Below are positions 1 to 64,000 of a DNA stretch of 64,000 bases, in pieces; positions within the stretch are counted from its first letter, which is position 1; the number at the start of each line of letters is the position of its first letter. The DNA comes from Planctomycetaceae bacterium UBA7805 (GTDB lineage: Bacteria > Planctomycetota > Planctomycetia > Pirellulales > UBA7805). The stretch covers positions 10,569-74,568 of the forward strand of contig DLCF01000054.1 in NCBI GenBank assembly GCA_002480485.1. The letters run 5' to 3'. The position numbers and the translations under genes were made by a program. The notes below the pieces were generated by a model. It was given only the letters and a program-made list of their open reading frames with translations. It had not been told where the DNA came from and did no database searches.

Positions 1-71
1 GCTAAGAATGGGGTGTCGTTAATCGGCATTTTGCTTTTTTGTCGAGAATAACCGATAAAAAGACTAAAAAG

Positions 72-130
72 CTGCCCTTTTTTCAAGCGTTTGACGCATA
101 TAACGTTGCAGCACGGAACACATTTGGTCC
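72..130 (+). promoter_or_regulatory. Conserved upstream element, copy A (CTGCCC-N15-GACGCATATA...); candidate promoter/leader of the small paralog gene at 162
   Basis: Aligns at nucleotide level with 2925..2982, roughly three quarters identical by hand alignment, with identical CTGCCC-to-GACGCATATA spacing. The two copies sit in different reading frames relative to the downstream ATG, so the conservation is not coding. Confidence 0.4.
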
Positions 131-161
131 CGTCCAACCAACATGCGTAAGGGAGAGTAAA

Positions 162-563
162 ATGAGCATTACCGCTGACAATTCCTGGGATACCCGAGAC
201 GGTTTTTCGATGCCTCGCGACACGAGACCAATTTGTGTTGAAAACGAGTGCCAAGCTAGCATTCTGGGAGCCGAGCAGCATGGACCAGGGCTTCCGAAAG
301 GCAGTGGATCGAGTTCCGGGGAAAATGCCAGTGTTGGCGGGCTGGGCAGCGTTAATCGTGATGACGGTGGCGTTGCCAACGATACGGCTTCCTGGAATCG
401 TGTCATCGAAATGTGGTTGCAGTGGAGTTCGGCCTATGAACAGCTTTCAGGAAAGCTTTTCGAGGACGGTGAGAATGCTCAAAATCTGGAAGCGTTACTC
501 GATGAGGTAGACCAACTCCGATTAGAGGCGGTTGAATTGAGCGAGGGACTTCTAAAAAACTAA
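162..563 (+). CDS. Small hypothetical protein, paralog A of 3034..3432 (shared C-terminal ~55-aa helical domain)
   Basis: ORF track 39..563 starts at TTG. The first ATG is at 162, with GGGAGAG 5 nt upstream. C-terminal SWNRVIEMWLQWSSAYEQ...LRLEAVELSEGLL aligns with DWNEAIMLWLSWNSTYEK...LRKQAIELSQGLL of the 3034 ORF. Confidence 0.55.
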   Translation: MSITADNSWDTRDGFSMPRDTRPICVENECQASILGAEQHGPGLPKGSGSSSGENASVGGLGSVNRDDGGVANDTASWNRVIEMWLQWSSAYEQLSGKLFEDGENAQNLEALLDEVDQLRLEAVELSEGLLKN

Positions 564-692
564 GAATTTGTGGGATTCCGGTAACTAGTTTGGCCCGCAA
601 GGAACAAGCCCGCTTCCCGAATCTGATTCTTCTTACGGCTAAAATTTGTGTCCGGCTAAGATGTAAGTTGGCAATTAATAGGGTGAGGGTTC

Positions 693-1013
693 ATGAAAAT
701 CGCCGAAAAAATGGGGGCTCCGATGCAGCAAACAACTTGGCCCATATGTCGAGATCGTGAAACGGTAACTAGTCCGAGGGATAGGGACGGCATTCTCTCC
801 TCCGCGGAGGAACTTGCCGAGCAAATCAAGCGAAAAATTCGGCTTGTCACGCAGGGTCGTGTGCGGAATCTGGATGTCTGTCTCACTGGGACGCACGTGG
901 TCATTGAAGGATTCTGTTCGTCCTTCCACCCCTTTCAGCTAGCTCAACACGCGGCGATGGAGGCAACCGATGATCTAATGGTTGACAACCAAATCGACGT
1001 CGGGCTGAGTTAG
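693..1013 (+). CDS. BON-like domain protein
   Basis: ATG start with GGGTGAGGG upstream. C-terminal half (VRNLDVCLTGTHVVIEGFCSSFHPFQLAQHAAMEATDDLMVDNQIDV) follows the BON pattern: strand-strand, G-x-V/C-x-S, helix, then V-x-N-x-I-x-V. Confidence 0.45.
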   Translation: MKIAEKMGAPMQQTTWPICRDRETVTSPRDRDGILSSAEELAEQIKRKIRLVTQGRVRNLDVCLTGTHVVIEGFCSSFHPFQLAQHAAMEATDDLMVDNQIDVGLS

Positions 1014-1090
1014 GATCTTCCCGGTGAGGTAAATCCTTTTCCGATCTGGTCAGACGGCTTGCGGTGAAACCGTATCATCCGCTTTTCGAG

Positions 1091-2188
1091 TCACCGAAAT
1101 CGGATAGAGCGAATCACGTGGCGGATGTCGGTGTTCAACTCCTTTGCCGAAGCATAGCGATTCTCCGGATCCGTCTCGAGACAACGCATTAAGATCGCAG
1201 TCAGTTCCGGATCAAGATCCTCGCGGTGATGTTCTGGAGGAGTTATTTCTCCACTTTGCATCCTTTTGAGCAGTGCGTATCGCGAACCGGAAGTGTCGAT
1301 GGGTGATTGCCTGGTGAGTAATCGATACAGTATCAATCCCATACTGTAGATGTCGGTTGAGGTGCCGATTTTTTGCTGGTCTCCGACAGCTTGCTCCGGC
1401 GCCATGAACTCAAGGGTTCCGATGATGTCACCCTCCATGGTAATGCTCGCCTCTTTCATAACTCCCTCCATAGCTTTGGCTAAGCCAAAATCAAGCACAT
1501 AGGGATGACCCGTCGCGGAAACCAGAATGTTAGAGGGCTTCAAATCACGGTGAATGATCGAACGCTCATGTGCGTGTGCCAGCGCACTGCAAACGATGGA
1601 AAAGAGCCGCAAGATAGCCTCATCATGCAAGCCCCGATCACGAGCAAAAATATCAAGTCGTTTGCCTTGAATCAGCTGAAGTGTGTAGTAGTAAATGTCC
1701 CCATCTTTCCCCGATTTATAAATGGTGGCTATGTTTGGATGGTTGAGACTAGCGGCCAGTTTGATCTCTCGCTCAAATCGTGTGACCGCATCTTCGGAGG
1801 AAAAAGCGGTCAAGTTATGTACTTTAATTGCAACTTCCTCGTTGTCGACCAAGTCTGTGGCTCTCCAGACTTGGCTGACCCCCCCCTGACCGATCAGCTC
1901 TGTGAGATCGTAACCAGTGATTACCGGAGCAGTGACTTTTCTGCGTCCCGGTTCATCTTCTAAGTCCTTCAATCGCTCCTCGGCGCGTTGTGCGGTCACT
2001 GATCGTTTGGGATTGATTTCATCCTCCAAACCCGGCATGCGATCTTGGAGCAGAAGCGTCTGCACCTCCTTGATCAACTCCAAATCTTTCCCACACAAAG
2101 CGGCCAACTTTTTTTCTTGAATTTCAATATCCAAGTCACAGACTTGAAGAAACAGGTCCGTAATCTTTTGGTGTTTATCACGATTCAT
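1091..2188 (-). CDS. Soluble Ser/Thr protein kinase, translationally coupled to the upstream ECF sigma factor
   Basis: Hanks motifs are present: GQGGVSQVW, VAIKV, HRDLKPSNILV, DFGLAK, APE. There is no TM segment or sensor domain. A ~95-aa N-terminal helical region (ITDLFLQVCDLDIEIQEKKLAALCGKDLELIKEVQTLLLQ) precedes the catalytic domain. The ATG overlaps the sigma stop codon (ATGA, 2185..2188). Confidence 0.9.
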   Translation of the reverse strand: MNRDKHQKITDLFLQVCDLDIEIQEKKLAALCGKDLELIKEVQTLLLQDRMPGLEDEINPKRSVTAQRAEERLKDLEDEPGRRKVTAPVITGYDLTELIGQGGVSQVWRATDLVDNEEVAIKVHNLTAFSSEDAVTRFEREIKLAASLNHPNIATIYKSGKDGDIYYYTLQLIQGKRLDIFARDRGLHDEAILRLFSIVCSALAHAHERSIIHRDLKPSNILVSATGHPYVLDFGLAKAMEGVMKEASITMEGDIIGTLEFMAPEQAVGDQQKIGTSTDIYSMGLILYRLLTRQSPIDTSGSRYALLKRMQSGEITPPEHHREDLDPELTAILMRCLETDPENRYASAKELNTDIRHVIRSIRFR

Positions 2189-2769
2189 GTAGTCGTTGTC
2201 TCATCAAGATAACGTTTAAGCCAAGCCCGTGCCAAACGCCAATCGCCCTTCACCGTCCGAGGCGATACCCCGAGTGCAGCCGCTGTCTCGTCGATCGTCA
2301 TGCCGGAAAAATACCGCATCTCGACTATTTTTGCCTGCCGATCATTTAATTTGGCCAGGGCATTGAGTCCCTCATCGAGCGCGATGACATCCACGCGCTG
2401 ATTACTGTCAGCGGCAGGTATGTGATTGATCAGCAGGTCAACCCGGTGCCGGTCACCACCTCGTTTAACTCGGTTGCGATGTCGGGCGTGATCAACCAGC
2501 AGTCTTCGCATTGCGGTCGCGGCCAGCGCAAGAAAATGAGTTCGGTCCGTACAATTGATCTGAGCCTGATCCATCAATTTCAAAAAAGCCTCATGCACGA
2601 CATCGGTCGTCTGCCATTCGTGCCCCGGCAATTCGCCCCGCAGTTGTCGGGATGCCACGGCTTTGAGTTCAGCATAGAGGTGGTTGAGCAGAGCCTCGGC
2701 CGCTGAACCTTCTAACTTGCGACAGGCTTTGAGCAGTTGGATGGTTTGGCCTTGAAGTTCGTCGTTCAT
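2185..2769 (-). CDS. ECF-type RNA polymerase sigma factor (Sigma70_ECF / TIGR02999-like)
   Basis: Region 2 is DVVHEAFLKL and the region 4 HTH is MTIDETAAALGVSPRTVKGDWRLARAWL. The track start at 2829 has no SD, whereas ATG 2769 (MNDELQGQTIQLL...) has GGAG about 8 nt upstream. Confidence 0.85.
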   Translation of the reverse strand: MNDELQGQTIQLLKACRKLEGSAAEALLNHLYAELKAVASRQLRGELPGHEWQTTDVVHEAFLKLMDQAQINCTDRTHFLALAATAMRRLLVDHARHRNRVKRGGDRHRVDLLINHIPAADSNQRVDVIALDEGLNALAKLNDRQAKIVEMRYFSGMTIDETAAALGVSPRTVKGDWRLARAWLKRYLDETTTT

Positions 2770-2924
2770 CGAAGTGCTCCGTCGCGATTTACCGACGCCG
2801 CTTTTGCCGCTCAGGACCGCGACCTGCATGGCAGCAAGTTGAGAAAAAACAAAACTGGTAACACTTAGATATTAAGTAGTTACGACGATTTTATCATGTG
2901 GGACAAAAAAAATTATTAAATTTC

Positions 2925-2982
2925 CTGCCCATTTTCGCGCTTTTCGACGCATATACAGTTGAAGAGGACAGAATTTAGGGCC
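2925..2982 (+). promoter_or_regulatory. Conserved upstream element, copy B; candidate promoter/leader of paralog B, in the divergent region shared with the sigma-kinase operon
   Basis: CTGCCC at 2925..2930 and GACGCATATA at 2946..2955, the same 15-nt spacing as copy A (72..77 and 93..102). An in-frame stop (TGA at 3018) separates it from the ATG at 3034. Confidence 0.4.
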
Positions 2983-3033
2983 TTCTGGGCCCCGCGGAAT
3001 AAAGAAGACACCAAAAAGTGAAGGAGAAGCGAA

Positions 3034-3432
3034 ATGAAAGTTGCCTCCCGAAATCGAAACCAGCGTTCTCGTCATTCATCACGCGGTCGCAGTCGTCGGG
3101 CGGGCAATTCTCAACGGGTTTCTGGTATTCACAACCGACGCGATAAGCGATTCTTCTGTGACAAGCCCCGTCCCGCGATAGAGGACGCAATGGAAATGTC
3201 GGCCCAGACTGGCGAAAGCAGCCAGCAGGCCCCGGCACTCCAGGGCGACCGGCCGGACTGGAATGAGGCCATCATGCTCTGGCTCAGTTGGAACAGCACC
3301 TACGAGAAAGCCACAGCAAAGATGTATAAAGGCGGAAATAAAGAGAAGCTGCGGGCGATGGTCAGTGAGATGGAAAACCTGCGAAAGCAGGCCATTGAAT
3401 TGAGCCAAGGGCTGCTTGGGTGCACCAATTAG
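3034..3432 (+). CDS. Small hypothetical protein, paralog B of 162..563; Arg-rich N-terminus plus the conserved C-terminal domain
   Basis: ATG with strong SD GAAGGAG 8 nt upstream. An alternative internal start is at 3190 (MEMSAQ, AGAGGA upstream). The C-terminal 55 aa are about 40% identical to paralog A by hand alignment. Confidence 0.55.
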   Translation: MKVASRNRNQRSRHSSRGRSRRAGNSQRVSGIHNRRDKRFFCDKPRPAIEDAMEMSAQTGESSQQAPALQGDRPDWNEAIMLWLSWNSTYEKATAKMYKGGNKEKLRAMVSEMENLRKQAIELSQGLLGCTN

Positions 3433-3475
3433 CGATGAGCTAGGCAAACTCTCAGCCTCGCCCACAAGCCAAGGA

Positions 3476-3504
3476 CTGCCGATCGTGCTGATCGGCAGTT
3501 TTTT
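3476..3504 (+). terminator. Rho-independent terminator after paralog B
   Basis: CTGCCGATC (3476..3484), loop GTGCT, GATCGGCAG (3490..3498), followed by TTTTTT (3499..3504). It lies 44 nt after the stop codon. Confidence 0.6.
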
Positions 3505-3564
3505 ATTGGACAATGTGGGTGGGAAGAGGATGACCCCCGAGCCGACGGTCATTAATTGCCCATT

Positions 3565-5496
3565 CTATATTTCGCCCGCTCCATCCCATCGCACGAACCC
3601 CTCAATCGCCGCGTATTCAGCCAATCCGAGAGCGTCATACATGTGGGCAGTTTCAAGATTTCGCTGCTCAGCGCGTTGCCAAAATTCCCGTATATCAACG
3701 CCCGGAAAGAGAGCGCGATCTTTTTGCGACTCGTGTTTAAATATTGCATGTCGCTTCTGCCCCACTTCCTTGGGGCTCAATGGGACAGCCATTTCAATAT
3801 CGTCAGGACTCCACTCTTGCCAGGCTCCACGATATAGCCAGACCTGCGTGGTTTGATACCAAGACTCATCCTGTAAGCGTTTGCATGCGTTGAGGACCGC
3901 TTTCAAACAAGTGCGATGCGTCCCATGTGGATCAGAAAGGTCACCAGCAGCGTATATCTGATGTGGTTTGACCTGTTGAAGCAGGTCCATCGTCAACGCA
4001 ACGTCTTCTTCTGAGAGCGGCTTTTTCCGCACTCTGCCAGTTTCATAAAATGGGAGGTCCTGGAAATGTAAACGCTCATTGGGGATGCCACACGTCCGCC
4101 CCGCAGCACGGGCCTCCGTGCGTCGTATTAGGCCTTTGATACCCTGTATTTCCTGGCTATCGACTTGCCCTGGTTTTTTGTGCCGAAGAAATTCGTCGAC
4201 GTGTGCTTCAAGCGCGGCCGTTTTCTTAGGCGCAATTTCAAACAGGTGGTTAAATTCCGAAGCGTACTCTGCGAAGCGGATGGCATCTTCGTCGAACACT
4301 GCGATGTTTCCAGAAGTTTGGTAGGAAACGTGAACTTCATGCCCCTGTTCCACTAGGCGAATGAGGGTGCCCCCCATCGAGATGACGTCATCATCGGGAT
4401 GTGGCGAGAAGATTAAGATGCGTTTTGGAAAGATGTCGTCGTATTCTTGCGGACGATCACCCGGTTTTTTCTGTTCCGCCGGTTTCCCGCCGGGCCACCC
4501 CGTAATCGTGCCCTGAAGATGACGGAAGACAGCAAGATTGATGTCGTAGGCCATACCATGTTCGGCCAGAAGATCTTGAAGGCCCTCTTCGTTGTAGTCC
4601 TCTTCGGTCAATTTCAAGATCGGCTTATTCAATTTTTTTGCTAGCCAGATGGTTGCCTTCCGAATCTTTTTTTCATCCCATTGAACGGGGCCGATTCGCC
4701 ACGGTGACTGACATCGAGTGAGCTGCTCGGCGGCCGCATCATCGAGCATGAACGTCGCACTCGGATGCTGCTGTAAAAAACTCGCAGCCACACTCGGTGT
4801 GATTGGGCCTTCCGCAGCTTCAGCAATAATCGGTGCTTTGTGTTCTCCAAATGCAAGCAGGAATATTCGGCGAGCGTCTAAAATGGTGCCCACACCCATG
4901 GTGATCGCTTTCCGAGGGACATTCTCTTCACCAAAAAAATCACTCGCTGCGTCGCGTCGCGTGATTCGATCAAGCGTTATCAGCCGAGTGCGTGTTGTTT
5001 TTCCTGAACCCGGCTCATTGAATCCGATATGTCCGGTTCGCCCAATGCCAAGGATCTGTATGTCAATCCCGCCAGCGTCATCAATCGCTTTCTCATATTT
5101 TTGACACGCAGCATACACGTCGGTCTCTGCTAAGGTGCCGTCTGGAATGTGAATATTAGTCCGATCAATGTCGACGCGATCAAAAAGATGTTCGTTCATG
5201 AAACGAACATAGCTCTGAAGCTCGTTGGGTTGCATGGGGAAGTATTCATCGAGGTTGAAGGTTACGACGTTCGCAAGAGACAGCCCCTCCTCGTGGTGCA
5301 TGCGAACCAATTCGTTGTAGATCTCGACTGGCGTGCTTCCTGTCGCAAGGCCCAGGACGCACATTTTGCCCACCCTGGCTCGTTCGTCAATCAAGTCACG
5401 GATGGCTCTCGCCACCGCGGCACTTGCCTCGTCCGCGTGATCGAAAATTTCGCAGGGGATTTTTTCCAGGTTGTCATATTTTTTTGGGGTGCTCAC
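3565..5496 (-). CDS. nagB: Glucosamine-6-phosphate deaminase (NagB-like) fused to an LmbE/PIG-L-type N-acetylglucosaminyl deacetylase domain
   Basis: N-terminal half has LGLATGSTP, FNLDEY and GIGRTGHIGFNEPGS. C-terminal half has FSPHPDDDVISMGG. The track start at 5634 would overlap the upstream gene by 128 nt. GTG 5496 lies 10 nt after that gene's stop and keeps the N-terminus (STPKKYDNLEKIPCEIF). Confidence 0.8.
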   Translation of the reverse strand: MSTPKKYDNLEKIPCEIFDHADEASAAVARAIRDLIDERARVGKMCVLGLATGSTPVEIYNELVRMHHEEGLSLANVVTFNLDEYFPMQPNELQSYVRFMNEHLFDRVDIDRTNIHIPDGTLAETDVYAACQKYEKAIDDAGGIDIQILGIGRTGHIGFNEPGSGKTTRTRLITLDRITRRDAASDFFGEENVPRKAITMGVGTILDARRIFLLAFGEHKAPIIAEAAEGPITPSVAASFLQQHPSATFMLDDAAAEQLTRCQSPWRIGPVQWDEKKIRKATIWLAKKLNKPILKLTEEDYNEEGLQDLLAEHGMAYDINLAVFRHLQGTITGWPGGKPAEQKKPGDRPQEYDDIFPKRILIFSPHPDDDVISMGGTLIRLVEQGHEVHVSYQTSGNIAVFDEDAIRFAEYASEFNHLFEIAPKKTAALEAHVDEFLRHKKPGQVDSQEIQGIKGLIRRTEARAAGRTCGIPNERLHFQDLPFYETGRVRKKPLSEEDVALTMDLLQQVKPHQIYAAGDLSDPHGTHRTCLKAVLNACKRLQDESWYQTTQVWLYRGAWQEWSPDDIEMAVPLSPKEVGQKRHAIFKHESQKDRALFPGVDIREFWQRAEQRNLETAHMYDALGLAEYAAIEGFVRWDGAGEI

Positions 5497-5506
5497 TCTA
5501 ATCTCT

Positions 5507-6184
5507 CTACTCCTTACCGCTCTGCGTTGGTCTGAGTGTGTGAATTCGAATGTTTCGAAAAGCCACGCGGTCTCCATGGCCCAAAAAGCCGAGATGCCCC
5601 GTTGTATTTTTGAGTCCCGGATGGGGTTTTTCATCGACAGTATGTCCGCTTTCCAACACCTGATCCAAATCTGTATTAAGAATCGAGTGCCCGTTAAGAA
5701 TCACTTCAATGTGCGTTCCATCGCAACGGACCTCTTGGGTGTTCCATTCTCCTACCGGTTTCAGGAAGCCACGTTTGGCCGGGACAACTCCATAGATAGA
5801 TCCGTGTGTTTGATAGGGTTTCAGATTGGGCCAACGGTCAGAGCTATTGTCCAGGATTTGTAATTCAATCGCGTTGTAGGCGGCATCGCCTTTTAAAGGG
5901 GCGCGAATCGCTAAGCCATTGTTTGCCCCCGGAGTCAGCCTGAATTCAAATTTGAAAATAAAGTTGTCAAATTTTTTTTCGGTCAACAGCTTACCGCCTC
6001 GGCCTTTTGGCAAGACGATGCATCCGTTCTCTACGAGATACTGGTCGGTGGCCCCAATCCAGCCGTCAAGATCTTTTCCGTTGAAAAGGGGTGTGAAGTC
6101 CTCCTCGTCTGCACGGACATGCGTGTAACCGAAAGCCAAGACGAACATGGTAATTAGCGGCAGATGTAAATATCGTTTTGACAT
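5507..6184 (-). CDS. Secreted DUF1080 (3-keto-disaccharide hydrolase-like, PF06439-type) protein
   Basis: Signal peptide MSKRYLHLPLITMFVLAFG. Also FTPLFNGKDLDGW near the N-terminus and GHLGFLGHGDRVAFRNIRI at the C-terminus. Confidence 0.8.
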   Translation of the reverse strand: MSKRYLHLPLITMFVLAFGYTHVRADEEDFTPLFNGKDLDGWIGATDQYLVENGCIVLPKGRGGKLLTEKKFDNFIFKFEFRLTPGANNGLAIRAPLKGDAAYNAIELQILDNSSDRWPNLKPYQTHGSIYGVVPAKRGFLKPVGEWNTQEVRCDGTHIEVILNGHSILNTDLDQVLESGHTVDEKPHPGLKNTTGHLGFLGHGDRVAFRNIRIHTLRPTQSGKE

Positions 6185-6206
6185 ATTTTTTCAATACCAA
6201 GAATTT

Positions 6207-7253
6207 CTATTTCAGCGATACCATTTTGCCTTGCCGCAGGCTCTTGGTTTGCGCCTGACAAATGGCGATTGCATCGCGAGCCAGATCAGCTCCAAGCACG
6301 TTATTTTTTTTGCCGGTGCTAACCGCCTGCACGACCGCCTTTAATTCAGCGTGAAAGGCATTCATCATCGGATCACCCTCTGGCATCTTAGCCGTCTTTG
6401 CCTTTCCCCGATCATCGAGGATCGTTGGGGGGCAAAGATATTTTGCTTGATCACCGATCACGGTAAATTGGAACAGAAGGGTTGCCTTCTCCAAGTGAAT
6501 CTCGAATCCGTGATCGAATGATCGACCTTGTTGGTTAATCGTTCCACTGGTTGCCGTCACGGCGAAATTCCGCTTGAACCGGAACTGAGTAGTCCAGTAT
6601 TCGGCAAGTTTGCCCCGCGTTCTACCCGTGGTGGAAACCGCAGTTGGCATGTCAAAGAGCAGTCGGATAAAGTGCGCGTCGTGGATATGCAGATCAAGCA
6701 TCGGCCCACCGATTACGTCGGCATTCCAGTAGTGGCGGAGCCAGGCCGGGTCGGAGATGACGCGGCGAAAGCTTCCGCCAAGCAGTTTGCCGTAGCGACC
6801 TGTGTCGATCACCTTGCGGGCCCACGCGTATTCCGGTAACAGTGGCAGCACATGGCCGACCATCAGTTGTCGGTTTGCCTTTTGTGCCGCAGCGACCATC
6901 CGGCGACAATCGGTCAGCTTCAGCGCCATCGGTTTTTCGCAGAACACATGCTTGCCTTTTCGCAATGCCTTGCACACGATGTCCGCATGCATTGCCGGGG
7001 GCAGTGTGACGTCGACCATATCAATCTTTGGATCGTCGAGCATCGCGTCCAGATTGTCGTAGGTGGCAATTCCCGAGAGATCCATTCGGGTGCCGGTTGG
7101 ACCGAAGTTGCCCTTGATGTCGCGCCAGTCGCCGGTGAGCCGCTTCCGCGTCTGCTCACAAATCGCAGCCACCTTGACCCCTCTTACTTTCTGGTAAGAG
7201 AGATAGTGGATCATTCCCATGAAGCCAAGCCCGGCAATACCTACGCGAAGCAT
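6207..7253 (-). CDS. Gfo/Idh/MocA family NAD(P)-dependent oxidoreductase
   Basis: Rossmann start MLRVGIAGLGFMGMIH and the family EKP motif (FCEKPMAL). Confidence 0.85.
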   Translation of the reverse strand: MLRVGIAGLGFMGMIHYLSYQKVRGVKVAAICEQTRKRLTGDWRDIKGNFGPTGTRMDLSGIATYDNLDAMLDDPKIDMVDVTLPPAMHADIVCKALRKGKHVFCEKPMALKLTDCRRMVAAAQKANRQLMVGHVLPLLPEYAWARKVIDTGRYGKLLGGSFRRVISDPAWLRHYWNADVIGGPMLDLHIHDAHFIRLLFDMPTAVSTTGRTRGKLAEYWTTQFRFKRNFAVTATSGTINQQGRSFDHGFEIHLEKATLLFQFTVIGDQAKYLCPPTILDDRGKAKTAKMPEGDPMMNAFHAELKAVVQAVSTGKKNNVLGADLARDAIAICQAQTKSLRQGKMVSLK

Positions 7254-7268
7254 AGCAATTTCTCTTAA

Positions 7269-8546
7269 TTAGGCGTTTTCCGCGGGTTTCGCATTTGCTG
7301 TTTCTCCCTTGTCCCAGAAGGTCAAGAAGAAAATGATCGCGACACCAAAGGCAAGTGCCGCAGGCATCAGCCAGAATTCTCTTGCACCTGCCAGCCAACC
7401 TGCTTGGGTTGTGGGATCGAGCTTGATTTCATCCCCCCACCATCCCAGTACATAGTTTCCTACGAGCATTCCGGCGCCATATGTAATAAGGCCAAGAAAT
7501 GCTTGCGCACTGGTTCGAATTTCTCTTGGTGCAACGCGATCTGTATAGAGCTGACCAGTGACGAAGAAAAAGTCGTAGCAAATCCCGTGCAGTATAATTC
7601 CAACTAGCAGCATGGCGGCACTTGAGGGCATGAGCCCAAAGAGTGCGTATCGCAGGCCCCAAGCAACCATGCCAACCAGCAGCATTTTCTTTACTCCGAG
7701 TCGGAGGAGAAAGAAGGGGACTAAAGCCATGAAGAAAATCTCGCTTACTTGTCCCAGTGCCATCACTCCGGAGGTGTCATTCCCAAAGGCCATTTGACTG
7801 GTGAATTCGTAAGTTCGCGCATAGTAAAACGCGAGCGGAATACAAATTAGAAAAGAGCATATTGCAAATACCGCGTAGGCAGGCTTCGCGAACAACTGCA
7901 ATGCATCCAAACCTAGAACTTTTACAACGTTGACTGGTTGCCCGCGTCCCTGAGGCGGTGAGGCTGGCAATGTAAAGCAATAAATTCCAAGAAGGAAACT
8001 CGCGTATGCTGAGATTTGGAGCGGCAGGCTAGTCGCCCCCGCGTCTTCGACCCCCGGGATGAGTGGAATGTCGATCAAGCCGAAAAGCGATTGCGACACG
8101 ACGAGGCCCGAAACGATCCAACCAATCGTTCCCCAAAGACGAATTTTTGGAAAATCATTCTCTATCGAGCGCACGTTTTGAAACGTTATGGCATTCACGA
8201 GAGCAAGGGTGGGCATGTAGCAAAGGAAAAAAGCCATCATCGCCCAGAAAAATTCAGTTGGGGAGTCGGTAATGCTGCTGCACCATAGCAGCAGGCCGCC
8301 GCCGAGGAGATGCAATATGCCATTTACGCGTTCCTTATTGAAAAGTCGATCCGCGACAAAACCCACAATCAAGGGGGCGAACAGGGCTGCCCATGTTTGT
8401 GTCGCATAAGTGTTTCCAATAATAGAATTAAGTTCGCCTTTGTAACTCGCAAAAATTTTTCCAAGGTAGCCGCCCATCGGAACAAAAAATGCGCCCCAGA
8501 TGAAAAACTGCAGAAACATCATTATCGATAGCCGCACCTGAATCAT
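7269..8546 (-). CDS. MFS transporter, nucleoside:H+ symporter (NupG/XapB-like) family
   Basis: Polytopic hydrophobic profile of about 12 TM segments. The N-terminus SIMMFLQFFIWGAFFVPMGGYL resembles NupG-type permeases. Confidence 0.7.
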   Translation of the reverse strand: MIQVRLSIMMFLQFFIWGAFFVPMGGYLGKIFASYKGELNSIIGNTYATQTWAALFAPLIVGFVADRLFNKERVNGILHLLGGGLLLWCSSITDSPTEFFWAMMAFFLCYMPTLALVNAITFQNVRSIENDFPKIRLWGTIGWIVSGLVVSQSLFGLIDIPLIPGVEDAGATSLPLQISAYASFLLGIYCFTLPASPPQGRGQPVNVVKVLGLDALQLFAKPAYAVFAICSFLICIPLAFYYARTYEFTSQMAFGNDTSGVMALGQVSEIFFMALVPFFLLRLGVKKMLLVGMVAWGLRYALFGLMPSSAAMLLVGIILHGICYDFFFVTGQLYTDRVAPREIRTSAQAFLGLITYGAGMLVGNYVLGWWGDEIKLDPTTQAGWLAGAREFWLMPAALAFGVAIIFFLTFWDKGETANAKPAENA

Positions 8547-8549
8547 CGT

Positions 8550-9413
8550 TTACTTGCCCCCTGAAGTTTCAGTGCCAATTTTTATTTTCAGCGATCGCAG
8601 TAGGTTAAGGGCGCCCGCGATTTCCGATTTTTGTCGCTCTGGCTCCTGCGGGATTTCCCGCTCGATGGTGAGCGGACCGACATAGCCGATATTGCCAAGT
8701 GTCCGTAGATAGGAACCCATGCCCACTTCGCCCTCACCCAAAGGCACTTCAGTTCCCCAGGTAATACCAGGCTGCTTTGACCACGTTGCATCTTTGCAAT
8801 GGACGCTGCGGACCCGCGGGCCGAGTTTCTCTAAGGCCTCGATTGGTTCGCCAATGCCATAGAGAATCATGTTTGCAGGGTCGAAATTGATGAAAAGGTT
8901 GTTTCGCCCCACATCATCTAAAAATTGAAGCAAGACATCGGCAGGCTCCTGACCCGTCTCAAGGTGAATGGCTTGCCCTTGGTTTGTGGCGTAGTCACAT
9001 AAATCTTGCGCAACGGCTACGATTTCATGGTAATCGGCCTCTTGCGAGTCATGCGGAACAAAGCCGATATGCAATCCCACGACATTCACCCCTAGTCTTC
9101 GGGCAAAATCGGCGATTTCTTTCATTTCCGCCAATCGTGCCCTGCGTGTTGCCGGGGGCACTAGGCCTACGGTCTCTTTGACCGTAGGAATGTCCGCATA
9201 GCTTTCGCCCTCAAAACCCCCGAAAACACAGGTGATCGTAATTCCTAAATCGTCGAGTTGAGCAAGGAATTCCCTGGCTTGCCCTTCGGTTCGGGATTCC
9301 TGCTGGGGCGTGTGGAGGTGGATCGTTTGCACCCCGAGTTCATGTGCGACCTCCAAGCGAACACCAAATCCAGCATCAATGCTGGCAAAAACACCGAGCG
9401 GCCAATGTTCCAT
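8550..9413 (-). CDS. Sugar phosphate isomerase/epimerase (xylose isomerase-like TIM barrel) protein
   Basis: AP_endonuc_2-like pattern: IHLHTP, GLHIGF, IHLETGQE, INFDPANM, VHCKD. Confidence 0.8.
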   Translation of the reverse strand: MEHWPLGVFASIDAGFGVRLEVAHELGVQTIHLHTPQQESRTEGQAREFLAQLDDLGITITCVFGGFEGESYADIPTVKETVGLVPPATRRARLAEMKEIADFARRLGVNVVGLHIGFVPHDSQEADYHEIVAVAQDLCDYATNQGQAIHLETGQEPADVLLQFLDDVGRNNLFINFDPANMILYGIGEPIEALEKLGPRVRSVHCKDATWSKQPGITWGTEVPLGEGEVGMGSYLRTLGNIGYVGPLTIEREIPQEPERQKSEIAGALNLLRSLKIKIGTETSGGK

Positions 9414-9436
9414 CCCAAAGATTCCTTTACCGTTCG

Positions 9437-10159
9437 CTATTGCGGTTGCTCATCCATTTCACGGAGGAAAATATTTCGGAATTGCATTTCGCCTCCATGG
9501 GTCTGGATTTGAATTGGTCCCCGCGGGAACATTTTTGCGTTACGATCAAAGTAATTGTGCATTACCGCGTTATCCACAACTAACTTTCCATTAAGGTATA
9601 CCGTAACCCGATCTCCGAGCATGCGAATTTTCATCCGATTCCACTGACCGATCGGTTTGTCAGCACGCACCAAGGGAAATCTTCCGGCGCTATCGGGGTT
9701 ATTGTTCCACATTCCCCCGGAACCGTACTCGGCACCATTTTTTTTCTCGTTGGGGTTATCCGGATCCCAGATTTGGACCTGAGGACAACCCCTAAGATAA
9801 ATGCCGCTGTCGCTACCGGGGTGCACCATCCGCCAATCGAGCAAAAGCTCAAAGTCACCGTAATCTTTGCCGGTTGTGAGAAAGACTCCCCTCCCGTCAT
9901 TGATGATCACCCCATCCTCAACCCGCCAGTGGGCGTGCAGATTCTGGTTGTCCACAAGCTGTTTTTTTTTCCGAGCTTCAGCACTGAGGGCATCATACTG
10001 CGTCGGATTTTCGTGACCCCTCCCTTCCCATCCGCTCAGGTCCCGACCGTTGAAGAGGGTCAAAAATCCGTCTGGCTTCTGCTGGTCGGCCCATGTTTGC
10101 CAACACGTGCATGCGCCGAGCACTACTATGAAAACGGTTTGTATTAGCCGTGAAAACAT
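9437..10159 (-). CDS. Secreted DUF1080 (3-keto-disaccharide hydrolase-like) protein, second copy
   Basis: LTLFNGRDLSGWEG and GPIQIQTHGGEMQFRNIFL. ATG 10159 gives a clean signal peptide (MFSRLIQTVFIVVLGAC). The track start at 10219 is GTG. Confidence 0.8.
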   Translation of the reverse strand: MFSRLIQTVFIVVLGACTCWQTWADQQKPDGFLTLFNGRDLSGWEGRGHENPTQYDALSAEARKKKQLVDNQNLHAHWRVEDGVIINDGRGVFLTTGKDYGDFELLLDWRMVHPGSDSGIYLRGCPQVQIWDPDNPNEKKNGAEYGSGGMWNNNPDSAGRFPLVRADKPIGQWNRMKIRMLGDRVTVYLNGKLVVDNAVMHNYFDRNAKMFPRGPIQIQTHGGEMQFRNIFLREMDEQPQ

Positions 10160-10499
10160 TGACGTGATTCCGCTGAGCGAGGGGAAAATTTGGTTACAAC
10201 CCGCCTGCAACTTACTCACCGATCCGGCAGCAGACCGCCACTTGGTTTCGAAACGTCATCGCCGCGGCTCTACGCAGGAATTCCAAATTTATGCCGTTAA
10301 GCGGCCTATTACAGCAGTATTGGTAAGCGGATTCAAGTGGTACGCGGAGTTTTACGGAGCGGTTAAAATTTCGAAATCTGAACAATCGCGTGGTGAAGCA
10401 GTAATTTTCGACTCGGATTGTGTCATAATCTAGATTTATTTGCCCGCGATACTTGAATGCGATCTTAGGCATCGAGTGGTAAAGCAAGGCAACATCGCT

Positions 10500-11483
10500 A
10501 TGGCGACCATCACACATTATCAAGTCGGTGATGTACTCGGTGTTGGCACCGTAGGCACCGTTTACCAAGCGAAGGATCGGATAACGGGACGTGAGGTGGC
10601 AATAAAAATTCTGTTGCCGCAAATTCTCGACGATTCACATATCGGGCGTCGTTTCCATCGCGAAATGTCAATTTTGGAAAAGTTAAATCACCCACATATT
10701 GTGCACTATCTCACTGGAGGCGTTGCGGGTGGAAGGCCATATTATGTGATGGAGTTGGTGAATGCAGGATCACTGAGAGATGAATTAACAATTCACGGTC
10801 ATTTGCCCTGGCAGCAGGCATGTCGTTTCGGGATTCAAATTTGCTCGGCACTACAGCACGCACACAATCATGGAATTATTCATCGGGATTTGAAGCCCTC
10901 CAATCTCTTTATGGACGAATCTGGAAACTTGAAATTAGGAGACTTCGGGATTGCACGGGACACGCACCAAGTTGATTTGACCGATGCGGGCCTGACGGTC
11001 GGAACCTATGCCTACATGTCCCCAGAACAGATCTGTGCCGACACAAATGTTTCGGATAAAACCGATCTCTATGCCCTGGGATGCCTGCTCTACGAGATAG
11101 TCACCGGCTATCAGCCATTCGCCGGAGCTACCTTTGCTAGGATTTTTGATCAACATCTGAAAAGTGATCCGCCCAGAATTCGATACACGGTTCCGGATGC
11201 TCCCGAAGAACTTGAGGAGCTGATCTTACAACTAATGGCGAAGCATCCGGCACAAAGACCCTTTAACGCTCGGTATGTGCAGGGATTTCTGCAGAATCTG
11301 CTGGAGCAGCAAAAAGATGATGGTGGGACAACCGAACAGAGGCAATTTTCAGCATCTGGTGGCGCTCGACCGGCTGGCATATCGTCTTACGCCGGTTACT
11401 CGTGGGGCGCGCTCATCGCATTAGTTATGCTGATCGGCTTCATTGTGACTGCGGTCTATTTGGCCCAATATGTAATTTTCTAA
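10500..11483 (+). CDS. Ser/Thr protein kinase with C-terminal membrane anchor
   Basis: GVGTVGTVYQA, VAIKIL, HRDLKPSNLF, DFGIAR, SPE. C-terminal TM segment is WGALIALVMLIGFIVTAVYLAQYVIF. ATG at 10500 is chosen because the track start at 10440 adds 20 non-kinase residues. Confidence 0.85.
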   Translation: MATITHYQVGDVLGVGTVGTVYQAKDRITGREVAIKILLPQILDDSHIGRRFHREMSILEKLNHPHIVHYLTGGVAGGRPYYVMELVNAGSLRDELTIHGHLPWQQACRFGIQICSALQHAHNHGIIHRDLKPSNLFMDESGNLKLGDFGIARDTHQVDLTDAGLTVGTYAYMSPEQICADTNVSDKTDLYALGCLLYEIVTGYQPFAGATFARIFDQHLKSDPPRIRYTVPDAPEELEELILQLMAKHPAQRPFNARYVQGFLQNLLEQQKDDGGTTEQRQFSASGGARPAGISSYAGYSWGALIALVMLIGFIVTAVYLAQYVIF

Positions 11484-11537
11484 TTGATTGTCGTAATCTG
11501 CGATACCAAAATATAATTTGCAGATTGCAACCGAGCC

Positions 11538-12599
11538 ATGCATGCCATGCAACATATTCTAGATCCGGATAACGAGATTATAAACGATTGGGTGCGGGAG
11601 CAACGACTACCGAAATTTCGGGCAGGGCAGATCCGCCGCTGGATTTATGCATCCGGAGTATCCTCCTTTTCAGATATGACCAACTTGCCGGTGCCCGTTC
11701 GGCAGCGGTTAGCCGCCCATTTTCAATGGTGGACGACACGCATTGCAGCGCATCAAAAATCTGAGGACGGGACCGAAAAATTGCTGCTGGACTTAGCAGA
11801 TGGCAAAAGAATCGAATGCGTACTCTTGCGAGACGGTGAGCGAAGAACTATTTGCATCAGCACACAAGTCGGATGTGCGATGGGATGTGTTTTCTGTGCA
11901 AGCGGCATTGATGGTGTTGATCGGAATTTGACCTCGGGCGAGATTGTCGAGCAGATGCTTCGTCTGCGACGACTGCTGCCGGATGGCGAGCGTCTCAGCC
12001 ATATTGTAGTGATGGGTATGGGCGAGCCACTTGCGAATCTTTCGAATCTCTTGCCCGTTCTGAATCTTGCGTCACAACAGGAGGGCTTGGGTATCAGCCC
12101 GCGAAGGATCACAATCTCCACTGTGGGTCTGCCCTCCGCGATGCGTCGGCTAATCGATTCGGGGGTCGCATACAATTTGGCTGTTTCTCTGCATGCTGCG
12201 AATGATGCACTTCGCGACCAGTTGGTCCCCGCCAACGCAAGGGCGGGATTGAAATCGATTCTGACCGCTGCGGATGCTTACTTTGCCGCATCAGGACGGC
12301 GTTTGACCTATGAATATGTGCTGTTGGGCGGAGTCAACGATCGAAGGTGTGATGCGTTAGAGTTGGCCGGGCTTCTGCGTGGTCGACAGGCACTTCTAAA
12401 TCTGATTCCCTACAATCCAGTTGCTGGCCTTCCATATCAGATGCCAAGCGCAAGATCGGTGCAGAATTTTTCCTCGCTACTTGAACAGCAGGGTATCAAT
12501 ATCCAAATTCGTCGACGTAAAGGGGCACGCATTGATGCCGCATGTGGCCAACTACGTCGCTCCAGGGCGTCTACTCCGGCCCAAGAGACCAAGCTTTGA
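11538..12599 (+). CDS. rlmN: 23S rRNA/tRNA adenine-C2 methyltransferase RlmN (radical SAM)
   Basis: CAMGCVFCASG radical-SAM cluster motif, GMGEPLAN, and C-terminal DAACGQL. Confidence 0.9.
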   Translation: MHAMQHILDPDNEIINDWVREQRLPKFRAGQIRRWIYASGVSSFSDMTNLPVPVRQRLAAHFQWWTTRIAAHQKSEDGTEKLLLDLADGKRIECVLLRDGERRTICISTQVGCAMGCVFCASGIDGVDRNLTSGEIVEQMLRLRRLLPDGERLSHIVVMGMGEPLANLSNLLPVLNLASQQEGLGISPRRITISTVGLPSAMRRLIDSGVAYNLAVSLHAANDALRDQLVPANARAGLKSILTAADAYFAASGRRLTYEYVLLGGVNDRRCDALELAGLLRGRQALLNLIPYNPVAGLPYQMPSARSVQNFSSLLEQQGINIQIRRRKGARIDAACGQLRRSRASTPAQETKL

Positions 12600-12645
12600 C
12601 CCAACCGGCATCATTACGGTGAGATTCGTCTGACCCAGGCGGGGC

Positions 12646-14313
12646 TCAATCCTTATCGGGCAATCCTGCACCGAAAGTCATGCTCATGAGCGGCATCGCC
12701 CGAAGGATGTTCTGCTCCATTGTGATACGCGCTTGAATCCCATTCTCGATTTGCTGGATTCCATACCGCACAGCATCTTTTTCCTGCAACATGCCGGCAA
12801 TCGGCAAGTACATTGCACCGTTTTCCTCGTCAACTTCGACAGCAAATTGCATAATCTTTCCCACTTGTATCACTGCCTCAGCCGATTCGGTCACCTCATC
12901 ACTAGCTTTGGCAGAGGCATCGATCACCCTTTTAATCGCCGCAATCCCATTGCCACCCATTGCCAAATAAACGCTTTCCGCGTTGACGGCGACTGCAACT
13001 TCTAACTGTTCACCGATAAGTTTCTTTGAATCCTCGTCCGGTACCGGGATGTTCAAGGTATGGATGCGGTAAAATGCATGGTTCTCCGCCTCCCAGTCGG
13101 GCTCGGGTATTCCAACCTGCTCACTCGCCATTTGGATCAGAGGTTTTAGGGCACTCTCTACGGCATCGCCATCGCTGACCTGTGCGCCCGCCACGATTGA
13201 AGACCGCTTGTTGAGCATCAGGGCAAATCCGGCCTCAAAATTGTCGGCTCGCAACGTATCAAACATAACCTTCATCAGTTTGCCGAGAGACTGTTTTGCA
13301 ACCTCCTTCTGGCCATCGGTCAGGTCATTTGCATTCTCAAGTTCTTCCACCATCTGCTCACGGGTGACCTTCTCTTGCGCGTCGATATATTTGATCTCAT
13401 CGTCCGCAGGCTGACCTGTTAAGTGAAAAGCACCAGCAATTGCAGCGTCGACGTGCAGGAAACCGGCGTGTGCTGATTTACCCGTCTGAAATCGCTGGTA
13501 CGAATTTGCCGTTTGAGTTTTCGCGCGGGCGGTTGTCAAAAAATCAATGTGAACATTTTTCTCATCACCATTGATCGCAACGCCAAAAGTAACATCGACG
13601 GTTTCGTCAACCCATTTTTTTAAGCGGGCAATGTTATCTTTCATCATGGCCTGCTGAGCTTCTAAATCGACTCCCGCCTCTCCCGCACCAGCAAGCTGCA
13701 ATTGGCTCATGAGTTCAAGAAAACCCATTAACTCCGCGCGTTTCTCTGCCGGGATATTTTGCATATTCACTCTGCCAGCCATCACATATTTACTGGCAAG
13801 ATCACCTGCGAGAGCCACTGGATCTTTTGGCAATTTCGTGAGGTGTTCTTTTTGATCCGATAAGAAAGTCCAGCCTCCTTGCGACTTGGCGTACATGGGA
13901 CTTTCTGCCGCCTTGAGCAAAAGTGTCCCATCACCGGCGTCCTCCGTTTCCGCTAGGGGAGGTGGTATTGAACCCAGAAGTGCCTTAAAGTCCGTCACGG
14001 GTAGACAGGCAATCCAATAAGGCTGTGCTTGCCCTAGTCTGATGTCGATTACGATCGGTTTCGTTTGATCAAGACCAGCCAACGGTTTGCCGCCAGTAAG
14101 CTGCATGATCTGCAGTTGGATCATTTGCTGAGCTTGGGGAAAACCGACGATCTCCCCGACGACTTCCGCATGCCCCATCAGTTTGTCATAGCTGCTGATC
14201 GAAACGACAGCGACCGATGGATCATCGTCGCCCAGCACAATCGGAGTTAGGGGGTCAGTGAAAAGAAGCAAGCTGCAAATAGACAGCAGGAGAAAACGCG
14301 CTGGGTGTCGCAT
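12646..14313 (-). CDS. Secreted hypothetical protein (555 aa), no family recognised
   Basis: ATG with GAGGA 8 nt upstream, signal peptide MRHPARFLLLSICSLLLF, and a long uninterrupted ORF. Confidence 0.6.
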   Translation of the reverse strand: MRHPARFLLLSICSLLLFTDPLTPIVLGDDDPSVAVVSISSYDKLMGHAEVVGEIVGFPQAQQMIQLQIMQLTGGKPLAGLDQTKPIVIDIRLGQAQPYWIACLPVTDFKALLGSIPPPLAETEDAGDGTLLLKAAESPMYAKSQGGWTFLSDQKEHLTKLPKDPVALAGDLASKYVMAGRVNMQNIPAEKRAELMGFLELMSQLQLAGAGEAGVDLEAQQAMMKDNIARLKKWVDETVDVTFGVAINGDEKNVHIDFLTTARAKTQTANSYQRFQTGKSAHAGFLHVDAAIAGAFHLTGQPADDEIKYIDAQEKVTREQMVEELENANDLTDGQKEVAKQSLGKLMKVMFDTLRADNFEAGFALMLNKRSSIVAGAQVSDGDAVESALKPLIQMASEQVGIPEPDWEAENHAFYRIHTLNIPVPDEDSKKLIGEQLEVAVAVNAESVYLAMGGNGIAAIKRVIDASAKASDEVTESAEAVIQVGKIMQFAVEVDEENGAMYLPIAGMLQEKDAVRYGIQQIENGIQARITMEQNILRAMPLMSMTFGAGLPDKD

Positions 14314-14699
14314 GAAAAATTCCTCGATTCGATGGTTCCATGGTTCTCTGTCGCCAAGCTCTCAAGCATTGAGCCTGATTATTCACATTGTACCCGGCAG
14401 GGGGTCTCTTCGGGCAGGTACCGTGATGCAAATCGCATCAATTCAAGTCGCGTCATTGGGAGGGCGACAAGTTACCACGCACGGGATGCTCTACAAAGCA
14501 AACGCTCCAGGCACACACGCTAGCGTGTAAAAAAATCGCCGGAAATTGCTCCAAATCCGTAAATTATCCAAACACTGGGGGGACATGGTGCTGCCGAGCC
14601 CCTTGGTCGAGTCTTGGAATGCGAGAACATCGCATCACACGAAAATGGGCGTCTCATCTCCGATACATGTGTGGTTAAGGTCTGATCGTAAATGAAAAC

Positions 14700-14924
14700 T
14701 CAACGCTCGCGATAGGTGATTCGACCCTTCGTCAAATCGTAGGGAGAAAGTTCGACTTTGACTTTGTCCCCTGGCACGATCCGAATGAAAAATTTCCGCA
14801 TCCGCCCAGCAACGTGCGCGATCACTTCATGTCCCCCCTCGATCTGTACTCGAAAACGGGTGTTGGCCAAGGCTTGGGTAACGGTTCCCTCAACTTCAAG
14901 GGCTTCTTCTTTCTCTTTTGCCAA
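14700..14924 (-). CDS. infA: Translation initiation factor IF-1
   Basis: [15 protein letters not shown]...[49 protein letters not shown] matches the IF-1 S1 fold end to end. The start codon is TTG (14924..14922), with AGGAG 7 nt upstream. Confidence 0.9.
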
Positions 14925-14992
14925 AATAAGACTCCTGGGACCAATGGTCGAAACAACGGTAAAAGGGGGTGCCTAGTAAATCTCGAGCCCTT

Positions 14993-15020
14993 ATCATATC
15001 GGACTCTTCGCACCCGTCTA
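14993..15020 (-). promoter_or_regulatory. Candidate sigma-70-type promoter of infA (TAGACG-N16-TATGAT)
   Basis: On the minus strand, TAGACG lies at 15020..15015 and TATGAT at 14998..14993, about 70 nt upstream of the infA start. The -35 overlaps the TCTAGAGCGA tandem repeat. Confidence 0.25.
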
Positions 15021-15038
15021 GAGCGATCTAGAGCGATC
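15017..15038. repeat. Tandem decamer repeat (TCTAGAGCGA) x2.2, each unit containing the palindrome TCTAGA
   Basis: Read directly: tctagagcga tctagagcga tc. Confidence 0.7.
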
Positions 15039-15106
15039 GTGGCGTGACATTTTTCGCTTAGCCGCTTAACAGGCAGGGTCGAAGAGGCCTGTGGCCAAGC
15101 TTGTCA

Positions 15107-15133
15107 GCAAGAGGAAGCAAGAGGAAGCAAGAG
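15107..15133. repeat. Tandem decamer repeat (GCAAGAGGAA) x2.7
   Basis: Read directly: gcaagaggaa gcaagaggaa gcaagag. Confidence 0.7.
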
Positions 15134-15651
15134 CCGCCCGTCTCCGTTACGCAGCTGCAATGCAATATGATCCCTCCGTTCGGTTTCGTCCAATAATCGG
15201 ATGATTCCGGACTAAATCATCAGTTAACTCGTTTGACCAGATGGGAGCTACAGGCGGCTTGTTCATTAAGAATTGTCTTGTGTCTCCAAGCAACGATTAA
15301 AGTGGAATTTGATTGGATATGGGGGAAGTAAATTAGCGAAACGCTCGCGCTAAGTCGCCAACCATATGGTTTACTGTGTCATGTTTTGATAATAAAGAAC
15401 ACCTGGGCCACGGGCAAACCGCTGCTTTGCCATCGCTTTATATCGGTTGCCGGCTAAACTCGAGGAGCGCGTTGCTCTGAGTGTCGGATGTCTGTTGAGT
15501 CTCGCCAAAATTTCACCGTCTGCCTTGGTAGAACATGCGGATCCGCGGTGGTCAAGCCGCAGAACGCGAGCTACTAGCTATGAAGGTTGGCAAACAAACC
15601 ACAGGTGCTTACCGTCAGGGGCACAGCAACTTTTTATTCTGCAAAGCGCGC

Positions 15652-16653
15652 TTACCTAGATCGCTGCGGATCGGTTTTGCGTTTTGCGAATCGGTTGGGT
15701 CGACCGCCCTCGCGACTGCGAAATTCGGCCCAAACGGGAAAATGATCTGAAATGGTGGCTGCCTCTGCCGTCGTAAGATTGAATAATCGTACGATATCAA
15801 CTACCCCAGACTTGCCATTAAATTCCTGTGTCGCCAGCTTGTGTAGGCAGAGATTGTCATTTGCCGAATTGGCGACGGTTCCGGGGATTGAATGGTGATG
15901 TGCCGGCTGAATACCGAATCCATCCCCCCATGCAAAAAGTCGGTGGGTCTCTGTTGAAAAATTCCCCAATAAAATGACATCATCCTCCTGATCCACATCT
16001 CCCAAAACGACGTTGTAGACATCCTGCAGCGTACCAAGCTCCTCAGGAGTATTTAATGGATCTAGATGCACGTTTACTAGCTTGAAGGTGAATGCGGTAT
16101 CCGAACTCACAGTCCTCGCGCGGAATAAGGCGACTAAAGGTTCAAACAGAATACGGTCATGCGGATCCGCAACGGTATAGGTTGCTTGGCGATCTATTTC
16201 GACTGTTTGTTTGTTGAAGAAAAACGCAAACTGCTGTTGGTTTCTGTTTCTTCCAACCCGCGGTCCCAATGCGTACTCGAATTGTCCGCCATCACGATTG
16301 ATCAGGGATAAAAAGTGGGGCACAAAGGTTTGATCAATCGATCGAATGCCTTGGATCGCCACGACGTCGAATTGGCGGATGACACGTGCGAGAACGTTGA
16401 TGATTTTAGGATTTGAAGATTTCTGGGCATTGAACGCTGTAATATGAAACGATGCGATACGGATCGTTTCTGTCGAATCGAGACTCTGCGACGGCACCGG
16501 TGGTTGGTTGTCACCGATGGCGAGTGACTGGGGAACGCGCTGTTTTTCGGGCTCGCTCATGCGGGCTTCGAAGGGTCCCAGCTGATCGCGCAGCAGATAA
16601 CCCCCAAGCAGTGCGACGAGGGACATCAAAAGCCAGGGAGATACTTTTTGCAA
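15652..16653 (-). CDS. Secreted endonuclease/exonuclease/phosphatase (EEP, DNase I-like) family protein
   Basis: N-terminal signal anchor. Motifs IRIASFHITAFN, VNVHLDP and SDHFPVWAEF. The track start is TTG, and an alternative ATG is at 16626. Confidence 0.7.
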   Translation of the reverse strand: MQKVSPWLLMSLVALLGGYLLRDQLGPFEARMSEPEKQRVPQSLAIGDNQPPVPSQSLDSTETIRIASFHITAFNAQKSSNPKIINVLARVIRQFDVVAIQGIRSIDQTFVPHFLSLINRDGGQFEYALGPRVGRNRNQQQFAFFFNKQTVEIDRQATYTVADPHDRILFEPLVALFRARTVSSDTAFTFKLVNVHLDPLNTPEELGTLQDVYNVVLGDVDQEDDVILLGNFSTETHRLFAWGDGFGIQPAHHHSIPGTVANSANDNLCLHKLATQEFNGKSGVVDIVRLFNLTTAEAATISDHFPVWAEFRSREGGRPNRFAKRKTDPQRSR

Positions 16654-16783
16654 AGTTTTACTCGCATCACGGTCGTTTCAACAGGCTACCGAGAATGCGG
16701 AGGATAGCGAGGTACGGGCGACCATTCCAGGTCAATTTGGGAAAAGATCCGAGTGCTAGCAGCGAACCCCGATAATCCGAAAC

Positions 16784-17293
16784 CTAACGTTGGCTCTCCT
16801 GCAAAAGATGACCCAATTCAGGCAGCACTAGCTTTTCCATTGCCAGACGAACAGCACTCGGAGAACCTGGCATGGTGAACAGTAGTGTCTGCCCGAGTAA
16901 CCCTGCCTGGGCACGGCTGAGCATTGCGGCCGGGCCGATCTCCTGGTAACTCAACATACGAAACAGCTCGCCGTAACCGGGCAGGTGCCGCGTTAGCATT
17001 TCCGCAATTGTTTCGTAAGTATGGTCTCGGCGACTAATGCCTGTTCCGCCCGTAATCAGAATTACTTGGACTGTCGGATCATCAGCGAGTTGCTCGATCG
17101 CTTGCTTCATTTGCACCGGATCTTCTTTCAAGATTAAGCGATTGACAATCAGATGACCGCTGCGGGTCGTTAATTCGACAATCGTATCACCGCCAGAGTC
17201 ATTATGCTCTGTTCGGGTGTCACTCAAGGTGACAACAGCAACGTTGCCCCGCCTCGAGAGATCGCGGTCATGATCAGAGGGAAGTGCAGTCAT
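16784..17293 (-). CDS. moaB: Molybdenum cofactor biosynthesis protein MoaB/MogA family
   Basis: ITGGTGISRRD and FTMPGSPSAV motifs. The 169-aa length is typical for MoaB. Confidence 0.75.
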   Translation of the reverse strand: MTALPSDHDRDLSRRGNVAVVTLSDTRTEHNDSGGDTIVELTTRSGHLIVNRLILKEDPVQMKQAIEQLADDPTVQVILITGGTGISRRDHTYETIAEMLTRHLPGYGELFRMLSYQEIGPAAMLSRAQAGLLGQTLLFTMPGSPSAVRLAMEKLVLPELGHLLQESQR

Positions 17294-17395
17294 CAGGCGA
17301 TTCCTTCAACTGGGTGAAATAATGCCCCGGGGCCATTGCCGGGACATCTTATTTTCACAAAACCGCTGACAAAAATATAGGAATCACGGCCAAAG

Positions 17396-17425
17396 TGGCC
17401 AAGGTAAAAAAAAAGGGGGTATAAT
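17396..17425 (+). promoter_or_regulatory. Candidate promoter (TGGCCA-N18-TATAAT) for the gene at 17516
   Basis: Perfect TATAAT at 17420..17425, 91 nt upstream of the ATG. The -35 is weak. Confidence 0.25.
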
Positions 17426-17515
17426 GGAGGGAGCGGCACATATCGTTGCGATCGATGGTCGCAAAGGTGGGCAAGCAAAATTGCGGTAGGCCGTAGCATA
17501 GAAAGATAGATTCGC

Positions 17516-18763
17516 ATGGATTTCCAGCCCGTTCTTCGGCGACATCAGACTGCAATTGCAACTTTATTCTTCATGTTTGCGGTATTCAGTCCCAACCGCC
17601 AGCCTAGCAATCTTGAGGCGGCAATCTTTCAGTTGGCTAATGGCGGAGTAGTTTTCGGCGAGTTGGTCAATACCGATCGGACCGAGAGTGATGCGTTTGT
17701 AATCCGTCCTTACCAGGGGGGGCAGATTGCGCTTGCTGCGTCTCACGTGCTGACAGTACTGCCGCAGGATCCGCTAGAAATTGCATACACAAAAAGACGC
17801 GTTGTCGCTACGGACTCGGTGGAGGGACACTTAAAACTTGCCGAATGGTGCCAGAAAAATCGTCTCAAGCAGGAACGGAAAAACCACCTTCAACAAATCC
17901 TACAGATCGACCCGGATCACGCGGAAGCACGTAAGCAACTCGGTTATGACTTTGTCGACGGCAAGTGGATGACGAAGGAGGAGCGTATGATTTCCCGCGG
18001 TTACGTTCGAGACGCAGGGCGATGGGTACTGCCCCAAGAGAAGCAACTTCGGGAAAAGCAGAAGCAACTGAAGCAAGCAGAGCGTCAGTGGTATGAGAAA
18101 GTTAAACGATATAGTAAGTGGTTAACTGGAAATAAACGCGTAAGCGGCCGTGAGCACTTGCTTGACATCACGGATCCACGTGCGACACCAGCACTAATTC
18201 ATTTTTTTGCGAAAGCAAAACGGATGGAAAACGTTGAAATTCTCGCGCGTGCCTTAACGCAGGTGGGAACACCGGCCGCGTTTGAAGCAATCGTGACCCG
18301 CACGATGGTCGAATCCGATGACGATATCACGTTCTTTTGCCTGGAACTACTGGAGCGACACAAGCCAGCAGGGGCGACCGCGGTTTACGTAACCGCGCTG
18401 CGGAGCAAGGACAACCTTGCGGTCAATCGTGCAGGTAGAGGTTTGAGTTTTGTAGGTGATTCAACAGTAGTTCGCCCTCTAATTCAATCTTTAGTCACTC
18501 AGCATAAGTTTAAGATTGGTAAGGAAAATCCCGGCGCGGTTTCCACATCCTTTGGCGGTGCAGTTGGTGGTAAAGGGACTGGTTTTGTGACTGGTGGCGG
18601 ACCTAAGATTGTCGCGCAAAATATGCGCAACAAGGAAGTGCTCGGCGCATTGCGTTCTATTACCGGCAAAGATTTTGATTACGACATGGCGGCATGGAAT
18701 AGGTGGTATGAGAGCCAGAAGCCGCCAGCACCGCGGATTAATTCGCGGCGCGATGAAGATTAA
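17516..18763 (+). CDS. Membrane-anchored hypothetical protein with HEAT-like repeats
   Basis: N-terminal hydrophobic segment (IATLFFMFAVF). The central part resembles TPR/helical repeats (HLKLAEWCQKNRLKQERKNHLQQILQIDPDHAEARKQLGY). The C-terminal part resembles HEAT repeats (TPALIHFF...ILARALTQVGTPAAFEAIV...). Confidence 0.55.
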   Translation: MDFQPVLRRHQTAIATLFFMFAVFSPNRQPSNLEAAIFQLANGGVVFGELVNTDRTESDAFVIRPYQGGQIALAASHVLTVLPQDPLEIAYTKRRVVATDSVEGHLKLAEWCQKNRLKQERKNHLQQILQIDPDHAEARKQLGYDFVDGKWMTKEERMISRGYVRDAGRWVLPQEKQLREKQKQLKQAERQWYEKVKRYSKWLTGNKRVSGREHLLDITDPRATPALIHFFAKAKRMENVEILARALTQVGTPAAFEAIVTRTMVESDDDITFFCLELLERHKPAGATAVYVTALRSKDNLAVNRAGRGLSFVGDSTVVRPLIQSLVTQHKFKIGKENPGAVSTSFGGAVGGKGTGFVTGGGPKIVAQNMRNKEVLGALRSITGKDFDYDMAAWNRWYESQKPPAPRINSRRDED

Positions 18764-18832
18764 TCTGCCTGGGAAAGCCCCGGTCATCTCCGAGCAGAGA
18801 TATTTTCATGCGTCCTTATTTCCATATGGACG

Positions 18833-20212
18833 CTAAACGGCCCGTTTCAAAGTGCCGGTCGTGAGCAGACTAGCAGCGACTCGGTCTTCCAGGTTCGGTC
18901 GAAAGATTGTCAACAGCAGAAGCGGTAAATACCAGGCCATGTAAAGGCCGCCACCGTGCGCGTTCCAAAATTGGCAGCCAAGCATCATGGCAGCGGAACA
19001 ACTCATTAGGGTGCCGAGATTTTTTTGCGGCGGCCAGATCGCAAAACTACCTCCGAGCGCGACAAAGGTTGCAATTACCGGTAGTCGATAAACTGCATCA
19101 ACATGTTGCCAGAATCCTTCGAGGTTGGTCAGTTTTGGCGTGGCAATACCAAGCATCTGCTGAACATCGGCTAGAAACGCATCGTTAGACGAGTAGATGG
19201 CTAAAATTCCTATTGATAATGCCAAGGCAAAGAAGACACCTCCGCAAAATCGGAGCACACCACGTCTCCAATAGAAACTTATCCAAAGCGGGAGCAGAAA
19301 GAGCGGATAATAAATTACCCCGATCGCCAATCCCAAAAAGAATCCGGATAATATAGGACGTCGATACGTAACCACCGCCCAGACTAGAAGTGCAGCGGGC
19401 AATACGTGTGCTACGCGGCCGGTCATTTCCGCCGTGTAAGGGAGCAACAGATACAGCACTGCTGCCCCGATACCGGTTTTAATATTTTCGAAATGACGAT
19501 AGCCAATCAGCACCATGCCGATAATTACAGCTAGGTGCGACAGAATTGCAATGGATTTTGCCGCCGCAATGCGCCGCGGATCATACACCCCGCGGCCCAC
19601 GTCAGGCGATGGAATAGCATCGCCCGGGAAAAAAGTCTGGGTTGAAATCTCCGGAAGGATCGCGAGCATCGGGTTCCGCGGCCCAAAGCGTTGAAGGCCT
19701 GATTGTGGTCGAGTTTCCCCCGCCGATGCTGCATCTGGTGCAGATTCGATCGAACTTTCTTGTGCTTTAACCGAATCAGCAATGGCGGCAATTTCCGACG
19801 GCAAAGGTTCAAGTTCTTTCGGATCGCTATTGGCAATATTTGCCATCAAAAAAATCAGTAGGGCAGCACCCAAAAAAGTCATTCCTCCGACTGAGAGATT
19901 CGGCTCCAGAAGGGGACGTCGAACCATCAGAGAATCCATCAGCATGCGGATCAGAAACAATGCACCAATTGTAAAAAGCCAAACAAAACCTAACTGACCA
20001 ATCGCGACTTGGGCATCGGAGGGGAGTGGTGAGGATTTTCCGTATGCCACCAGTACCAGGCCAGGCGCGAAAAGGAGCAAACCCACTAAGTCCAGATTAC
20101 GCACACTCCAGAAGCGACTGAACTTAAAGTAGACGCAGATCGTCAGAAGCGACGAGAGATACACCCAGTTCATAGGATGTATCTTTTTGTAATGGAATAA
20201 AATTTCCTGCAT
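18833..20212 (-). CDS. Polytopic integral membrane protein (GT-C/DUF2029-like impression, unverified)
   Basis: At least 9 hydrophobic segments, with one ~100-aa hydrophilic loop (SDPKELEPL...GRGVYDPRR). An alternative start is at 20173. Confidence 0.55.
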   Translation of the reverse strand: MQEILFHYKKIHPMNWVYLSSLLTICVYFKFSRFWSVRNLDLVGLLLFAPGLVLVAYGKSSPLPSDAQVAIGQLGFVWLFTIGALFLIRMLMDSLMVRRPLLEPNLSVGGMTFLGAALLIFLMANIANSDPKELEPLPSEIAAIADSVKAQESSIESAPDAASAGETRPQSGLQRFGPRNPMLAILPEISTQTFFPGDAIPSPDVGRGVYDPRRIAAAKSIAILSHLAVIIGMVLIGYRHFENIKTGIGAAVLYLLLPYTAEMTGRVAHVLPAALLVWAVVTYRRPILSGFFLGLAIGVIYYPLFLLPLWISFYWRRGVLRFCGGVFFALALSIGILAIYSSNDAFLADVQQMLGIATPKLTNLEGFWQHVDAVYRLPVIATFVALGGSFAIWPPQKNLGTLMSCSAAMMLGCQFWNAHGGGLYMAWYLPLLLLTIFRPNLEDRVAASLLTTGTLKRAV

Positions 20213-20457
20213 GTTGATTCAGCGGCCTTCCTGTGGCCCGATGGCTTGAAAAGGATCGTTAGTAGAAGAGTATGATCATCGCGGCTCTCGACCGATACCC
20301 CTTTCTGAGTAGCCGATCGCGATTAGATCGTCACGGAATTTGAGCGGATCGCTGTTGGAAAGTAAAAAAGACTGGTTATAGCAATTTTTCGACCTGGCTT
20401 ATGCCCGCCAACCCAAAGATTGGTAGCGGTGGTTGCCTGACGAAAACCGCGACGGAA

Positions 20458-21687
20458 TCAATTTTTCTCTTCCGCCAGTCGCAGCCGCGCTTGCTGCGCC
20501 CAAGGACTCTCAGGGGCAAGATCAAGAAATCGTCGCCAATGCGTCTCGGCCTCAAGCTGGTGGTTTTGCTCGTCAAGCGAGCGGGCAAGGTGAAGATGCA
20601 CATCCGCATAATCGGGATGAAATGCCAGAGCACCATTCCAAGCTGCCAGGGCAAGCTCCGTATCTCCCAATTCGTAAAGCACGCAGCCAAGATTCGCGCG
20701 TGCTTCGACAAAATCCTCATCCATTTCGATAGCCGCATAATACCTCTCGCGAGCGGCTTCTGGTGTATCCATGCGATAGAGTAACTCGGCAAGACGGAAA
20801 TGAATTTCCGCGTCCGGACCGTAGGCGGCCAATGTCGTCCGGTAAACAAGACATGCCTCGGACAGACGGTTGTCATCTTCCAGACTTGCGGCTGCCTCCA
20901 GCAACTCGACGGGCGTCATTTCGGCTGCGCTTTTCTCCAACGCCTCCACCCCAGTTTCAAATGGAAGCGATTGCTCCGAATCGCTGTCCATCTTGTTCGC
21001 AGTGACCGCATCGAAATCGAAACGGAACTGACCCACGGCATCAAGCAATCCCTCGCCCTCGCGCAACAGAATATCCTTGCCCTCAACAATCACTGTAAGT
21101 TGTGCAATATGCCGTTTGACTCCCGGGCTTATTTTTTCCAAATCAGCGAGTTTACGTTCGAGTTGCGTGGGAGTTATACCTTCGGCAAGCAATGAGACCA
21201 AAGTTCGTGCGTTGACAACTTCCTGAAAATCAAAATAGGCTAAACGCCGTATTTCGGTCCGGGGTTGAATGAGCCCTCGACGATGCCATCGCCGCACAGT
21301 GGCAGTCGGTACCTGAAGTAACTCGGCTAGCATCGCAGGTGTGTAGAGATTGCGAATGTCTGCATCGTGTTCGCCGGCTACCAGCCCGAGCCTCCGCCAA
21401 AGTTCGGTCTCATCGATGACTTCTATGTCACCATTACGAATCGCCTGAACCAAGGATTCATTTTTTGCGACATCGGATGGAAGCTGATCTGATTTGGGAA
21501 TTTCGGCCTCTCCCTGCACAATCACTTGAGCCGACAAATCAATCTTTTCAGTGATTTTTCCGCCTTGCTCGCGAATCATCTGCTGCGCTGCACGCTTGCT
21601 CAAACCGGCAAATTTACCGATCAGCACATGCCGACGATCGGCTACCGTCACCAGGTCAGATAGGGCAGAGGGGTTGCGACTTTCCAT
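20458..21687 (-). CDS. BRCT-like / MerR-type HTH / TPR three-domain regulator
   Basis: N-terminus is LIGKFAGLSKRAAQQMIREQGGKITEKIDLSAQVIVQGE (BRCT pattern as in LigA). Middle is YTPAMLAELLQVPTATVRRWHRRGLI (MerR HTH). C-terminal TPRs include YAAIEMDEDFVEARANLGCVLYELGD. The track start at 21693 is TTG, and ATG is at 21687. Confidence 0.6.
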   Translation of the reverse strand: MESRNPSALSDLVTVADRRHVLIGKFAGLSKRAAQQMIREQGGKITEKIDLSAQVIVQGEAEIPKSDQLPSDVAKNESLVQAIRNGDIEVIDETELWRRLGLVAGEHDADIRNLYTPAMLAELLQVPTATVRRWHRRGLIQPRTEIRRLAYFDFQEVVNARTLVSLLAEGITPTQLERKLADLEKISPGVKRHIAQLTVIVEGKDILLREGEGLLDAVGQFRFDFDAVTANKMDSDSEQSLPFETGVEALEKSAAEMTPVELLEAAASLEDDNRLSEACLVYRTTLAAYGPDAEIHFRLAELLYRMDTPEAARERYYAAIEMDEDFVEARANLGCVLYELGDTELALAAWNGALAFHPDYADVHLHLARSLDEQNHQLEAETHWRRFLDLAPESPWAQQARLRLAEEKN

Positions 21688-21850
21688 AAGCAAGAGCGTA
21701 CCACGCGCGGGTACTGGGTTACCAGTCGTCTCACGGCCATCGCGTCATGCCGATCGTGTATCTCGCAGTCGTCGAAATGTTTCGTGGAAAACCTGTTAAC
21801 AATTGTTGGTGATTCGTCCGAGCCATGATCTGCGGACCATCTCACTCCAA

Positions 21851-23176
21851 TTAGGTTTCCGCACGGTTTGCACGCAAAATCTTCCGGATGTTGAGCAGTC
21901 TCGCTGCAAGCTCGCTTTCAAACCCACGATCCACTGGCCGGTAGTACTCACGATCAACACCCAGGTAGTCTTGTGCAGCGATTCCTTGCTCACAATCGTG
22001 CGCGTACTGATACCCTTGGCCATGCCCAAGCTCTTTTGCGCCCTGATAATGCTTGTCCTGGAGGTGCATCGGCACCGGTAAAATTCGCCCCTGCCGGATG
22101 TCCGTCCTTGCCTCACCGATGGCTACCGTGGAGGCGTTACTTTTAGGAGCGCATGCCAGATAGGTCACGCATTGTGCTAGATTAAGCTGGCACTCTGGTA
22201 AACCGACGAATTCACAGGCCTGCATAGTGGCAACCGCTAGTGAAAGCGCCTGCGGATCGGCATTGCCAATATCCTCACTTGCGAGGATTACCAGACGACG
22301 GGTTAAAAAACGTACTTCCTCCCCACCTTCAAGCATGCGTGCCAGCCAATAGAGTCCGGCATCTGGATCGCTCCCTCTGATACTCTTAATCAGTGCGCTA
22401 ATCGAATCGTAATGAGTGTCGCCTGTGGGGTCATATTCAATTGCTTTCCGTTGAACTGATTCTTCGGCCAATTCTCGGGTGAATTCCAGCGACTCATCTT
22501 CCGACGATAAAACGCCAATTTCCAACGCACCAAGCGCGCGGCGTGCATCGCCGTCGCTAGCCTCAGCAAGAAAGTCCATGGCATCAGCATGCAGGTTGAT
22601 TTTCCTTTGTCCGAATCCACGTGCTTCATCATCGATAGCTGACTGCAGCAGCTGTTTAATTTCTTGATTGCCGAGAGGGTGGAACTCAAATACACGACTG
22701 CGGCTGATCAATGCGCTGTTAATAGAAAAAAAAGGATTCTGTGTCGTCGCGCCGACAAGGATAACCGTGCCATTTTCCACATCCGGCAAAAGCACGTCCT
22801 GCTGGGATCGATTGAACCTGTGGATTTCATCAACAAAAAGAAGCGTACGATTGCCGGTTGTGGCCACCCGATCCTCGGCCTCGCCAAGTAAAATACGCAT
22901 TTCTTTCACGCCGGATGCCACTGCGCTGAGTTGACGGAACGCGCTTCGGGTTTCTGCCGCCAGCAGGTGTGCCAATGTGGTTTTCCCGCTGCCAGGGGGT
23001 CCGTAGAACAAGACCGAACCCATTCGGTCGCTCTTAAGCAATCTCCACAGCAGCTTGCCCTCACTCAGAAAATGGGACTGCCCGACGAATTCTTGAAGAT
23101 TTCGCGGTCGCATCCGCGCTGCCAGTGGCGCCACTCGTTCTCGATTGCGGTTTTCGGCTGCGTCAAACAGAGACAT
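21851..23176 (-). CDS. rarA: Replication-associated recombination protein A (RarA/MgsA AAA+ ATPase)
   Basis: Walker A GPPGSGKTTLA, DEIHRFN, and the C-terminal MgsA region (YQYAHD). Confidence 0.9.
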   Translation of the reverse strand: MSLFDAAENRNRERVAPLAARMRPRNLQEFVGQSHFLSEGKLLWRLLKSDRMGSVLFYGPPGSGKTTLAHLLAAETRSAFRQLSAVASGVKEMRILLGEAEDRVATTGNRTLLFVDEIHRFNRSQQDVLLPDVENGTVILVGATTQNPFFSINSALISRSRVFEFHPLGNQEIKQLLQSAIDDEARGFGQRKINLHADAMDFLAEASDGDARRALGALEIGVLSSEDESLEFTRELAEESVQRKAIEYDPTGDTHYDSISALIKSIRGSDPDAGLYWLARMLEGGEEVRFLTRRLVILASEDIGNADPQALSLAVATMQACEFVGLPECQLNLAQCVTYLACAPKSNASTVAIGEARTDIRQGRILPVPMHLQDKHYQGAKELGHGQGYQYAHDCEQGIAAQDYLGVDREYYRPVDRGFESELAARLLNIRKILRANRAET

Positions 23177-23317
23177 TGTTATTCACCCGTCGGTTTTGGG
23201 GCCATTCCAGAATACCGTGCCGGGGGCAATTGCAGCAGGTTGGTCAGAAAGACTCAACCGCGTGCTGCAATAAATGCAATTTAACTCGAGATTACGGGTC
23301 GATCCCGACCGCGGTGC

Positions 23318-24256
23318 TCAGTTCAGTCCCTCAAATAAGGGTGTAGAGAGATATCGCTCGCCAAGGCTGCACATAATCGTTACGATTCGCTTGCCAGCAA
23401 ATTCGGGTCTCGCTGCAACTTGTGCTGCAGCACACATGTTGGCACCGCTGCTGATTCCGCCCATGATGCCCTCTTCTTTTGCGAGTCGCTGCGCCCAGGC
23501 AAACGCGTCTTCATCATCGACCGTGACGACATCGTCAACCAGCGAAGTATCCAGATTGTCGGGGATGAACCCGGCCCCGATACCTTGAATTCGATGCTTT
23601 CCAGGTTGCCCGCCACTGATAACAGGTGAGGTCTTGGGCTCCACGGCGATCGCCTTGAATTCCGGGTTTTTACTTTTGAGGTAACGTGAGGTCCCGGTGA
23701 TCGTCCCGCCGGTACCCACACCGGCAACAATCGCATCGATTTGTCCGCCAGAATCCTCCCAGATTTCAGGTCCGGTCGTCGTTTCGTGGATCGCCGGATT
23801 TGCCGGGTTGCTGAATTGTTGCGGCATCCAACCGTTGCCCTCCTGGCCCACAAGCTCCTCGGCTTTCTGCATCGCCCCCGGCATGCCGACCGCCGCTGGA
23901 GTCAGCACCAAATTTGCCCCCAATGCTCTCAGCAGTGTCCGCCGTTCCACCGACATCGATTCCGGCATCACCAAGGTGAGCGGATAGCCCTTAGCAGCGC
24001 ACACAAAAGCCAACGCAATGCCAGTATTACCGCTCGTTGGTTCAATGATATGGGTATCCGGGCCAATCAAACCATCGCGTTCGGCTGCCTCGACCATTGC
24101 TACTCCGATGCGATCCTTAACGCTGTTAAGTGGTTGAAAAAATTCACACTTCGCAAATACGGTTGCTGACGTTTCGGGTAACAGATGGTTGATACGAATC
24201 ATCGGCGTATTACCGATAGCAGCCGCAGCGTCGTCGTAGGTTTTTCCGCGAGGCAT
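23318..24256 (-). CDS. cysK: Cysteine synthase A (O-acetylserine sulfhydrylase)
   Basis: NSVKDRIG (PLP lysine), TSGNTGIALA and GVGTGGTITG. Confidence 0.85.
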   Translation of the reverse strand: MPRGKTYDDAAAAIGNTPMIRINHLLPETSATVFAKCEFFQPLNSVKDRIGVAMVEAAERDGLIGPDTHIIEPTSGNTGIALAFVCAAKGYPLTLVMPESMSVERRTLLRALGANLVLTPAAVGMPGAMQKAEELVGQEGNGWMPQQFSNPANPAIHETTTGPEIWEDSGGQIDAIVAGVGTGGTITGTSRYLKSKNPEFKAIAVEPKTSPVISGGQPGKHRIQGIGAGFIPDNLDTSLVDDVVTVDDEDAFAWAQRLAKEEGIMGGISSGANMCAAAQVAARPEFAGKRIVTIMCSLGERYLSTPLFEGLN

Positions 24257-24470
24257 GTGTCAAACCTTTTTGATTGTTGATTTTGTTGCTTATTGATGTT
24301 TGGATTTCCGGGAGGAAGCAGGTCGTACCGTTTGGGGTTCCACGCTTCTTTGGTCCATTATCATACGCGTGAGCAGACCTCTGTCTAGGCGAACTTTGTC
24401 GCAAGTCTACGCCCTCGGCGAACCGCCGCGTATATCGCAGCCAGCAGCGAAAGTGAGCCAGAAAAAAGGG

Positions 24471-25715
24471 CTAAATTTTTTCCCCGACCGATGCCGTGCT
24501 CCATTGTTGAGAATCGGCCGCCACAGCTTCTCGGAGTCGTTCAGGAAAATCAGGAAATGCCGCAAGCACACGCGTCCAATTTGGAATCGACTCACCTCCA
24601 GCGGGATCTTCTACGAACGCTGTGCCCGACGTCATGATTTGATCGGCAAAGCCCTCAACGGCAATCTCTTCGGCGTGGCGATCAAATTGCAATCCATTCA
24701 TCAATGCATCAGCGTGATATTGTCGAATTGCATCTTGGGCAGCACGCAGGAAAGCCGATCGGAGCGTGACAAAGTGACCCTCCGAGAGAACGGTCCCGCG
24801 ACTGGCAAGCGTGCGGAACATCGAGGTCAAGATATCGGCTGCCATTCGCATGAGACCTTTTGACGGATCGTCGAGTGAAAGATCTTGATGTTTGTGTTCA
24901 TAATCGGAGGTGATATCGACTTGGCACACCCGTTTAGTTGAAGTGTTGCGGAACACCTCGGCCAGCGTGCCGACTTCAAGTCCCCAATCGCTCGGGATTC
25001 GATTGGATCTTGCAAGGCCCGCCGAAACGGCGAATTCACCGGAGAGCGGATAACGAAAGCTAGAAAGATAAGTTAGAAATGGGTCGGGACCCAAAATCGT
25101 GATCAAACTGCGGAGCAACGGCCAAACGAGCAAACGCACCGTGCGGCCATGCAACTGTTCAGTACGGCGGGCATAGAACGCTTTGCAAAACTCAAAGTCA
25201 AGACTTCGGTGGGCCATCGGTAGGCACAAACGGGCAAGTAGTTCCCGGTTGTAAGTCACAATGTCGCAGTCGTGTAACATGTACGCTTTCAGTGACGGAT
25301 CTGCCATCAGATAGCCGAATGCCGTCCACACACTTCTGCCTTTGCCTGGAACGGCAAGGTTGAATCCGGTGGCAATCAATTCCTCGTAAAGATTCTGGAG
25401 TCTCTCTCCATCAGTCCATAGTACTTCCGCCTTTGCACCCAACGGCAGCAATTTTTCTTTGGCCTCTCGGTAATCGGCGACTTCGGGAGCGATCCCCAAA
25501 ACGACGATCACATGCTCTATGTAATCGGCACCTTGCAACTCGCGAACAATCTTTTTAAAGGGGGCTGCCCGCATGTCCGCTGCGGTAACTGGAAGAATCA
25601 GTCCCAAGCGATAATCAAGTGTCGCCTCCCGAAGCATCGCTTCCAAATGGTCCTGCCCGATCGAGCCAAGATCGTGAAGCGTGGTAATCGGCCCCTGTTG
25701 ATGAAAGTCAGCCAT
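24471..25715 (-). CDS. GT-A glycosyltransferase resembling glucosyl-/mannosyl-3-phosphoglycerate synthase
   Basis: N-terminal FHQQGPITTLHDLG and the central HDCDI (DxD-like) are as I recall for GpgS/MpgS-type compatible-solute synthases. This family call is from memory and unverified. Confidence 0.5.
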   Translation of the reverse strand: MADFHQQGPITTLHDLGSIGQDHLEAMLREATLDYRLGLILPVTAADMRAAPFKKIVRELQGADYIEHVIVVLGIAPEVADYREAKEKLLPLGAKAEVLWTDGERLQNLYEELIATGFNLAVPGKGRSVWTAFGYLMADPSLKAYMLHDCDIVTYNRELLARLCLPMAHRSLDFEFCKAFYARRTEQLHGRTVRLLVWPLLRSLITILGPDPFLTYLSSFRYPLSGEFAVSAGLARSNRIPSDWGLEVGTLAEVFRNTSTKRVCQVDITSDYEHKHQDLSLDDPSKGLMRMAADILTSMFRTLASRGTVLSEGHFVTLRSAFLRAAQDAIRQYHADALMNGLQFDRHAEEIAVEGFADQIMTSGTAFVEDPAGGESIPNWTRVLAAFPDFPERLREAVAADSQQWSTASVGEKI

Positions 25716-25824
25716 GTATCTGTCCTTCGATACGACGTCTAATAATTCCGTGAGCCCGACTCTCCCCGAACAAATCGGGGATGCTCACTCAAGGATACCT
25801 CAGTGCAGCACCGCCGAGAAGCGG

Positions 25825-27120
25825 TCAAGGCAACTTGAGTCCCTTAAGCCGGAAAGGGATCCGCCGCGTGGTGAATGCGGTGGGAACGGCGTAGACGAAT
25901 TGATAGGCAGCCATCGGTTCGGTGGGCTTAAAATGAAAGGCAAATCCAAAGGATTTTGCACCCTCGGCTGTCTGCTCGATGCGGATGGGCGAAATTGCAT
26001 TACCCGCTTCGTTTTCAAGATAGACAGCATTGCGTTGCATCCAATCTGTTCGATGAGACTCTAGCGCCTTCTCGGCATTTGCAATCGTTACACTAATCTC
26101 GATCACCCAATCATCTTTGCCGGGACGAATGCTCTGTAACGTGACCGTTGCACCCCCATTCTTTTTTTGCAGCACTTGTTTTTGCCCCAAATTTTCAAAA
26201 CGAAATGTTTCCCGCGTGCTTGGCAACAAACACTCCAATTCGCCGCTCAAAGTTGCGATCGATTGAATGTTGCTCTCAGGTAGGCGGAAGGGTAGCACAA
26301 AAATTGGCGCGGTACGGTCGACTGCGATCTCACTCTGGCCATTGCCTTTGCGAGCCAGTGCTTGTCCATTTTCGTCGGTAGCGGTGACCGTGTTGCGGAG
26401 TAATACCAACTGAATCGGGTTCAGTCGCGGTTCCCATAATGTTTCCACGTGAATCGTCAGTCCGTTGGCGTCGACGTCGCGATAGTTGCGTTCCGAAGCG
26501 ATTTGTGTCGCTTCGAATCGAAACCCATCGTGATAATCAACGGGCCCTGCGATGGCTCGTCGCGTCAAATCCCGTGCGATGAATGCAATCCCCCGAAGCG
26601 GTCGGCCATCTGAATCGACGGCGTAAGGATAGATTTGCATCTGCGATTTTCGCAGAATACGATCGATAGCTTCCCAGAAATTCAGGTCTTTGAAGTCGAC
26701 ACTCACCGGGATTTCAGTTTTTAATTGTCCCCGCACTGCGCGATAGTCTACGATCCGATTTCCCGAAATCAATTCTAGTTGCTTGATCAGGTCTGAGAGC
26801 GGCTGTGCCGATGCCTGCATGCTAACGCGACTCCCCGCGACACTCAGCCCCGCTTTTTGTGCCTCCAATTGGCGTTGAATGCGGCGTAGTCGCCGCGTGG
26901 CCTCAACCGGTAGCTGCGTTTCACCATGCGGAAGCAGCGGGATTATTGCCGGACCAAGTTCAAGTAACTGCTGTTCAGCCTGATCACGTTTTGTCAGGCG
27001 ATCCGCCGACAACTGCCGGGTTAGGGTGCGTACACGCGACTGAAGTGCTTCTTTTTCTACCGCGACAACGTCCGCTGTGATCAGCAGCAGGCCAATCAAT
27101 GCGTATCGAACAACTTGCAT
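25825..27120 (-). CDS. Secreted hypothetical protein, no family recognised
   Basis: ATG 27120 gives the signal peptide MQVVRYALIGLLLITADVVA. The ORF is long and uninterrupted. The track start at 27162 adds 14 polar residues. Confidence 0.55.
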   Translation of the reverse strand: MQVVRYALIGLLLITADVVAVEKEALQSRVRTLTRQLSADRLTKRDQAEQQLLELGPAIIPLLPHGETQLPVEATRRLRRIQRQLEAQKAGLSVAGSRVSMQASAQPLSDLIKQLELISGNRIVDYRAVRGQLKTEIPVSVDFKDLNFWEAIDRILRKSQMQIYPYAVDSDGRPLRGIAFIARDLTRRAIAGPVDYHDGFRFEATQIASERNYRDVDANGLTIHVETLWEPRLNPIQLVLLRNTVTATDENGQALARKGNGQSEIAVDRTAPIFVLPFRLPESNIQSIATLSGELECLLPSTRETFRFENLGQKQVLQKKNGGATVTLQSIRPGKDDWVIEISVTIANAEKALESHRTDWMQRNAVYLENEAGNAISPIRIEQTAEGAKSFGFAFHFKPTEPMAAYQFVYAVPTAFTTRRIPFRLKGLKLP

Positions 27121-27245
27121 GGTGTGTCTCGTGGATTGTGTGGCGGAATTGATCCTCACCAATAATCGCTATTTTAAGCCCCGCCGCGGTACGTTGCCAG
27201 ATTATCCCTATGCTCACTTATGGCAAGCCCTGGAGGCCACGCGAC

Positions 27246-28415
27246 CTAACGACTATTTTTTAAGCTTGCAAGAAACTGGACCAGATCAATCAGCTCTCTC
27301 ACGGTCAATTTTTTTTCAATTCCATCCGGCATGAGTGAGAGCGGTAGTTTGCGAAAACTCTCTATCTCGGCGTGTGAAAATGAACGGACAATGCCCTCGG
27401 CATCCTTGAGCGTTGTCCCGGTCGTATCGCGACTGAGAAGAATTCCCTTCTCAATTTTTCCATCGACCGTTACCACCTCATGATTTTCATAATTGTGGCT
27501 GATTGCCGCGCTCGGATCGAGGATCGACGTGTAAAGCACTTCCTTCGAGAGTTTGCTGCCAATCTCTGTAAGGTCGGGACCAATCTGTTTTCCCTCCCGA
27601 TCCACCTGGTGGCATCCAGCGCACTGTGCCTTGGAAAAAAAAAGGGTCCGGCCGTGCTCAGGATCGCCACTTCGGCCGACAAGGTCTTTCAATGGCGGCA
27701 GCGGATTCCCACCTGAAGTTTTCGGACGAGGAAGGTGTCGCGTGGCAATTTTGCGGTGCGCCGCAATTTCTGAACTATGTAACAGGTTGCCGACCGTAAA
27801 CGCGAGTTGCGGCGGAAGATTTCCTGAAGCGACCCATTCGGCAAGAAACTGTTCGCCCTCGGGCTGATCAGAAAGGGCAGTCGCGATTGCATTTAACGTT
27901 TCTACCGGTAAGACGCCCTTTTTAAGCGTCTCTACAAAATAAGCTTGCGTGTCGGCATCGCCGACACTTGCCAGCCCACGAACAGCTGCAACAGCTCTAT
28001 CGGTATCAGCATGTCGCGTTGTCTGCTCAAGCAATTCGCGTTTGTCGAATTGCACCAGCGTTTCGGCGGCCCACGTTCCCGGAGTGGTCCCGGGTCTGGA
28101 AAGCACGATCGCCAGCAGTTCGTTGCTCCGATCCTTCAACTTGAACTGCCGGACAAGTTGAAAATAGCGGGTCGTTCCCTGATTCGCACGCAGATAACGA
28201 TCGAGTTTTTCTATGAGATCGGGCCGGCCTCGGAGATTGAAGTCCGGCAATCGAAGGAGGGTTTCAGCGACCGAGCGATCCGCGAGTGAAACTCGTGCAT
28301 CCGGTCGTTCCGCACTCATAAGCGAACCGCTAATCAAAAGCATCAAAAAAGCGCAAACTGATCTTAAATGTCGCTTCAAAATACGCTGCAGCCGCATTGC
28401 CGAAGGAATAATCAT
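27246..28415 (-). CDS. Secreted HEAT-repeat protein with C-terminal PVC-type c-type heme-binding domain (CxxCH)
   Basis: Signal peptide VCAFLMLLISGSLMSA. Heme motif CAGCH within FFSKAQCAGCHQVDREGKQIGPDLTEIGSK. The start ATG overlaps the upstream stop (TAATG, 28413..28417). Confidence 0.75.
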   Translation of the reverse strand: MIIPSAMRLQRILKRHLRSVCAFLMLLISGSLMSAERPDARVSLADRSVAETLLRLPDFNLRGRPDLIEKLDRYLRANQGTTRYFQLVRQFKLKDRSNELLAIVLSRPGTTPGTWAAETLVQFDKRELLEQTTRHADTDRAVAAVRGLASVGDADTQAYFVETLKKGVLPVETLNAIATALSDQPEGEQFLAEWVASGNLPPQLAFTVGNLLHSSEIAAHRKIATRHLPRPKTSGGNPLPPLKDLVGRSGDPEHGRTLFFSKAQCAGCHQVDREGKQIGPDLTEIGSKLSKEVLYTSILDPSAAISHNYENHEVVTVDGKIEKGILLSRDTTGTTLKDAEGIVRSFSHAEIESFRKLPLSLMPDGIEKKLTVRELIDLVQFLASLKNSR

Positions 28416-31400
28416 TATTGCAGCAGACTTTGCAAAGCCTGCTTTTTCAATTCGGGGTTTTCCGTGTGAAAATCGAATGCGCGAAAATACCGTGGATGTT
28501 CCTCCGGCCCTGTTGTTTTGATCAACTCGGCCAACAGCGGCAATGCTGCTGCCGCGCGGCTTCGCCAGATGATGTCTCTACCGGCAGGTAAACGCCAATC
28601 GTCTCCCACTTTTTCCAGCCAAGCATCAAAGCACCGATTCCACTGCCCGTCCGCGGCAATGCCGAGGGCCTCTAGATACCACCGATCCTTTCCATCGTGC
28701 CTCAGAGCCAGTGAGGCCCATAGATCCGCTGCCGCCGGATCAGGATGGTGTCGTAAAGCCAGTAGGCACTCCCGACGAACCTGGGGACTAGGATCCCCAA
28801 GTCGATCCCGGATGATCGGCAGCACATCTCTCTGATCACGGCGTGCTGTCCGAATCGCAGTGGCACGGATTTCGGGATTTTCATCATTCAGTGCTTCGGC
28901 GAGCGCTTGCTCACCGATCTGCGGAATAGTGGTCAGGAGCCAAAGTGCCCGCGCTCGGAACCTCTGATTTTCATCCTGCCACAGCATTTTCAATGCAGGA
29001 GCGGCGGCCTTACCGAATTCTACAAGCCGTTGGTAGGCCATAAATCGCACTGCATTATTCGGATTTTTAAGCGCTTCGACCGCACCCTCCGGTGTGCTGA
29101 AATCGAAGACAGGCACTGAATATCCGCTTTCTGTTTGAGCTGTTTTTCTCCGAGGCACGATGCGGAAAATGCGTCCGCTATTCAAATCGGCGGCCTGATG
29201 TCCACCGACACCCGGATCCTGCCAATCGGCCACTAACAGTGAACCATCGGGGGCCACCGCCACGTCAGACGGTCGAAAGGCTGGATCACGCTCACCGCGG
29301 ATCAGATCGACAATATCAGCCTCGTAACCGGCGCCGCTCGATTTGACCGGATAGGCCCGCACGACGCGTGGACCGGCATCGCAGTGAATCATCTGATCCT
29401 GAAAAATCGATGGCAGTAGCCGCCCCTCGTAAACCGTGATTCCCGTTGGTGAACCCGCGCCGGTGTGGAGTAAGTTCGGCACCACGCCCGGGTCATTTTG
29501 ATGCCAGTGTTTTCTTTGCGGATTCTCACTCCGATTTGTCCGCACAATGTGCCAACCAGCGCCTGTCTTCTCTTCACGATAACCGTAGTTGCCAAATTCC
29601 ATCACATAATTGATCCTGACACCATAATTACCGTCATCATCATTGTCCGATTGCCAGAGTGTGCCGAAGCTATCGGGAACCACCATCCAATTGTTGCGGA
29701 AATTCCAGCCGAGGGTTTCTAGCCGAGAGCCATCGAGATTGCAGCGGAAGACCATGCCCTGTTGATAGGGCTTGCGTTGATCGACTACGCGATTTCCTGC
29801 CTGATCGATGCAGACGTTCCCGGTTGGATCTTTGAGTTGCATGCCGGCGTTACCGAAATTGAAGTAAAGCCGACCGTCAGGTCCGAAATAAAAAGCGTGG
29901 ATCCCGTGATCGTGTTGCCAACCGCCGATACCGGTGAAAAGCACTTCCTTTTGATCCGCCTTATCGTCTCGGTCGGTGTCGGTGAGGACGAAAACATTTT
30001 CACCGGCCGAGACGACAACGCGGTTATCCAGAACGCAAACTCCGTGCGGGGAATTAATATCGGTTCCCTGATAAAAGACTTTTTGTAGATCGGCCTCTCC
30101 GTCGTGGTCCGTGTCTTCAAGAATCAAGATTCGATCACCCGCTTCGCGACTTTTTCGTTTGCCGCGATAGTTCATCACCTCGCAAACCCAAACCCTGCCT
30201 CTATGATCAATGTCGATATTCGCAGGACTTGCAAGCAAAGGACTTGAGGCGAAGAGCGCAACATCCAGATCAGGATGCACGTCGAGGCCCTCCGTCTCTG
30301 GGGGTGGTTTTTTGGATCGGGGCACCGCTTGGGCACCCTGATCTACTTCCGGTTCGGCCGGTTTGGGAAGCAGGCCGCGGAGGTCTTCCTCGCTGAGTGA
30401 GTCAGACGAGACCCCATCAGTCGGGACCTCTGCTCCCGCGGTCCAGGTGATTGCGTTGAGGATCAGTTTTCGGACGTTTTCGTCGCCCCAATTCTGGTGA
30501 AAGTGTCCGCCAGTGTATCCGAAGCCCCGTCCGCGCCCCGCCTGTTCCGAGGCCCACGCGATGTGTTGCTTTTCCCCACGAGCAATTGCCGCTCGCACGT
30601 GCGGGTTGCCAGTGTGCGGCCCGTCCCCACCGCGGTCGAGCGTCTCGGTTGGAGGCAGATCACTGAGGATCGGAGTGATCCCGTCCAGATCATCGCGAAA
30701 GCGCATGTGGTAATAAAATTCGTCTCGGATGCCAAAGGGAGGCACGCCCCGGGTGATCGGATGCTCTGGAAGGGATTTAAAATCTGCAGTCCACACCGGG
30801 TTTACCGACCAGTGCGTCTCAAAGTGTCCTCCCGTCCAATCTAGAAATCGATCGCCTGCTTCGCCCTTCGGCACCTCGACGCCGTAGTGCATGCAAACAA
30901 TACCCACGCCCTTTTTGTGAAGGGCATCTACTTGCTCAAGATGGGGGATCACCGGATGGCGGGGCCCGCCATCGGCATAAAGTATGATCGTATCGGCGTT
31001 ATCCAGTGCCGATGGATCTTCAGGCCAACCGTCACGATACACGACCGCCTGCATTCCAGGCATGTTTTCGTTAAGGGCCGCTGCCAACAAAGTACAACCG
31101 GCGTTGTGCTCGTGTGTGCCCCGAGAATGTGAATCAGTTCCCGCGATAAAAACCGCCTTTTTCTTTCCGGCCAGCGGAAGCCGCTTAAGGCGAATATCTT
31201 TGAACTGCACCTCCATCGGAGGACCCTGGTGGAGCTGCAATGCTAAGATTCCATTCTTGCGCCCATAATCGTCGATAATTTCAGACATGATGACCCCGTT
31301 TATTTTGTGGGTCATGCGATTGCCTGAGGCAATGATTTCATATTCATTCCAACCTTTTTTATCGATGGCTCGCTGTAGCTCTGCGGTGTCGCCAAAAGTG

Positions 31401-31852
31401 CCGATCGGAACCGATTTTCCATCCTCTCCAACCCGAGTTTTAAGGCCCCGTCGCGCAAGGGTGCCGCGCCCACGTTCTTCATAGTGGGCACCGGACCAGG
31501 TGTCACCGGCTTCGAAATCGGCCTGATGGCCCGAGACGACGTGGTTGCCCAAGTCAGCCGACCGATATTGAATTCCCGAGTTCCCATCCGCGATCCTGTA
31601 TTTTAGCTTGAGGACGAAGTCGTCGACCTCGCCCTGCGTCCAAATTAGGAAGGTGTTGCTCTTGGTCGGGGTTTCAGCGGTTGTACGTCCCGTGATGGCA
31701 CCATCCTCGACGCTCCAAAATTTTTCGTTCCCGCTCCAGCCGGTCAGGTCACGACCATTGAATAGAGAGCGGAAATCGGCGTCATCGCCCGCCGGACATG
31801 AACTCGAGACCCAGAGGATCAAAAATGAAAAAGCGGTTACGCGAACGAGCAT
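28415..31852 (-). CDS. Giant secreted multidomain protein: DUF1080 + ThuA-like + beta-propeller 'membrane-bound dehydrogenase' domain + HEAT repeats
   Basis: DFRSLFNGRDLTGW (DUF1080), KKAVFIAGTDSHSRGTHEH (ThuA-like), ANIDIDHRGRVWVCEV and DWQDPGVGGH (propeller), DENPEIRATAIRTA / GDPSPQVRRECLLAL (HEAT). ATG 31852 has AAAGGAA upstream, whereas the track start at 31873 is TTG. Confidence 0.8.
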   Translation of the reverse strand: MLVRVTAFSFLILWVSSSCPAGDDADFRSLFNGRDLTGWSGNEKFWSVEDGAITGRTTAETPTKSNTFLIWTQGEVDDFVLKLKYRIADGNSGIQYRSADLGNHVVSGHQADFEAGDTWSGAHYEERGRGTLARRGLKTRVGEDGKSVPIGTFGDTAELQRAIDKKGWNEYEIIASGNRMTHKINGVIMSEIIDDYGRKNGILALQLHQGPPMEVQFKDIRLKRLPLAGKKKAVFIAGTDSHSRGTHEHNAGCTLLAAALNENMPGMQAVVYRDGWPEDPSALDNADTIILYADGGPRHPVIPHLEQVDALHKKGVGIVCMHYGVEVPKGEAGDRFLDWTGGHFETHWSVNPVWTADFKSLPEHPITRGVPPFGIRDEFYYHMRFRDDLDGITPILSDLPPTETLDRGGDGPHTGNPHVRAAIARGEKQHIAWASEQAGRGRGFGYTGGHFHQNWGDENVRKLILNAITWTAGAEVPTDGVSSDSLSEEDLRGLLPKPAEPEVDQGAQAVPRSKKPPPETEGLDVHPDLDVALFASSPLLASPANIDIDHRGRVWVCEVMNYRGKRKSREAGDRILILEDTDHDGEADLQKVFYQGTDINSPHGVCVLDNRVVVSAGENVFVLTDTDRDDKADQKEVLFTGIGGWQHDHGIHAFYFGPDGRLYFNFGNAGMQLKDPTGNVCIDQAGNRVVDQRKPYQQGMVFRCNLDGSRLETLGWNFRNNWMVVPDSFGTLWQSDNDDDGNYGVRINYVMEFGNYGYREEKTGAGWHIVRTNRSENPQRKHWHQNDPGVVPNLLHTGAGSPTGITVYEGRLLPSIFQDQMIHCDAGPRVVRAYPVKSSGAGYEADIVDLIRGERDPAFRPSDVAVAPDGSLLVADWQDPGVGGHQAADLNSGRIFRIVPRRKTAQTESGYSVPVFDFSTPEGAVEALKNPNNAVRFMAYQRLVEFGKAAAPALKMLWQDENQRFRARALWLLTTIPQIGEQALAEALNDENPEIRATAIRTARRDQRDVLPIIRDRLGDPSPQVRRECLLALRHHPDPAAADLWASLALRHDGKDRWYLEALGIAADGQWNRCFDAWLEKVGDDWRLPAGRDIIWRSRAAAALPLLAELIKTTGPEEHPRYFRAFDFHTENPELKKQALQSLLQ

Positions 31853-32140
31853 ACGATTCCTTTCTCTCAACAATGGTCAAAGGCCGTCAACGGATGGGTG
31901 ACTCGCAGTGTACAGTAAGTCTTTCCGAGTAACTTCAGGCGTCCGAATTGCATGTCACTTCATCTATACGCAAATTATAGGCGAAAACACCCATCTTTTC
32001 GCCCCGCCCAGGGGCCACAGCAAAATGCTATCATTTCTAGAGTTGCAAGCGGCCGGAGGGCAACACTATTTTTGTAAACCGCAGCGAGCAGATTACCGAA
32101 GTAAGCAAGGATTCTTTCACCTTTCGAAGCGGACTTTCGG

Positions 32141-32686
32141 ATGCAAAAATCAATTTCGTTTTCAATCGCCCTTGTCGCAGTGATGTTGTTGAACTCTGGT
32201 TGCACAAAGCAGCAAGCCGTGCCGTCCTATGATCCGGCCGCTCTGGCTGAGGCGAGGGAAAAGTTCTTGCTCGATCAGGAACCGGTTGGAGTCCAAGGCG
32301 TACTCGACGTACAGGAAGAATATGTCAAGCCGCACGACGTGGTTTTGGTCGGTCAAATTGGCGGAGTTGCCAATCCCTGGTCGCCCGGTAAGGCAGCTTT
32401 TATCCTTGCCGATCCGATCACGGTTTCTGAATTTTCAGAGACCGGCACTGAGCACATCTGCGATGATCCAGGTTGTAAATTTTGCCAGCGGCAAAAAATC
32501 AACAAGTTAAAGGAGGGGTTGGCAGCAGTCGAATTCCTGGCGACTGACGGCACAGTGGTGCCGATTGATGCTCGTCAGCTGTTTTCGGTCTCTGATCGCC
32601 AGATGGTTGTTGTAAGGGGCAAAGTCAAAGTCAACGATCTAGGTTGCCTGGTCGTCGCGGCCGACGGGCTTTATGTCCGACGGTGA
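32141..32686 (+). CDS. Probable lipoprotein with Cys cluster (HICDDPGCKFC)
   Basis: Signal sequence ends in AVMLLNSGC. There is one H/C-rich motif. No family recognised. Confidence 0.5.
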   Translation: MQKSISFSIALVAVMLLNSGCTKQQAVPSYDPAALAEAREKFLLDQEPVGVQGVLDVQEEYVKPHDVVLVGQIGGVANPWSPGKAAFILADPITVSEFSETGTEHICDDPGCKFCQRQKINKLKEGLAAVEFLATDGTVVPIDARQLFSVSDRQMVVVRGKVKVNDLGCLVVAADGLYVRR

Positions 32687-32745
32687 GCTAGGAGCCGAGT
32701 CGAGTCCAGAACATTTTTGACAGATTCTGTAGAAAGGTTTTAGTA

Positions 32746-33081
32746 ATGTTTTTTCCAGTTCGCGTATTGGCTCTGCTTCTCTTTGCCGCGTTGAGTTTTT
32801 CTGCTTTGACTGTTGAGGCTGCGGATGCCCCCTACACGTGGATTTTTGTCGAAGATATGCACTGCAGTAATTGCGCAAAAAAAATTGCCAGAAAACTCTA
32901 CAATGTAAGTGGCGTTGTAAAAGTTCAGGCGAACGTGCCAAAAGACTATGCGGTCGTGACGCCTCAGGAAGGAACGCAACTCTCGCCACGCGCACTGTGG
33001 GAGGCGGTAGAGCAGGCCAAATTTAAGCCGGTCAAATTGCAGGGGCCAAACGGCATTTTCACCAAGAAGCCGGAAAAATAG
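32746..33081 (+). CDS. Secreted heavy-metal-associated (HMA) domain protein
   Basis: Signal peptide MFFPVRVLALLLFAALSFSALTVEA. HMA beta-alpha-beta pattern with MHCSNCAKKIARKL (CxxC). Confidence 0.7.
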   Translation: MFFPVRVLALLLFAALSFSALTVEAADAPYTWIFVEDMHCSNCAKKIARKLYNVSGVVKVQANVPKDYAVVTPQEGTQLSPRALWEAVEQAKFKPVKLQGPNGIFTKKPEK

Positions 33082-33110
33082 TGTAAGACCCCAACAGCTC
33101 TCGCAGATTT

Positions 33111-33178
33111 CACGCTGTCATCACGCTGCCACAAAGCACGCTCCTGGCCTAATGGTCAAAGCTGTGTTACGCTGCCAC
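33111..33178. repeat. Three to four direct copies of CACGCTG(N)CA in the HMA-FKBP intergenic region
   Basis: CACGCTGTCA at 33111, CACGCTGCCA at 33122, CACGCTCC at 33137, and (T)ACGCTGCCA at 33168. Confidence 0.45.
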
Positions 33179-33269
33179 CACTGTACTCGGTCACTTTAGT
33201 TGTGGTATTTGGCGCTTTAGTGACCGGCACATTCTTGGCACGCAATTTCAAAGGAAGGTGGTGGTGCGG

Positions 33270-33731
33270 ATGCTCGCTTCTTATTTTCATACGGCAGTCC
33301 TGCCGGCGTTTATGAGCACAGTCATATTGGGAAGTCTGTTTGTGGGAGATTTACAAGCGGCCGAACCGGGACCGGCCGATGCTGATGCACCGAAAGAATT
33401 TACCGCTACTCCCTCAGGCCTAAAGTACAAGATTCTTCGCAAGGGAAATGGTCAAAAACCGCAAGCGAGTGACACAGTGAAGGTCAACTATCGCGGTTGG
33501 CTGGATAATGGAAAAGAGTTTGATAGCTCCTACAAACGGGGTGAGCCGATCAGTTTTCCGCTTAACCGCGTGATTCCCGGATGGACCGAAGGCATGCAAT
33601 TGGTCAGCAAAGGCGGCATGATCGAATTAGAGATTCCCGCTAAACTAGGCTACGGTAGTCGCGGCGCGGGCGGAGCGATTCCGCCGAACGCTCGTTTGCA
33701 CTTTTTGGTTGAGCTGATCGATATCCAGTGA
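33270..33731 (+). CDS. Secreted FKBP-type peptidyl-prolyl cis-trans isomerase
   Basis: GLKYKILRKGNG, VKVNYRGWLDNGKEFDSS, IPGWTEGMQLVSKGG, IPAKLGYG. ATG 33270 follows AAGGAAGG. The track start at 33258 is a GTG inside the SD. Confidence 0.85.
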   Translation: MLASYFHTAVLPAFMSTVILGSLFVGDLQAAEPGPADADAPKEFTATPSGLKYKILRKGNGQKPQASDTVKVNYRGWLDNGKEFDSSYKRGEPISFPLNRVIPGWTEGMQLVSKGGMIELEIPAKLGYGSRGAGGAIPPNARLHFLVELIDIQ

Positions 33732-33778
33732 GCGCTGGCTGGTTGCAATCGGCGATCGTTCTACGCGAAACGCATAAT

Positions 33779-34426
33779 TTAACCAGCCAATTGACGGATT
33801 AGCTGCTTCACTCGAGTGTACGGTGACTCTCCGTTATGAGGAGTGACCGTCTCGACGAGTTGACCCTGTTGGTCGTAGACCAAAATGGCGGGAATGCCAG
33901 CCAGTTTCAATGCGCGATAAACTTGATCGGCATCGTCGGTCATCAAGATGTTGTCGAAGGTTGCTTTTTGTTGCTCAAGAAATGATAGGACTCTGGGCAC
34001 TAGGCGGTCGATAGATTCGAGCCCTTGATTATCTATATTCAGGCTCATGCAAACGACCCCCTGCCTATCCTCCTCCTGGTTCAGCTCGACCAGGTGGTGG
34101 AAGTCTCGCATGCATGGCGGGCAGTAAGTCGCCCAGATGTCTACAACGACGATCTTACCGCGATGCTTGGCGATAAATTTTCCAAACTGCGAGAGGTTCA
34201 TTGGCTGCAGATCGACCTGGCCCGATTTACGTACACCGCGGGCCGTATCCTGATCGGTTGCTCGGGAGCCACAGCCACCGGTGGCTGTAAGAAGCGTTGC
34301 TAGAAGTGCAACAGATGCAAATGCATAAAAGACCGCCCCGCATCGCACGGGACGGTCTTTGTTGCTGCGTTGGCAATCTTTGGACAACTGGACGGACCGG
34401 CTGCTTAAAGAGTTACGCGCTTTCAT
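33779..34426 (-). CDS. TlpA-like periplasmic thiol:disulfide oxidoreductase (thioredoxin fold)
   Basis: WATYCPPC active site with a probable lipoprotein/signal region (LLTATGGC). The track start at 34552 overlaps the upstream gene by 107 nt, so ATG 34426 is used. Confidence 0.7.
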   Translation of the reverse strand: MKARNSLSSRSVQLSKDCQRSNKDRPVRCGAVFYAFASVALLATLLTATGGCGSRATDQDTARGVRKSGQVDLQPMNLSQFGKFIAKHRGKIVVVDIWATYCPPCMRDFHHLVELNQEEDRQGVVCMSLNIDNQGLESIDRLVPRVLSFLEQQKATFDNILMTDDADQVYRALKLAGIPAILVYDQQGQLVETVTPHNGESPYTRVKQLIRQLAG

Positions 34427-34445
34427 CGGTCGTTGCACTGCTCGC

Positions 34446-35036
34446 CTAGTTATTGAGGATCTTCTTGGTCCCGGCAACAACCGAAGCAATTCCTTTGCCG
34501 TCCACTTTTCCTTGGCCGAAAGATTGATTGTCTTTAACCTTGCCGTTGACATATGTCATGACAGTCACGTCGGCATCAGGCGATATGGCAAATCCTTCTG
34601 GTCCATTCGGTAAGTCTTTGGCTACGCAGATGGCGACGTTTTTAAATTCATGTTTTTTGGCAAACGCCTTGGCTGATTTTGCGGCTTTGTCAGCGTCTTT
34701 GCCGATGATGTTGACGAACGAGGCCATTTTTTTGTCGGAATTTGCAGCGACTGTCTCATCAATTTCTTGCACGAGTTTTGCAAGGTTCTCATCGGTGCTG
34801 CGGGCGAAAACCATGACCACCGGTTTGTTTCCCAGATAACAGCGATAGCAACCGGTCCAGCCGTCGGGTTTACCATCGTCTTGGGCACCGCCAGCCTTGG
34901 TAACATGGAACGCTGGCACGTAGTCACCTTCTTGAAGACCACTTTTGATCTCTTCTGCGACGACCATTCCCGCGATGAGGCCGGTCACCAGAAATAGGGC
35001 GAATACAAATTGGATTTTTTTCATCGTTTGCATCAA
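34446..35036 (-). CDS. Secreted redoxin/thioredoxin-fold-like protein with CxxC (CYRC)
   Basis: Signal peptide MKKIQFVFALFLVTGLIAG. GCYRCYLGNKPVVMVFAR resembles an AhpC/TSA-type layout. The family is unverified. Confidence 0.5.
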   Translation of the reverse strand: MMQTMKKIQFVFALFLVTGLIAGMVVAEEIKSGLQEGDYVPAFHVTKAGGAQDDGKPDGWTGCYRCYLGNKPVVMVFARSTDENLAKLVQEIDETVAANSDKKMASFVNIIGKDADKAAKSAKAFAKKHEFKNVAICVAKDLPNGPEGFAISPDADVTVMTYVNGKVKDNQSFGQGKVDGKGIASVVAGTKKILNN

Positions 35037-35329
35037 TGCGTCTCCTCAATCATGCACAAGTTAGTGAGCCGGTGTGTGTAACACATCGCTCGAATGCTCA
35101 TAAATCTACCGTGGGTAGAACTTAGCCATCTGGCCTAATTATATCGATGCGGTGCACCTGAATAAAAGGTCGAGGGAAAAAGAATCGCGTGGTGGGTTGG
35201 AAAAAACATCTGGACTTTGGCATACGCGGCCCTCTTGGCGACCAAGATAGTACCGCCACGCTATAAAATTCAGTATAATTCGGTCATTGAACCTATAAAT
35301 CTGGATCAGATCACAGGACGAGGAGAACG

Positions 35330-36328
35330 ATGGTTCTAGAACAGTGGGTGCTATTGGCCGCGGATGCTGAAGGAGCTGAATCAAAAAATGCGATCATGGT
35401 TGTGGTCGTTGCTCTCGTGGCACTTATCGCGCTGGTGAGCATTATCGTCCTGATGCTCTACGGCAAACTATGGTTCCGCGCGTACATGTCGGGTGCTCAT
35501 GTAAAAATGGTCAATTTAATCGGCATGACTTTCCGTCAGGTTACACCGCGGGTCATCGTCGAGGCAAAAATTATGGCGGTGCAGGCGGGCCTAGGAACAG
35601 GCGATTCCCGATCGGGTATCAGCACTGACCGGCTTGAAGCACACTATCTGGCACGTGGTAATGTGCCGAATGTGATAAGTGCGATAATCGCTGCTCACCG
35701 CGCTGGTATGGATCTTGACTTCGATCGTGCTGCAGCAATTGATTTGGCAGGGCGTGATGTATTGGATGCGGTGCGGACCAGCGTGTATCCTAAGGTAATC
35801 GATTGCCCCGACCCGCAGAAATCTCGTAAACCGACGCTCAGTGCAATTGCCCGCAACGGGGTTGAACTGCGAATTCGCGCTCGGGTAACGGTAAGAACCA
35901 ATCTGGCACAATTGATCGGCGGGGCGACAGAGGATACGGTGGTCGCACGGGTGGGTGAAGGCATTATCACTTCCATCGGATCCGCCGATAGCCATTTGGA
36001 TGTGCTCGAAAATCCGGATCGAATTTCCAAGGCGGTATTGGCTCGGGGACTCGACGCTCAAACGGCGTTCGAGATTGTATCGATCGATATTGCCGACATT
36101 GATGTTGGAGAAAATATCGGTGCGCGTCTGCAAGCCGATCAGGCAGAGGCCGATACGAGGGTTGCACAGGCAACGGCAGAGCGACGGCGGGCAGAGGCAG
36201 TTGCCCAAGAACAGGCGATGAAGGCCCTAATTGCGGAGAATCGTGCTCAAGTGGTTTTAGCCGAGGCGGAGGTGCCCCGAGCAATGGCCAGTGCATTTCG
36301 TGAGGGCAATTTCCACGCGCAGCCTTAA
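35330..36328 (+). CDS. floA: Flotillin-like protein FloA (UPF0365/YqfA family)
   Basis: N-terminal TM segment, then the SPFH-like core ([32 protein letters not shown]) and a C-terminal Ala/Glu-rich coiled coil. GAGGAG SD. Confidence 0.85.
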
Positions 36329-36413
36329 ACGTCGCAATGCCATGCTTGAATTCATCGCGCCTGACGACGTCTCATAAAAACTACCTGCTCACACTCCGTG
36401 CCAGCTAACTAAT

Positions 36414-37154
36414 CTACTCGTCAAAAAGATCGTCAAACGGATCCTCAGAATCATCTTCCTGGGGAGGCTGTGTTTCGATCGGAAGATCTTTTTCGGACTC
36501 TTCGGTCGGTTCGGTGGTGAAAATGTCACCATCATCGGGTGGTGCTGGGTCCTCCGCGTTTTCCTGATCGGTCTCAAGCAACGCGTCATCGTTGGCTTTC
36601 TCTGGCGTTGGTAAATCCTTCATCGCTCCCTCTGCTGGTTCGGCCGCTCGTGGCGTTCCCGGTCGTATCTGCTCCGGCACTGCGTTCCTCTCCCGAAGCA
36701 TGTTTTGGTTACGTAAGTGACGCTCACGCCGAGCGTTAATCCGTGCTCTCTCGAGTCGATAGCGATCGGGTCCCTGTACAGTGAATAACGATTGATCGAC
36801 GAGTTTGGTGAGATTGCCGTCCCCGACCTCCCGCTTTGCTGCCTGATCAAAGTCGCTGGCAGCTTGTTCGGGTCGACCCATTTGCAAGTACGCTAATCCA
36901 CGAAAATAGCGTGTACGGGGGTCCCTATTTCCAATGTCAATCGCCTCGGACAGCCAACGGTGTGCCTCGACATAGTCACCGCGCTTATAAGCGTGAACAC
37001 CATTACCATAGAGTCGATCAAGAATTTCATCTTCCTGAGCCAGCAGTGGGGTCCCGCTCACGACCCAAATAATCGATCCGGTCAACAGGAAGAGGAGATA
37101 TGATTTCCAAAAATCAAGCAGCTTGCGCAACATCGTCGTCGACTCCCTTGGCAT
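36414..37154 (-). CDS. Membrane-anchored TPR-repeat protein with acidic C-terminal tail
   Basis: TM segment LLFLLTGSIIWVV. TPRs include YKRGDYVEAHRWLSEAI and FRGLAYLQMGRPEQAASDFDQA. Confidence 0.6.
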   Translation of the reverse strand: MPRESTTMLRKLLDFWKSYLLFLLTGSIIWVVSGTPLLAQEDEILDRLYGNGVHAYKRGDYVEAHRWLSEAIDIGNRDPRTRYFRGLAYLQMGRPEQAASDFDQAAKREVGDGNLTKLVDQSLFTVQGPDRYRLERARINARRERHLRNQNMLRERNAVPEQIRPGTPRAAEPAEGAMKDLPTPEKANDDALLETDQENAEDPAPPDDGDIFTTEPTEESEKDLPIETQPPQEDDSEDPFDDLFDE

Positions 37155-37349
37155 TGTCGGGGTGGGTGGCAGGTTGGCGAATGCTCAAACCTTAACATTC
37201 ACTGTAGTTAAAGATTTCGCACGATGGCAAAAAAACCGGTGAATAAAGAATTTGTCGACCGAACCAGGATCGGGCCACACGAGGTCACCGAGCGAAAGTC
37301 GCAAATATTTGCTGCGCGTAAGTCATATTCTCACAGTGTTTTACGCCTA

Positions 37350-38015
37350 TCACAACGGTTGATGCGACGATGCCGTTTTGCGACTAACCTTTTGAATGAG
37401 CCGCTGTTCAATGAGCCCAAAAATCTGTCTCGCCACCGATTCTTTTAAACCCTGAAAGGATCCAAGTGATTTTCCGGACGGCTCTAATACTTCCACCGCA
37501 TTAGTGGGGGCGTGCATCGCATTCACGCCGTTGAGAATCATCAGGTCGCAGCTTTTCTTTTCTAGTTTAACCAAAGCTCTTAACCTGGGATCCTCCGTCT
37601 CCAGGGCAAACCCAACGACCCAGCGATTCTCTTTGTGTTTTCCTAATCGAGCGACGATATCCTCGGTCTCGATCAGATGCATTTGCAAAGGATCTCCCGT
37701 TTTTACAATTTTATGCGGCGCAATTTTCTCGGGCCGATAATCGCATGGAGCAGCGACACCGATCATGCCATCACATTGAGGGAACAGCTCGACACATTTC
37801 TGAAGCATTTCCTCCGTTGAAATGACCGAGTGGATTTCAGCCGATTCGGGGTATGTAATCTGTACCGGCCCAGTGACGATCACCACCTGATGTCCCCTTG
37901 CAACCGCTGCTGCAGCGAGCGAGGCTCCCATGCGACCGCTCGATGCGTTCGTTAAATACCGCACCGGATCGAGATATTGCCGCGTCGGGCCTGAAGTGAT
38001 CAAAATCCGTGCCAT
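37350..38015 (-). CDS. coaB: Phosphopantothenate-cysteine ligase (CoaB, stand-alone)
   Basis: ITSGPTRQYLDPVRYLTNASSGRMG and VGFALET, i.e. the DFP C-terminal-domain pattern. Confidence 0.8.
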   Translation of the reverse strand: MARILITSGPTRQYLDPVRYLTNASSGRMGASLAAAAVARGHQVVIVTGPVQITYPESAEIHSVISTEEMLQKCVELFPQCDGMIGVAAPCDYRPEKIAPHKIVKTGDPLQMHLIETEDIVARLGKHKENRWVVGFALETEDPRLRALVKLEKKSCDLMILNGVNAMHAPTNAVEVLEPSGKSLGSFQGLKESVARQIFGLIEQRLIQKVSRKTASSHQPL

Positions 38016-38039
38016 ACCGTGAATCTCAACTGCTACATA

Positions 38040-38579
38040 TCAGCCGAGCTGCTTCTGAATAGCAGCAAAAATTTTTTCCGGTTCCGCCATGCGACCGGTC
38101 CCCACCTGTCGACAACTCAGCCAGCCCTCCTGCGGATCGATGCAGTGGAATCCATCTTTTTTTAACTGTGCAAGATTTCGTTGCACCGCTGGTTTTTCCC
38201 ACATCGCCGCATTCATTGCCGGAGCAATCAAAATCGGACAAGTGCAGCAAAGTGCCACCGCGCTGAGCAGTTCATCTGCCGACCCACCAGCCAGTTTTGC
38301 GAGGCAATCCGCACTCGCCGGTGCGATGCAAAACACTTCCGCCCGTTGGGCTAATTCGATATGTGCACCGAGTGGATAATGACGGGAGGCAAACGTGCGG
38401 GTTGCAACCGGCTTGCCAGTGAGAGCGGCAAATGTCTGGGGCCCCACAAATTTGGTTGCCGCAGGGGTCATCACCACTGTGACTGACGATTCGGCCTGGA
38501 CCAGTTGGCTTACAAGTGATGCTGATTTGTATGCGGCGATTCCGCCTGTGACGCCAATGAGAATTTCCCGGTTTTGCAT
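38040..38579 (-). CDS. coaC: Phosphopantothenoylcysteine decarboxylase (CoaC flavoprotein, stand-alone)
   Basis: ILIGVTGGIAAYKS and APAMNAAMW. Confidence 0.85.
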   Translation of the reverse strand: MQNREILIGVTGGIAAYKSASLVSQLVQAESSVTVVMTPAATKFVGPQTFAALTGKPVATRTFASRHYPLGAHIELAQRAEVFCIAPASADCLAKLAGGSADELLSAVALCCTCPILIAPAMNAAMWEKPAVQRNLAQLKKDGFHCIDPQEGWLSCRQVGTGRMAEPEKIFAAIQKQLG

Positions 38580-38614
38580 CGGTATGCCACCTGCGAGTCA
38601 CCAGGACAGAGTCG

Positions 38615-38878
38615 CTAGAGACTTTCTAGATCCAGTTCTGGAGGGCCACCAGCTGGCTCTTGCTCTTCGGCAATGCGTACATTGGAAGCCTCATCGAGAA
38701 AAATTTTATCCTGAAGTATTTCCTGGACCACGATTTCCATCTTGTCGCCAGTCTTCACATCGACCAGGGGACGACTGCCCCCATTGAGCGCAACCAGACG
38801 TTTCTGAATCAGTGTGGAAAGCTTGAATCGCCCACCCACCTTGTTGACGATTTCTTCCTCTCGCAGTGCATCCAGCAT
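38615..38878 (-). CDS. rpoZ: DNA-directed RNA polymerase subunit omega
   Basis: [32 protein letters not shown], located in the conserved gmk-rpoZ-coaBC neighbourhood. The track start at 38944 adds 22 unrelated residues. Confidence 0.7.
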
Positions 38879-38968
38879 AGAAAGCAAACTCCGGAATATG
38901 AGATAAAGGGGATGTTTAGTGTGGCAGTTTACGTGTGCTGCCAAGGCCTCGAAAGGCTCGTTATTTCG

Positions 38969-39598
38969 TTATGGTGAATCAACAGAGTCCGAATCGTACC
39001 GGTCAAGGATCCGACAGAGATCAACGACCGCAGTATCAATCTCGTTATTTACAACCACGTGCCGATAAATGGAAACTGACTCCATCTCTTTACGGGCGAC
39101 CTCAAGGCGCCGCTCAATCTGCGCCTCCGTCTCCGTACCCCGTGCCCTCAGGCGTTCTCCAAGTTGCTCGAGATTTCCAGGCCTGACAAAGATCGTAATT
39201 GCATCAGGATAATGGTCCAAAACCGCTCGAGTGCCTTCGACATCGATCTCTAAGACTACCCAATCCCCGCCCGTGAGCCTAGGGGCGACCTCGCTTTTAA
39301 GGGTGCCGTACCAGTCACCACCCCCGAAAACCTCAAAGCATTCTATAAAATCACCCCGTGCGCGTTTCTCCTGAAATGTGTCATATGAGAGATAGTGATA
39401 GTCTTCTCCTTCGATCTCTCCAGGCCTGGGTGCGCGAGTCGTTGCCGAGACGCTCCACCTCAGCGGCAGTTGGCTGTTGCGAAATACTCTCGCCAATACG
39501 GTCGATTTTCCGGCACCTGACGGCCCGGAAATTATCACCAGTTTGCCGGACTGATCGTTTTCTAATTCGTCTGAGATTGTCATACTTTGTTTGTTCAC
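38969..39598 (-). CDS. gmk: Guanylate kinase
   Basis: ISGPSGAGKST P-loop, ATTRAPRPGE and GEDYHY. Confidence 0.9.
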   Translation of the reverse strand: MNKQSMTISDELENDQSGKLVIISGPSGAGKSTVLARVFRNSQLPLRWSVSATTRAPRPGEIEGEDYHYLSYDTFQEKRARGDFIECFEVFGGGDWYGTLKSEVAPRLTGGDWVVLEIDVEGTRAVLDHYPDAITIFVRPGNLEQLGERLRARGTETEAQIERRLEVARKEMESVSIYRHVVVNNEIDTAVVDLCRILDRYDSDSVDSP

Positions 39599-39615
39599 TA
39601 GCTAACGATCATGAT

Positions 39616-40497
39616 TTATTCAAGATTCTGCACCATTTCCCGAATGCGTTCGATCGCTGCTTTGATTTCAATGACGAACTTTGAAATTTCCGTGTCGTTC
39701 GCCTTGGAGCCGATCGTGTTCGTCTCGCGAAACATTTCCTGAGATACAAATTCCAAGCGTCGCCCGGCGGAATCTGTCGCATCCATCGTTTCGCAGAATT
39801 GTTGAAGATGACTATGGAGACGAACCGTCTCCTCCGAGATATCGCTTCGCTCCGCGAACAGAGCCACCTCACGAGCCACATCACCTGCATCAATACTGGT
39901 GCCGAACGATTCAAGAATTTTTGTAACTCGATCACGAAGGCGCACCGTGTAAGCGCTGATTACTTGAGGGATGCGTTGCTCAATTTGTGTGAGTTGGCTC
40001 TTGATAGTGTTTATATTTTCGAGCATGTCGTTGCCCATCGTCTGACCCTCCACTGAGCGCATATCATTCAAATTTCTCATTGCGGTCTCAAGAGCCTGCT
40101 CTGCCAGCGGTCCTAGCTCGTCGCGGTTAACTTCTGGCGTAGCCTCCTCCACAACCCCGGGAAGGTTCAAAAGTGATCCAAGGGTAAGATGGCCATCCAT
40201 GGGATGCTGGCGATGAAAATCCTGTAACGCTTCTCGATAGGCGTTGAGCGTTGCAGTATTGATTTGAAATGCATTACGCTGATCTTCTGTAACAAGCGTC
40301 AATTGCACGTGAATGGTGCCCCGTTTGATATGCCGTCGCACAATTTTTTCGACCCAAGTTTCATCTTTTCCGACCCGATCATTCGAGCGAAAATTGATTT
40401 TGAGGTAGCGGTTATTCACTGCACGTACCTCGGCAAGCACTGATAATGAAGTGCCGATTGCCTCCGCCTCGCCGTAACCGGTCATACTCAAGAGCAC
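39616..40497 (-). CDS. yicC: YicC/YloC family endoribonuclease
   Basis: SMTGYG N-terminus, and C-terminal EMFRETNTIGSKAND...KAAIERIREMVQNLE. Confidence 0.85.
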   Translation of the reverse strand: MLLSMTGYGEAEAIGTSLSVLAEVRAVNNRYLKINFRSNDRVGKDETWVEKIVRRHIKRGTIHVQLTLVTEDQRNAFQINTATLNAYREALQDFHRQHPMDGHLTLGSLLNLPGVVEEATPEVNRDELGPLAEQALETAMRNLNDMRSVEGQTMGNDMLENINTIKSQLTQIEQRIPQVISAYTVRLRDRVTKILESFGTSIDAGDVAREVALFAERSDISEETVRLHSHLQQFCETMDATDSAGRRLEFVSQEMFRETNTIGSKANDTEISKFVIEIKAAIERIREMVQNLE

Positions 40498-40562
40498 GCG
40501 ATTGTCCCTGCTTGGGTTAAGCGATAAGGGTCCGGAACTGCCGAGGTAGCAAGGGGTAGAGG

Positions 40563-41048
40563 CTACTGGCCACCGGAGTCGGGTACCGCAGGTGTTGCTT
40601 CCTCACGATCGGTTTCCCCTGTTTTCGGAGCCGATGTTGTCGAAGTCGACGAAGCCGGTGCTGTGGTGGCCGCGTTTGATTCCGCACCGGGCGCGTCCGA
40701 GGGTGTGCTCCCGGTAGCCGCTGCATCCTGATCCTGTTTCTGTCCGGTAAGGCTGCTCGATTGTCCCGATTCGGTTTTCGCCGCTCCACCGAGCGTGGAA
40801 GAGAAATCAGGTTCTATGCTTCCGGTCATCAAGCGAACGGCAATCACGCAGAACACAATCCAGAAAAAGGCAGTCCACATCGTTATTTTTGTAAATGTAT
40901 CACCCGCTTTTGCTCCGAAGGCACTCTGTCCTCCAGCACCCCCAAGCGCGCCTGCTAGTCCACCGCCACGGCCGCGTTGCACGAGCACTAACAAGATTAA
41001 AAAAAGGGCAAACCCAATAAGCGTGATAACGATAAAAAACTCTTTCAT
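40563..41048 (-). CDS. secG: Preprotein translocase subunit SecG with long low-complexity C-terminal tail
   Basis: Two TM segments flank [22 protein letters not shown]. About 85 extra S/T/A/G-rich residues follow. Confidence 0.7.
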
Positions 41049-41109
41049 TCCTTATGTTCCGTATTTCGTGAGGCAATCAATTTCATTGACATCCACTTTG
41101 CCCATTCGC

Positions 41110-41880
41110 TTACGTTGCGGGGGCAGCAGCGACGATTCCCAAAAAGTCTTCCGCCTTCAAACTTGCTCCACCAACCAGGGCCCCATCCACATCAGGAAGT
41201 GATAACAGTTCTCCTGCGTTGCTAGGCTTGACGCTGCCACCGTACTGAATCCGCACCTTGCCAGCTACTGCCGGATTGTAGCATGCTTCAATCATCATGC
41301 GAAGATCGGCATGGACGCTCTGAGCTTGCTGCGAAGTTGCCACCTTTCCCGTTCCAATCGCCCAGACAGGTTCGTAGGCAATCACAATTTCTTCCATTTG
41401 CGCTGCGGAAACATCCTTGAGAGAACCCTCCATCTGACGTCTTACAACCGCTTGAGTTTTTCCAGCCTCACGCTCCTCGAGCAGCTCACCTACGCACAGA
41501 ATTGGTTTCAGCCCAAGGGCAAGTGCGGCATGTACCTTTTTATTGATTACCGGATCGGTTTCTCCGAGGATATGACGCCTTTCGCTGTGGCCAAGTATCA
41601 CGTGATGGCAACCCATGTCCCCGAGCATCGCTCCACTGATTTCACCCGTGAACGCCCCTTCTTTTTCAAAGTACATATCCTGGGCGCCAAGCGAGATTGA
41701 CGTGCCATTCAAAACCGTCGAAACCGCGTCGAGGTAAACGAAGGGGGGGCAGATGGCGAGATCTACTTTTTTTTCGGTGGAAAATTCGCCCTTCAGGTCA
41801 GTTGCGAGGGCAATGGCCTGCGCGCGATTGAGATTCATTTTCCAGTTACCCGCAATCAATGTTTTTCGCATGCTGCTCAC
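41110..41880 (-). CDS. tpiA: Triose-phosphate isomerase
   Basis: AGNWKMN, ILGHSERR, AYEPVWAIGTG. Confidence 0.9.
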   Translation of the reverse strand: MSSMRKTLIAGNWKMNLNRAQAIALATDLKGEFSTEKKVDLAICPPFVYLDAVSTVLNGTSISLGAQDMYFEKEGAFTGEISGAMLGDMGCHHVILGHSERRHILGETDPVINKKVHAALALGLKPILCVGELLEEREAGKTQAVVRRQMEGSLKDVSAAQMEEIVIAYEPVWAIGTGKVATSQQAQSVHADLRMMIEACYNPAVAGKVRIQYGGSVKPSNAGELLSLPDVDGALVGGASLKAEDFLGIVAAAPAT

Positions 41881-41893
41881 TTGTCAGATTTTT

Positions 41894-42910
41894 CTATGAT
41901 GGATTTTGCTGCATCAGGTTTGAAAGCTCTCGCAGCTGTTTCGCCAACGCGGCATACTGCAAAGGAAGAAGCGCTTGGGGGCCATCGGATAGTGCTTCTG
42001 CAGGTGCATGGTGCACCTCTATATGGACCCCATCCGCGCCGGCGGCAACGCCCGCCAAAGCGCAACTGGGGATGATGTCGGGACGACCCGTAGCGTGGCT
42101 CGGGTCCACGATCACGGGAAGGTGCGACATGGTCTTCAGGGTTGGGACGGCGGCCACATCGAATAAATTGCGAGTTTCCGTATCAAACCCTTTTACGCCC
42201 CGCTCACAGAGAATCACATTCGGATTGCCCTGCGAAAGAATATACTCGGCCGACATTAGAAGATCCTTCAACGTAGCGCTCATTCCACGTTTTAATAACA
42301 CCGGTTTTTGTGTTCGACCTACCTCAGTTAGTAGAACAAAGTTTTGCATGTTTCGCGCGCCGATTTGAAACATGTCGGCGTATCGATCAATCATTTCGAC
42401 ATGCCGCGGATCAAGCACCTCGGTTACCACCGGCATGCCATGCCGCTTGCCCGTGTCCTCAAGAATTTTCAAACCCTCCTCTGCAAGGCCTTGAAACGCA
42501 TAGGGACTCGTTCGCGGTTTGAACGCGCCACCACGTAACACATTTGCCCCGGCTTCGGCGACCGCTCTGCCGATGGCATCCATCTGCTCTGCGCTTTCCA
42601 CCGCGCAGGGGCCGGCGATCATGCCTAGGTGACCACCGCCAAACTTGGCATCTCCCACCCTTATAATGCTCGGTAAGGGATGGGCCTCGGAACTTGCCAA
42701 CTTGAACGACGGGAGTACCGGAACCACCTGTGCAACCCCCGGAATGGCCTCGAACGGGGCGGCTGCGATTTTTTGCTCGTCTCCGATAACACCGATTACC
42801 GTACGATAGGTTCCCCTGCTGAGGTGAGCTTGCAGCCCGAGCGACTCGATACGGTGAATGACATCATCGATCTGCGCGTCCGTTGCTTGAGAGCCGAGAA
42901 TGATAATCAC
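41894..42910 (-). CDS. aroF: 3-deoxy-7-phosphoheptulonate (DAHP) synthase, type I-beta with N-terminal ferredoxin-like regulatory domain
   Basis: [21 protein letters not shown], and the C-terminal VDPSHATGR. Confidence 0.85.
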
Positions 42911-43059
42911 GGGACGCCTATGGTGACCTGAAATGAGTAACGCACGGGTAATACCAGATAAAAATATACTGTTTCATGTCACTCTGCGTTATGGGGTAGG
43001 ACGCGTCTGCCATCTGTGATCAATTCGACCCGTGCAAATCCTCAGCGCTGGGCTTTTTA

Positions 43060-44208
43060 TCAGGAAATGGGTGCGCTGGCGGCATAGGATCCCAGGATGT
43101 CGAGTCGCAGTGATTTTTTCCCGAGCGAAGCGATTGCCCGCTTTACTTTTACGTCCTGCTGATGGCCCTGCAGCTCGATAAAAAAGAGATAATCGCCGCC
43201 GGAATCCGGAATCGGGAATGACTCAATCCAACTCAAATTCACTTTGCTCCGTTTGAAGATGGACATCGCATCTGCGAGCGTTCCGGGTCGATGCTCAAGT
43301 TGAAACATGATCGCCGTTTTATCTTTTCCGCTACGCGGGGGCGATTCATGGCTGATCACGGCAAAACGAGTCAAATTTTCCTCGTTATCCTCGATGTTAG
43401 TTGCAATTGCATCAAGACCGTATTGAATACCGGCCTGAATACTCGCGATTGCAGCGGCGCCCGGTTTGTCGCTTGCAACTTGTGCTGCCGTGGAGGTGCT
43501 GGTGACCTCAACGGTGCGAGCGAGCGGCAGGTGGGTTGCCAGCCATCGACGACATTGAGAAAGTGCCTGAGGCCGACTGTAAACCTCTTTGACGTCACCA
43601 CGGTTTCCATGCCCCAATAGATTGTGGTGAATTTGTAACTGGACCTCTGCACTGATTTTCACGGGGTAACGGATAAAGTTATCGAGCGTGTCGGCAATGC
43701 GTCCATCGGTCGAGTTTTCAACCGGGACCAATCCGTAGTCTGCCAACCCTTCGTGGACTTCTTCAAATACAGAACCGATCGTCCCGACCGGTAAAAATTC
43801 CACGGTTTGCCCGAAACGGTGAATGGCAGCCAGATGGCTATAACTGTAGAGCGGCCCCAGAAATGCGACCCGCAACATTTTCTCGATCGCCCGCGATCCG
43901 CTGATAATCTCGCGGAAGATCGCGCGAATGCATTGCTCTGATAGGGGACCCTGGGAAACTTCCACTGCGCTTGAAAGTACTTCTTCCTCACGGCCGGGTG
44001 CGTAAACCACACTCCCGGATGCGTCTTTGATTTTTCCGATCGAGTGCGCAAGTTCTGCCCGCTCATTAATCCGCTCCACAATTTCGCCGTCAAGGCGATC
44101 GATACGTCGACGCAGCGAAGTGAGCGACGGAGGCTTCTTTGCAGCCTTGGGGCGGCCGGGCCGCTTCTTTTTCTGAGCCGGTTTTTTGGCGGTCTTACGT
44201 TTGGCCAT
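43060..44208 (-). CDS. pheA: Bifunctional chorismate mutase / prephenate dehydratase (P-protein) with Lys-rich N-terminal tail
   Basis: CM helix LRRRIDRLDGEIVERINERAELA. PDT is VAFLGPLYSYSH and NLTRFAVI. ACT is the ESFP motif. ATG 44208 has AGGGTG upstream, and the track start at 44259 has no SD. Confidence 0.85.
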   Translation of the reverse strand: MAKRKTAKKPAQKKKRPGRPKAAKKPPSLTSLRRRIDRLDGEIVERINERAELAHSIGKIKDASGSVVYAPGREEEVLSSAVEVSQGPLSEQCIRAIFREIISGSRAIEKMLRVAFLGPLYSYSHLAAIHRFGQTVEFLPVGTIGSVFEEVHEGLADYGLVPVENSTDGRIADTLDNFIRYPVKISAEVQLQIHHNLLGHGNRGDVKEVYSRPQALSQCRRWLATHLPLARTVEVTSTSTAAQVASDKPGAAAIASIQAGIQYGLDAIATNIEDNEENLTRFAVISHESPPRSGKDKTAIMFQLEHRPGTLADAMSIFKRSKVNLSWIESFPIPDSGGDYLFFIELQGHQQDVKVKRAIASLGKKSLRLDILGSYAASAPIS

Positions 44209-44277
44209 ACGCCGCACCCTCGTCTCAACAAAGCCGCGCGTGCGGCGAGAAAACACCATGCAGAAAAGCTTTGCTCA

Positions 44278-44306
44278 CTTGTAGTTGGAGCAATTTGGAC
44301 TGTCAA
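44278..44306 (-). promoter_or_regulatory. Candidate sigma-70-type promoter of pheA (TTGACA-N17-TACAAG)
   Basis: On the minus strand there is a perfect TTGACA at 44306..44301, a 17-nt spacer, and TACAAG at 44283..44278, about 70 nt upstream of ATG 44208. Confidence 0.3.
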
Positions 44307-44580
44307 GAAACTGCCAAATAGGCAGAGTGGTGCATGCGAGCCATATCACCGTGTCAAAGTGGCAGATTGATTTGCTCCGCCAATTCAGTTTGCCTGAACA
44401 GAAAAGGCTTAAGTTGTTTCAAAGCATTTGCTTATGACGATATATGACCAGCTGGCACACGGTTTGCAATATTGGAAACAGCGGTCGGTCTGGTTCGTCC
44501 GTGGGTCCCTCCTCGCATGTTGAGCGGGTCGCTGGGGCAGTGCGATGAGGATGAGAAAGGAAGCAGAAAGGAACACGAGC

Positions 44581-46494
44581 ATGGCTCAAGGTGAAAAAAT
44601 AATTGGAATTGATCTCGGTACCACCAACTCGGTCGTCGCTGTGATGGAGGGAAAAGAGGCGAAGGTGATCGCTAATGCCGAGGGCAATCGTCTTACCCCG
44701 AGTGTGGTTGCCTACACCGATAAGGGTGAGACGCTGGTCGGGGAGCCGGCTCGCCGACAGGCAGTCACCAACCCGACGCGCACAATCTCGTCCATCAAGC
44801 GGTTTATGGGTCGCCGGCACGACGAGGTCGAAAGCGAAGAAAAGATGGTGCCCTACGAAATTACAGGTGGGCCGGAAGACTACGTGAAAATCAAAGTCGG
44901 GGATAAAGAGTACACCCCGCCGGAAATCTCGGCACTCGTATTACGCAAGCTCAAGGAGTCAGCGGAAGCCTACTTGGGTCACAAGGTTAACAAAGCGGTC
45001 ATCACCGTTCCGGCATATTTTAATGACTCCCAGCGACAGGCAACGCAGGATGCAGGGCAGATTGCGGGCCTAGAGGTAGAACGAATTGTCAATGAGCCAA
45101 CAGCCGCTGCACTCGCGTATGGATTGGAAAAAGATAAGAACGAGAAGATTGTCGTCTACGATCTGGGTGGTGGAACATTCGATGTTTCAGTGCTGGAGTT
45201 GGCCGACGGTGTCTTTCAAGTGATGAGCACGAACGGTGATACGCATCTCGGTGGTGACGATTTCGACGAAGTTCTGATTAATCACGTCGCGGATGATTTC
45301 AAAAAAGAACAAGGTATCGATCTGAGAAGCGATTCGATGGCGTTGCAGCGACTGCAGGAGGCATGTGAAAAGGCGAAGAAGGAACTCAGCTCTGCACAGC
45401 AGACCGACATCAATCTGCCATTCATTACAGCCGATGCCAGTGGCCCCAAGCACCTACAAATGAGCATTTCTCGAGTCGATTTCGAGAAGTTGGTCGATCC
45501 GCTTGTAGAGCGAACTAAAGGACCGGTGGAAAATGCGTTGCGTGATGCAAAACTGTCGGCGAGTGACATCGATGAAGTGGTCCTTGTCGGTGGATCCACG
45601 CGGATTCCGAAAGTTCAGGAACTGGTCACAAAGATCTTCAACAAAGAGCCTCATAAGGGCGTGAATCCCGACGAGGTGGTCGCCGTGGGGGCTGCGATTC
45701 AGGGCGGCGTCCTCGCGGGTGACGTGAAAGATGTGTTGCTGCTCGATGTCACGCCGCTCTCTTTGGGCATCGAAACACTCGGTGGTGTATTCACCAAGCT
45801 TGTCGAGCGGAACACTACGATACCGACAGAGCGAAAGCAGACATTCAGCACGGCAGAGGACAATCAATCGGCAGTCACGGTTCGCGTCTTCCAAGGCGAG
45901 CGAGAGATGGCTGAAGACAATCGGTTACTCGGCCAATTCAATTTGGATGGCATTCCACCCGCACCACGGGGGATTCCACAGATCGAAGTAAAGTTTGACA
46001 TAGACCGCAACGGCATCCTCAATGTTTCGGCAAAAGATGTGAACTCAGGTAAAGAGCAAACGGTCACGATCGAGCAATCAAGCGGACTAGATGAAGATAA
46101 GATCGATCAGATGCGCAAAGATGCGGAATCGCATGCCGAAGAGGATCGTAAGAAGCGTGAGTTGGTCGAGACCCGCAACAAAGCGGAGGCGATGTGCTTC
46201 GAACTCGAAAAGATGATTAAAGACAACGAAGACAAGCTCTCTGATGCGGATAAAGAACCGCTCGTCGATGCAATCGCAAAAACACGCGATGTGGCAAATG
46301 GCGATGATATCGAGGCAACCAAGGCGTCAATCACCGAGTTAGAGCAAGCGTCCCACGCATTAAGCAAAACGCTTTACGATTCATCAGCGCAGGCGGCTCC
46401 GGAAGGGGCAGCACAAGCTGGATCGGCATCCGGCGATGCCTCGGCGGGGTCGGATGACGTTATCGACGCTGATTTCGAAGTGAAAGATTCGTAA
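44581..46494 (+). CDS. dnaK: Molecular chaperone DnaK (Hsp70)
   Basis: [32 protein letters not shown] 44581 gives the canonical N-terminus. Confidence 0.95.
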
Positions 46495-46603
46495 TCGCTC
46501 GGCAGCATGCCCCCGCGCATTGGACTGGCAAATTGTCTGTTCGGAGGCGTGCACTGCTGCGCTAATGGTCGGGTCCTGTAAATAAACGTAACAGCACAAA
46601 ATT

Positions 46604-49279
46604 ATGGCAATTCCTATCGATAAATTGACAATCAAGGCCCAGGAGGCGTTGCAGGCGTCTCAGCAAATGACAATGGCGGCCGGCAATCCGGAGGTGACAA
46701 CTGTGCACCTGCTGGCGGCGCTTCTAGGGCAAGAAGATGGGGTCGTTAATCCGATCATCGATCGAATTGGTGCTAATCGAGGCCAACTCGAGACAATCGT
46801 GCAGGGTGATCTGCAACAACTTCCCCGTTCCGCTGGTAGTCAGCCGCCGATTTCGCAGGGATTGCAGAGCGTGATCACCGCAGCGCAGCGCGAAGCGGCG
46901 ATTATGAAAGACGAATATCTTTCAACCGAGCATCTTTTTCTGGCACTGGCGAAAGATGACGAGAAAACAAAATCGCTCCTGGAACTCTGTGCCATCACTG
47001 CGGATGACATCCTCAAGGCGTTGCAGGCAGTGCGGGGTAGCACGCGGGTAACGGATCAGAATCCCGAGGAAAAATTTCAGGCGCTCGAGCGTTATGGCAT
47101 CGACCTTGTTGAGCGGGCGCGACAAGACAAACTTGATCCTGTAATCGGACGAGATGAAGAGATACGTCGCGTAATTCAAGTGCTCTCTCGGAGAACCAAG
47201 AACAATCCGGTTCTGATCGGGGAACCCGGGGTTGGTAAAACGGCGATCGCAGAAGGATTAGCGGTACGGATTGTACAGGCGGATGTACCCCAAAGTTTAA
47301 AAAATAAACGCGTGGTTGCCTTGGATATGGGGGCCCTGATTGCCGGAACCAAATTCCGGGGCGAGTTTGAAGAGCGATTGAAGGCAGTTCTGCGTGAGGT
47401 ACAAGATGCCGCCGGTGGGGTCATTCTCTTTATTGACGAACTGCACACTGTTGTCGGTGCGGGAGCGGCCGAGGGTGGCAGCGATGCAGCCAACCTGCTC
47501 AAGCCGGCGTTGGCCCGCGGGGATCTACGATGTATTGGCGCTACAACACTCGATGAATATCGGAAATACATCGAGAAGGATGCGGCACTCGAGCGAAGGT
47601 TTCAGCCGGTCTTCGTAGGCGAGCCCTCGGTCGAGGATACGATTGCCATTCTTCGTGGACTTAAGCCACGATATGAGGCACATCATAAAGGCGTCAAAAT
47701 TAAAGATTCTGCGCTTGTATCGGCAGCCGAGCTTTCCAATCGCTACATCACAGATCGATTCCTTCCCGATAAAGCAATTGATCTCGTGGATGAGGCGGCG
47801 AGCCGTTTGGCTATGGAACTCGAAAGTGTGCCACAAGAAATTGATGAGGTTCAGCGGCGTCTAACGCAACTCGAACTTTCACAGCGGCAACTCACGGAAG
47901 AGACAGAGAGCCATGCCAAGGAAAAGCTTGCCGAAATAGAGGCGGAAATGGAATCGTTACGAAGAGAGCGGGCCAGCCTCCGAGAGCAGTGGGAAGCAGA
48001 AAAATCAGGGCTCGGTAACGTGCAGCAGGTCCGCGAAGAGTTGGTTAAGCTGGAGCATGAATTTGAACGTCGCGATGCAGAAATCAAAGCGGTTTCTGCC
48101 TCCGGCGCGGCAGTCTCTGAGCAAGACTATCAACGGCTTTACGAGTTGGATGTGCAAAAGAAAGATCTGCAGCGGCGACTCGAAGAACTGGAGCGAGCAC
48201 AGAGTGATGCACCCGATGCAAATGATACAACATCAGACACAGTCAAGCGGTTATTGCGACAAGAGGTCACAGAAGATGAAATTGCGCGGGTCGTTTCGGT
48301 CTGGACTGGCATTCCAGTCACCCGCATGATGGAAACCGAGCGCGCGAAGTTGCTCGTAATGGAGGAACGGATCCATCAGCGAGTAATCGGGCAGCAGGAG
48401 GCAGTGGAAGCCGTTTCGAATGCGGTCCGACGAAGTCGCTCTGGATTGCAAGATCCAAATCGTCCGATTGGCTCTTTTCTGATGCTTGGTCCCACAGGCG
48501 TTGGTAAAACCGAGCTTTGCAAAGCCCTTGCTGAAATTTTATTCGATAGCGAATCCGCAATGGTCCGCATTGACATGAGCGAATATATGGAGCGGCATGC
48601 CGTGAGCCGTTTAATTGGAGCGCCACCCGGCTATGTGGGCTATGAGGAAGGTGGAGCCCTCACTGAAGCTGTGCGGCGTCGACCTTATTGTGTGGTGCTG
48701 CTTGATGAAATTGAAAAAGCTCATCGTGATGTCTTCAATATTTTGCTGCAGGTTCTCGATGACGGCAGATTAACCGATAATCAGGGGCATACGGTTGATT
48801 TCACCAATACACTCGTCATCATGACTAGCAATGTTGGAAGTCAGATGATTCAGGAGATCGGTCAAAGCGGGGGTGGAGATGACGAAATTCGAGAAGCTGT
48901 CAATGAGTCCTTGCGTGCGCACTTCCTTCCGGAGTTTTTAAATCGGATTGATGAAACGATTGTGTTTCACCCGTTACGCAGGGAAGACATTCAAAAGATT
49001 GTGGACCTGCAAATCGCATTGCTGAAGAAACGTTTAGCCAGTCAGCATCTCAATTTACATCTCACCGAAGATGCAAAAAAACAGCTAGCGGCCGAAGGAT
49101 ATGATCCGGCATTTGGCGCCCGACCGCTTCGAAGAGTCATTCAACAGCGTATCGAGAATCCGCTGGCAACGGAGATTCTCAAAGGTACGTTTGGTGAGGG
49201 CACAGATATTGCAATCGACTACGCCGATGACGATTTCATCTTTCAGGAATCAAGCAGGCCGACTGCCGACATCGGTTAG
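46604..49279 (+). CDS. clpB: ATP-dependent chaperone ClpB
   Basis: Clp_N repeats, two Walker A motifs ([18 protein letters not shown]), and a long coiled-coil M domain between the NBDs. Confidence 0.95.
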
Positions 49280-49330
49280 GCTTCGCTGCTTGCAGGCATG
49301 CCGTTTGGCTGCAGCGGTTGCTCTCTCGTG

Positions 49331-49516
49331 TTATCGCTGCTCGAGCCCCAACCGCTCAATGATCACAGGCGCTCCGGGCGTAAGGTCCCTGATTTTTGTC
49401 GCGATGTGCTGCTTTTCAGATACCGTGGCCTTCTCCGCACGGGCTGATAGCTTGGCTAACTTTTTTCGGCGGTGTCGCCGACGATTAATTTCTTTTCGAC
49501 GTTCGCTGCATCCCAC
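49331..49516 (-). CDS. Small (61-aa) highly basic hypothetical protein
   Basis: GTG at 49516 is preceded by AGGAGG with a 7-nt spacer. Product is VGCSERRKEINRRRHRRKKLAKLSARAEK...PVIIERLGLEQR. The longer track ORF to 49684 has no SD at its ATGs. Confidence 0.45.
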   Translation of the reverse strand: MGCSERRKEINRRRHRRKKLAKLSARAEKATVSEKQHIATKIRDLTPGAPVIIERLGLEQR

Positions 49517-49690
49517 GTGGGAACCTCCTGATTCGTTGCTCGATGATCGATTATGATAGGTACCGGTGGGCACCATCGCTTGATTTTGCCCGACCGTAAT
49601 AGTGCTAACCGTTAATCGTACCCGAGAGGCGCGTAGCGTCAATAGAGTAGGGTCACGCGGGGTAGGAATCATTTCCGGAGTCAATTGACG

Positions 49691-49999
49691 ATGTATTTAA
49701 TGGAATTCAGCATCACGCCAATGGACCAGGGGCAGAGCGTTAGTGCGTTCGTGGCTCGCTGCGTTGAACTTGTGGACCGCAGTGGTTTGGATTACCGGTT
49801 GCATGCAATGGGTACGGTCGTCGAAGGTGATTTAGAACCGCTATTAAGACTTTTAAAACAATCATTTGAAGCATTACAAAGTGATAGTGAGCGTATTTCC
49901 TGTTCCGTAAAATTTGATTATCGTCATGCGAAGAAAGGACGACTGACGTCCAAGGTCGATAGCGTTGAAGCAAAAGTCGGCCACAGTCTAAAAAAGTGA
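49691..49999 (+). CDS. MTH1187/YkoF-family (UPF0045) thiamine-binding-like protein
   Basis: MEFSITPMDQGQSVSAFVARCVELV...YRLHAMGTVVEGD matches the pattern of the family. The track start at 49685 is TTG. Confidence 0.7.
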   Translation: MYLMEFSITPMDQGQSVSAFVARCVELVDRSGLDYRLHAMGTVVEGDLEPLLRLLKQSFEALQSDSERISCSVKFDYRHAKKGRLTSKVDSVEAKVGHSLKK

Positions 50000-50033
50000 G
50001 TTTCATTTGGTTCCCATTCAGAAAGTATTTTCC

Positions 50034-50522
50034 ATGGATTTAAATGCTCCAGAGCCTGTAATTCCTCCCATTCTTGGAAAAGTGCCCAGCGGCATTTATA
50101 TCCTTACGGCCCGACACGGCCATGATAATACAGGGATGCTCGCCAGTTGGGTGATGCAATCCGGTTTTCAACCTCCGATGGTCACGGTGGCCGTTAACAA
50201 GAGTCGATATCTGGCGGAATGGATCCAGCAGGGAACTTGTTTTGCGCTCAACGTGGTAGCGGAAGACGGGAAAAAGTTACTCGGACACTTTGGCAGGGGA
50301 TTCGATGTGGGTGTTCCTGCCTTTGAGGGTCTACAATGTTCCGAACACGAGACCGGCGTAATGCTCTTGGAAGAGGGTGTCGTAGGTCATTTTGTATGCG
50401 AGCCGAAACATTATTCGGAGTCGGGAGATCACTTAATCGCTGTTGCTGAGGTCGTTGATGGCAGGACAATAAGTGAATCAAGCCCCATGGTACATATTCG
50501 AAAACGAGGAGACACTTATTGA
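50034..50522 (+). CDS. Flavin reductase-like (Flavin_Reduct) domain protein
   Basis: GIYILTARHGHDNTGMLASWVMQSGFQPPMVTVAV and GDHLIAVAEVV. ATG 50034 is used because the track start at 50007 is TTG. Confidence 0.75.
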   Translation: MDLNAPEPVIPPILGKVPSGIYILTARHGHDNTGMLASWVMQSGFQPPMVTVAVNKSRYLAEWIQQGTCFALNVVAEDGKKLLGHFGRGFDVGVPAFEGLQCSEHETGVMLLEEGVVGHFVCEPKHYSESGDHLIAVAEVVDGRTISESSPMVHIRKRGDTY

Positions 50523-50604
50523 GATTAGCGCGTGACATCAGTGAGCGGGGCAAGACAGCAATGAAATTTCAGGGCCCACGAATCGCTCCACGCACGAGGT
50601 TTGA

Positions 50605-50624
50605 CCGAAAAATAATTTTTTCGG
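50605..50624. terminator. Weak AT-rich hairpin between convergent genes (possible bidirectional terminator)
   Basis: CCGAAAAA-TAAT-TTTTTCGG, an 8-bp stem with a 4-nt loop. T-rich sequence follows on the plus strand. Confidence 0.3.
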
Positions 50625-50683
50625 AAGCAGTTCTTTTTGATCCTCGAGAGGACAAGATTTTACGTCAAATGTGAACTCGTAAT

Positions 50684-52015
50684 TCATTGAACGGACGTAA
50701 ATCGAATCGGTGATGACTCGATAAAATCTATAATTTTTTCAGCGGCAACACGATTGCCTTTTGCGCTCGGATGAATCAGGTCAATCCAGTTGTTTCTATT
50801 CTCCTTCAAGGCATCGGATAGATCGAGGTAGCCAATTGAGTTATCGGGATCCGCCTGCTTTGCCAATTCAGCAAATCTTTCACGCAGTTTTGAGTAATGC
50901 ACAGAAGGATGCCCATTTGCGAAAGCTAATCTCGAGTAAGTCGGTACCATGGTTGGATCAAATGGATTGTCGGGATCGGCATAATGGAAGGGCTGTAAAA
51001 CATGGAGTACGGGAATGTTGTATTGCTTGGCAATCAAATCAACAAGTTGAGAATACTTGGCATGTTCGTCAATTCCAAATTTGACAATCTCCTCGTAACT
51101 TTGTGGGTCTGTTGCAAATGTTTTCGCCTCAATTGATGAGGTCTCTGATCCGACGGATGTCCCCAATTGGACGATTTTAGCCACGCGGTTTCGTTCTTTG
51201 TCCCAGTGCATGTACCGCAGCTTGTTGTAAATCGCAGAGTGTGCCAGCAGGCTTTTCGGATCGTAATTTGCCTCGAACATCAAAAGTCCGTAGAGCGCAA
51301 GAATCTGCTCAGTCGTTTGTTTTTGAAAAATTGGTAGGTAAAAAAGACCCGAAGGAAAATCCGGGGGCAGCGCTGTCTGATAGGCAAGCGTATTTCCCAG
51401 TGGAACCATAATTTCATTGAATCCATCGTAGGTAATAATGCCGTCCAGATGCTGAATGATGCGCGAAATCAAAAAAAATTGTTGGGGATAGTGCCAACCG
51501 GGAATTCCCAGATTAACGATTCGGAATTTGGTATTACTTTTTGATCGCGAATTGAAGAGTTCTTCCAGGTGACTTGCCAGCGTATCCTGGTTGCCATCGA
51601 CCTCCCACCCAAATGCTGCCGACCCGCCGAAAAGCCCGATCACGATTACATCATCAGGCACATTGTTAACATCGAATTCGCGGGAATTACGAAATCCATT
51701 CTGGTCGGTCTCCAGATGCCAGCCCAACGGGGCAGCGTCTAATTTCGTTTGCATCGTATGACCAAAGAATGGGTGGATCCTACAAACCTTTTGAGTGGCC
51801 TGATTGGTTTGGGAAGCAAGCAGCCTTTGCGCGGCAGTCTTGCTTTTTGTCATTTCATCAACATTTCTTCGAAGCGATTCTTTAAATATCAGCCCAATAA
51901 AAATGTCAGCTCCAAAAGTCGCTGCCACAGTCACGATAATAAAAATGACAATCCGTGTTAGTAAATTATTTTTGAATCGGATTTTCACCTGGCTCGCCCA
52001 TGTTTCGTCGCGCAA
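50684..52015 (-). CDS. Membrane-anchored SGNH/DltD-like hydrolase or O-acyltransferase
   Basis: N-terminal TM segment IVIFIIVTVAATFGADIFIGLIF. SGNH-like blocks are IGLFGGSAAFGW (Ser block), DGFNE and WIDLIHPSAKGN (DxxH). Confidence 0.55.
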   Translation of the reverse strand: MRDETWASQVKIRFKNNLLTRIVIFIIVTVAATFGADIFIGLIFKESLRRNVDEMTKSKTAAQRLLASQTNQATQKVCRIHPFFGHTMQTKLDAAPLGWHLETDQNGFRNSREFDVNNVPDDVIVIGLFGGSAAFGWEVDGNQDTLASHLEELFNSRSKSNTKFRIVNLGIPGWHYPQQFFLISRIIQHLDGIITYDGFNEIMVPLGNTLAYQTALPPDFPSGLFYLPIFQKQTTEQILALYGLLMFEANYDPKSLLAHSAIYNKLRYMHWDKERNRVAKIVQLGTSVGSETSSIEAKTFATDPQSYEEIVKFGIDEHAKYSQLVDLIAKQYNIPVLHVLQPFHYADPDNPFDPTMVPTYSRLAFANGHPSVHYSKLRERFAELAKQADPDNSIGYLDLSDALKENRNNWIDLIHPSAKGNRVAAEKIIDFIESSPIRFTSVQ

Positions 52016-52023
52016 GATTTTGC

Positions 52024-52258
52024 GACAGAGGATAAGAAACGTCAGAAAACAAAGTATAGTTTAAGGTCGGGGGTCACGCAATCAGAACGACTATCTTCGA
52101 ACCAGAAAGTGATTTGAAATTTATCGCCAGAGGTAAATTTAATGCTGCGGAAATTTACGTCAGGAATGCATGCGTCATTAGATAGTGTACAGCAAGGTAT
52201 ATCAACGCATGGCATGTAGTCTGATCAGTTCGTAAACATTGTATTTTTATCCTCTGTC
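52024..52258. repeat. AT-rich 235-bp intergenic element closed by a perfect 12-bp inverted repeat
   Basis: GACAGAGGATAA at 52024..52035 and TTATCCTCTGTC at 52247..52258. Inside are three AAATTTA copies (52117, 52135, 52151) and the hairpin GTAAATTT-N10-AAATTTAC (52133..52158). Confidence 0.5.
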
Positions 52259-52332
52259 CGATCCCATGCGAGATGCCTGACCTGCATGACAAATCGGTAC
52301 AAGAGATGGCATGATCTCGCCAGAACAGATCG

Positions 52333-53181
52333 CTAGGCGGGTCGTGATAGAAATCCGATTTCAAGACGCACGAGTCGCTCTACCAGGATTTGCACTGACT
52401 GTTTATCGCAAGGGCTCGACGGATTGAGCATCTCCCTCAGCAGCGTCGTAACGGATGATGTTGGCCCAACGTAGCAATCGCTTATTTGACGCGAAAATTC
52501 GCGGTTATTTCCGACAGTGCTTGCCAGATCGTCGTTTGTCATTTCCATAAACAGGCCGGCAAGGCGACATGTATCGGCATATATCAGCGCCTCATCGTCG
52601 ATTTCATTCTTTATGCGGCGGGCATGACCGACAGTGGACAGAGTGAGGTGGCCGTCCGGCTCGATTTGCAAATTATCTGCATGAAGGCGTGGCGTCGACC
52701 ACCCACGCGCGTGAAGGGCAGCGACTGCTTGGGCGGCTTGCCGAAGGAGCCAAAGTGCGTTGTAAAGTTCGAGCTTACCTCGGTTGTGCAGCACCGTACG
52801 CAGTGTGTCACCGGGAAGACGTGGTGTAACGATAAAGTAAGGCGGGTTTTCGAGATGAACATCAAGCACCGGCAGCAGGTGCGGACTGCTAAGTTGCTGA
52901 CTGATATGAAACTCTCGCTGTAGTAGGGAAAGAGCAGATGCTGAATTTGGATCGGCTGGTGTATGCAGCAGATAATCAAAGTGGGTGGGTGTGCCCGCCG
53001 GTGCTGCTTGAAATTGCAAAAGGGAATGCTCAGGTCCTGCCGATGTAATCGATCGATCTAACTGCCAATCGCCGATCACTGAATCATCACCGAGCTGCTC
53101 GCGTTGGTTGGTGTCTGTGACCGTATCTTGCGGGAGGTGGATCTTCATCTGCTTTGCGATGCGTCCTGGTCTGTGATTCAT
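52333..53181 (-). CDS. Protein-kinase-like protein with degenerate catalytic motifs (predicted pseudokinase)
   Basis: Aligns without gaps to the catalytic core of the kinase at 10500: HARGWSTPRLHADNLQIEPDGHLTLSTVGHARR versus [33 protein letters not shown]. HRD becomes TPR, DFG becomes TVG, and there is no VAIK lysine. Confidence 0.5.
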   Translation of the reverse strand: MNHRPGRIAKQMKIHLPQDTVTDTNQREQLGDDSVIGDWQLDRSITSAGPEHSLLQFQAAPAGTPTHFDYLLHTPADPNSASALSLLQREFHISQQLSSPHLLPVLDVHLENPPYFIVTPRLPGDTLRTVLHNRGKLELYNALWLLRQAAQAVAALHARGWSTPRLHADNLQIEPDGHLTLSTVGHARRIKNEIDDEALIYADTCRLAGLFMEMTNDDLASTVGNNREFSRQISDCYVGPTSSVTTLLREMLNPSSPCDKQSVQILVERLVRLEIGFLSRPA

Positions 53182-53407
53182 CGTGATGTTGATGTAACCG
53201 GGTGATTACGCCTATTTAAGGTAAAGTCGGTTACGGATGTGGTCGGAGTTGAGCCGTGTTGTGATAAATCTGCGCTTCGCGCGGCTCCTACTTCTGTCAT
53301 GGTGAACCCTTGCTGACGCTTGCCACCGCACCTAAAATCAATGCTTTTCCGAACTTATATCGCACTGCCGGTGTAGGGGCAAATTTCTGCAGCGAAAGGG
53401 GATTTTG

Positions 53408-54496
53408 ATGTCAAGCACGCTATCACGCACGGCTCTCATGGTCGCGATGCCACTTCTCTGTTTATTGCTTTCCGGTTGTAGTCAAAACAGCTCTGACAAC
53501 CCGGAGGCCGATGCACGACCGAAGGTTGCCTACATCACCAATGGGATCGCCTCGTTTTGGACTTTCGCAGAGAAGGGTGCGAAAGATGCCGCCCAGGAAT
53601 TCAACGCGGATGTCAATATTCAGATGCCCGCCAACGGAGTCGAAGATCAAAAACGTATTTGCCAGGATCTGTTAGCGCAAGGTATCGACGGTATTGCCAT
53701 CAGCCCGATTGACCCAGACAACCAGGGAGATTTGCTGACGGAAATCGGACAGCGAACAAATATGATTACACATGATTCAGATGCTCCTGGCAGCGAGCGA
53801 TTGTGCTATATCGGCATGGATAATTATACGGCGGGACGTATGTGCGGCGAGTTGGTAAAAGAGGCAATGCCCGAGGGTGGAAGCGTGATGATCTTCGTCG
53901 GTCGACTTGGTCAGGCCAATTCGCGACTCCGGCGTCAGGGTGTGATTGATGAATTGCTGGATCGTGAGCCCGATGAGAATCGTTACGATGAGCCGAGCGC
54001 TGGTGTTATTAAAGGTGAAAAGTACACCATTCTGGACACACGAACCGACGGGTTTGATTTTGGGAAGGCGAAGGCGCAGGCTCAAGATGCTGTTGCCAAA
54101 TATGATGACCTCGGGTGCATGGTCGGTTTATTTGCCTACAATCCGCCGTTGATGCTTGATGCAGTTCGGGAGGCTGGAAAAGTCGGAAAAATTAAAATCG
54201 TCGCGTTCGACGAGCACGACCGATCATTGCAGGCCATCAACGATAAAGAAATCTATGGCACGGTTGTGCAAAATCCTTATAAGTACGGTTACGAATCGGT
54301 TCGCGTTCTGGCGGGCCTTGCCCGGGGTGATTCATCGGTGATTCCTGAAAATAAGATCCTCTACATACCTGCCCGCCAGATCCGTAACGATAATGTGGCA
54401 GCTTTTCAGGCGGAATTGCAAAGACTTTTATCAACCGAAGAATCAGAAGGCACGACGAACGTCGTTTCAGAACCAGCAGGTGATGAATCTCCGTAG
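53408..54496 (+). CDS. Sugar ABC transporter substrate-binding lipoprotein (RbsB/periplasmic binding protein type I)
   Basis: Lipobox LLLSGC. PBP1 pattern includes [12 protein letters not shown] and [15 protein letters not shown] 53408 has AAAGGGGA upstream. Confidence 0.85.
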
Positions 54497-54548
54497 GTCA
54501 AAATGATTGAATGCGGCATCACCGGGAAATCAAACCGACCGGTCACCC

Positions 54549-56069
54549 ATGAATCTTCTTGATAATTCTCCGCTGCTTATCGTGGAGAGCGTCACAAAAC
54601 GATTTCCCGGGGTGACGGCGCTGAATAATGTTTGTTTGTCGCTTGCCAAAGGGGAAGTGCTAGCGCTGATTGGCGAAAACGGTGCCGGTAAAAGCACACT
54701 GATGAAGATTCTTGCCGGTGTACAAATGCCGGACGAGGGATCCATTCGGGTGAATGGTTGCCCGGTGCGACTTGATTCGGTTCAGACGGCCCAGGCCAAT
54801 GGGATTGCACTGATTCATCAGGAATTGAATTTGTCTGGCAATCTTTCAATCGGGGATAACATTTTTCTCGGTCGCGAACCACTTCGTAGTGGTTTGATTG
54901 ATAAGAAAAAAATACACATTGAAGCCCAGTCGTTTCTCACGCTCGTTGGCCTTGATGTGTCTGCCGATGTACTTGTTGATTCACTTTCCATCGGACAGCA
55001 GCAACTCGTAGAGATAGCCCGCGCATTGTCGGTTGACGCGAAGATCTTGATCATGGATGAGCCGACATCAAGTCTCTCGCAGCATGAGACCGAAAGACTC
55101 ATGGAAGTTGTTAAAGATTTGCGCGGACGAGGAGTGAGTGTTATTTATATTTCGCACCGACTAGGAGAGGTGCAGGAATTAGCCGATCGCGTGACCGTAT
55201 TTCGCGATGGAAAAAATGCGGGCGATCTGGTGCGCGATGAAATGAATCACGACCGGATGGTGCAATTGATGGTGGGACGGGACATCTCCCAGTTTTATGT
55301 CCGCTCGCCCCATGATGCGGGTGATGTGGTGCTTGAAGTAAAAGATCTTCAGACGGCAGCGAATCCGGGATGTTATTTGAATTTTTCCGTCCGTACACGT
55401 GAGATCGTTGGCGTTGCAGGGCTGGTCGGGGCGGGTCGGACCGAACTTTTTGAAGTCCTTTTCGGAGTCCAGCCGGCACTTTCTGGCAGGGTGATGGTCG
55501 ACGGAAGAGAAGTCTCGCTGCGCAGTCCACGCGATGCCATCGATGCGGGAATCGCCCTGGTGCCGGAGGATCGGAAGCAGCAGGGCATTATTCTGGAGAT
55601 GACGGTCCGCATGAACATCGGCCTCGCAGGCTTGCGGCAGCACAAAAAAAAGGCAGGATTTCTCAATGCGACGCAGGAGGCAGATGACACGTCGGCTATG
55701 ATTGAGCGTTTGAAAATCAAGACGCCTGACGCGGGCCAAGTGGTACAGTATTTGTCGGGCGGTAACCAGCAGAAAGTGGTCCTTGGCAAGTGGTTGTCTA
55801 TTGCGCCCCGCATTTTGCTTCTGGATGAGCCGACCCGAGGCATTGATGTCGGTGCGAAACAGGAAATTTATGGCTTGATGGATGAGCTTGCCAAGAAAGG
55901 TGTTTCAATTTTATTTGTCAGTAGCGAAATGGAAGAAATTCTAGGGATGTCTGACCGGACCCTCGTGATGCATGAGGGACAGATTACGGGGCAGTTGGTG
56001 CGAGACGAACTGAGTGAAGAGCGCGTGATGCAGCTAGCGACTGGAAATGTTGCGATGGGCACTCACTAA
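54549..56069 (+). CDS. Sugar ABC transporter ATP-binding protein (duplicated cassette, RbsA/MglA-like)
   Basis: GENGAGKST, LSIGQQQLVEIA, second signature LSGGNQQK, and LLLDEPTRGID. ATG 54549 is used because the track start at 54507 is TTG. Confidence 0.9.
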   Translation: MNLLDNSPLLIVESVTKRFPGVTALNNVCLSLAKGEVLALIGENGAGKSTLMKILAGVQMPDEGSIRVNGCPVRLDSVQTAQANGIALIHQELNLSGNLSIGDNIFLGREPLRSGLIDKKKIHIEAQSFLTLVGLDVSADVLVDSLSIGQQQLVEIARALSVDAKILIMDEPTSSLSQHETERLMEVVKDLRGRGVSVIYISHRLGEVQELADRVTVFRDGKNAGDLVRDEMNHDRMVQLMVGRDISQFYVRSPHDAGDVVLEVKDLQTAANPGCYLNFSVRTREIVGVAGLVGAGRTELFEVLFGVQPALSGRVMVDGREVSLRSPRDAIDAGIALVPEDRKQQGIILEMTVRMNIGLAGLRQHKKKAGFLNATQEADDTSAMIERLKIKTPDAGQVVQYLSGGNQQKVVLGKWLSIAPRILLLDEPTRGIDVGAKQEIYGLMDELAKKGVSILFVSSEMEEILGMSDRTLVMHEGQITGQLVRDELSEERVMQLATGNVAMGTH

Positions 56070-56090
56070 GGTTTGCAGACATTTTAGGCG

Positions 56091-57128
56091 GTGTTTGAGG
56101 ATATGAAAAAGAATTTTGGCATTCTTGGCATTCTGTTAGTGGTTTTTATTGCCACGGCAATTGGAAATCCAAATTTCCTGACTGCCTATAATATGTTCAA
56201 CCTTCTTGAGCGAGCTTCTCTTTACGGCATTATCGGGATCGGCGTTGCATTTGTGATCATTACCGGTGGTATCGATTTATCGATTGGCTCCTTGATTGGA
56301 CTGGTCGCGACACTGCTTCCCTTCATCGTTGTGCAACAATCCTTCCCACTCGCCGTAGGTCTGTTTGCTATTTTTGCACTTTCGCTCTGCGTCGGTCTGA
56401 CCCATGGAGTTCTGATTACGCGGCTTAAGCTCCAACCTTTTGTCGTGACCCTCTGCGGTTTGATGATCTATCGCGGCATCGCCCGTTGGATTGTTTCCGA
56501 TAAGACGATGGGTTACGGAAACGAGACCTTCTCGGGCCTGAAGGTCATGGTGGGGAATCTGTCGCAGCTGCCGGGCATGTCGGGATTCTCGTGGGCAAAG
56601 CATATACCGGTCGCTTTTTTGATTCTGCTTGTGCTGGGTGTCATTGCCTCGGTGTTTCTCAACAAGACGATCTATGGTCGTTATCTGCTTGCGCTCGGAC
56701 GCAACGAGCAGGCTGCACGCTTCAGCGGTATCAATACGTCTGTGATGATCATAATTGCGTATGTGATATGCTCGGTGATCAGCGGGTTCGGCGGCCTGCT
56801 GTTCGCACTCGATTACGGATCGATTCAGCCAGATAGTTTCGGAAATTTTTATGAGTTATATGCCATCGCGGCTGCCGTTCTTGGAGGCTGTAGCCTCCGA
56901 GGAGGTGAAGGTTCTATTTTTGGAATTATTCTCGGCGCGGCACTGATGCGTTTACTGATGAATTCGATCAGTATGCTTGGAATCGATGATCAACTGGAAC
57001 CGGCGGTCATTGGTATTGTGATCCTTATTGGGGTGATGGTGGATGAGCTCGTTAAACGATTTGCGGCACGCCGACGGGCCGTGAAGCAGGCAAAAGTAAC
57101 AACCGCTTTACCGGAAGTTGATGCGTGA
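56091..57128 (+). CDS. Sugar ABC transporter permease (RbsC/AraH-like)
   Basis: Polytopic protein with the TGGIDLSIGS motif. The start is uncertain, either GTG 56091 or ATG 56103. Confidence 0.85.
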   Translation: MFEDMKKNFGILGILLVVFIATAIGNPNFLTAYNMFNLLERASLYGIIGIGVAFVIITGGIDLSIGSLIGLVATLLPFIVVQQSFPLAVGLFAIFALSLCVGLTHGVLITRLKLQPFVVTLCGLMIYRGIARWIVSDKTMGYGNETFSGLKVMVGNLSQLPGMSGFSWAKHIPVAFLILLVLGVIASVFLNKTIYGRYLLALGRNEQAARFSGINTSVMIIIAYVICSVISGFGGLLFALDYGSIQPDSFGNFYELYAIAAAVLGGCSLRGGEGSIFGIILGAALMRLLMNSISMLGIDDQLEPAVIGIVILIGVMVDELVKRFAARRRAVKQAKVTTALPEVDA

Positions 57129-57152
57129 CAATTCTTTTCACAAGCACGCACG

Positions 57153-58958
57153 TCATTTTTCCGCATAGCTGACTAAATCATCAGCCAGATCGCTGAGTCG
57201 CTGGTCCAGGTTTTTCCTTACACTTGCAATATCGGCCCCGTCTTCCGGAGGATGGTGACCAAAAAGATAAAACTTTATTTTGGGTTCCGTGCCTGATGGT
57301 CGCACAGCGACGTAGTTGCCATCGGCCTGAAAATCCAGGATCAGCAGATTACCAATCGGACCTTCGAGCTTTTTGCAATTTCCCGATCTATCGGTCGTTA
57401 TCTGCTTGAGATAGTCTCGCATGCCGACAACTCTCATATCGGCAAGGACCTCTGGCGGATGTTCACGTAGTCGATCCATTACCGCCAGCATTTGCTCCAT
57501 GCCCGACTCGCCGCGTTTGTAGATAGAAATTGTTTTTTCAGCGTGGCAACCATATCTGACAAAAAGATTTTCCAGTCGCTCCCGCACTGTGATTCCGGCT
57601 GCTTTTGTCTCTGCCACCATCTCAGCAGCGAGCATGGCCGCAACCGGTCCATCCTTGTCGCGGGCATATTGACCGACGAGATAACCATGAGACTCTTCCG
57701 CGCCAAAGGCGAACAGATTTGGATCGTGTTGATCGATCGTGTTAGCAATCCATTTGAAACCGACTAGTAAGTTGCCGTAGAATTTTGCTTTATAAGCTTG
57801 TGTGATTCGCTCAATCAAACGGGTCGTTACCAGAGTCGTTACGATAAAGTGATTTGCAGAGAGCTGTCCTGCTGCTTGGCGATGGCTCAGTACGAAGTCG
57901 CAGAGCAATGCGGCGAGCTGATTGCCTGTAAATGTTTCCCACGGCCCGGCCGGATCGAGGGTTGTTGGTGCCGCAAGCCCAATCCGATCGCAATCGGGAT
58001 CGGTCGCCAGAGCGACGTCCGCACCGATCTTTCGTCCGTGCTCGATCATTGAATCGAAGACAGCAGCGTTTTCTGGATTGGAAATATGATCTGGCACATT
58101 TGGAAAGTCTCCATCTGGTGTTGCCTGTGGGCCGAATTCCTCTACATCGGAAAAACCGTCACCGGCCAAAACCGGTAAGACCGCCGAACTGCCCACGCCG
58201 TGCAGCGGGGAGTAAATAATTTTTGCCTCTCTTGGTCCGGGAAAAGCTTGCCCCTTCACTGCACCAACATAGGCCGCGTCAATCTCTTCTTGGCAGAGAA
58301 TGATCTTGCCCTGATGGACCGCAGTTTCAAAATTAACCTGTCCAATCGTCTCGACCGCCATGACTTGGTCGATCACTCCTGCGTCATGTGGTGGTACAAG
58401 TTGGCCCCCATTACTCCAATATGCCTTGAAGCCGTTATCACTCGGTGGATTATGGCTAGCAGTGATCATGATCCCACATGAGCACTGCTTGTAGCGGACG
58501 GTGAATGAGAGACAGGGCGTGCTGTGAAATCCCTCCAAGAAATAAACCGTGAATCCGGCAGCGGCCATAATTTCAGCGCACAGTCGAGCAAATTCTGGCG
58601 AATGATGGCGGGTGTCATGGCTAATGGCACACGAGAGGTCTGATTGAGAATCCGTGTTTGCTTTCACATAAGCCGCCAGACCGGCCGCACTCTCGCCTAT
58701 GGTTCGACGATTTATAACGGCGGTGCCGATCGGATACATCTCACCTCGTCTCCCTCCGGTGCCGAACTCCAAAACCTTCCAGAAGGCTTTGTTTAGCTCG
58801 TTGAATTTTTCCTCGCTCAGGTGCTGTACAACATCCTCTGCAAATTCAGCGTACTTTGTATCGGTCAGCCAGGGTCGAATATTTGCAGATGCCGCAGCGG
58901 AAAGTTTGCCGGCCTGCTTGGCTGCCTCGAGCAGCTGTAACGCGTCGTGTGAATGCAT
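57153..58958 (-). CDS. Phospho-sugar mutase (alpha-D-phosphohexomutase, PgcA/PGM2-like)
   Basis: Active-site loop ITASHNPPSDNG, metal loop TDPDCDR, and GAEESHG. Confidence 0.85.
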   Translation of the reverse strand: MHSHDALQLLEAAKQAGKLSAAASANIRPWLTDTKYAEFAEDVVQHLSEEKFNELNKAFWKVLEFGTGGRRGEMYPIGTAVINRRTIGESAAGLAAYVKANTDSQSDLSCAISHDTRHHSPEFARLCAEIMAAAGFTVYFLEGFHSTPCLSFTVRYKQCSCGIMITASHNPPSDNGFKAYWSNGGQLVPPHDAGVIDQVMAVETIGQVNFETAVHQGKIILCQEEIDAAYVGAVKGQAFPGPREAKIIYSPLHGVGSSAVLPVLAGDGFSDVEEFGPQATPDGDFPNVPDHISNPENAAVFDSMIEHGRKIGADVALATDPDCDRIGLAAPTTLDPAGPWETFTGNQLAALLCDFVLSHRQAAGQLSANHFIVTTLVTTRLIERITQAYKAKFYGNLLVGFKWIANTIDQHDPNLFAFGAEESHGYLVGQYARDKDGPVAAMLAAEMVAETKAAGITVRERLENLFVRYGCHAEKTISIYKRGESGMEQMLAVMDRLREHPPEVLADMRVVGMRDYLKQITTDRSGNCKKLEGPIGNLLILDFQADGNYVAVRPSGTEPKIKFYLFGHHPPEDGADIASVRKNLDQRLSDLADDLVSYAEK

Positions 58959-59105
58959 TGGATACTCCAGACCGCAGGCGTGGGTTAGAAGGTGATATTG
59001 TGGCGAACTTGGGCAGTCGAGAAAAGGGTCGCGGTCCCTTGGAGCAGTGCCCCACCAACTCGTATACTGAGCCCGATTCCATTAAACAAAATCCGAGGTT
59101 TTCTT

Positions 59106-60455
59106 GTGAGCGAATTGATTATCAGTGTTTCCGGTTTGAGGGGAATTGTGGGGGATTCACTGACCGAGCGGGTTGCCGCTGACTACGCCCGTGCCTTTGC
59201 ATCGTATTTGCCCGGGGGGCCGCTGGTGGTGACTCGCGATGGTCGCGCCAATGGGCCGCCGCTCGTCGACGCAATTGCCGAGGCTCTGACTGCCGCTGGA
59301 CGTGACATCCTCGATGCAGGGATCGCCGCGACCCCGACAACGGGAATACTGGTGCGCGAAAGTGGGGCCGCGGGGGGCATTCAGATTTCGGCGAGTCACA
59401 ATCCTGCCGAGTATAACGGGATCAAACTTTTTGGGTCCGAGGGTCGGGTTGTGCCGGCCAAATTTGGTGAGTCGGTTCGGCAAGCCTATTTGCAAGGTGC
59501 CGAGACCCATCCGGCAAAAACCAAGTCGGGCGTAGTATCGAAATACGAGGAGACATGCACCGCGCATTGGGAAGCGATCTCTGCCCAGGTGGATGTGGAT
59601 AAGATACGCCAAGCGCGCGTTTCGGTGCTCCTCGACGCGAACCATGGCAGTGGATCCATTCTGGGCCGATATTTACTCGAACAACTCGGCTGCAATGTCT
59701 TGCTTCGCGGGGAGACAGCGGATGGCCATTTTGCACATCTGCCGGAACCGACTGCAGAAAACCTTGCGGATATTTGTCGGGAGATCCCCGCCGAAGGTGT
59801 ACAGATCGGTTTTTGCCAGGATCCGGATGCAGATCGTCTGGCGGTGATCGACGAGGACGGAGGCTATCTGGGCGAAGAATTCACACTCGCACTCTGTGTC
59901 GACCACCTGTTGCGGAAGCATCCGGGCCCGGTTGTTACAAACTGCTCGACCAGTCGGATGTCAGAAGACCTCGCTCTGCGCTATGGGGTGCCCTTCAGTC
60001 GTTCAGCTGTCGGCGAGGCGAACGTGGTAGATCAAATGCTGGCCACCGAGGCGGTGGTTGGCGGTGAAGGCAACGGCGGAGTTATCGATCCACGAGTCGG
60101 GTTTGTGCGCGACAGTTTTATTGCCATGGCATACCTGCTCGAAGCGATGGTCAATCGGCAACTTCCGATCAGCAATTTGGCTGCGGAAATGCCCCAGTAC
60201 AAAATGGCAAAACAAAAAATCAGCTTTCCCCGAGAGCAACTCGCCGAGGGCGAGCAGGCCGTCGCCCAGCACTTTGAAGATGCCACAGCGAGCCATCCCG
60301 ATGGTCTCCGACTCGATTGGCCAGATCGCTGGTTGCTTTTGCGCGCCAGTAACACTGAACCAGTGATCCGTATCATGAGCGAGGCTTGCAATCAGGGGCA
60401 AGCGGACTTACTTTGCCATGAGGCAGAGCAGGTGTTACACGGCCTATTGAGTTGA
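59106..60455 (+). CDS. Phosphohexomutase (phosphoglucosamine/phosphomannomutase-like)
   Basis: ISASHNPAEYNG, QDPDADR, GGEGNGG. GTG 59106 (VSELIISVSGLRGIVG) is used because the track start at 58992 adds 38 unrelated residues. Confidence 0.8.
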   Translation: MSELIISVSGLRGIVGDSLTERVAADYARAFASYLPGGPLVVTRDGRANGPPLVDAIAEALTAAGRDILDAGIAATPTTGILVRESGAAGGIQISASHNPAEYNGIKLFGSEGRVVPAKFGESVRQAYLQGAETHPAKTKSGVVSKYEETCTAHWEAISAQVDVDKIRQARVSVLLDANHGSGSILGRYLLEQLGCNVLLRGETADGHFAHLPEPTAENLADICREIPAEGVQIGFCQDPDADRLAVIDEDGGYLGEEFTLALCVDHLLRKHPGPVVTNCSTSRMSEDLALRYGVPFSRSAVGEANVVDQMLATEAVVGGEGNGGVIDPRVGFVRDSFIAMAYLLEAMVNRQLPISNLAAEMPQYKMAKQKISFPREQLAEGEQAVAQHFEDATASHPDGLRLDWPDRWLLLRASNTEPVIRIMSEACNQGQADLLCHEAEQVLHGLLS

Positions 60456-60460
60456 TTAGC

Positions 60461-62422
60461 TCAAGATTCTTCGTCCTGCCGCAATTTGGCCAGCACGCTG
60501 TAATCCTCCAGAGTTGATGTATCGCCGACCGTTTCTTTGCCACTGGCAATATCTCGCAAAAGCCTCCGCATTATTTTGCCGCTCCGCGTCTTCGGTAGAG
60601 AACCGGTGAAATGAATGTCATCTGGTTGAGCCAACGCGCCGATCTCTTTGCGAACGTGTTGCTTTAATGCATTGCGGGTTGCCTCGTCCGGTTCAGCGTT
60701 TCCAAGCGTTACGAAAACGGCAATGGCCTCACCCTTCAGTTCATCGGGCCGACCCACAGCGGCCGCCTCCGCCACATCCGGATGGCTTACCAGAGCACTT
60801 TCAATCTCAATCGTGCTCAGACGATGTCCCGAGACATTCAGCACATCATCAATGCGTCCCATAATCCAGTAATAGCCATCCGCATCACAGCGGGCGTTGT
60901 CACCGCACAGGTATTTGCCCGGCACGCTGCTCCAGTATTGCTCCTCATATCGCTTCGAATCTCCCCAAATACCACGCAGCATTCCCGGCCAGGGGCGAGT
61001 GATTACAAGCCATCCACCCTGTCCCGGTTCGACGGCCTCGCCCGCCTCGTCGACAATTTCCGGACTAATCCCCGGTAAGGGCTTTGTGCAGCTTCCTGGT
61101 TTGGTGGGGATCGCTCCGGGCAGGGGACTCATCATAATGCCGCCGGTTTCGGTTTGCCACCAAGTATCCACAATCGGGCATCGCTCTCCGCCGATCACAC
61201 GGTGATACCACATCCAGGCTTCCGGATTGATGCCTTCACCCACGGTGCCAAGTAAGCGAAGGCTCGAAAGATCAGCGCGATTGACAAAATCGTCACCCCA
61301 TTTGATGAATGCACGGATTGCCGTCGGCGCCGTGTAGAAAATGGTCACGCCATAACGCTCGACAATTTCCCAGAAGCGGCCCTCGTCTGGTGAATTCGGC
61401 GCACCTTCGTACATCACAATCGTCGCCCCGTTGGCAAGTGGACCGTAAACAATGTAGCTGTGCCCTGTAATCCAGCCACAATCTGCGGTACACCAGTAGA
61501 TATCATCTTCCTGGAGATCGAATACCCACCGCGAAGTCACTTTGGTATAGAGGTTGTATCCGGCCGTGGTATGTTTGATGCCCTTGGGCTTCCCTGTAGA
61601 TCCGCTGGTGTAAAGGATAAAAAGCGGATGTTCGCTATCAAGCTCTGCTGCAGGGCATTCAGTGCTTGCGCTATCCATCAATTCATCCCACCAGAAATCT
61701 CGTCCTTCCTTCATCTCAACTGCGCTCTCGGTGCGACGGAGCACAATGCAAGTTTCAACGCTGGGTGATTTTTTGAGCGCCTCATCGACCGTGGCCTTGA
61801 GCGGTAATTCTTTGCCTCGTCGCCAGCCACCATCGGCGGTGATCTGCATTTTTGCCGAGGCATCGTTGTTACGGTCAGCGATGGCCTCGCTGGAAAAGCC
61901 ACCGAAAATCACCGAGTGAACCGCTCCCACGCGGGCACAAGCAAGCATAGCGATTGCGAGTTCTGGGACCATCGGCATGTAAATAGAGACCACATCCCCC
62001 GGCCCAATCCCTTTCTCGCGAAGCACGTTGGCAAACTTGCATACTTGCTCATGCAATTCCGCGTAACTTAACGATCGCTTGTCACCCGGTTCTCCTTCCC
62101 AGAGGATTGCCGTTTTATCTCTCCTATCGCTCGTAAGATGGACATCGAGACAGTTATAAGACACGTTCGTCTTGCCATCGACGAACCACTGCGCAAGCGG
62201 TGCTTTCCAATCTAGAATCTTTGTAAAAGGTTTGAACCAGTGCAGTTCTTCTTCTGCCAGTTTCCCCCAAAATCCTTCACTGTCTTCAGCAGCTTGTTTC
62301 CAAAGCGTTTCATATTGTTCAAGCGAGCCGATGTGCGCGGCTTTCGCGAATGCTGTTGATGGCGGAAAGAGGCGTTCTTCCTGCATCACGGTAGAGATCT
62401 GACCGGAAGCATCTTGTGACAT
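60461..62422 (-). CDS. acs: Acetyl-CoA synthetase
   Basis: [19 protein letters not shown] and [11 protein letters not shown]. Confidence 0.95.
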
Positions 62423-62478
62423 TACAAACTCCTGGAAAAGGGCTGCTAGAAACGCTGTAACGAAGCGTTTAATCTTTT

Positions 62479-63306
62479 TTATTTGGAAAGAAGAGTCTCC
62501 AGTTCACTCGGGTCGCTCGGCGGTTCCGTCAATACCCGAACTCCCTCTTCGGTAATCGCTATGGTGTGTTCAAAGTGAGCGCTCGGTTTTCCATCGGCGG
62601 TCGACATAGTCCAGTGGTCAGATTCCGCGATAACCCGTTTGGTCCCCAGATTCACCATCGGTTCGACAGCAATCACGATGCCCGGTTCGAGGCGGAAATC
62701 ATCCTTGGCCCGGAGCGTCTTGCTCTTATAGTTAGGAACTTGTGGTGGTTCATGCATGTTTTCACCGATTCCATGTCCGACAAAATTTTCTACCGTCGTA
62801 AATCCGTGATCAAGTACATAGGTCTCCATTTCCGCTGCAACATCGCTCCACATTTGCTTTTGTGGAATCAAGTCAATCGCCATCTGTAAAGTCTTCGCGG
62901 TTACATCAAGTAACTTTTCAACCGCCGGATCAATTTTTCCGATCGGCAGGGTGACCGCCGAATCGCCACACCAGTTGTCAATCCTACAACCGGTGTCGAT
63001 GCTAATCACATCGCCCTCCTGCAGTTGATAGTCACCGGGAACACCATGGACCACTTGTTGATTTACAGAAGTACAAGTTACGCCGGGGAAGGCTGGTTTG
63101 CCTGGCGTGCTGTTTGGATAGTTTAAGAAAAGCGGTTCGCCCTGAATTGTCTGATAGTACTTTTTGACCGCAGTATCGATCTGGCCGGTGGTATTTCCGG
63201 CTACCGCCAGTTCCCGCGCAATCTGGAGTCCTTGCCAAACCGCCAGACCTGCCGGGCGCATCCGTTCAATTTCTCGCGGCGATTTTAGATTCAATGAAGT
63301 CGACAT
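62479..63306 (-). CDS. map: Type I methionine aminopeptidase
   Basis: [25 protein letters not shown] and EPMV. Confidence 0.9.
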
Positions 63307-63369
63307 GCTGGACGTCCGTCTCTCCGAGAATACCGATGATGTAAAAAAGAATTTTTAAGGCATCGGAAA

Positions 63370-63942
63370 TCAGTTAATGTTTGTGGATGAAAAGTTAGAA
63401 ATTGTGCTTCGAATGCGATTTGCGATTTCATCGCGCGTTCCGTCACCGTCAATCGTGCGTAAAATCTGCTGTTCACGATAAAATTCCAAGAGTGTCATGG
63501 TTTCCGTCTGATAGACCCAGAAACGATTTTCGATCGTCTCGACTGTGTCGTCCACTCTACCACGATGGAGTAATCGCTCGGTCAGCACCTTCGCATCGAC
63601 GATAATCTGAAGCACGAGATCGAGTTTGAGTTTGCGTTTCTCTAGAATTGCGTGAAGCATTTTGGCCTGCTCTACGGTGCGAGGAAAACCATCAAGTAAA
63701 AATCCTCCTACACAATCAGGTTGTTTCAGACGTTCATCAACTAGGTCGACGACCAACGGATCCGGAACAAGCTCCCCGCGTGCAAGTCGTTCTCCCACTA
63801 ATTTACCCAGCTCCGTTCCCTCACTCACTGCAATCCGAAGCATCTCACCGGTCGAAAGGTGAGGTATAGATAAGCGATCCGCAATCCATTCTGATTGCGT
63901 TCCTTTTCCTGCTCCCGGCGGTCCTACCAGTACTAAACGCAT
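63370..63942 (-). CDS. adk: Adenylate kinase
   Basis: GPPGAGKGTQ P-loop and GFLLDGFPRT. It is the short form without a zinc lid. Confidence 0.9.
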   Translation of the reverse strand: MRLVLVGPPGAGKGTQSEWIADRLSIPHLSTGEMLRIAVSEGTELGKLVGERLARGELVPDPLVVDLVDERLKQPDCVGGFLLDGFPRTVEQAKMLHAILEKRKLKLDLVLQIIVDAKVLTERLLHRGRVDDTVETIENRFWVYQTETMTLLEFYREQQILRTIDGDGTRDEIANRIRSTISNFSSTNIN

Positions 63943-63956
63943 GGCACACGCTGTGA

Positions 63957-64000
63957 TTAAGATCTTTCGAGCAGACCTTTATAATTTCGCATTACAAGGT
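63957..64000 (-). CDS. secY: 3' end of preprotein translocase subunit SecY (partial, runs off the window)
   Basis: The minus-strand frame ending in TAA at 63959..63957 reads ...LVMRNYKGLLERS*, which resembles SecY C-termini. Its position upstream of adk-map fits the usual secY-adk-map order. Confidence 0.45.
   Translation of the reverse strand, partial: LVMRNYKGLLERS

Follow-up and report, generated by a model that had tools for sequence, protein, structure and literature searches.

A two-block motif conserved upstream of twin small-protein genes is a candidate target promoter of the adjacent kinase-linked ECF sigma factor in a Planctomycete lineage

Two paralogous small genes, here called parA and parB (working names; neither encodes a partition protein), flank a divergent operon for an ECF sigma factor and a Ser/Thr kinase (2769..1091, - strand) in the 64-kb stretch of DNA that we analyzed (the window), and each of them is preceded by a copy of the same two-block motif. 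This two-copy motif is real and far beyond chance. It is probably a promoter for an alternative sigma factor of some kind, and we lean, with slightly more belief than doubt, towards an ECF-type promoter that is read by the adjacent sigma factor. The preliminary description of the locus had offered three readings, namely the recognition sequence of the adjacent ECF sigma factor, an operator, or a conserved 5′ leader. We favor the first of these because of the invariant blocks, the fixed gap of 15 nt with its variable, T-rich spacer, the upstream A-tract, the orientation of the motif and its conservation together with the cassette. The sigma factor appears linked to the motif by synteny within one narrow lineage, and shared ancestry, not function, could explain part of their co-occurrence.

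A search for CTGCCC-N15-GACGCATATA returned exactly two matches in the 64 kb, at 72-102 (copy A) and 2925-2955 (copy B), both on the + strand and without a mismatch, and the pattern search found no third copy in the window even when up to 3 mismatches were allowed. The 3′ block GACGCATATA on its own is also found only at these two window sites. By our own arithmetic, a second exact copy of the 16 specified bases is expected ∼3e-5 times by chance in 64 kb read on both strands (128 kb). A position weight matrix (PWM) built from orthologous instances scored 39-40 bits at copies A and B, while the maximum in shuffled windows was 15.5 bits; no other site in the window reached 12 bits on either strand, and hence weaker copies were not found.

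The preliminary description had reported a longer, non-coding element of ∼58 nt at 72-130 and 2925-2982, composed of CTGCCC, 15 nt, GACGCATATA, 2 nt, GTTG.AG and ATTT..GG.CC and ending 31 nt (copy A) and 51 nt (copy B) before the ATG codons at 162 and 3034. Both copies do read this way, and the distances are correct. However, only the ∼30 nt from TGCCC to GACGCATATA are conserved between the paralogs and also across genomes. The similarity at GTTG-AG and ATTT-GG-CC is lost in the orthologs of parA, where sequence conservation after the motif resumes only at GGGAGAGTAAAATG. The functional unit is therefore ∼30 nt plus the upstream A-tract, not 58 nt, and the 3′ half of the longer element is the start of the leader, which is conserved among orthologs only. 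The non-coding nature of the region holds up, as the leaders from the motif to the Shine-Dalgarno sequence (SD) or ATG in orthologs measure 53-74 nt with length differences that are not multiples of 3; an ORF starting from TTG 39 does cross copy A.

The shorter unit is intergenic, oriented toward the gene, and ends 59 nt (copy A) and 78 nt (copy B) before the ATG. In copy A, an A-rich tract at 55..70 in an UP-element-like position, evident in the sequence and in an anchored profile of 20 instances, precedes the 5′ block TGCCC (73..77), the proposed -35, which continues as nTTT. The spacer of exactly 15 nt (78..92) is T-rich and variable in sequence, and the 3′ block GACGCATATA (93..102), with its invariant GACGC, would provide the -10 and the discriminator. 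Copy B has the same layout, with an A8 tract (2905..2912), TGCCC as proposed -35 (2926..2930), a 15-nt spacer ending in TTTC (2931..2945) and GACGCATATA (2946..2955), which reads CGAC together with the preceding C. All of these elements are on the + strand.

We then asked how far the motif extends beyond the window. A scan of GTDB species genomes yielded 19 loci, 7 of which (L001-L007, all from marine or environmental MAGs) carry the same cassette in the order parA, orf106, the kinase and sigma factor genes on the opposite strand, parB and a conserved nagB-like neighbor. Identities within these seven loci are 87-99% for the sigma factor, 63-87% for the kinase, 47-83% for parB and 36-60% for parA. 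TGCCC-N15-GACGC is present in all cases in which the contig includes the region before parA or parB, and its spacing is exact in 20/20 distinct upstream sequences, taken from the window, L001-L007 and metagenome contigs. The preliminary description had regarded orthologous paralogs without the motif as an argument against a function, and the motif is kept at every parA or parB ortholog whose upstream region was recovered. When the 20 instances were anchored without gaps, TGCCC carried 2 bits per position (2.0 bits, invariant in 20/20 unique instances), the next base carried no information, and TTT followed. The middle of the spacer is variable and its end reads TTT[CT]; GACGC again reaches 2 bits at each position, and [AT]T[ATC]TA comes next, with GACGCATTCC as the single exception. 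The A-tract forms an information peak 13-20 nt upstream of TGCCC. Everything else in the alignment of parA upstream regions diverges, with indels, down to the SD. In the parB intergenic regions, the alignment shows further conservation in a block spanning 2856-2895, in the initial ∼20 nt of the leader (among close orthologs only), in a GC hairpin and in the SD.

A metagenome scan with TGCCC-N12-TT-N-GACGCATATA gave 39 matches, 8 of which are orthologs of the cassette. As for the genes that follow the motif in relatives, which the preliminary description had proposed to record, all 8 matches from the lineage precede parA or parB. The other 31 matches were rejected as targets; they have no match to a cassette protein, lie on contigs of 36-73% GC and were treated as chance. 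A third target gene was not found in the window, the fetched loci L001-L019 or the metagenome matches, and no PWM site of at least 12 bits was present elsewhere in any other fetched Planctomycete locus. The motif and the sigma/kinase cassette are strictly conserved together: each locus with the cassette also has the motif. The divergence of the flanks, with indels and with parA down to 36% identity, while the blocks and the sigma factor stay, supports the reading as a promoter. It also bears on the possibility that the motif has no function and was left over from the gene duplication, or that its two copies are recombination-site repeats on either side of the sigma-kinase segment. The two direct copies do lie 2.85 kb apart and bracket parA, orf106 and the kinase and sigma factor genes, but every cassette locus retains both of them despite the divergence of spacers, flanks and even proteins, two short blocks at a fixed spacing are the signature of protein recognition and not of neutral decay, and the cassette contains no recombinase. 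We consider such an origin very improbable.

Just before copy A, a terminator-like hairpin and T-run (9..43, + strand; stem 9-33, tail CTTTTTTGTC) end the upstream transcription unit. Downstream of copy A follow the parA 5′ leader (103..161, +), which is not conserved in sequence except for the SD GGGAGAG at 151-157, and parA itself (162..563, +), encoding a 133-aa protein. At the other end of the cassette, copy B is followed by the parB 5′ leader (2956..3033, +) with the GC hairpin at 2978-2992 and the SD AGGAG at 3022-3026, by parB (3034..3432, +), encoding a 132-aa protein, and by an intrinsic terminator read from the sequence (3476..3504, +; CTGCCGATC-GTGCT-GATCGGCAG, then TTTTTT), whose ortholog was detected in L002. 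The asymmetric blocks always face the gene, copy A comes after a terminator and parB ends in one, which supports the reading as a promoter.

Between the two paralogs, orf106 (693..1013, +) follows parA and encodes a conserved protein of 106 aa with unknown function. A separate conserved sequence, TTTGTCC-N16-GGCAAT, lies upstream of this gene at ∼637-668 of the window, where the copy reads TTTGTGTCC-N16-GGCAAT. The 16-nt spacing of this sequence is exact in six orthologous loci (L001, L002, L003, L005, L031 and L045) and the sequence is absent from L006; it may be a separate promoter of orf106. Orthologs have a hairpin in front of it, GGCGAGC-aaggaaNta-GCTCGCC, of which the window shows a degenerate version. 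On the opposite strand are the genes for the Ser/Thr protein kinase (1091..2188, -; 365 aa, kinase domain at residues 93-349, PF00069 at 1.5e-47) and the ECF-type sigma factor (2185..2769, -; PF07638/TIGR02999), which has its true start at the ATG at 2769. The kinase start overlaps the stop codon of the sigma factor gene (ATGA), giving translational coupling. A conserved intergenic block (2856..2895, ..ATATTAAGTAGTTACGACGATTTTA..) lies between the sigma factor start and copy B in all cassette loci. On the - strand it contains a sigma-70-like nTGnnA-N17-TAATAT in just 3/8 loci, and it may, with weak indications, be a (constitutive) promoter of the sigma-kinase operon. A classical ECF promoter (GGAAC...CGTC) for this operon on the - strand was considered and rejected, as the CGTC at ∼2881 is not conserved (orthologs read CGCC) and has no properly spaced -35. 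Adjoining parB is a gene for 689 aa (3565..5634, -) that owes the label nagB-like to its sequence alone; its synteny with the cassette extends to L002-L007, where identity is 78-92%. A second homolog of Ser/Thr kinases is located at 10491-11138 (+); tblastn aligned it with the cassette kinase over 223 residues at 33% identity.

We compared the motif with characterized promoter classes. The preliminary description had stated that it does not match the ECF pattern; this is correct for the -35, which lacks AAC, but TGCCCnTTT, a putative -10 with CGAC or GACG and a spacing of 14-17 nt all parallel ECF promoters. ECF promoters of Bacillus subtilis have the -35 region tGAAACnTTTt, in which a T-tract comes after one unspecified base, their -10 is CGAC (sigX), CGTA (sigW) or CGTC, the spacers measure 14-17 nt, and the promoters stay close to consensus (PMC5758882). 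Like the promoters of sigmaW, sigmaX, sigmaV and sigmaM, the motif consists of two blocks that adhere closely to a consensus, lying at a fixed distance around a free spacer in 20/20 instances, and it has a T-tract after one free base (TGCCCnTTT here, GAAACnTTT there). Its putative -10 would contain CG: the parB copies read CGACGC, with CGAC of the sigX type, and the parA copies read TGACGC, and the spacer is 14, 15 or 17 nt long depending on the tetramer that is chosen as -10. As expected for an ECF promoter, the motif is intergenic, co-oriented with the gene and close upstream of it. The differences are the invariant TGCCC in place of an AAC-containing -35, a 3′ block of 10 conserved bases, and the lack of a copy before the sigma factor gene, where ECF systems usually, but not always, have one; the sigma factor named here as reader is a candidate. 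Promoters of sigma-28 (FliA) have the sequence TAAA-N15-GCCGATAA. They share with the motif the 15-nt gap and a long -10 that is rich in GC at its head and in AT at its tail, but they differ in the sequences of both blocks, and the motif is found at parA and parB only, with no flagellar genes.

The earlier remark that the motif has no good sigma-70 -35 was borne out by a consensus scan, which finds no sigma-70 site at either copy. The details also led us to reject a sigma-70 promoter. A gap of 19 nt separates the best hexamers, the -10-like one ends in A in 19/20 instances in place of the T that sigma-70 requires, and the invariant GACGC and CCC are without a role in any sigma-70 promoter. A third paralog type, found in L008-L019 and never adjoining the sigma/kinase pair, has TTGnnn-N17-[AC]ATA[AC]T upstream in 12/12 loci, followed by a long leader. 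The motif is unlike this sigma-70-type promoter, which further supports its reading as the promoter of an alternative sigma factor. The leaders of the third paralog type span roughly 150-250 nt and contain conserved blocks, with no Rfam match; examples of this promoter and leader are located at ∼3750-4000 in L010 and ∼3830 in L013. The leaders of L008, L010-L012 and L018 have TTGCCC...GGGCAA flanking the SD, which could form an anti-SD pairing.

These data also bear on an operator or activator site that overlaps a weak housekeeping promoter, with (C/T)TGCCC as a poor -35 and C[AT]T[AT]TA as a poor -10, 19 nt apart as in MerR-type promoters. In L006 and L007 the 5′ block does read TTGCCC, resembling a sigma-70 -35, the 3′ block exceeds the usual length of an ECF -10, and a 19-nt spacer served by a DNA-twisting regulator has a precedent in CueR (PMC5758882). 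However, the A at the end of the -10-like sequence and the invariant GACGC and CCC are as unexplained by such a promoter as by any other sigma-70 promoter, and the clear sigma-70-type promoters of this lineage have a 17-nt spacer. GACGC neither repeats TGCCC nor is its reverse complement, so the dyad or direct-repeat symmetry of a dimeric operator is missing. Moreover, the conserved cassette is without a transcription factor gene; no DNA-binding regulator other than the sigma factor was found in it. We therefore regard an operator as unlikely, although we rank it first among the rival explanations, followed in order by a different sigma factor, a leader RNA and the duplication remnant.

According to another alternative, transcription starts further upstream and the motif is a cis-acting RNA element of the 5′ leader, either protein-binding or small and structured. 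A stem, CUUUUCGAC/GUUGAAGAG, can indeed form in copy B (fold z-score of -3.95), and close orthologs show good conservation of the parB leader. However, copy A has no such fold (z-score of +0.86) and is located directly after the terminator-like hairpin, there is no complementarity between TGCCC and GACGC, and Rfam gave 0 matches in the window and 10 related loci. In the parB orthologs, substitutions are one-sided and break pairs of the stem, with 0 compensatory pairs in the consensus fold of the parB leader. Each of the parA leaders forms some hairpin, and these differ in place and sequence, with no common structure. The proposed conserved 5′ leader is thus unsupported for the shared core, with copy A unfolded, the stems broken and Rfam empty, and an RNA element is improbable. 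Within the parB leader, the GC hairpin at 2978-2992 (GGGCCU...GGGCCC) is kept in orthologs only via changes from G-C to G-U, and it may be a 5′ stabilizing stem-loop; GTTGAAGAGGACAG in the same leader is conserved among close orthologs only.

The candidate reader of the motif has a match to PF07638 with 2.9e-49 and scores 196.8 bits against TIGR02999, for which the cutoff is 126. Its orthologs form a tight group with at least 86% identity, and the next relatives have at most 56%. Region 2.2 of the sigma factor reads QTTDVVHEAF where canonical sigma factors have DAED, and the threonine T55 is invariant in 10 aligned relatives, comprising orthologs and relatives with 50% identity. Sigma factors of the group ECF43 have a comparable motif, with the consensus QTTA and the variants STTA in EcfP and QATE in EcfK (PMC13147305; PMC8103513). 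Their neighboring Hanks kinase phosphorylates the threonine and thereby supplies the negative charge for binding of core RNA polymerase (PMC13147305; PMC8999054; PMC8103513). Like EcfP-PknT of Vibrio parahaemolyticus and EcfK-PknS of Xanthomonas citri, the pair described here consists of a sigma factor with sigma2 and sigma4 only and an adjoining Hanks-type Ser/Thr kinase, and DAED is replaced by a Thr-containing, mostly uncharged motif, QTTD, which keeps the final D like the E in QATE of EcfK. In contrast to the ECF43 systems, the kinase is short and without a sensor domain, and the candidate regulon comprises two small paralogs instead of polymyxin-resistance or T6SS genes. Assignment of the sigma factor to one of the Planctomycete kinase-linked groups ECF59, ECF61, ECF62 and ECF217 is equally possible as to ECF43. 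The 365-aa kinase consists of an N-terminal extension of ∼90 residues and the kinase domain, and a transmembrane or sensor domain would not fit in. A scan of the four other cassette proteins, a set that does not include the nagB-like neighbor, revealed no anti-sigma domain.

A PWM scan of both strands of the cassette loci found no motif copy at the sigma operon, suggesting that the sigma factor, unlike most ECF sigma factors, is not autoregulated. The FecI-like groups ECF05-10 and HrpL of ECF32 likewise have no copy of the target promoter at their own gene and have adjacent targets; they depend on a FecR-type anti-sigma factor or on transcription of the sigma factor gene, whereas control here would presumably be by phosphorylation. 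The standard method of promoter prediction searches upstream of the sigma factor gene and fails for sigma factors that are not autoregulated (PMC7826278). Three relatives of the sigma factor with ∼50% identity (L020-L022), each beside a kinase, have no TGCCC-N13-17-GACG in the intergenic DNA, and the region 4.2 helix of these relatives is nearly identical to that of the cassette sigma factor. The missing autoregulatory copy, the -35 without AAC and the 10-nt 3′ block count against an ECF-type promoter read by the adjacent sigma factor, and the motif-less relatives may do so as well.

The same observations leave some room for a promoter that is read by a different alternative sigma factor encoded elsewhere, the adjacency being historical or otherwise regulatory, for example if the small proteins act on the kinase. 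The promoter-like anatomy fits this equally well, the sigma operon is without the motif, and Planctomycetes have many TIGR02999 paralogs (4775 matches at E ≤ 1e-20). However, the genes with the motif adjoin this sigma factor ortholog wherever the flanks were recovered, the motif is present on both sides of the operon, and it does not precede other genes in the window, in L001-L019 or in the metagenome matches. We give a different sigma factor a low probability, a little below that of the operator.

We therefore prefer the adjacent sigma factor as reader and propose the following model. The motif would be a bipartite ECF promoter made of the A-tract, the -35-like TGCCC with nTTT, the fixed spacer and the -10-like (C/T)GACGCAT(A)TA, and transcription would start a few bases downstream of the -10-like block. 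Each copy would drive one monocistronic small-protein gene, parA or parB. The reader would be the adjacent TIGR02999 sigma factor, in which the uncharged Thr motif QTTD replaces DAED as in ECF43, and which would have to be phosphorylated by the co-transcribed Ser/Thr kinase before it could bind core RNA polymerase.

The proteins encoded by the two putative target genes align with each other only over the C-terminal 58 residues, with 43% identity. Neither has a match in Pfam or NCBIfam, and the family is confined to Planctomycetota. The N-terminal half of the parB protein is predicted to be disordered; it is basic and holds the family motif GIHNRRDKRF. In the AlphaFold model, the C-terminal half is a confident but generic helical hairpin (pLDDT of ∼90). 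A profile search of the PDB gave insignificant matches only (E of about 0.3), and Foldseek against the PDB returned nothing with E < 0.7. A profile search with the C-terminal domain identified 233 cluster representatives, and 0/10 of those tested have a Pfam domain.

Planctomycetes have very large numbers of kinase-linked ECF sigma factors, and the papers that we consulted described no target promoters for them. The locus offers a highly constrained candidate promoter along with two candidate target genes. We tentatively suggest, at somewhat less than even confidence, that TGCCCnTTT-N11-(C/T)GACGCATATA is the first defined target promoter of a Planctomycete kinase-activated ECF sigma factor, with an AAC-less -35 and a regulon consisting of the two flanking paralogs. 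The kinase, the sigma factor and the twin outputs may form a closed module, with possible feedback from the outputs to the sensor-less kinase or to the sigma factor. The mechanism itself, that of a conventional alternative sigma factor in a narrow lineage of uncultured marine bacteria, would not be surprising in principle, and this limits the significance of the finding. If true, it would provide an orthogonal sigma/promoter pair with an unusual -35, useful as a testable pair for an understudied class of ECF sigma factors, and a pointer to the function of an uncharacterized family of small proteins.
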